Notes: generated by a model from the sequence alone, not told the origin. 20,737 nucleotides of DNA from an uncultured virus (IMG/VR IMGVR_UViG_2671180842_000001) (IMGVR_UViG_2671180842_000001), one strand, 5' to 3'; shown: positions 1 to 20,737, counted from the first letter of the stretch. A program made the numbers and translations.

Positions 1-2
1 AC

Positions 3-680
3 GGTTATAAACTAAAAGAAATAACTTTAAGAGGTTGTGAGCTTGCCAAGGATATAACTGTATCGTGGAAATTGAAAAAAATGAGTATTGATGAATTTGT
101 TCCATATATAACTAGTCTTTTAGCTGAAAAAATGGGAGCAGCATTAGCAAAAGCTATTGTAGATGGAAAAGGAAAACCAGGGGAAAGTGATTCTTTTAAA
201 CCCCAACCACTTGGAATAAAAACTGCTTTAGCAAAAGAAACTAGTAAGGCGCAAATAATAGAATATGTTGACAAGATAGCTTATACAGATATAACAAAAT
301 TAATGGCTGTTTTGAAAAAATGGAGTAATGGAGCTTGTATTTATGCTAATAGTACGACGATATGGACGCAATTAGCGGAAATATTAGACACAACAGGAAA
401 ACCGATTTTTATCCCTGATGCTGTAAATAGTGATGGGGTTGGAAGAATGTTTGGTAGAGCTGTTAAAATGGATGATAGCATGGCAGATGGCGAGATTCTT
501 GCTGGAAATATAGCAAAAGGTTATGCGATAAATATAAATGAGAATGTAACTTTATATACAGATGAACATGTAAAAAGTAGAAAAACAGATTATTTAACTT
601 ATTCATTAGTTGATGGCAATGTTATAAGTAATAAAGCTTTTGGTATGATAGTTAAAAAAACTAGTGCAGTTGCGAAGTAG
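3..680 (+). CDS. Major capsid protein (HK97 fold), 5'-truncated by window edge
   Basis: Frame is open from nt 3 (GYKLKEITLRGCELAKDITVSWKLKKMS...), so the listed start at 72 is internal. Contains 'GKGKPGE..PQPLGI', 'LDTTGKPIF' and 'GRMFGRAV' segments typical of HK97 capsid C-termini, and lies directly upstream of the connector gene. Confidence 0.85.
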   Translation, partial: GYKLKEITLRGCELAKDITVSWKLKKMSIDEFVPYITSLLAEKMGAALAKAIVDGKGKPGESDSFKPQPLGIKTALAKETSKAQIIEYVDKIAYTDITKLMAVLKKWSNGACIYANSTTIWTQLAEILDTTGKPIFIPDAVNSDGVGRMFGRAVKMDDSMADGEILAGNIAKGYAININENVTLYTDEHVKSRKTDYLTYSLVDGNVISNKAFGMIVKKTSAVAK

Positions 681-689
681 GTGTTTTGA

Positions 690-977
690 ATGATTGTATC
701 ATTAGAAGAAATAAAAGAATATTTGAGATTAGAGGCAGATTATAAAGAAGATGATAATCTGCTTTTGTCTTTTCTGAAAGCAGCAGAGGAGGATTTGGAA
801 AATCGAACAGGAAAAGTTTTTAATGAAACTAACAAATCTGAACTTGTTAGTTTGTATGTAAAAATGTATGTTGCAGAGCAATATGAAAAAAGAGGTGCAA
901 CAGAAAGTAATAGCGAAAAAGTTAGATTTGTTTTAGAAAGTATAATATCTCAAATTTCTATATGTAGTAGGTACTAA
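690..977 (+). CDS. Head-tail connector protein (gp6/gp15-like)
   Basis: 95 aa, begins 'VSLEEIKEYLRLE..DDNLLLSFLKAAEEDLENRTG'. RBS AGGTG upstream; position right after capsid. Confidence 0.85.
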   Translation: MIVSLEEIKEYLRLEADYKEDDNLLLSFLKAAEEDLENRTGKVFNETNKSELVSLYVKMYVAEQYEKRGATESNSEKVRFVLESIISQISICSRY

Positions 978-978
978 A

Positions 979-1318
979 ATGAATGTTGGAAAATTAACTC
1001 AGAGAATAGAAATACAAATTTATGGAGAAATTGAAAACGACATAGGAGAAATTACAAAAGGATGGTCTACGTATAAAAAAACTTTGGGCTAACAAATCGT
1101 TGCTTAGAAATAGTAATAATTATGTGTTAGATAAAGAAAATATAGAGTATTCTTACAGATTTAAAATAAGATATAGAACTGATATAACAGAAGCTATGAG
1201 AATAGTTTGTAATGATGTTGTCTATGATATAAAGCATGTAAATAATATAAAAGAGCTAAATAAATATGAAACAAATATTGATTGTATTCTTTATAAAGAA
1301 GGTGTTTACAATGAGTAG
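979..1318 (+). pseudogene. Head closure/head-tail adaptor (SPP1 gp16-like), split by +1 frameshift in A7 run at 1075-1081
   Basis: ATG979 gives MNVGKLTQRIEIQ...GEITKGWSTYKK, then a stop at 1090-1092. Removing one A joins it to LWANKSLLRNS...YRFKIRYRTDITEAMRIV...YDIKHV, a complete head-closure protein. Could be a sequencing error. Confidence 0.8.
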
Positions 1319-1727
1319 TAGTACAGATTTTAATACAAATGGTTTAGATGATTATACTAATAAGTTATTTAAGCGTATTGCAAAAGAATACCCCAAAAAA
1401 GCTGAAAAGCTTATGAATATCAGTTTAGGAAAATGCAAAGGAGAAGCTATTGCAAGAACTCCGAAGTCAGATAAAAAGCCTAAAAAATATAAAAGAGCTA
1501 AGCACATGAAAGATAATTGGAAAACTAAAGTGCAGTCTAAAAATGGGAATTTTGTAGGGGTTTTGAAAAATGATTCTCCACATGCACATCTAATAGAAAA
1601 TGGCTGGGTGACAAAAAATGGGGGATATGTTGAAGGAACACATATGTTGCAACAAACCATGGAGCATCAAAGGGTAAAAATCGATAAAAGAATAGAAAAA
1701 ATGGTTGACGAAACCTTTAATCTTTAG
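1311..1727 (+). CDS. HK97 gp10-like tail completion/neck protein
   Basis: 'ARTPK', 'HMKDNW', 'NDSPHAHLIENG', 'GGYVEGTHML' motifs. ATG1311 has RBS GAAGGTG and overlaps the previous stop, so it is preferred to 1266. Confidence 0.8.
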   Translation: MSSSTDFNTNGLDDYTNKLFKRIAKEYPKKAEKLMNISLGKCKGEAIARTPKSDKKPKKYKRAKHMKDNWKTKVQSKNGNFVGVLKNDSPHAHLIENGWVTKNGGYVEGTHMLQQTMEHQRVKIDKRIEKMVDETFNL

Positions 1728-1738
1728 AGGGGGTAAGA

Positions 1739-2155
1739 GTGTTAAAAATTGTTTCTGTAAAAAAAGCTATAGTTGAAAAGCTTAAGTCTTTAAATATAAA
1801 AACAGTAGCAAATGAAATAAGAAGCGGGTTTAAAAAACCTGCTTTTTTTATTCAAATTATTCCTATTGAAATGGCTAGCGACCCAAGTTTTTCAAATAGT
1901 ACATTACTTGTTAATATACATTATTTTTCTGAAGAAAAGACAGAGTTAGAAAATTTAAAAATGATTGATAAGCTTAATATATTATTTCAAGATTGTATTT
2001 TAGAAATTGATGGGGGCGAATTGACTATAGAAGAAAAAAGTGTAGAAATATATGAGAATGTTTTACAATACAAATTTAATTTGCAAGTAGTTGAAATTAT
2101 AGAAGAAGACGAAAGTAAATATGAGCTTATGGAAGAGCTTGAAATGAATATTTAA
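1739..2155 (+). CDS. Putative tail terminator protein
   Basis: 138 aa, GTG start after GAGGGG, 'GFKKPAFFIQ' motif, located immediately before the sheath gene. Confidence 0.65.
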   Translation: MLKIVSVKKAIVEKLKSLNIKTVANEIRSGFKKPAFFIQIIPIEMASDPSFSNSTLLVNIHYFSEEKTELENLKMIDKLNILFQDCILEIDGGELTIEEKSVEIYENVLQYKFNLQVVEIIEEDESKYELMEELEMNI

Positions 2156-2172
2156 AAAAAGGAGGTTTTGTT

Positions 2173-3240
2173 TTGGGATTACCAAGTGCGATAATTGAGT
2201 TTCAAAGACGTTCAAGGACTGTTAAATTTAGAAGTCAAAAAGGAATTGTGGCTTTAATACTTAAAGATTCAACAGCTACAAAGAAATCTTATTCTATTGA
2301 TTTTTTAACAGATATAAACGAAGCTGAATTTACAAAAGAAAACTATGATTATATAAGGCTTGCATTTTTAGGAAAACCTAGCAAGGTTATTATTGAAGTT
2401 ATTAATGATTCAGCTGATGTTGAAAGGACTTTAGACGATGTTTTAAAAGCTTTAAAGGCGAATAAATTTAACTATTTAGCTATTCCTTGGATAAGTGAAG
2501 AAGCTGATAAAACTAAAATAGTCAACTGGATAAAGACAGCTAGAAGGGAAAAAGAGATATACAAAGCTGTGCTACCCAATATTGCAGATGCTAACGAGAA
2601 AGCAATTATAAATTTCGCAACAACAGGCATAAAAGTTGGGGAAAAATCTTATACGACAGCAGAATACACAGCTAGAATTGCAGGTATCTTAGCAGGTATA
2701 CCACTTTCAGAAAGTTGTACGTATTTTGTTTTAGATGAAGTTACAGAAATAGAACCAATCGAAAATCCTGATGAAACGATAAATAAAGGGGAGCTAATTT
2801 TAATAAATAATAATGGAATAAGGATAGCTAGGGGTGTGAACTCTTTAGTAACTTTAAGTAAAGAAGATACAGAAGACTTAAAGAAAATAAAAATAGTTGA
2901 AGCTATTGACATGATACAGGACGATATTCTTCAAACCTGGAATGAGAATTACGTTGGAAAAGTAACTAACAAATATGATAATAAAGTATTGTTTCTATCT
3001 GCTATAAACAATTATTTTAAAGAGTTACAGCGTGATGAAGTTCTTGATAATAGTCAAGAAGCTTATGCGCAGATAGATATAGAAGCGCATAAAAAATATC
3101 TGAAAGAAGCGGGAATTGATTATAGTGAAATGACTGAACAGCAAATAAAAGAAGCTAATACGGGTTCTTATGTTTTTATAGAAGGAAACATTACTGTTAC
3201 TGACGCCATGGAGGACTTGAAATTTAAAATATATATGTAA
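2173..3240 (+). CDS. Contractile tail sheath protein (XkdK-like, compact 355 aa)
   Basis: TTG start after AAGGAGG. 'MGLPSAIIEF', 'ARIAGILAG', 'IARGVNSL', 'KIKIVEAIDMIQDDI', 'DAMEDL' are typical of clostridial sheaths. Confidence 0.92.
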   Translation: MGLPSAIIEFQRRSRTVKFRSQKGIVALILKDSTATKKSYSIDFLTDINEAEFTKENYDYIRLAFLGKPSKVIIEVINDSADVERTLDDVLKALKANKFNYLAIPWISEEADKTKIVNWIKTARREKEIYKAVLPNIADANEKAIINFATTGIKVGEKSYTTAEYTARIAGILAGIPLSESCTYFVLDEVTEIEPIENPDETINKGELILINNNGIRIARGVNSLVTLSKEDTEDLKKIKIVEAIDMIQDDILQTWNENYVGKVTNKYDNKVLFLSAINNYFKELQRDEVLDNSQEAYAQIDIEAHKKYLKEAGIDYSEMTEQQIKEANTGSYVFIEGNITVTDAMEDLKFKIYM

Positions 3241-3253
3241 AGAAGGTGAGTAG

Positions 3254-3703
3254 ATGGGCAAGGAAAATGTCGTAGGAAGTAGTCAAATTTCCGGCACATG
3301 GGGAAAACTTTGGTGGGACGGAACTTTAATCGCTGAGGTGCTTAGCTTTGAAGCTAAAGTTACAGCAAATAGAGAAGAAGTTCAATTTGGAATGAGTAAA
3401 GATTCTAAAATAACATCACTAAGCGGTGAAGGAACTATAAAGCTTGGAAAAGTATATTCAAGAGGAAAGAAGAAATTGCTAGAAGCTTGGAAGAATGGAG
3501 AAGACCCACGGAGCACACTTACAAGTAAGGTAAAAGACCCTGGAACACCTGGAAAACAAGCAGAAACAGTCACAATTAACAACGTGTGGTTTAATGAACT
3601 AGCTTTATCACAGTTTGAAAAGGGCGGAAAAATCGAAGAAGAGCTAAGCTTTGGATTTACACCAAACGATTCAGACGTGATGGACGAAATAGACGAAATT
3701 TAA
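3254..3703 (+). CDS. Tail tube protein (XkdM-like)
   Basis: 149 aa following the sheath; 'ISGTWGKLWWDG', 'GEGTIKL', 'DP..GKQAETV', 'IEEELSFGF'. Confidence 0.88.
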   Translation: MGKENVVGSSQISGTWGKLWWDGTLIAEVLSFEAKVTANREEVQFGMSKDSKITSLSGEGTIKLGKVYSRGKKKLLEAWKNGEDPRSTLTSKVKDPGTPGKQAETVTINNVWFNELALSQFEKGGKIEEELSFGFTPNDSDVMDEIDEI

Positions 3704-3729
3704 AGGATAGTTTTTACTATCCTTTTTTT
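3702..3729 (+). terminator. Intrinsic terminator-like hairpin after tail tube gene
   Basis: AAAGGATAGT-tttt-ACTATCCTTT perfect 10-bp stem running into a T tract. Confidence 0.7.
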
Positions 3730-3750
3730 ATATAATAGGAGGATTTTAAA

Positions 3751-4134
3751 ATGGATAATAAAAAAGAAATGGTAACAATAGAGGATATTTTAAGAAGAAA
3801 AGAATATTTTGCAAAGAAAAGTGAAGAAACCAAGCAATTATATATTCCTTCGCTTGATGGAAATATAGAGATTTCAAAGCCGGACAGGATGTTGTGTCTT
3901 GATGCAATAGAAATGGAAGACGCAGTCGAAGGAGATAAATATTTTGTATATGAAATTGTTAAAAGTCCGAATTTAAAGAGCGAAAAATTGCATGCTGAAT
4001 TTGGATGTAAAGATAACCCACTTGATATAGTCGATGTATTATTTGAAGCAGGTGAAATTACTGATATTGTCAAGATTGCAACAAAATTCGCAGGGTTTGG
4101 GGTTGTAGAGGAAATAGAAGACTTAAAAAACTAA
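3751..4134 (+). CDS. Tail assembly chaperone (XkdN-like, gpG equivalent)
   Basis: 127 aa acidic protein between tube and tape measure; RBS AGGAGG; ends in slippery A AAA AAC TAA. Confidence 0.85.
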   Translation: MDNKKEMVTIEDILRRKEYFAKKSEETKQLYIPSLDGNIEISKPDRMLCLDAIEMEDAVEGDKYFVYEIVKSPNLKSEKLHAEFGCKDNPLDIVDVLFEAGEITDIVKIATKFAGFGVVEEIEDLKN

Positions 4135-4325
4135 TTAAAAGCGATGTGGAAATGCAAATGATTAGTCATTATCTAGAAAAAGGTGTTGATTTAGATAAAT
4201 TAACTAATTTATCTATGATAGAAAGAAATTTTCGCATCGCTTGCATGTTATATGAAGAAGAAGAAAAAATAAAACTTATTTCTGAGCTAATAGGTGCTAT
4301 GTTTGGAGGTGTAAAAAATGGCTAG
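4125..4325 (+). CDS. -1 frameshift extension of tail chaperone (gpGT equivalent)
   Basis: The -1 frame is open from the slippery site: LIKSDVEMQMISHYLEKGVDLDKLTNLSMIERNFRIACMLYEEEEKIKLISELIGAMFGGVKNG*, overlapping the tape measure start. Not in the supplied ORF track. Confidence 0.75.
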   Translation, partial: KKLIKSDVEMQMISHYLEKGVDLDKLTNLSMIERNFRIACMLYEEEEKIKLISELIGAMFGGVKNG

Positions 4326-6073
4326 AAGGCATATAGGTGCAGTTATATCTCTAAAAGACAATATGAGTGCGACCATGAGGGGAATTAGAAGAGAGCAAAA
4401 ACAATTTCAAAACGAGGTTAGACGGACACGTAACGAGATGCGCTCGGCAAGTAGAGAGCGTATGCGCATAAGGATGGATGCAACTCCTGCACACAGGACT
4501 ATACAAGATTTAAGGCGAAAACTTGCACCTCTTCGTACTAAACTTGTGAAAGCAGTTGTTATAAAAGATTTAGCGACTGAAAAGATAGAAAGAATAAAAT
4601 CGAACGTAAAATCTTTTGGAAGATTTATTGCAAGACCTGCTATAAAGCTTAAAGACGAAACGAAAGGAATGATTGATAAAATAAAAAATCGACTTACTAG
4701 TTTATCAACTATAGTTCCAATTGGTGCTGCGGTTGGTGCTGCGGGTATGGCTGTTAAAAGTGGTATGGAACTAGAACAACAACAAATAAGTATGCGTCAT
4801 TTTATGGGAGTTGGAAACAAGGGGAAATCTAGCAAAGAGCTTGACGGAATGAGCACAAACTATTTAAAAGATTTAAGAAATAATGCAAATGCGACACCAT
4901 TTGAAACTGGAGAAGTCATATCAGCGGGAACTCGTTCTTTGCAAATAGCGGGTGGAAATACAAAAGATGCTATGCAAATGGTTAAACTAGCAGAGGACAT
5001 GGCGGCACTAAATCCAGGCAAGACCGTTGGAGATGCTATGGAAGCACTTGCGGACATGAACATTGGAGAAATGGCAAGACTTACGGAGTTTGGAGTTAAG
5101 GCAAGCAGTACAGACGATCCAAAGGAAGTACAAAAGAAACTTGAAACAATGTATGCAGGAGGAGCAAATAAGCTTGCTGAAAGTGGTTCAGGGCTACTTT
5201 CTACGATAATGGGTAAGTTAAAGTCTAATATCGCAGATATTGGGCTTGGCATGTTAGAACCTCTTAAACCGGTTATGGCTGGTCTAATTGGATTTATAGA
5301 CCAGGCAAGCCCTAAGATACTAGAAGTATGTACAAAAATAACGAGTGGTATAGGGATGGCGATTGGATGGATACAGCAACAAATGCCAACTTTAGCTCCA
5401 ATTTTTCAAACAGCTTTTGGAGCTGTATCTTCGATTGTATCAACAGTTGTGCCGATAATCGGGCAAGTTATAAGTGCGTTAGCTCCGATTTTTATGGGAT
5501 TACTTTCTGTTGCATCGTCTGTTTTATCAGGAATTGCCTCTGCTGTCAAAACTGTAGCTCCTGTTGTAAGCACTTTGATTTCTGGGTTTTCGCCAGTTTT
5601 TTCAAATGTTGGAAGTGCTTTAAAATCTATGGGTAAAATTTTTAAAAATATTTTTGATAGTGTTATGAAAATAGTTAAAAAAGCGTCTGATTTCATAAAA
5701 CCATTGCTCAGTGGAATAATAGGTGCAACAAAAGGCATTAGTGATGGAGTTAGTTGGGTTGCTGGAAAACTGGCTGGAAATGCAACTGGAACGAAATATT
5801 GGTCGGGCGGACTTTCTGTCGTAGGTGAACATGGACCCGAACTTGTATCTATGCCGCGTGGTAGCAAGGTTTTTACAAATGCAGAAAGTAAGTCTATGAT
5901 TAATAAAAGTATTCCTAACTTACGACAAGTGCAAGGTGGGAATACAAATTACAATATAACAATTCCTAAAATCGCTGAAACAGTAATCGTAAGAGAAGAT
6001 GCTGACATTGAAAGAATAACATCAAGCTTAATAAAAAAAAATACAAATGGCGAAAATGGGCGGTGTTGTTTAA
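4318..6073 (+). CDS. Tape measure protein (about 585 aa); natural stop bypassed by an extra A in A9 run at 6033-6041
   Basis: Basic helical N-terminus, 'ANATPFETGEV' tape-measure motif, hydrophobic Ala/Val/Ser repeats and 'VGEHGPELV' C-terminal motif. With 8 A the frame ends ...KKIQMAKMGGVV-TAA(6071-6073), overlapping the next ATG (TAATG). Confidence 0.82.
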
Positions 6074-6711
6074 TGGAAATGTGGCTTAGACAATCGAATG
6101 ATGCTTTTAGATTCCCAATACTTCCGACCTCTTTTGAAATAAGTGGAAGCATAAATACAAGCACAACAAATGTACTAAAGCTCGGAGAAGTAATTGTCTG
6201 TGGTGGTACAGGACTTAGAACAACAGAGATAAATAGTTTTTTTCCAAGTAAACAATATCATTTTTGCAATTATAAAGATTTTCCACAACCATATGATTGT
6301 GTAAATAAATTGAAAAAGTGGATGGAGCAGGGGTTAATTTTAAGGTATATAATAACTGAAACTGATGTGAATATGGAGGTTATTATTGAAAGCTTCAAAC
6401 ATGGCAAGCAGGATGGTACAAACGATGTTTACTTTACATTGAGTTTAAAAGAATATAAAAGAATACAGATACCTAAAGTAAGCATTAATAATGATGAAAG
6501 GTTATCTTCTGTAAAAGATGTGCCAATCACAAAAGGTTTTGAAACTAAAAAACAAAGAACTCATAAGGTAGGTAAAGGTGACAGTCTTTGGAGTTTGGCA
6601 AAAAAATATTATGGTAATGGGGATTTGTGGAAGAAGATTTATGATGCAAATAAAAAATTAATTAAAAATCCAGATATTATAAAAGATGGTTGGGTATTGG
6701 TAATTCCATAG
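6073..6711 (+). CDS. LysM-domain tail tube initiator protein (XkdP-like)
   Basis: MEMWLRQSNDAFRFPILP... with C-terminal LysM 'HKVGKGDSLWSLAKKYYGNGDLWKKIYDANK..IKNPDII..GWVLVIP'. Confidence 0.87.
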   Translation: MEMWLRQSNDAFRFPILPTSFEISGSINTSTTNVLKLGEVIVCGGTGLRTTEINSFFPSKQYHFCNYKDFPQPYDCVNKLKKWMEQGLILRYIITETDVNMEVIIESFKHGKQDGTNDVYFTLSLKEYKRIQIPKVSINNDERLSSVKDVPITKGFETKKQRTHKVGKGDSLWSLAKKYYGNGDLWKKIYDANKKLIKNPDIIKDGWVLVIP

Positions 6712-6725
6712 GCTGGAGGTGATTT

Positions 6726-8471
6726 ATAATTAACAATATAAAGTTAAAAGTACACATAAAAAATGGCAATATCTATGATATAACTGATATAGTAGAAAAA
6801 GTTACATGGTCAGGTGATTATAAGTCACCTTCCAGAACATTAGAATTTTCTATAGTACAATCCTCTTTTGATGTGAATTTTCAACAGATAGATATACCTA
6901 TAGCTAGTACAGTTTGTTTTTATGTGGATGATAAAGAACTCTATAGAGGAATGATAATTAATAGGTCTAAAGACTCTAGTAATAATAGTATTAGTTTTGT
7001 ATCTAAAGATATGGGATTCTTGTTAACGCAGAGTGAAGTGTCATATAACTTTAAAGATAAATTGGTTGAAGATATTGCAAAACAGGTATTTAATGACAAT
7101 AAACTTGCAATTGGAAACATACCTAAGACTAATGTTAAATATACTAAGATGTTTATTGGTGTAACTGGTTATGACACTATAATGAGTGCATATACAGAAG
7201 CAAGTAAAACTACAAAGAAAAAGTATATGATAGAAGCCAATTTAGACAAGTTTAATGTTATTGAAAAAGGAATTGTTACACTAAATGTCATGTTTGAAGA
7301 AGGTTCTAATCTTATAAATACAAGCTTTTCAGAGAGCATGGAGAATGTAAAAAACAAGGTCTTAGTAGTAGACCAGTACGGCAACAAGATAAGTGAAAAG
7401 GTCAATGATGAGATTTTTAAGGACGTTGGAATAATAATGCAAAAGGTTATACAGCAACAAGAAAATCAAACAATAGATATAGATAGCGAGTTTAAGGGAA
7501 TAGAGCAGACTTGCAATCTGAAAGGATATGGTGACGTAAGTTGCATAACTGGTAGAGGTGTAAAAGTTAAGGACAGCTATACAGGTCTTACAGGGCTATT
7601 TTATATAGACACAGATAAACATAATTGGGACAGTAATGGAAATTATGAAATAGACTTAGATTTAAATTTTCAAAATATTATGGATGAAAAGACAGCAGGA
7701 CAAGACGAGCAAAAAGAAGAAAGTTCTGATTTGAATGGAGAAGGTACGCTAAATGGAAGAGAAGTAAAAGCAGAATTTACAGCTTATTATCCGTCTAATA
7801 ACCCTATGGAGGGTGGTTATTATCAAGCCATGGATGGTAAAAGACTTGTACCTTCAAACAATACTTGTGCTGCACCTAGTAAACTTAAATTTAAAACAAA
7901 AATTCAAGCAAAATGTCCTGGAACTAAAATTGATGGTAAAACTTATACAGTAACAGACAGAGGAGGAGCGATTGGCTTAAAAAATGGAGTGTATAGAATA
8001 GATATATTAATGTCTAGTGAAAAAGAATGTAATGATTTTGGAAGAAGAAAAGGAACAATAATAATTGGAGATGGCACAGGCTATACAAATACAACAGGAA
8101 AAGCTAAAGAATTGATAAGTATAGCAAAAAGCAAGCTAGGCTGTAAGTATGTTTGGGGAGCTACTGGTCCAAATACTTTTGATTGTAGTGGATTCACTCA
8201 ATGGTGTTACAAAAAGATAGGTATAAACATTCCTAGAGTATCAAGAGGCCAAGGAAAAGCAGGTAAAGCAGTAAGTAAAGGAAGTTTACAACCAGGAGAT
8301 TTAGTTTTCTTTTCTAGCAAAGGAGCAAATGGAACAATAGACCATGTTGGTATGTTTATTGGAAATGGAGAATTTATTCATTCTCCGCATACTGGTGATG
8401 TTGTAAAAATAAGTAAGTTAAGTGGTAGCTATTACACTAAAAATTATGTAACAGCTAGAAGATATTTATAA
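6726..8471 (+). CDS. Baseplate hub/tail-tip protein (XkdQ-like) with 3D-like domain and C-terminal NlpC/P60 peptidase
   Basis: Frame is open from 6723 with 'YDITDIVEKVTWSGDYKSPSRTLEF' upstream of the listed GTG6873; RBS GGAGGTG at 6715-6721. 3D-like 'FTAYYP..VTDRGGAI..RIDIL'; NlpC/P60 'YVWGATGPNTFDCSG..PGDLVFF..HVGMFIG..FIHS'. Start codon uncertain (ATA6726 or ATT6729). Confidence 0.85.
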   Translation: MINNIKLKVHIKNGNIYDITDIVEKVTWSGDYKSPSRTLEFSIVQSSFDVNFQQIDIPIASTVCFYVDDKELYRGMIINRSKDSSNNSISFVSKDMGFLLTQSEVSYNFKDKLVEDIAKQVFNDNKLAIGNIPKTNVKYTKMFIGVTGYDTIMSAYTEASKTTKKKYMIEANLDKFNVIEKGIVTLNVMFEEGSNLINTSFSESMENVKNKVLVVDQYGNKISEKVNDEIFKDVGIIMQKVIQQQENQTIDIDSEFKGIEQTCNLKGYGDVSCITGRGVKVKDSYTGLTGLFYIDTDKHNWDSNGNYEIDLDLNFQNIMDEKTAGQDEQKEESSDLNGEGTLNGREVKAEFTAYYPSNNPMEGGYYQAMDGKRLVPSNNTCAAPSKLKFKTKIQAKCPGTKIDGKTYTVTDRGGAIGLKNGVYRIDILMSSEKECNDFGRRKGTIIIGDGTGYTNTTGKAKELISIAKSKLGCKYVWGATGPNTFDCSGFTQWCYKKIGINIPRVSRGQGKAGKAVSKGSLQPGDLVFFSSKGANGTIDHVGMFIGNGEFIHSPHTGDVVKISKLSGSYYTKNYVTARRYL

Positions 8472-8486
8472 AAAGGTGGTGATATA

Positions 8487-8813
8487 GTGTCTGATCCAAT
8501 AAATGAATTTATAGGAATAATAAGAGAGGAAGGAAAACATTACAATGAACCTTCTTTTTTTGTTGGAAAAATTAAAAGCAAATTACCAGATTTAAAAATA
8601 GAGATAAATAACATCGTATTAGAAAAAGAAGATATTTTGATAGATAGTTGGATGCTTGATAGACAGATAGAATCATTTGATACAGAAACAAATCAAGAAC
8701 ATCAACATGAAGTAAAAAATCCATTTATAGATACTTTTGAATCTGGAGACATAGTAATAATGTTCAAAATAGGTGATAAATTTGCTGTTGTAAGTAAGTT
8801 GGTGAGTTTATAA
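8487..8813 (+). CDS. Baseplate spike-like protein (XkdR/DUF2577-like)
   Basis: 108 aa after hub; 'GKIKSKLPDLKI', 'HQHEV', 'GDIV...KFAVVSK'. Confidence 0.75.
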   Translation: MSDPINEFIGIIREEGKHYNEPSFFVGKIKSKLPDLKIEINNIVLEKEDILIDSWMLDRQIESFDTETNQEHQHEVKNPFIDTFESGDIVIMFKIGDKFAVVSKLVSL

Positions 8814-9241
8814 TGAGTACAATATTTCCTTTTATAGGTGTCCCAGAAGATTATATCTTGCCTAAAACGGAAGAATTGCCAATCTTTCGTGAAGTGGCCT
8901 GGGATTTTGAAAAAGATGAACCTATTTTAGAAAATGGAGATTTTAAGATTATTGAAGGCAATGAAGCTATCAAAATTTGGGTGTATAAATGCATCAAAAC
9001 AAATAGATATGAGCATGAAATTTATAGCTGGGGCTATGGAACTGAATTATCTGAACTTATTGGACAGAAATATAGTAAAGGACTTACAGAAAGTGAAGCT
9101 AGTAGATATATAAAAGAGGCTTTATTAGTTAATCAATATATATTAGATGTCAATATCAAGGATACAAAATTTACAGATGATTTATTAAGTGTAAATATAG
9201 AAATTTCGACGATTTATGGGGAGGTAGAAGTTAATGTATAG
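8813..9241 (+). CDS. Baseplate wedge/sheath initiator (XkdS/DUF2634-like)
   Basis: 'REVAWDF', 'EAIKIWVYKCIKTNRY..IYSWGYGTEL', 'STIYG'; TAATG coupling with the previous gene. Confidence 0.82.
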   Translation: MSTIFPFIGVPEDYILPKTEELPIFREVAWDFEKDEPILENGDFKIIEGNEAIKIWVYKCIKTNRYEHEIYSWGYGTELSELIGQKYSKGLTESEASRYIKEALLVNQYILDVNIKDTKFTDDLLSVNIEISTIYGEVEVNV

Positions 9242-10286
9242 TAGTCAAACTTATGATGTCATTAAAAATAGAACTCTATCAAATATAGATTTAGATATCT
9301 ATAAGGGTGAGGGTTCTTTTTTAAGTGATATGGTATCTCCAATCAGTACAGAACTCGCAAAATTCTATATAGAACTTTCATATCTTCATAAAAAAGCTTT
9401 TATTGAAGATAATTTTGATGATTTTCTTGATAAACGGGTAAATGAATTTGGAGTATACAGAAAACTAGGAACAGAAGCTACAGGAGAAGTGGTATTCGAG
9501 GGAAAAGCTGGAACAGTTATACCAAATGGAACAATTATATCTTACAATGAGTTATTATTCGTAGTAATTAAAGATATAGTAATTAGTTCGGAAATCGAAC
9601 AAAATACAAGCCCCGTACAGGCTTTAGAAATTGGAATTAGATATAATATACCTGCAAGTACTGAATTTAAGCTACAAGACGAAATAAACGGTATAAGTAA
9701 AATATATAATAATTTAGACTTTAAAGGTGGTACAGAAATAGAAACAGACGAAGAATTAAAAGAGAGATTCTATAAAATCCAAAGAAATCAAGCTACAAGT
9801 GGAAATAAAGCTCACTATGAAGAATGGGCTTTAGAAGTTGAAGGAGTATATAACGCTAAAATCTATCCGAGATGGGATGGTCCAGGGACGGTAAAGGTAT
9901 TAATATTTGGAGAAAATAATCAAGCTGTTGACACAGAAGTAATTGAAAGATGCAAAGAACATATTGAGGAAGAAATGCCAATAGGTCCTGCGTTAACCGT
10001 TTTAACTCCAAGCGTTTTAGATATAAGTATAAGTGCATCTATAAAATTAGAAGCGGGATATACATTAGATTTTGTAAAAGAAAGCTTCTTAGAGAGTATT
10101 AATAGTTATTTAATAAATGTTAATAAAGAAATAATTTACACTAAAGTAAGTGCAATACTTGCGTCTATTGAGGGTATACATGACTTTAGCAATTTACTGT
10201 TAAATAACAAAGCTGAAAATATAGTATTTGAAGAAGACAAAGTTCCAAGTGTTACGACCCTAGAGTTTAGTGAGGTGGTAGTTTAA
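9234..10286 (+). CDS. Baseplate J/gp47-family protein (XkdT-like)
   Basis: 350 aa; 'GGTEIETDEELKER', 'SGNKAHYEEWALEVEGV', 'PRWDGPGTVKV'. Confidence 0.92.
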   Translation: MYSSQTYDVIKNRTLSNIDLDIYKGEGSFLSDMVSPISTELAKFYIELSYLHKKAFIEDNFDDFLDKRVNEFGVYRKLGTEATGEVVFEGKAGTVIPNGTIISYNELLFVVIKDIVISSEIEQNTSPVQALEIGIRYNIPASTEFKLQDEINGISKIYNNLDFKGGTEIETDEELKERFYKIQRNQATSGNKAHYEEWALEVEGVYNAKIYPRWDGPGTVKVLIFGENNQAVDTEVIERCKEHIEEEMPIGPALTVLTPSVLDISISASIKLEAGYTLDFVKESFLESINSYLINVNKEIIYTKVSAILASIEGIHDFSNLLLNNKAENIVFEEDKVPSVTTLEFSEVVV

Positions 10287-10894
10287 TGAAATTAATTGAT
10301 AAGCTACCTTCTTTTTACAACAATAATGTTACTAGTAAAATACAAGAAGCTTATGACATAGAACTAGAAACACTTAGAGAAACTTATGACGATACTTTTG
10401 ACCAGTTCTTTGTAGATACAGCCACTTGGGGATTGGATTATTGGGAAAATATTTTATCTATTAAAAATAGATTTGATTTAAATATAGAAGATAGAAGAAG
10501 TAATATAAAAGCAAAAATGAGAGGTAAGGGTACAACTACGATAGAAGTTATAAAAGCTATATCAGAAGCCTACACAAAGACTAATGTTGATGTAGAAGTT
10601 TTTAGCAATCTATTTAGTTTTACACTTAGTTTTATAACAAATGATTGTAGTTATAACACTATTTTAGAGTTAGACAAGAAAATAGAAGAAATAAAACCTG
10701 CGCATTTAGAACATAAATTTGAGAGAGTTTTATTTGATAAAAGTAGACTTTACGCAGGTGCGACGATTAGTGCAGGGGAAACAGTTACAATATATCCTTA
10801 TGTACCTAGAGATTTAGAAAGTTTTGGAGAAATAGCTATTTGCAGTGGAAATGATAGAGCGCTAGAAAAAGTAACATTGTATCCTAAAAAATAG
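10286..10894 (+). CDS. Baseplate wedge protein (XkdU/YmfQ/DUF2313-like)
   Basis: 'QFFVDTATWGLDYWE', 'EDRRSNIKAKMRG.GTTT', 'IKPAHL'. Confidence 0.85.
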   Translation: MKLIDKLPSFYNNNVTSKIQEAYDIELETLRETYDDTFDQFFVDTATWGLDYWENILSIKNRFDLNIEDRRSNIKAKMRGKGTTTIEVIKAISEAYTKTNVDVEVFSNLFSFTLSFITNDCSYNTILELDKKIEEIKPAHLEHKFERVLFDKSRLYAGATISAGETVTIYPYVPRDLESFGEIAICSGNDRALEKVTLYPKK

Positions 10895-10910
10895 AAATGA
10901 GGTGATAAAA

Positions 10911-11690
10911 TTGGCAGAACAACAATATTTTACTCTAGTAACTGACATTGGTAAGGCAGCAATAGCAAATGCAAGTGTTACAGGTGAAAAAGTAGATTTT
11001 GCAAAGATAAAAGTTGGAGATGGAGGAGGGAGTTCTTATACTCCAAATGAGAGTCAAACAGCACTAAAAAATGTAGTTTGGGAAAGCACACTTGAACATG
11101 CACAAGGAGATAAAGATAATCCTAACTGGGTAGTAATACAAAAATTCATACCTGGTGATGTTGGAGGATTTGAAATAAGAGAAGTTGGTCTATTTGATTC
11201 TAAAGACCAATTATTAGCGGTTTCTAGTTACCCAACAACATATAAACCTAAAGCAGATTCGGGGACTGTAAAAGAACTATTAATAAAAGTAATATTAGTT
11301 GTATCTAATGTGGCTAATATTAATCTAAAGGTAGACCCTACTGTTATACTTGCCACATTAAAAGATTTACAGGACCTAGACTCTAAAATTGATACAAACA
11401 AAACGGAATTAACAAGCAACATAGAAACTGCTAAAACAGAGTTGAACAACAAAATAGGGGATACAACACAACTTACTACAATAGATAAAACAAATATAGT
11501 TAGTGCCTTAAATGAGGTAAAAGCTAGTGTAGATAGTATAGAAACAACAGCAGAGAAAACAAGCTATAATAATGCAACAAGTAATCTTATTGCTACGAAT
11601 GTGCAAGGGGCGATTGATGAAGTTGTTAGAAAAATAGAAAATTTTAATGAGGTTAATATATCTATACAAAATGATATGTTACCTATTTAA
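10911..11690 (+). CDS. Tail fibre/collar protein
   Basis: 'YFTLVTDIGKAAIANA', 'VGGFEIREVGLFD', 'YPTTYKP', 'LKVDPTVILAT' N-terminal collar domain followed by coiled coil. TTG10911 is the start correctly spaced from RBS GAGGTG. Confidence 0.85.
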   Translation: MAEQQYFTLVTDIGKAAIANASVTGEKVDFAKIKVGDGGGSSYTPNESQTALKNVVWESTLEHAQGDKDNPNWVVIQKFIPGDVGGFEIREVGLFDSKDQLLAVSSYPTTYKPKADSGTVKELLIKVILVVSNVANINLKVDPTVILATLKDLQDLDSKIDTNKTELTSNIETAKTELNNKIGDTTQLTTIDKTNIVSALNEVKASVDSIETTAEKTSYNNATSNLIATNVQGAIDEVVRKIENFNEVNISIQNDMLPI

Positions 11691-11706
11691 GATAGGAGAG
11701 TGAAAA

Positions 11707-13433
11707 ATGGCTATAGTTTATGAATTTAATTATACAGGTGCTGAACAAAGTGTAGTGTTGCCACCTGGTAAATATAAGTTTGAATGTTTTGGTGCTTGTG
11801 GTGGTAATTATTATGATTTTGTACAGTGTGCAAAAGGTGGCTATACTGCTGGTTCTTTAATATTGAAAGAAAATACTACATTACATGTTTACGTTGGGCA
11901 AAGTGGTTATTGTAAAGGTGTTAATGGTATTGAGACTTGTAGAAGTGGTTTTAATGGTGCGGGTGGTATAACCACTTATAAAAGTACTTCTGATGGTTAT
12001 TATAGTCTTGCAGGTGGTGGAGCTACTGATATTAGACTTATTGGTGGTAACTGGGATAATTTACAAAGTTTGCTATCTCGCATAATTGTTGCAGGTGGTG
12101 GTGGTGGTGGAAGCGGAAATTCACATGATAGTATTGGTCATGGTGGTGGTACAAAAGGTAAAGATGGTATTTCTATAGCAAATAAATATTTTGCAGGCGG
12201 TGGAAGCCAATTTCAAGGCGGTTTAACTTTTAATAGTCTTTATAATGGTTCTTTTGGTGTAAGCGGTGCTGGAGATGGCATTAGTGGTGTTGGTGGCGGT
12301 GGTGGTTGGTATTGTGGTGCAGGTAGTTTTTATGCTGAATTTGGTGGTGGTGGAAGTGGATATATTCTAACAAAAGATAGTTATAAGCCAGCAAATTATA
12401 GTCCATCTTCTAAATATTATTTTAGCGATATAAATAGCGTTGTAGGTGGAAATACTACGAAACAAGATGGTTATGCTAAAATAACATTACTACAAGCATT
12501 GCCATTTTTAACTATATCCTCATATAACTCAACCACAGCAACATTTAAAGCTGACCACACAGACCCAACATTGTTAACTAAAATAGAATATTTTATAGAT
12601 GATGTACTAAAAGAAACTATAACAACAGATTTAACCCTTGAAAAAACAATTAACTATACATTAGAAGATAATGCACTACACACACTTAAAATAGTTGTTA
12701 CAGACAGTGCTAATGCTACAGCAGAAAAAAATGTAAGTATAAGCAAAGGAATTGCACCTCTCCCTGCTGGTTCTACAACAGATGAAGTTACAAGTAAATG
12801 GATAGAAATTAAAGATGCATTTAAAAGTGGCAAAACAAGTATTATAAACACTTTAGCATTAAAAAATATAGAAGCAAGTTTAAACAATACATTAGTAGAG
12901 TTATCAGAGAAAATTAAAACTTCTTTTGATAGTTCGGACGCTAGTGTGCAGGATTTGATGAACCAGCTAACACAAGCTAATAATACTATAAGTCAGTTAA
13001 ATACAAAATATAAAGTTGCATCAGGACGTACCAGTGCATTAACAGACACAATATCGACTGCTTATTTGTATGTTAATAGCCAGTCTAATCCTAATTATCC
13101 AATAAACCCAGGAGGGTGGATTAATATTGAAGGATTAAATTTTATTCCAAATATCTTTTTTGCTGAATGCGAGTGTACAGCTAATAGCCCAACACAATTT
13201 TATAAATACTTAGTCTTTGCCACCTATTCAATCCCATCGCTTTCTGATAAAGATTTTGTAATTACAACCGCTCTTCGAAAAACAAATTCAGATACCAAAT
13301 TACAGCTGATAGTCAGGTTTATATAAATAATAGAGGTAATACTTATATAAATAATCAAGGTGTCTATGTTCCTGCTTATAGACCTTCTGTGTCTTATACT
13401 TTGTACAATTGGTATGCTATAAAATTCATATAA
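11707..13433 (+). CDS. Glycine-rich receptor-binding/tail fibre protein, with 1-nt deletion frameshift near 13300
   Basis: 'FNYTGAEQSV.LPPGKYKFECFGACGG', 'GGGATDIRL', 'SRIIVAGGGGG', Ig-like region and coiled coil. The listed ORF stops at 13326, but a shifted frame continues TADSQVYINNRGNTY...LYNWYAIKFI-TAA(13433), ending at the next gene's RBS. Confidence 0.8.
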
Positions 13434-13446
13434 AAGAGGTGATAAA

Positions 13447-13740
13447 ATGGATAGAGCAAATAGAATTATATGTGACCAAACCGGGAAAATATTACTCCAA
13501 ACTGGAGAAGCAACAGGGGATATATTAGAACATGATGAAATAACGGAATTACATTTTGTTGATATTCCGTATGGAAGTATAGACTATACAAGAAATAGAA
13601 TTATAGGTATAAATATAGAAACAAAAGAACCAATTTTAGAGGAAATACCAACATTTATTTCAGATGAAGAAAAGAGAATACAAGAGTTAGAAAATCAAAT
13701 TTTATTAAATGAAAATGAGAAAGTAGGAGGAATTTTATAA
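13447..13740 (+). CDS. Small tail-fibre-associated protein (putative chaperone)
   Basis: 97 aa, RBS GAGGTG, C-terminal 'EEKRIQELENQIL' coiled coil; typical position after clostridial RBP genes. Confidence 0.6.
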   Translation: MDRANRIICDQTGKILLQTGEATGDILEHDEITELHFVDIPYGSIDYTRNRIIGINIETKEPILEEIPTFISDEEKRIQELENQILLNENEKVGGIL

Positions 13741-13922
13741 TGAATATAAATAATGTTGTAGTAAGAATATTAGCAGAGAGAATATTAAATAAGGGATTAA
13801 ATCCTCTAAAAAATAGAGTATTTGAACTTGATGATGTTACTAACACAGAGTACAGGATGGCAGTTGAAAACTACATTATAGAGCATAGTGGAGTGGTAGA
13901 AGGAGCAGAACCTGCAAAATAG
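13740..13922 (+). CDS. Small conserved phage protein following tail-fibre chaperone
   Basis: 60 aa, RBS AGGAGG, TAATG coupling. Confidence 0.6.
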   Translation: MNINNVVVRILAERILNKGLNPLKNRVFELDDVTNTEYRMAVENYIIEHSGVVEGAEPAK

Positions 13923-13932
13923 GTTCTTTTTT
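13907..13932 (+). terminator. Intrinsic terminator-like hairpin between tail and lysis modules
   Basis: AGAACCT-gcaaaat-AGGTTCT followed by T5. Confidence 0.55.
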
Positions 13933-13956
13933 AATATCAAAAATTAGGAGGCTTAC

Positions 13957-14187
13957 ATGAACGAAGAAGTTATAAAAGAAAAAATAAAACGAAATGAAAT
14001 AATGATAAACAGACACAATGATGAAATAGACGAATTAAAGATAGCAAATATAGAGTCTAAAGCAGAGTTAAAAGCACTATGTGAGAATTTAAATTCCCTT
14101 ACCAGCATGTTAAAGTGGCTAATTGGAACTATGATTACAACACTGATAGGATTCTTTATATTTGCAATACAAAAAGGAATATTTTAA
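13957..14187 (+). CDS. XhlA-like membrane protein (lysis accessory)
   Basis: 76 aa; coiled coil followed by one C-terminal TM helix 'LKWLIGTMITTLIGFFIFAI'; directly before the holin. Confidence 0.75.
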   Translation: MNEEVIKEKIKRNEIMINRHNDEIDELKIANIESKAELKALCENLNSLTSMLKWLIGTMITTLIGFFIFAIQKGIF

Positions 14188-14206
14188 ATTAGGAGGAAAA
14201 TAAAAG

Positions 14207-14464
14207 ATGGATAATTTAATAAGTTTTATACCCGAGCAGTTGCTAATTTTAGTAGCTGCTCTCTCTATTATAGGTAAAGGTTGCAAAAAATATAAACAAT
14301 TAGACAATAAATACATTCCAATTATATTACTTGTGTTGGGAATCGGATTTTCTATTTGGATGCTAGGGTTTAGTCCTAACGCAGTACTGCAAGGTGTAAT
14401 TTGTTGGGGTATATCAATAGGTATAAATCAAACTTACAAACAACTAAAGGAGGAAAATAAATAA
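14207..14464 (+). CDS. Phage holin
   Basis: 85 aa with hydrophobic helices, 'NKYIPIILLVLGI', 'NQTYKQ' basic tail; coupled to the endolysin. Confidence 0.88.
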   Translation: MDNLISFIPEQLLILVAALSIIGKGCKKYKQLDNKYIPIILLVLGIGFSIWMLGFSPNAVLQGVICWGISIGINQTYKQLKEENK

Positions 14465-15261
14465 TGAAAATAGCAATAGTACCAGGACACACTTTAAGTG
14501 GAAAAGGAACAGGAGCAACTGGGTATATAGATGAAGGAAAAGAAAATAGAATACTAACTGATTTAATAGTAAAATGGTTGAAACAAGGTGGAGCTACTGT
14601 ATATACTGGAAAGGTAGATAAGTCCAATAACTATTTAGCAGAACAATGTCAAATAGCCAATAGGCAAAATGTAGATGTGGCCATACAAATACATTTTAAT
14701 GCAGACCATACAACCTTGAACAAAATGGGTACAGAGACAATTTACAAAACTAATAATGGCAAAGTGTATGCAGATAGGGTAAATACTAAATTAGCAACTG
14801 TATTCAAAAACAGAGGTGCAAAATCGGATGTAAGAGGTCTTTACTGGCTTAGTCATACAAAAGCTCCAGCAATATTAATAGAAGTGTGCTTCGTAGATAG
14901 CAAAGCAGATACAGATTATTATATCAGACATAAAGACATAGTTGCTAAATTAATAGCAGAAGGTATATTAAATAAAAATATAAATAATGAGGGAGTTAAA
15001 CAGATGTACAAACATACAATTGTTTATGATGGAGAAGTTGATAAGATACTTGCGAATGTGCTTAGTTGGGGCTATAGTCCAAGCAAAGTTTTAGTTTGTG
15101 ATATAAAAGATTACGTACCAGGTCAGACGGAAAATTTATATGTTGTAGGAGGTGGCGCATGTGAAAAGATAAGTTCTATTACTAAAGAAAAATTTATTAT
15201 GATAAAAGGTAATGATAGATTTGATACACTTTATAAAGCATTGGATTTTATTAATAGATAG
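14464..15261 (+). CDS. Endolysin, N-acetylmuramoyl-L-alanine amidase (Amidase_3) with CD27L-like cell-wall-binding domain
   Basis: Zn ligands in 'PGH', 'E..EN', 'QIHFNA' and catalytic 'ILIEVCFVD'. The C-terminal 'MYKHTIVYDGEVDK...GNDRFDTLYKALDFINR' resembles the CD27L C-terminal domain as I recall it. Confidence 0.93.
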   Translation: MKIAIVPGHTLSGKGTGATGYIDEGKENRILTDLIVKWLKQGGATVYTGKVDKSNNYLAEQCQIANRQNVDVAIQIHFNADHTTLNKMGTETIYKTNNGKVYADRVNTKLATVFKNRGAKSDVRGLYWLSHTKAPAILIEVCFVDSKADTDYYIRHKDIVAKLIAEGILNKNINNEGVKQMYKHTIVYDGEVDKILANVLSWGYSPSKVLVCDIKDYVPGQTENLYVVGGGACEKISSITKEKFIMIKGNDRFDTLYKALDFINR

Positions 15262-15292
15262 ATAAAAGTTATCAACTAGAAGTGGTTGTTTG

Positions 15293-15321
15293 TTGTGATA
15301 ACTCTATTATTGTAATATAAT
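15293..15321 (+). promoter_or_regulatory. Sigma-A-like promoter of moron gene
   Basis: TTGTGA(15293-15298)-17 nt-TATAAT(15316-15321). Confidence 0.6.
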
Positions 15322-15356
15322 GTAAATATATTATTGTGATAATGGAGGATTTATGT

Positions 15357-15704
15357 ATGGATGCATTGGTTTATGAGAGATTTGTAAGAGCAGCTTTTAG
15401 TATTAAACTTAATAACTTGATTAATAGAAGCGAAGATTTAGGTGGATTGGCTGAAGCTGATATCTTTAGAGCAGCAAATAATTTACATGAATTAAATGAG
15501 ATAAAAATAGGTACTGGGTATGCTATTGCAATATTTAATAATGAGATATTAGAGTCTTGTAATGTTTCTGATAATGATAGCAATAGAATGATTGAACTAT
15601 TTGATAGAAGTTTAATTGCAACTTCTAGGGAGGAAATATTGGATATTATAAGAGAATATGAAACTTATAGAGGACGATATCTTACTTTTAATTGGAAGAG
15701 ATAG
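15357..15704 (+). CDS. Hypothetical accessory (moron) protein, 115 aa
   Basis: GGAGG at 15344-15348 lies 8 nt before ATG15357. Helical acidic protein with no recognised motif. Confidence 0.7.
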   Translation: MDALVYERFVRAAFSIKLNNLINRSEDLGGLAEADIFRAANNLHELNEIKIGTGYAIAIFNNEILESCNVSDNDSNRMIELFDRSLIATSREEILDIIREYETYRGRYLTFNWKR

Positions 15705-15717
15705 AATGTTTAAGTTA

Positions 15718-15752
15718 GGAAGTAGTAATTATAGTTAGTTATTACTTTCTTT
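15718..15752 (+). terminator. Possible terminator hairpin
   Basis: GGAAGTAGTAATTA-tagt-TAGTTATTACTTTC (14 bp with G-U pairs) followed by TTTC. Confidence 0.45.
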
Positions 15753-15869
15753 CACATATTTTTATTATTTCAATAAGATTATTTCCAAATAATAATTTAT
15801 TCAATGATAATAAGTAGAAAATAAAATTTTGAATCAATATAAAATTTAATGAAATGAGGTAGTAAAATC

Positions 15870-16388
15870 ATGGATAAAAAAATAGACATAGCGAAGTTTA
15901 TAGTAAATAGAATTGATTACTATATTGAAAAATCAGATAATAAAGCTAGTTTTTTACTATTATTAAATAGCGCAATTATAGGTTTTTTATTTTCAGGGAA
16001 GGAAAAAATAATGAATCACTTAAGTATAAGTAATATCAGATGTTTAGAGATGCTATTTTACATTGTTATATTATGTATATTTGTTATTTCAATTTATTTT
16101 TCGATTATGGTTTTAAAGCCAAGGAATTCTAAAATAGAAAATGAATATAAATCTATTTTTTATTATAAAGAGATAGCATCTTTAAATAATGAACAGTACA
16201 AAGAAGCATTTGAAAATGCATTTAAAGACGAAGAAAACTTGATTAATGATGCACTTGTTCAAATAAAAGAATTATCTTTAATCTGTGATAAGAAAATGTA
16301 TAATGTAAAAAAGTCAGTAGAAGCTTTTATTTTAGGTGGTATTATATTGTTTATATATATACTTGTAGTAGTTTTTAATGCTATTTAG
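15870..16388 (+). CDS. Pycsar transmembrane effector-like protein (PycTM/DUF5706 family)
   Basis: 172 aa. 'YIEKSDNKASFLL' + TM1, TM2 ending 'VLKPR', 'SIFYYKEIA', 'QIKELSLICDKKM' + C-terminal TM3: the motif order of this family. RBS GAGGT. Confidence 0.8.
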   Translation: MDKKIDIAKFIVNRIDYYIEKSDNKASFLLLLNSAIIGFLFSGKEKIMNHLSISNIRCLEMLFYIVILCIFVISIYFSIMVLKPRNSKIENEYKSIFYYKEIASLNNEQYKEAFENAFKDEENLINDALVQIKELSLICDKKMYNVKKSVEAFILGGIILFIYILVVVFNAI

Positions 16389-16405
16389 AAAATGTTTTAT
16401 TTGGT

Positions 16406-16450
16406 TAGTATTCCTCTATGAAGATAGAATCAAATCATAGAAGAATACTA
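16406..16450. terminator. Inverted repeat between convergent genes (putative bidirectional terminator)
   Basis: TAGTATTCCTCTATGA-13 nt-TCATAGAAGAATACTA, 15/16 complementary. Confidence 0.6.
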
Positions 16451-16451
16451 T

Positions 16452-18020
16452 TTACATATTTGTAGATTCTTGTAATTGATTTTCATTTAATTTTTTAAAT
16501 GCTAGTTTTAAAGTTTCTTTAAAATCAGGTACTGTGTTTTCATTAAAATCTTCAAGTTCATCCTCTCCTATCCATGCAAGTTCATTATGTTTTGATGTGG
16601 GTTCAAATTTAGAAATATCATAATCATTTATTATTTCTGCGAGAGTTATAATGCCTTTGTGTAAACCATCACTTTTTTTAACTTGATAAATTGCTAGAGG
16701 TATAGGTTGGCAATCATCTTTTCTTGTGCAATCAGTAATAGGTTCAATGTTTATATTAAAATCTTTTTCATATTCATCTTTAATAGTATTTATAATTGAA
16801 GTTTCTAGACTTGCCTTAGCACAACCAAATTCCCATTTACTCGCATTATTATTTCTATTATCACTTCTTTTCGCAATTAATATTTTTGAAGTTGATTTAT
16901 TATAACAAACCGCAACACAGTGTAATTCCATTAAATCTACTTTTATATAGTCTTTATCTATTGTATTTTTATCATAACTGGGGTTTGTTTTAGAAATTAC
17001 GTCACCTATTTTTTCAATCTTATCACTAAGGTTTCTGTCTATAAGTATTTTATCCAAAGCCTTGTCTACAGAATTAAACATAAAAGAATCAATTAGTAAT
17101 TTACTTTCTCCTTTTTTATTAAAAAAATATTCTCGAACCAATTCATTTTCTTCTATTTCATCAAAAGAAAAACTATCATCAAATTCTATATCATTATTTT
17201 TTCCTTTATTATGATACCAAATGATAGGGTATAGTTTATCTTTCCAGATACCCTTTAATTTTTTATATGTAATTATATGTAATTTAGATAAAATATCAGT
17301 TTTTCTTGATAATATATAAGCTAGTTCAAAACTAAGAACAAGTCTTTCTGGGCATGTTTGCTTTGATATTCTGAAACCAGCATCAATATCATTTCCTAAG
17401 AACTCAAATATTTTATAATTATTGGATAAATCGTACATAGCAGAAATATTTTCATATTGTTCATTATTTTCTAAAGCATTAAAATTAGGATTTCTTGATA
17501 CTATAGCAATCCAGGCCGCTCCTTTTAATGAAATAATATTTTGAAGTTTCATTAAGTATTTTTCAGATTCAGAAAATCCTTCTAGTGTAGAGAATATATT
17601 ACCACTTTTTATATCTTTAGCAGTGCTTGTTAAAATATCAAAGATTATATCTATGTATTTATAAATTTCATCATAATTTTTTAGTACGATAATGAAAATT
17701 ACCTCATCACCAAGAACTCTCCAAAGTTGTGCTTTAAGGTTTTCATAAACTCTATATTGTAACTTACGAATTATATGTGATAATACCTTAGCCCATCCGC
17801 TATAATTTATATTTTTATATAATGATGAATTAGCTATATCAAAAGAAAAGAACAAAATCACTTCTGGATGATTAGGTTCTTTTTCTTTTTCATAAATATC
17901 AGTATTAATATTTTCTTGAAGTTTTTCCTTATACTTTTTAAGATTAAAAGCGTTTTCGTTTTTAGCTGAATTATGAACATTATTTACATTTTGAGTTTTA
18001 TATTCTTTATCATCTACCAT
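16452..18020 (-). CDS. Divergent class III nucleotidyl cyclase-like domain fused to C-terminal Nudix-like domain
   Basis: Numbering from the 528-aa ORF: 'LFFSFD67IANSS', 'WRVLGD111EVIF', 'FLGNDID219AGFR223', 'LVLSFE', 'KLKG'; then 'HCVAVC..KILIAKRS..KWEFGC..KDEYEKDF..HNELAWI'. Start is ATG18020 (overlaps the peptidase stop) or ATG18038. Confidence 0.7.
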   Translation of the reverse strand: MVDDKEYKTQNVNNVHNSAKNENAFNLKKYKEKLQENINTDIYEKEKEPNHPEVILFFSFDIANSSLYKNINYSGWAKVLSHIIRKLQYRVYENLKAQLWRVLGDEVIFIIVLKNYDEIYKYIDIIFDILTSTAKDIKSGNIFSTLEGFSESEKYLMKLQNIISLKGAAWIAIVSRNPNFNALENNEQYENISAMYDLSNNYKIFEFLGNDIDAGFRISKQTCPERLVLSFELAYILSRKTDILSKLHIITYKKLKGIWKDKLYPIIWYHNKGKNNDIEFDDSFSFDEIEENELVREYFFNKKGESKLLIDSFMFNSVDKALDKILIDRNLSDKIEKIGDVISKTNPSYDKNTIDKDYIKVDLMELHCVAVCYNKSTSKILIAKRSDNRNNNASKWEFGCAKASLETSIINTIKDEYEKDFNINIEPITDCTRKDDCQPIPLAIYQVKKSDGLHKGIITLAEIINDYDISKFEPTSKHNELAWIGEDELEDFNENTVPDFKETLKLAFKKLNENQLQESTNM

Positions 18021-18535
18021 TGTAAATATCCTAACCATTTCCCTCTATTAGATGCTGCATAAGAGGAAACATTAAAGTATTCTGCAATTTTTGAAGTGTC
18101 GACCTTATTACCTACTGTGTTTTCATCCATAATTCTTTTATATTCATGTTTAGGCATCAACAAGGCTGCTGCAAATTCATTGGATTGATACTCCTTATTG
18201 GTATTGCCACTTCTAAAATACTGATTTCCATCTTGACTATTCCATAGTTCATCATCAATGCCATAACCCATGTGTAAAAATAAATGTCCAAGTTCATGAG
18301 CAATGGTAAAATTCTTTCTGGTATCTGGTTGATAAGGAGATACCACTATTTCAAATGAATCATCAACTTTTCTAATAAATCCATCAGAGTATCCACTTAA
18401 AGAACTATCTTCTATTACCTTGCCTCCTAAAGCATCAACAACTTGATTTATATTTACTATTGGAATTTGGATTTTGTATGTTTGGATAATATCTTGGGTT
18501 ATATCATTAATTAGCTCTCTGATTTTGAAATCCAT
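18014..18535 (-). CDS. ImmA/IrrE-family Zn metallopeptidase (Peptidase_M78/DUF955), no HTH domain
   Basis: 'RKNFTIAHELGHLFLH' (HExxH) and 'EYQSNEFAAALLMP'; RBS AAGGATGTG. Confidence 0.9.
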   Translation of the reverse strand: MDFKIRELINDITQDIIQTYKIQIPIVNINQVVDALGGKVIEDSSLSGYSDGFIRKVDDSFEIVVSPYQPDTRKNFTIAHELGHLFLHMGYGIDDELWNSQDGNQYFRSGNTNKEYQSNEFAAALLMPKHEYKRIMDENTVGNKVDTSKIAEYFNVSSYAASNRGKWLGYLQW

Positions 18536-19023
18536 AAAATCACATCCTTATATAATATTTTATTTAAATAATTATTTATTATAATATTCATTATATCAAA
18601 AACTATTTTTTTTGGTACATTTAATATTAATTATTTTCATTAACCTTTTGTATTATACAATATAATTATACCATATAAAAACTGTTTTTTGTCGAATGTA
18701 TGTTTGAAAAAATAAAAATTAGTAAATTATCTTAAAAATAATTAGATATACTTTGGAAGCAATAAGAATATTAACAATAAGATAAATCGTTGAAATACCA
18801 ACATGTGTTAAATAATAACAATAAACAAATAATAAAATTTTAGATTTCAGAATATGAAAGAACCAAAAAACGATTAACTAGTAATCTTAATTAAATTCAT
18901 TTAGTTGATGTTAAAGTATGAAAACTATAGTAGAAGTTGTAATAATAAAACGAACGAAAATTATCATACTAAAACATAATACATGCTATAATTGTATTAG
19001 ATAAATGCTTGAATATATACCAA

Positions 19024-19055
19024 AAGTACTCTTTTTATAAGAGTGCTTATTTTTT
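19024..19055 (+). terminator. Intrinsic terminator
   Basis: AAGTACTCTT-tttat-AAGAGTGCTT followed by ATTTTTT. Confidence 0.65.
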
Positions 19056-19205
19056 GAAATTCATCAACATATAAACTATCAAGAACATTACTCAACACAC
19101 CTTAAAATTGATTTAAATTCTTTTTCATACACAAAGTTATATGATATAATAAAAAAGTAAATATGTAACCCCAACACATCTTTACTAAGTCAAACATTAT
19201 TATAT

Positions 19206-19236
19206 AGAGCATTCTTCATTATGGAGAGTGCTTTTT
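19206..19236. terminator. Intrinsic terminator-like hairpin (possibly bidirectional)
   Basis: AGAGCATTCTTCA-tta-TGGAGAGTGCTTT then TT; abuts the stop codon of the minus-strand 62-aa gene. Confidence 0.6.
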
Positions 19237-19424
19237 CATTTCTTTGAATAATCATGTTGATTATTTATAATATTTTCATTTAATTTATCTTTATCTATCA
19301 AATTTAATGCACAATTAATACAAATGTTAGTTTTCATATGACTTTTCTTATGAAAAGTAATATACTTATTATCATCTTTATTTATTCCTTTATTACAGTA
19401 ATCACATAATATAGTCTTAGTCAT
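19236..19424 (-). CDS. Small putative zinc-binding protein (CxxC...CxxC)
   Basis: 62 aa with 'CDYC' and 'CINC'; RBS AAAGGA upstream of ATG. Confidence 0.65.
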   Translation of the reverse strand: MTKTILCDYCNKGINKDDNKYITFHKKSHMKTNICINCALNLIDKDKLNENIINNQHDYSKK

Positions 19425-19683
19425 ATTTTTATTCCTTTCATTTTATATTTTCTATAATTAAGTTTAACATATTTAGTATATACCTATGTATATATATATT
19501 TAAAACAATGTTTTTTATTGCAATATAGAATATATTGTATAAATAAAAAATATGAAGAATAGATATTTGATAATTGTAAAATTATGTTATAATTAAAATG
19601 CAAGAATAATCTTGTGGAACTACAATCTAAGAGTGGAGCTTCATTTTCTACATTCCATCCCTTAAAAGGAAGGAGGTGGAGAA

Positions 19684-19827
19684 ATGAGCGAATTTTTACT
19701 AGGAGTGTTAGCTAGTTTAACAGCTAGCTTTATTACATATATTATTTCCAGAAAAGTAAAAAGCCACTCTGGCAGGAGTGACTTTGAGCTTGATGTAAAA
19801 ATCAAGTTTAATAAAAAACGACATTAA
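19684..19827 (+). CDS. Type I toxin-antitoxin toxin, 47 aa membrane peptide (resembles C. difficile prophage toxins such as CD0977.1/CD2889)
   Basis: MSEFLLGVLASLTASFITYIISRKVKSHSGRSDFELDVKIKFNKKRH*: N-terminal TM helix and Lys-rich tail. Strong RBS AAGGAGGTG; extended -10 TGTTATAAT at 19585-19593. Below the ORF-track cutoff. Confidence 0.85.
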   Translation: MSEFLLGVLASLTASFITYIISRKVKSHSGRSDFELDVKIKFNKKRH

Positions 19828-19899
19828 TATTTAGTTAATGAAACTTCACTCTAGGCTAATAGATTGTAGTTTCTTTTTTTGTTTTTGATACGAATTTAC
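19752..19899 (-). ncRNA. Antisense antitoxin RNA of the type I TA module (approximate ends)
   Basis: Minus-strand TATAAT at 19911-19906. Minus-strand terminator AAAGTCACTC-ctgcca-GAGTGGCTTT-TTACTTTT (19785-19752) lies inside the toxin CDS; convergent overlap with the toxin 3' end. Confidence 0.72.
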
Positions 19900-20029
19900 A
19901 TCTTTATTATATCGCATTTTGAGAAAAAATAAAACTATGAATATTAGAAATATATTTTATTTTATCTCTAAGTATATATATTATTAGCCACCTAAAAAAC
20001 TTTCACAAAAACAAAAAGAGTATATGTTT

Positions 20030-20125
20030 TTGATAACTGGATGATATAACTTATAACTCATTTTACAATTCTTAGTTCATATATATTTATGCCACTAAAT
20101 TTCTCTAGTTTTGCCGATTTAGTTT
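20030..20125 (-). promoter_or_regulatory. Degenerate c-di-GMP-I (GEMM) riboswitch-like element
   Basis: Minus strand reads AAACTAAATCGGCAAAACTAGAGAAATTTAGTGGCATAAATATATATGAACTAAG...ATATCATCCAGTTATC. The GGCAAA/GAAA-tetraloop stem is intact; the downstream consensus positions are eroded. Confidence 0.65.
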
Positions 20126-20140
20126 TATTCTACAACTAAA

Positions 20141-20169
20141 ATAATACAATAGAATTAGTTATTATTCAA
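20141..20169 (-). promoter_or_regulatory. Sigma-A-like promoter driving the riboswitch-like leader
   Basis: TTGAAT(20169-20164)-17 nt-TATTAT(20146-20141), just upstream of the aptamer. Confidence 0.6.
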
Positions 20170-20353
20170 CAAGATTGTTTGAAAATTTAATAAATTTATA
20201 GATATGAACATTATTTTACACTTGAAAAAACAGACTAAATACGTAGAATATATGGAAAAATTTACCTGTGGTTTTTGTGATAAAAAGCTCATATTATTAA
20301 TTTAAGTTAGATAAATTTGAAGAAGTGACATAAATTGAAAGAAGGAATATATT

Positions 20354-20737
20354 ATGTTGAATAAAAAACTACCAGATGCAGAATTAAAAATTATGAAATA
20401 CATATGGAATACTGGTTATAAAACTGTAATATCAAAAGATGTTGCAGATGAAATAGAAAAAACATATGGTTGGAAGCATACAACTACAATTACACTTTTA
20501 GCTAGATTAACCAAAAAAGGTTTTTTAATATCGCAGAGAATTGGGAAACATGTACACTATACAGTACTAGTAAAAGAAAGAGAATATCTTAAATTAGAAG
20601 GCAAAAGAATTTTTGGAGGTTTACATAACAATCCTTTATCAGAACTAATTACAAAATTACATGATAAAGAAGAAATAACTGAAGAAAAAATAATGGAAAT
20701 AGCAGATTGGATAAAAAGCTGGAAAGATGAAGATTAA
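20354..20737 (+). CDS. BlaI/MecI/CopY-family transcriptional repressor
   Basis: 'LPDAELKIMKYIW', 'WKHTTTITLLARLTKKGFL' winged helix; RBS GAAGGA; complete, with stop at 20735-20737. Confidence 0.9.
   Translation: MLNKKLPDAELKIMKYIWNTGYKTVISKDVADEIEKTYGWKHTTTITLLARLTKKGFLISQRIGKHVHYTVLVKEREYLKLEGKRIFGGLHNNPLSELITKLHDKEEITEEKIMEIADWIKSWKDED

Follow-up and report, generated by a model that had tools for sequence, protein, structure and literature searches.

Pycsar systems encode a class III cyclase-fold enzyme, PycC, beside a PycTM-family membrane effector or a PycTIR effector and have a patchy, mobile distribution. Their logic runs from a cyclic mononucleotide, cCMP or cUMP formed upon infection, through the membrane effector, to abortive infection, and how Pycsar-type cyclases are switched on is the main open question for these systems. 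Lau et al. 2022 are said to have found that CapH and CapP regulate CBASS and other defence operons. The Pycsar-2 subclade, as presented in the text of a preprint (10.64898/2026.08.12.744502), has an N-terminal bihelical domain, a cyclase and a C-terminal AGS-C sensor, and is paired with TM effectors only. Panoptes (OptS/OptE) and PanDA (PanS/PanE) couple a small nucleotide synthase to a small membrane effector; in the available descriptions their synthases are mCpol and DAC, and the effector is S-2TM-beta (PMC12657218, PMC13640721). Here we describe a conserved trio of genes encoding an M78 peptidase, a cyclase/pseudo-Nudix fusion and a PycTM-family effector. The trio is apparently undescribed so far and is most likely a three-gene variant of Pycsar-like signalling, with a predicted mechanism and product.

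Organisation of the locus in a C. difficile prophage

The stretch of DNA that was analysed, referred to as the window, is 20,737 nt long and is a C. difficile prophage of the phiC2/phiCD27/phiCDHM19 type. The cassette is situated between the endolysin on one side and regulator/integrase genes on the other. Its order 3′ of the endolysin is the PycTM effector (+), an inverted repeat, a 528-aa protein (−) and an M78/ImmA peptidase (−), with the following features:

15336..15704, + strand: orf122, small helical protein 5′ of PycTM, found only in 24 window-identical loci
15870..16388, + strand: membrane effector of the PycTM family (172 aa), transcribed towards the two other genes (Pfam PF18967, PADLOC PycTM, model)
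16406..16450, no strand: 16-nt inverted repeat forming a bidirectional terminator-like hairpin (15/16 bases complementary, 13-nt loop)
16452..18038, − strand: cyclase/pseudo-Nudix fusion, 528 aa from the first ATG (ORF, AlphaFold, homologues)
17196..17876, − strand: class III nucleotide cyclase-fold domain, residues 55-281 (fold match, conservation)
16938..17195, − strand: helical linker, residues 282-367 (model secondary structure and pLDDT blocks)
16479..16937, − strand: Nudix-fold domain with degenerate Nudix box, residues 368-520 (fold match, family profile)
18014..18535, − strand: 173-aa zinc metallopeptidase of the ImmA/IrrE (M78) type, encoded at the head of the operon (Pfam PF06114, PADLOC capP)

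An earlier sequence-only reading had placed these genes after the lysis genes, and every element was found at the coordinates and on the strand it had given, with effector, repeat, fusion and peptidase all following the endolysin. The 16-bp inverted repeat that it had noticed at the point of convergence was also borne out. The arms, 16406-16421 and 16435-16450, are 16 nt long, 94% complementary and separated by 13 nt, and they sit exactly between the stop codons of the effector and fusion genes. The predicted hairpin energies on the two strands are -17.2 and -20.3 kcal/mol (z -3.1 and -5.6), and 0 of 200 shuffles were as stable. A scan for G+C-rich terminators did not call this hairpin (16406-16450), and promoter-like sites were no commoner in the window than in shuffles (40 against 40.2). 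No Rfam family reached its gathering score in the window, and the single match at E <= 1 within 15200-20400 was at chance level.

The 528-aa protein is 100% identical across five named C. difficile phages. The host phages of the cassette are phiC2, phiCD27, phiCDHM19, CDKM9 and phiCD508, and their annotations of its genes are restricted to hypothetical, 'putative Nudix hydrolase', 'DUF5706' and 'metallo-protease'. These five were the only distinct named C. difficile carriers among 50,697 phage records, and the cassette is therefore accessory.

RNA evidence was drawn from assembled library contigs, which carry neither strand nor level and may include DNA carry-over. Contigs from three studies covered all three genes, at very uneven depth, and extended from ~15350 through PycTM. 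In run X9, depth was zero at the adjacent amidase 3′ end and ~4400 from nt 15350 on; PycTM is therefore not co-expressed with lysis. This profile fits expression of the cassette in the lysogen while the lysis gene is silent, and uninfected lysogens seem to express the cassette. Raw reads of run X21, from a strain that lacks the cassette, were found only from ~18900 onward.

Domains of the three proteins

The 528-aa fusion matched no Pfam family at E <= 0.1, and searches of NCBIfam and single-sequence searches of the PDB yielded nothing usable. Its domains were resolved only by a family profile and a structure model (AlphaFold; pLDDT 90.1, pTM 0.83). The likely start is M7, at nt 18020, where start codon and peptidase stop overlap in ATGGTAG. 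Residues 55-281 of the model superimpose on the cyclase CyaB (3r5g) with a VIA Z of 16.9 (rmsd 2.6 A over 189 residues) and on CyaC (1wc1) with a Z of 16.5, and Foldseek matched the domain to class III cyclases at E 1.2e-9. Aligned with 106 homologues, the cyclase residues D111, D219 and R223 are present in all 106, E112 in 105 and D67 in 104. The domain retains the class III catalytic core and is a very diverged nucleotide cyclase. Neither the Pfam-A nor the PADLOC-DB v2.0.0 copy that was searched recognises it, and on the predicted model its cyclase identity is visible from structure only. The linker that follows (residues 282-367) was covered by no fold match and ends in a low-confidence loop at ~351-370.

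Residues 368-520 adopt a predicted Nudix fold (VIA Z 15.8 to 3f6a and 15.7 to 1k2e), and the fusion-family profile matched PDB MutT 5x1x at E 3.3e-6. A cyclase-like N-terminal domain with D67 and D111 as key residues, fused to a Nudix partner, had been proposed from sequence, and both halves of that proposal agree with the folds and conservation described here. To map the Nudix box, GX5EX7REUXEEXGU, onto the fusion we used the MutT alignment. The corresponding positions in the window's protein are A407, T413, D421, E422, K425, D426 and N428. Across the 106 homologues, glutamate is found at position 413 in 35, at 422 in 31 and at 425 in 33, position 426 is aspartate in 63, and the box arginine is R in only 18. 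Judged from this alignment, the domain has lost the canonical catalytic glutamates, and a putative sensor or regulatory role is accordingly favoured over that of a 'signal eraser'. The sequence-only reading had left both roles open; the eraser half is disfavoured by the lack of conservation of the box glutamates, and the sensor half stands.

The effector is a PycTM/DUF5706-type protein, as had been suggested, matching Pfam PF18967 at E 3e-12 (47.3 bits; cut-off 27.2) and PADLOC PycTM PDLC02364 at E 2.9e-31. It carries K25 and K142, which are invariants of the PycTM family, and this family is homologous to the PADLOC CBASS '2TM' effector models. The AlphaFold model is all-helical (pLDDT 91.4) and had no match in the PDB at E <= 0.001. 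A hydropathy scan gave two strong hydrophobic spans, at residues 51-85 and 146-172; a weaker third, at approximately residues 26-43, was read from the sequence. With this third span, the earlier description of the protein as '3-TM' is plausible. The small upstream protein orf122 had no Pfam, PADLOC or NCBIfam match, and Atlas gave no usable lead. It is a possible lineage-specific accessory, and its membership of the cassette is uncertain.

The peptidase matched Pfam Peptidase_M78 (PF06114) at E 2.2e-18. Its best PADLOC model was capP (E 3.6e-25), of which profile positions 5-149 of 242 were covered. The HExxH motif predicted earlier is intact as HELGH at nt 18284-18298, and all 41 homologues compared retain H80, E81 and H84. 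No Rosetta-stone fusion of peptidase and cyclase was found, 0 of 264 proteins outside the 'longer' length class matching the peptidase. A CapH-like HTH repressor near the peptidase is not conserved, as the 101 upstream ORFs of at least 45 aa fell into 85 clusters; the largest of these (n=5) begins, by eye, like a serine recombinase. Since there is no CapH-like partner, the peptidase is unlikely to work as a transcriptional switch in the manner of CapP, and more likely has a post-translational target.

Conservation of the trio across genomes

Homologues of the fusion are numerous, with 1057 representatives at E <= 0.001 in a 50%-identity library. A peptidase homologue was found directly upstream of the cyclase gene at 84 of 89 loci, or 60 of 65 non-identical loci, and contig ends cut off 3 of the 5 loci that have no upstream peptidase. 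A neighbourhood survey of this sort had been named in the sequence-only reading, and it placed cyclase-Nudix homologues next to PycTM genes: at 53 of the 62 related loci with downstream sequence, a PycTM/2TM-family ORF follows the cyclase gene immediately. Of these 53 effectors, 51 are full-length and share the strand of the cyclase gene, one is represented by a fragment and one is encoded on the other strand; same-strand effectors account for 52 of the 62 loci. Gene gaps range from -41 to +17 nt in 43 complete co-directional trios, and the ATGGTAG stop/start overlap present in the window is a recurring one. The normal layout is a co-directional, translationally coupled three-gene operon, and the convergent layout in the window is a rare derived form.

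No gene recurs upstream of the trio (101 ORFs, 85 clusters), and the trio is therefore the unit. The adjacency is beyond chance, as members of the same three families neighbour one another in dozens of unrelated genomes. The trio has many different neighbours in many taxa, was present in only 3 of the 399 genomes sampled from the class, and occurs in prophages and viral contigs; at three loci (L023, L027 and L087) an endolysin-like amidase match lies upstream of it. The cassette of peptidase, cyclase/pseudo-Nudix and PycTM genes moves between genomes as a unit. A PycTM-family gene is absent downstream at 9 of the 62 loci. A distant peptidase and cyclase-like pair in Leptospira phage LE1 has no PycTM neighbour and no room for a Nudix domain; the pair adjoins the CI repressor, and the annotation of the peptidase-like gene reads 'immunity region protein'.

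Comparison with described systems

The trio resembles Pycsar in encoding a class III cyclase-fold enzyme beside a PycTM-family membrane effector, in its patchy, mobile distribution and in its predicted logic. In contrast to Pycsar, the cyclase here continues into a helical linker and then a pseudo-Nudix domain; a third gene, for the M78 peptidase, is obligatory. PADLOC PycC models matched 0 of 31 members of the fusion family at E <= 1; control PycC proteins from two loci (L099 and L100) each match 13 PycC models. Alignment of the fusion family with these two PycC proteins by hhalign gave a probability of 0.29%, the PycC profile being a shallow one of two sequences. No connection to PycC was thus seen at the sequence level, and the tie to Pycsar is through the fold and the common effector family.

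The likeness to Pycsar-2 lies in the N-terminal helical extension, the cyclase, the C-terminal putative sensor and the exclusive pairing with a 3TM effector, as these are set out in the preprint's text (10.64898/2026.08.12.744502). The C-terminal domain here has a Nudix fold, not AGS-C: at E <= 1 the 31 members had 25 listed families, none of them AGS_C (PF18134), and hhalign gave a probability of 0.24% for this domain against six AGS-C domains. Neither Nudix nor M78 peptidase is mentioned in the text of that preprint (10.64898/2026.08.12.744502). Panoptes and PanDA pair a small nucleotide synthase with a small membrane effector, as the trio may do too, but by their published descriptions those systems use mCpol and DAC synthases and S-2TM-beta, and have neither a peptidase nor a Nudix domain (PMC12657218, PMC13640721). 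The synthase modelled here has a class III cyclase fold, and the effector model is all-helical.

The peptidase, like CapP, is an M78 enzyme with an intact HExxH motif that heads a predicted cyclic-nucleotide defence operon. Unlike in CapH/CapP, where the peptidase cleaves an adjacent HTH repressor (CapH), no such neighbour is conserved, and the peptidase gene here is translationally coupled to the cyclase gene. The literature searched on Pycsar, Nudix, DUF5706 and phiCD27 did not describe the trio; a search with ImmA/IrrE/M78 was blurred by unrelated words. The earlier statement that no described system with such a layout was known is in keeping with these comparisons, as the literature searched, the PADLOC PycC models and Pfam AGS-C do not cover the family.

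The size of the family points to a missed branch of cyclic-nucleotide immunity. It would add two new regulatory parts to the Pycsar scheme, an ImmA peptidase that lacks a repressor and a pseudo-Nudix domain, and offers a tractable case for how Pycsar-type cyclases are switched on. Since the cassette is found in well-studied temperate phages, it may also influence immunity to superinfection in C. difficile and how attempts at phage therapy in this species turn out.

Proposed mechanism and alternatives

We consider that the trio, which occupies the lysogenic-conversion region of this temperate C. difficile phage, is probably an abortive-infection system of the Pycsar-like kind, with three genes and a cyclic-nucleotide signal. 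The non-canonical Pycsar-like link between the genes that the sequence-only reading had put forward is upheld by the conserved synteny (53/62) and the cyclase fold (Z 16.9). Upon infection by another phage, the cyclase would make a cyclic mononucleotide, which would activate the PycTM effector; the resulting membrane collapse would abort the infection and so protect the lysogen population. The pseudo-Nudix domain may be a nucleotide-binding regulatory or sensor module that holds back the cyclase or responds to a cue from infection. As the peptidase has no repressor partner, we propose that it acts post-translationally, as a switch on the fusion, with the variable N-terminal tail or the flexible loop before the Nudix domain as examples of candidate cleavage places. 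In the window's phage lineage the effector gene would have been inverted, and it would be transcribed separately, towards the shared hairpin terminator. Because the effector is convergent, its co-regulation with the cyclase is not guaranteed, which counts against our main reading; inversion of the effector aside, the window's system looks intact.

A more specific version of this mechanism is tentative. The dead Nudix domain would read the nucleotide pool and license the diverged cyclase, and cleavage by the dedicated M78 peptidase would either arm the fusion or disarm it. Phage-modified pyrimidine (d)NTPs or ADP-ribose-type compounds are ligand candidates, because the nearest sequence relatives are MutT/NudG/MutT2. 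If true, this would be a protease-gated, metabolite-sensing second-messenger system and a new class of immune sensor, and a prophage could silence its own suicide module during induction. NrtR regulators (transcription factors) and NUDT9-H of TRPM2 (an ion channel) are non-catalytic Nudix sensors. They likewise have a Nudix fold without the catalytic box, retained in their case for ligand binding, whereas here the fold is fused to a cyclase fold.

An alternative logic is one in which loss of the signal triggers death, as in Panoptes and PanDA. A constitutive nucleotide would keep PycTM off, and a phage sponge or phosphodiesterase (for example an anti-Pycsar enzyme) would free the toxic effector. 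Panoptes and PanDA do couple a small constitutive cyclase to a 2TM effector, as far as their descriptions go (PMC12657218, PMC13640721), and apparent expression in uninfected lysogens and homology of the PycTM family to the CBASS '2TM' models are in line with such a guard. We nevertheless regard it as unlikely: in characterised Pycsar, according to the preprint's text (10.64898/2026.08.12.744502), the nucleotide activates PycTM, and the effector described for Panoptes (PMC12657218) is S-2TM-beta with a beta-barrel, whereas the protein here is all-helical. Moreover, the pseudo-Nudix domain and the dedicated peptidase suggest gated rather than constitutive synthesis.

The system could also work as we propose but with the Nudix domain as an active hydrolase, degrading the cyclic nucleotide or its NTP precursor and thereby preventing self-activation. 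The fold and its MutT/NudG/MutT2-like profile matches (E 3.3e-6 to 2.4e-5) would suit an enzyme, E422 and D426 are present in the window's protein, and the Nudix-type defence candidate PDC-S07 was matched by 31 of 31 fusion-family members tested. PDC-S07 is given in PMC11514479 as a gene of ~390 bp, and in the literature searched it appeared in survey tables only. The catalytic positions of the box vary among the 106 homologues, however, and the conserved residues of the domain (H373, C374, C378, R391, W402, C406 and Y423) fall outside the catalytic triad, which makes an active hydrolase improbable.

Prophage housekeeping is another alternative. Peptidases of the ImmA type are well known as anti-repressors of mobile elements, and the peptidase and cyclase might control the choice between lysis and lysogeny, or the timing of lysis, in the phage itself, with PycTM as a holin-like auxiliary. 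The position of the cassette between endolysin and regulator/integrase genes would accord with this, as would the CI repressor and 'immunity region protein' annotation at the distant LE1 pair. Against it, the same trio is found amid varied neighbours in many taxa, the repressor partner is not conserved, X9 depth covers orf122-PycTM and none of the amidase 3′ end, and only five distinct named C. difficile phages among the 50,697 records carry the cassette. We rate this role as very improbable.

Origin of the convergent layout

An inverted effector was found in the window and at one other locus (L089), whose cyclase is nested in a 100-supported clade of co-directional loci. The effector and cyclase trees have most subclades in common. 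The possibility, raised from sequence, that a stand-alone PycTM-like gene merely abuts a separate peptidase and cyclase-Nudix pair as unrelated morons draws on the convergent genes with a terminator-like hairpin between them and on the 9 of 62 related loci that have no effector, but it is effectively excluded by the PycTM/2TM-family gene beside the cyclase gene at 53 of 62 loci, the persistence of this adjacency through the second inversion, at L089, and the subclades common to both trees.

We also considered an effector swap, or chimera, in the window, as the effector tree groups the window with L041 and L087 and the cyclase tree groups it with a large clade. This claim was dropped because AU tests reject neither alternative (p 0.20 and p 0.52). 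The tree data fit co-inheritance of the effector and the cyclase from a deep branch.

Organisation of the cassette

The window is low in G+C, and its region of interest is 99-100% identical to the C. difficile temperate phages phiC2, phiCD27, phiCDHM19, CDKM9 and phiCD508. In public phage records the three genes of the cassette lie between endolysin and integrase and are labelled only as hypothetical, 'DUF5706 domain-containing', 'putative Nudix hydrolase' or 'metallo-protease'. The gene order is as follows.

Features of the region, in order
Holin gene, first, before the endolysin gene
14464-15261, + strand, Amidase_3 endolysin (domain searches)
15336-15704, + strand, orf122
15870-16388, + strand, PycTM-family protein (Pfam, PADLOC)
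16406-16421 and 16435-16450, arms of an inverted repeat forming a hairpin
16452-18038, - strand, 528-aa protein
18014-18535, - strand, M78 peptidase
Spacer of about 700 bp after the M78 peptidase gene, 18-20% G+C
19236-19424, - strand, 62-aa Cys-rich ORF beyond the spacer, about 700 bp upstream of the peptidase gene
BlaI-type regulator gene, next after the 62-aa ORF

The elements described in the sequence-only reading were confirmed. The PycTM-type protein on the + strand matched Pfam PF18967 (E 3e-12, exceeding the family cut-off) and PADLOC PycTM (E 2.9e-31), and the minus-strand peptidase upstream of the fusion gene matched Peptidase_M78 (E 2.2e-18) and PADLOC capP (E 3.6e-25). The peptidase stop overlaps the conserved 'MV' start of the 528-aa gene in the sequence ATGGTAG. 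The 16-bp inverted repeat between the convergent genes is complementary at 15/16 bases, and on either strand its hairpin folds with much greater stability than shuffled sequences do (z -3.1 and -5.6).

Conserved synteny of the three genes

Loci encoding homologues of the 528-aa protein were retrieved by degenerate-pattern scans, 58 from species-representative genomes and 31 from viral contigs, 24 of the viral loci being identical to the window. Using tblastn, a peptidase was found directly upstream of the cyclase gene in 84/89 loci, or 60/65 non-identical loci; of the five lacking it, three begin where their contig begins and the other two are very remote relatives. First downstream ORFs were listed for 66 loci and PADLOC was run on 62, leaving out L042, L043 and L086, whose contigs end before any further ORF, and L060, which equals the window. 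The PycTM and homologous CBASS '2TM effector' models matched the downstream ORF in 53/62 loci (E 1e-20 to 1e-39): 51 full-length on the same strand, one fragment (L030) and one on the opposite strand (L089). Gaps in the 43 co-directional complete trios were -37 to +6 nt between peptidase and cyclase genes and -41 to +17 nt between cyclase and effector genes. The initial suggestion that these might be two merely adjacent morons is contradicted by these counts; the three genes are one unit. No gene recurred upstream of the peptidase, where 101 ORFs of at least 45 aa fell into 85 clusters, so there is no conserved CapH/ImmR-like partner among them. The biggest upstream cluster (5 ORFs) begins, by eye, like a serine recombinase.

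PADLOC detected no PycTM-family gene in nine of the 62 loci (L002, L005, L012, L015, L037, L040, L056, L058 and L088), whose cyclase neighbours include housekeeping genes. In L040 a truncated cyclase gene is followed by a sigma factor. In L005 (6555-7709) and L037 (6554-7708) PycTM is replaced, downstream of the cyclase gene, by a 384-aa polytopic membrane protein that matched no Pfam or PADLOC family and may be an alternative effector. In the viral contig L088 the place of PycTM is taken by a second M78 peptidase (6451-6936, E 1.4e-13), then a phage integrase (7030-8172).

The effector is on the opposite strand only in the window lineage and in L089. Since the L089 cyclase shares a clade of full support with two co-directional loci and the window falls outside that clade, the two inversions look independent, with adjacency kept in both. 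The window layout is a derived form. In the effector tree the window belongs to a six-row clade (SH-aLRT 99) together with L041/L087, and in the cyclase tree it lies at the base of a large clade. An effector swap was not demonstrated; AU tests rejected none of the alternative placements (p 0.20 and p 0.52).

The 528-aa protein joins a cyclase fold to a Nudix fold with a degenerate box

The 528-aa protein matched no Pfam family at E <= 0.1; NCBIfam gave a weak Nudix hint, and the PADLOC candidate PDC-S07 matched residues 373-439. Its family comprised 457 matches among the scored candidates of 90% clusters, and an exhaustive HMMER search of 50% clusters returned 1057, 553 and 192 representatives at E <= 1e-3, 1e-10 and 1e-30, respectively. 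Most listed full-length representatives span 440-540 aa.

AlphaFold, with a 106-sequence alignment as input, produced a model with pLDDT 90.1 and pTM 0.83. Low-confidence stretches were the N-terminal tail (pLDDT < 60 to about residue 30) and a loop at residues 351-370 (pLDDT 61-73). Comparison using Foldseek and VIA-align revealed a class III adenylyl/guanylyl cyclase fold at residues 55-281 (CyaB 3r5g, Z 16.9, rmsd 2.6 A over 189 residues; CyaC 1wc1, Z 16.5), bearing out the proposed cyclase nature of the N-terminal domain. The motifs FFSFD (D67 in 104/106 sequences), WR/KxxGDE (D111 in 106/106, E112 in 105/106, R or K at 107 in 106/106) and GxDIDxGFR (D219 and R223, each 106/106) are nearly invariant; we take them to hold the pair of metal aspartates, the basic residue that contacts the base and the Asn/Arg helix known from class III cyclases. 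The helical stretch at residues 282-367 gave no fold match.

Residues 368-520 adopt a Nudix fold (3f6a Z 15.8, 1k2e Z 15.7, MutT2 Z 15.4), and a PDB sequence search with the family profile returned MutT-type chains (E 3.3e-6). Nudix box positions were mapped through the MutT alignment. Among the 106 sequences, position 413, a glutamate of the box, is E in 35, and position 421, its arginine, is R in 18; at the REx2EE glutamate positions, 422 is E in 31, 425 is E in 33 and 426 is D in 63. The window has T413, D421, E422, K425 and D426. The conserved residues are H373, C374, C378, R391, W402, F404, G405, C406 and Y423. Since the box is degenerate and conservation lies elsewhere, the domain is probably a non-catalytic, ligand-binding module. 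Of the earlier proposal of a Nudix signal eraser or sensor, the fold held, and the sensor is favoured over the eraser. The His/Cys cluster HCxxxC ... GC (H373, C374, C378, C406) is kept in 83-99/106 homologues and could be a metal or redox site.

Relation to known systems and proposed mechanism

When PADLOC was run on 31 aligned family members, all matched only PDC-S07 and none matched a PycC model at E <= 1, while two genuine PycC control proteins gave 13 PycC model matches each. Comparison of the family with these two proteins by hhalign, with a shallow control profile, showed no similarity. Immune cNMP cyclases are surveyed in the Pucsar preprint (10.64898/2026.08.12.744502), in the text of which Pycsar-2 is the nearest published design to the fusion and effector. 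The Pycsar-2 C-terminal domain is described there as AGS-C, whereas that of the fusion is a Nudix fold. The preprint's text, as distinct from its figures and Table S1, mentions neither Nudix nor M78 peptidase, and no published description of the trio was found in the literature searched. AGS-C was rejected as the fusion's C-terminal domain: the 25 families listed for these 31 proteins did not include PF18134, and comparison with six AGS-C domains from CD-NTases gave a probability of 0.24%.

Collectively, the three genes form a conserved, mobile unit that combines a cyclase whose core appears active, a metallopeptidase whose site is intact, a Nudix domain with a decayed box and a Pycsar-type effector. 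Cyclase output would activate the PycTM effector and so abort infection, with the pseudo-Nudix domain and the peptidase gating the cyclase. With no repressor partner, the peptidase would most plausibly act on the fusion protein, in which the variable N-terminal tail and the 351-370 loop are candidate cleavage sites. Guard-type logic, as in Panoptes or PanDA, is a possible alternative.

Distribution

The cyclase family is patchy, occurring in 3/399 sampled genomes of the class, one of which (G346) carries two copies about 18 kb apart with equal scores (contig C1, 665536-666939 and 683587-684990). Its hosts are for the most part gut anaerobes and belong to several phyla. An endolysin-like amidase match precedes the cassette in L023, L027 and L087, as in the window. 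Five named C. difficile phages with differing endolysins encode the fusion protein at 100% identity. In phiC2 (L090) an AbiF-annotated gene (2826-3689) lies between holin and endolysin and the window has none; different putative abortive-infection genes are therefore stacked around the lysis module of these phages.

Adjoining its CI repressor gene, Leptospira phage LE1 (L101, 84-1799) carries a distant version made up of two genes, which encode a 174-aa 'immunity region protein' and a 394-aa protein matching cyclase residues 105-274 at 27% identity. This pair has no PycTM neighbour and no room for a Nudix domain, which cautions that the two-gene core may also serve functions other than PycTM signalling.

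Expression and neighbouring genes

Contigs assembled from RNA libraries in three studies cover all three genes at strongly uneven depth, which reports neither strand nor true level. They start at about 15350 and run through orf122 and PycTM. In assembly X9 the amidase 3' end (15200-15343) had a depth of 0, compared with about 4400 across orf122-PycTM, about 7100 in the cyclase gene and 10,000-45,000 in the peptidase gene. In assembly X11 the peptidase gene reached 5600-9600, against about 80-180 for the effector gene and the greater part of the cyclase gene. This fits transcription of the cassette in lysogens while the lysis genes are silent. The one raw-read run came from a strain lacking the cassette.

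Short contigs of very great depth (mean word depth up to about 45,000) covered the 5' half of the peptidase gene (18080-18534) in two RNA studies, far exceeding the remainder of the operon. A number of these contigs run into adapter sequence at their end, and they could be a stable 5' fragment or an attenuated transcript.

A promoter-like site, TTGTGA-17-TATAAT (15293-15321), lies just 5' of the contig start. The product of orf122, between endolysin and PycTM, is a small helical protein without a detectable family, found only in the lineage of C. difficile phages; a GGAGG ahead of an ATG at 15357 points to a true start 7 codons after the GTG. The 62-aa ORF has two CxxC pairs, is zinc-ribbon-like, and is conserved in phiC2 (p43) and phiCDHM19 (gp45) and absent from the cassette in other genomes. 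RNA-library contig depth over it was high (X11, about 3000).
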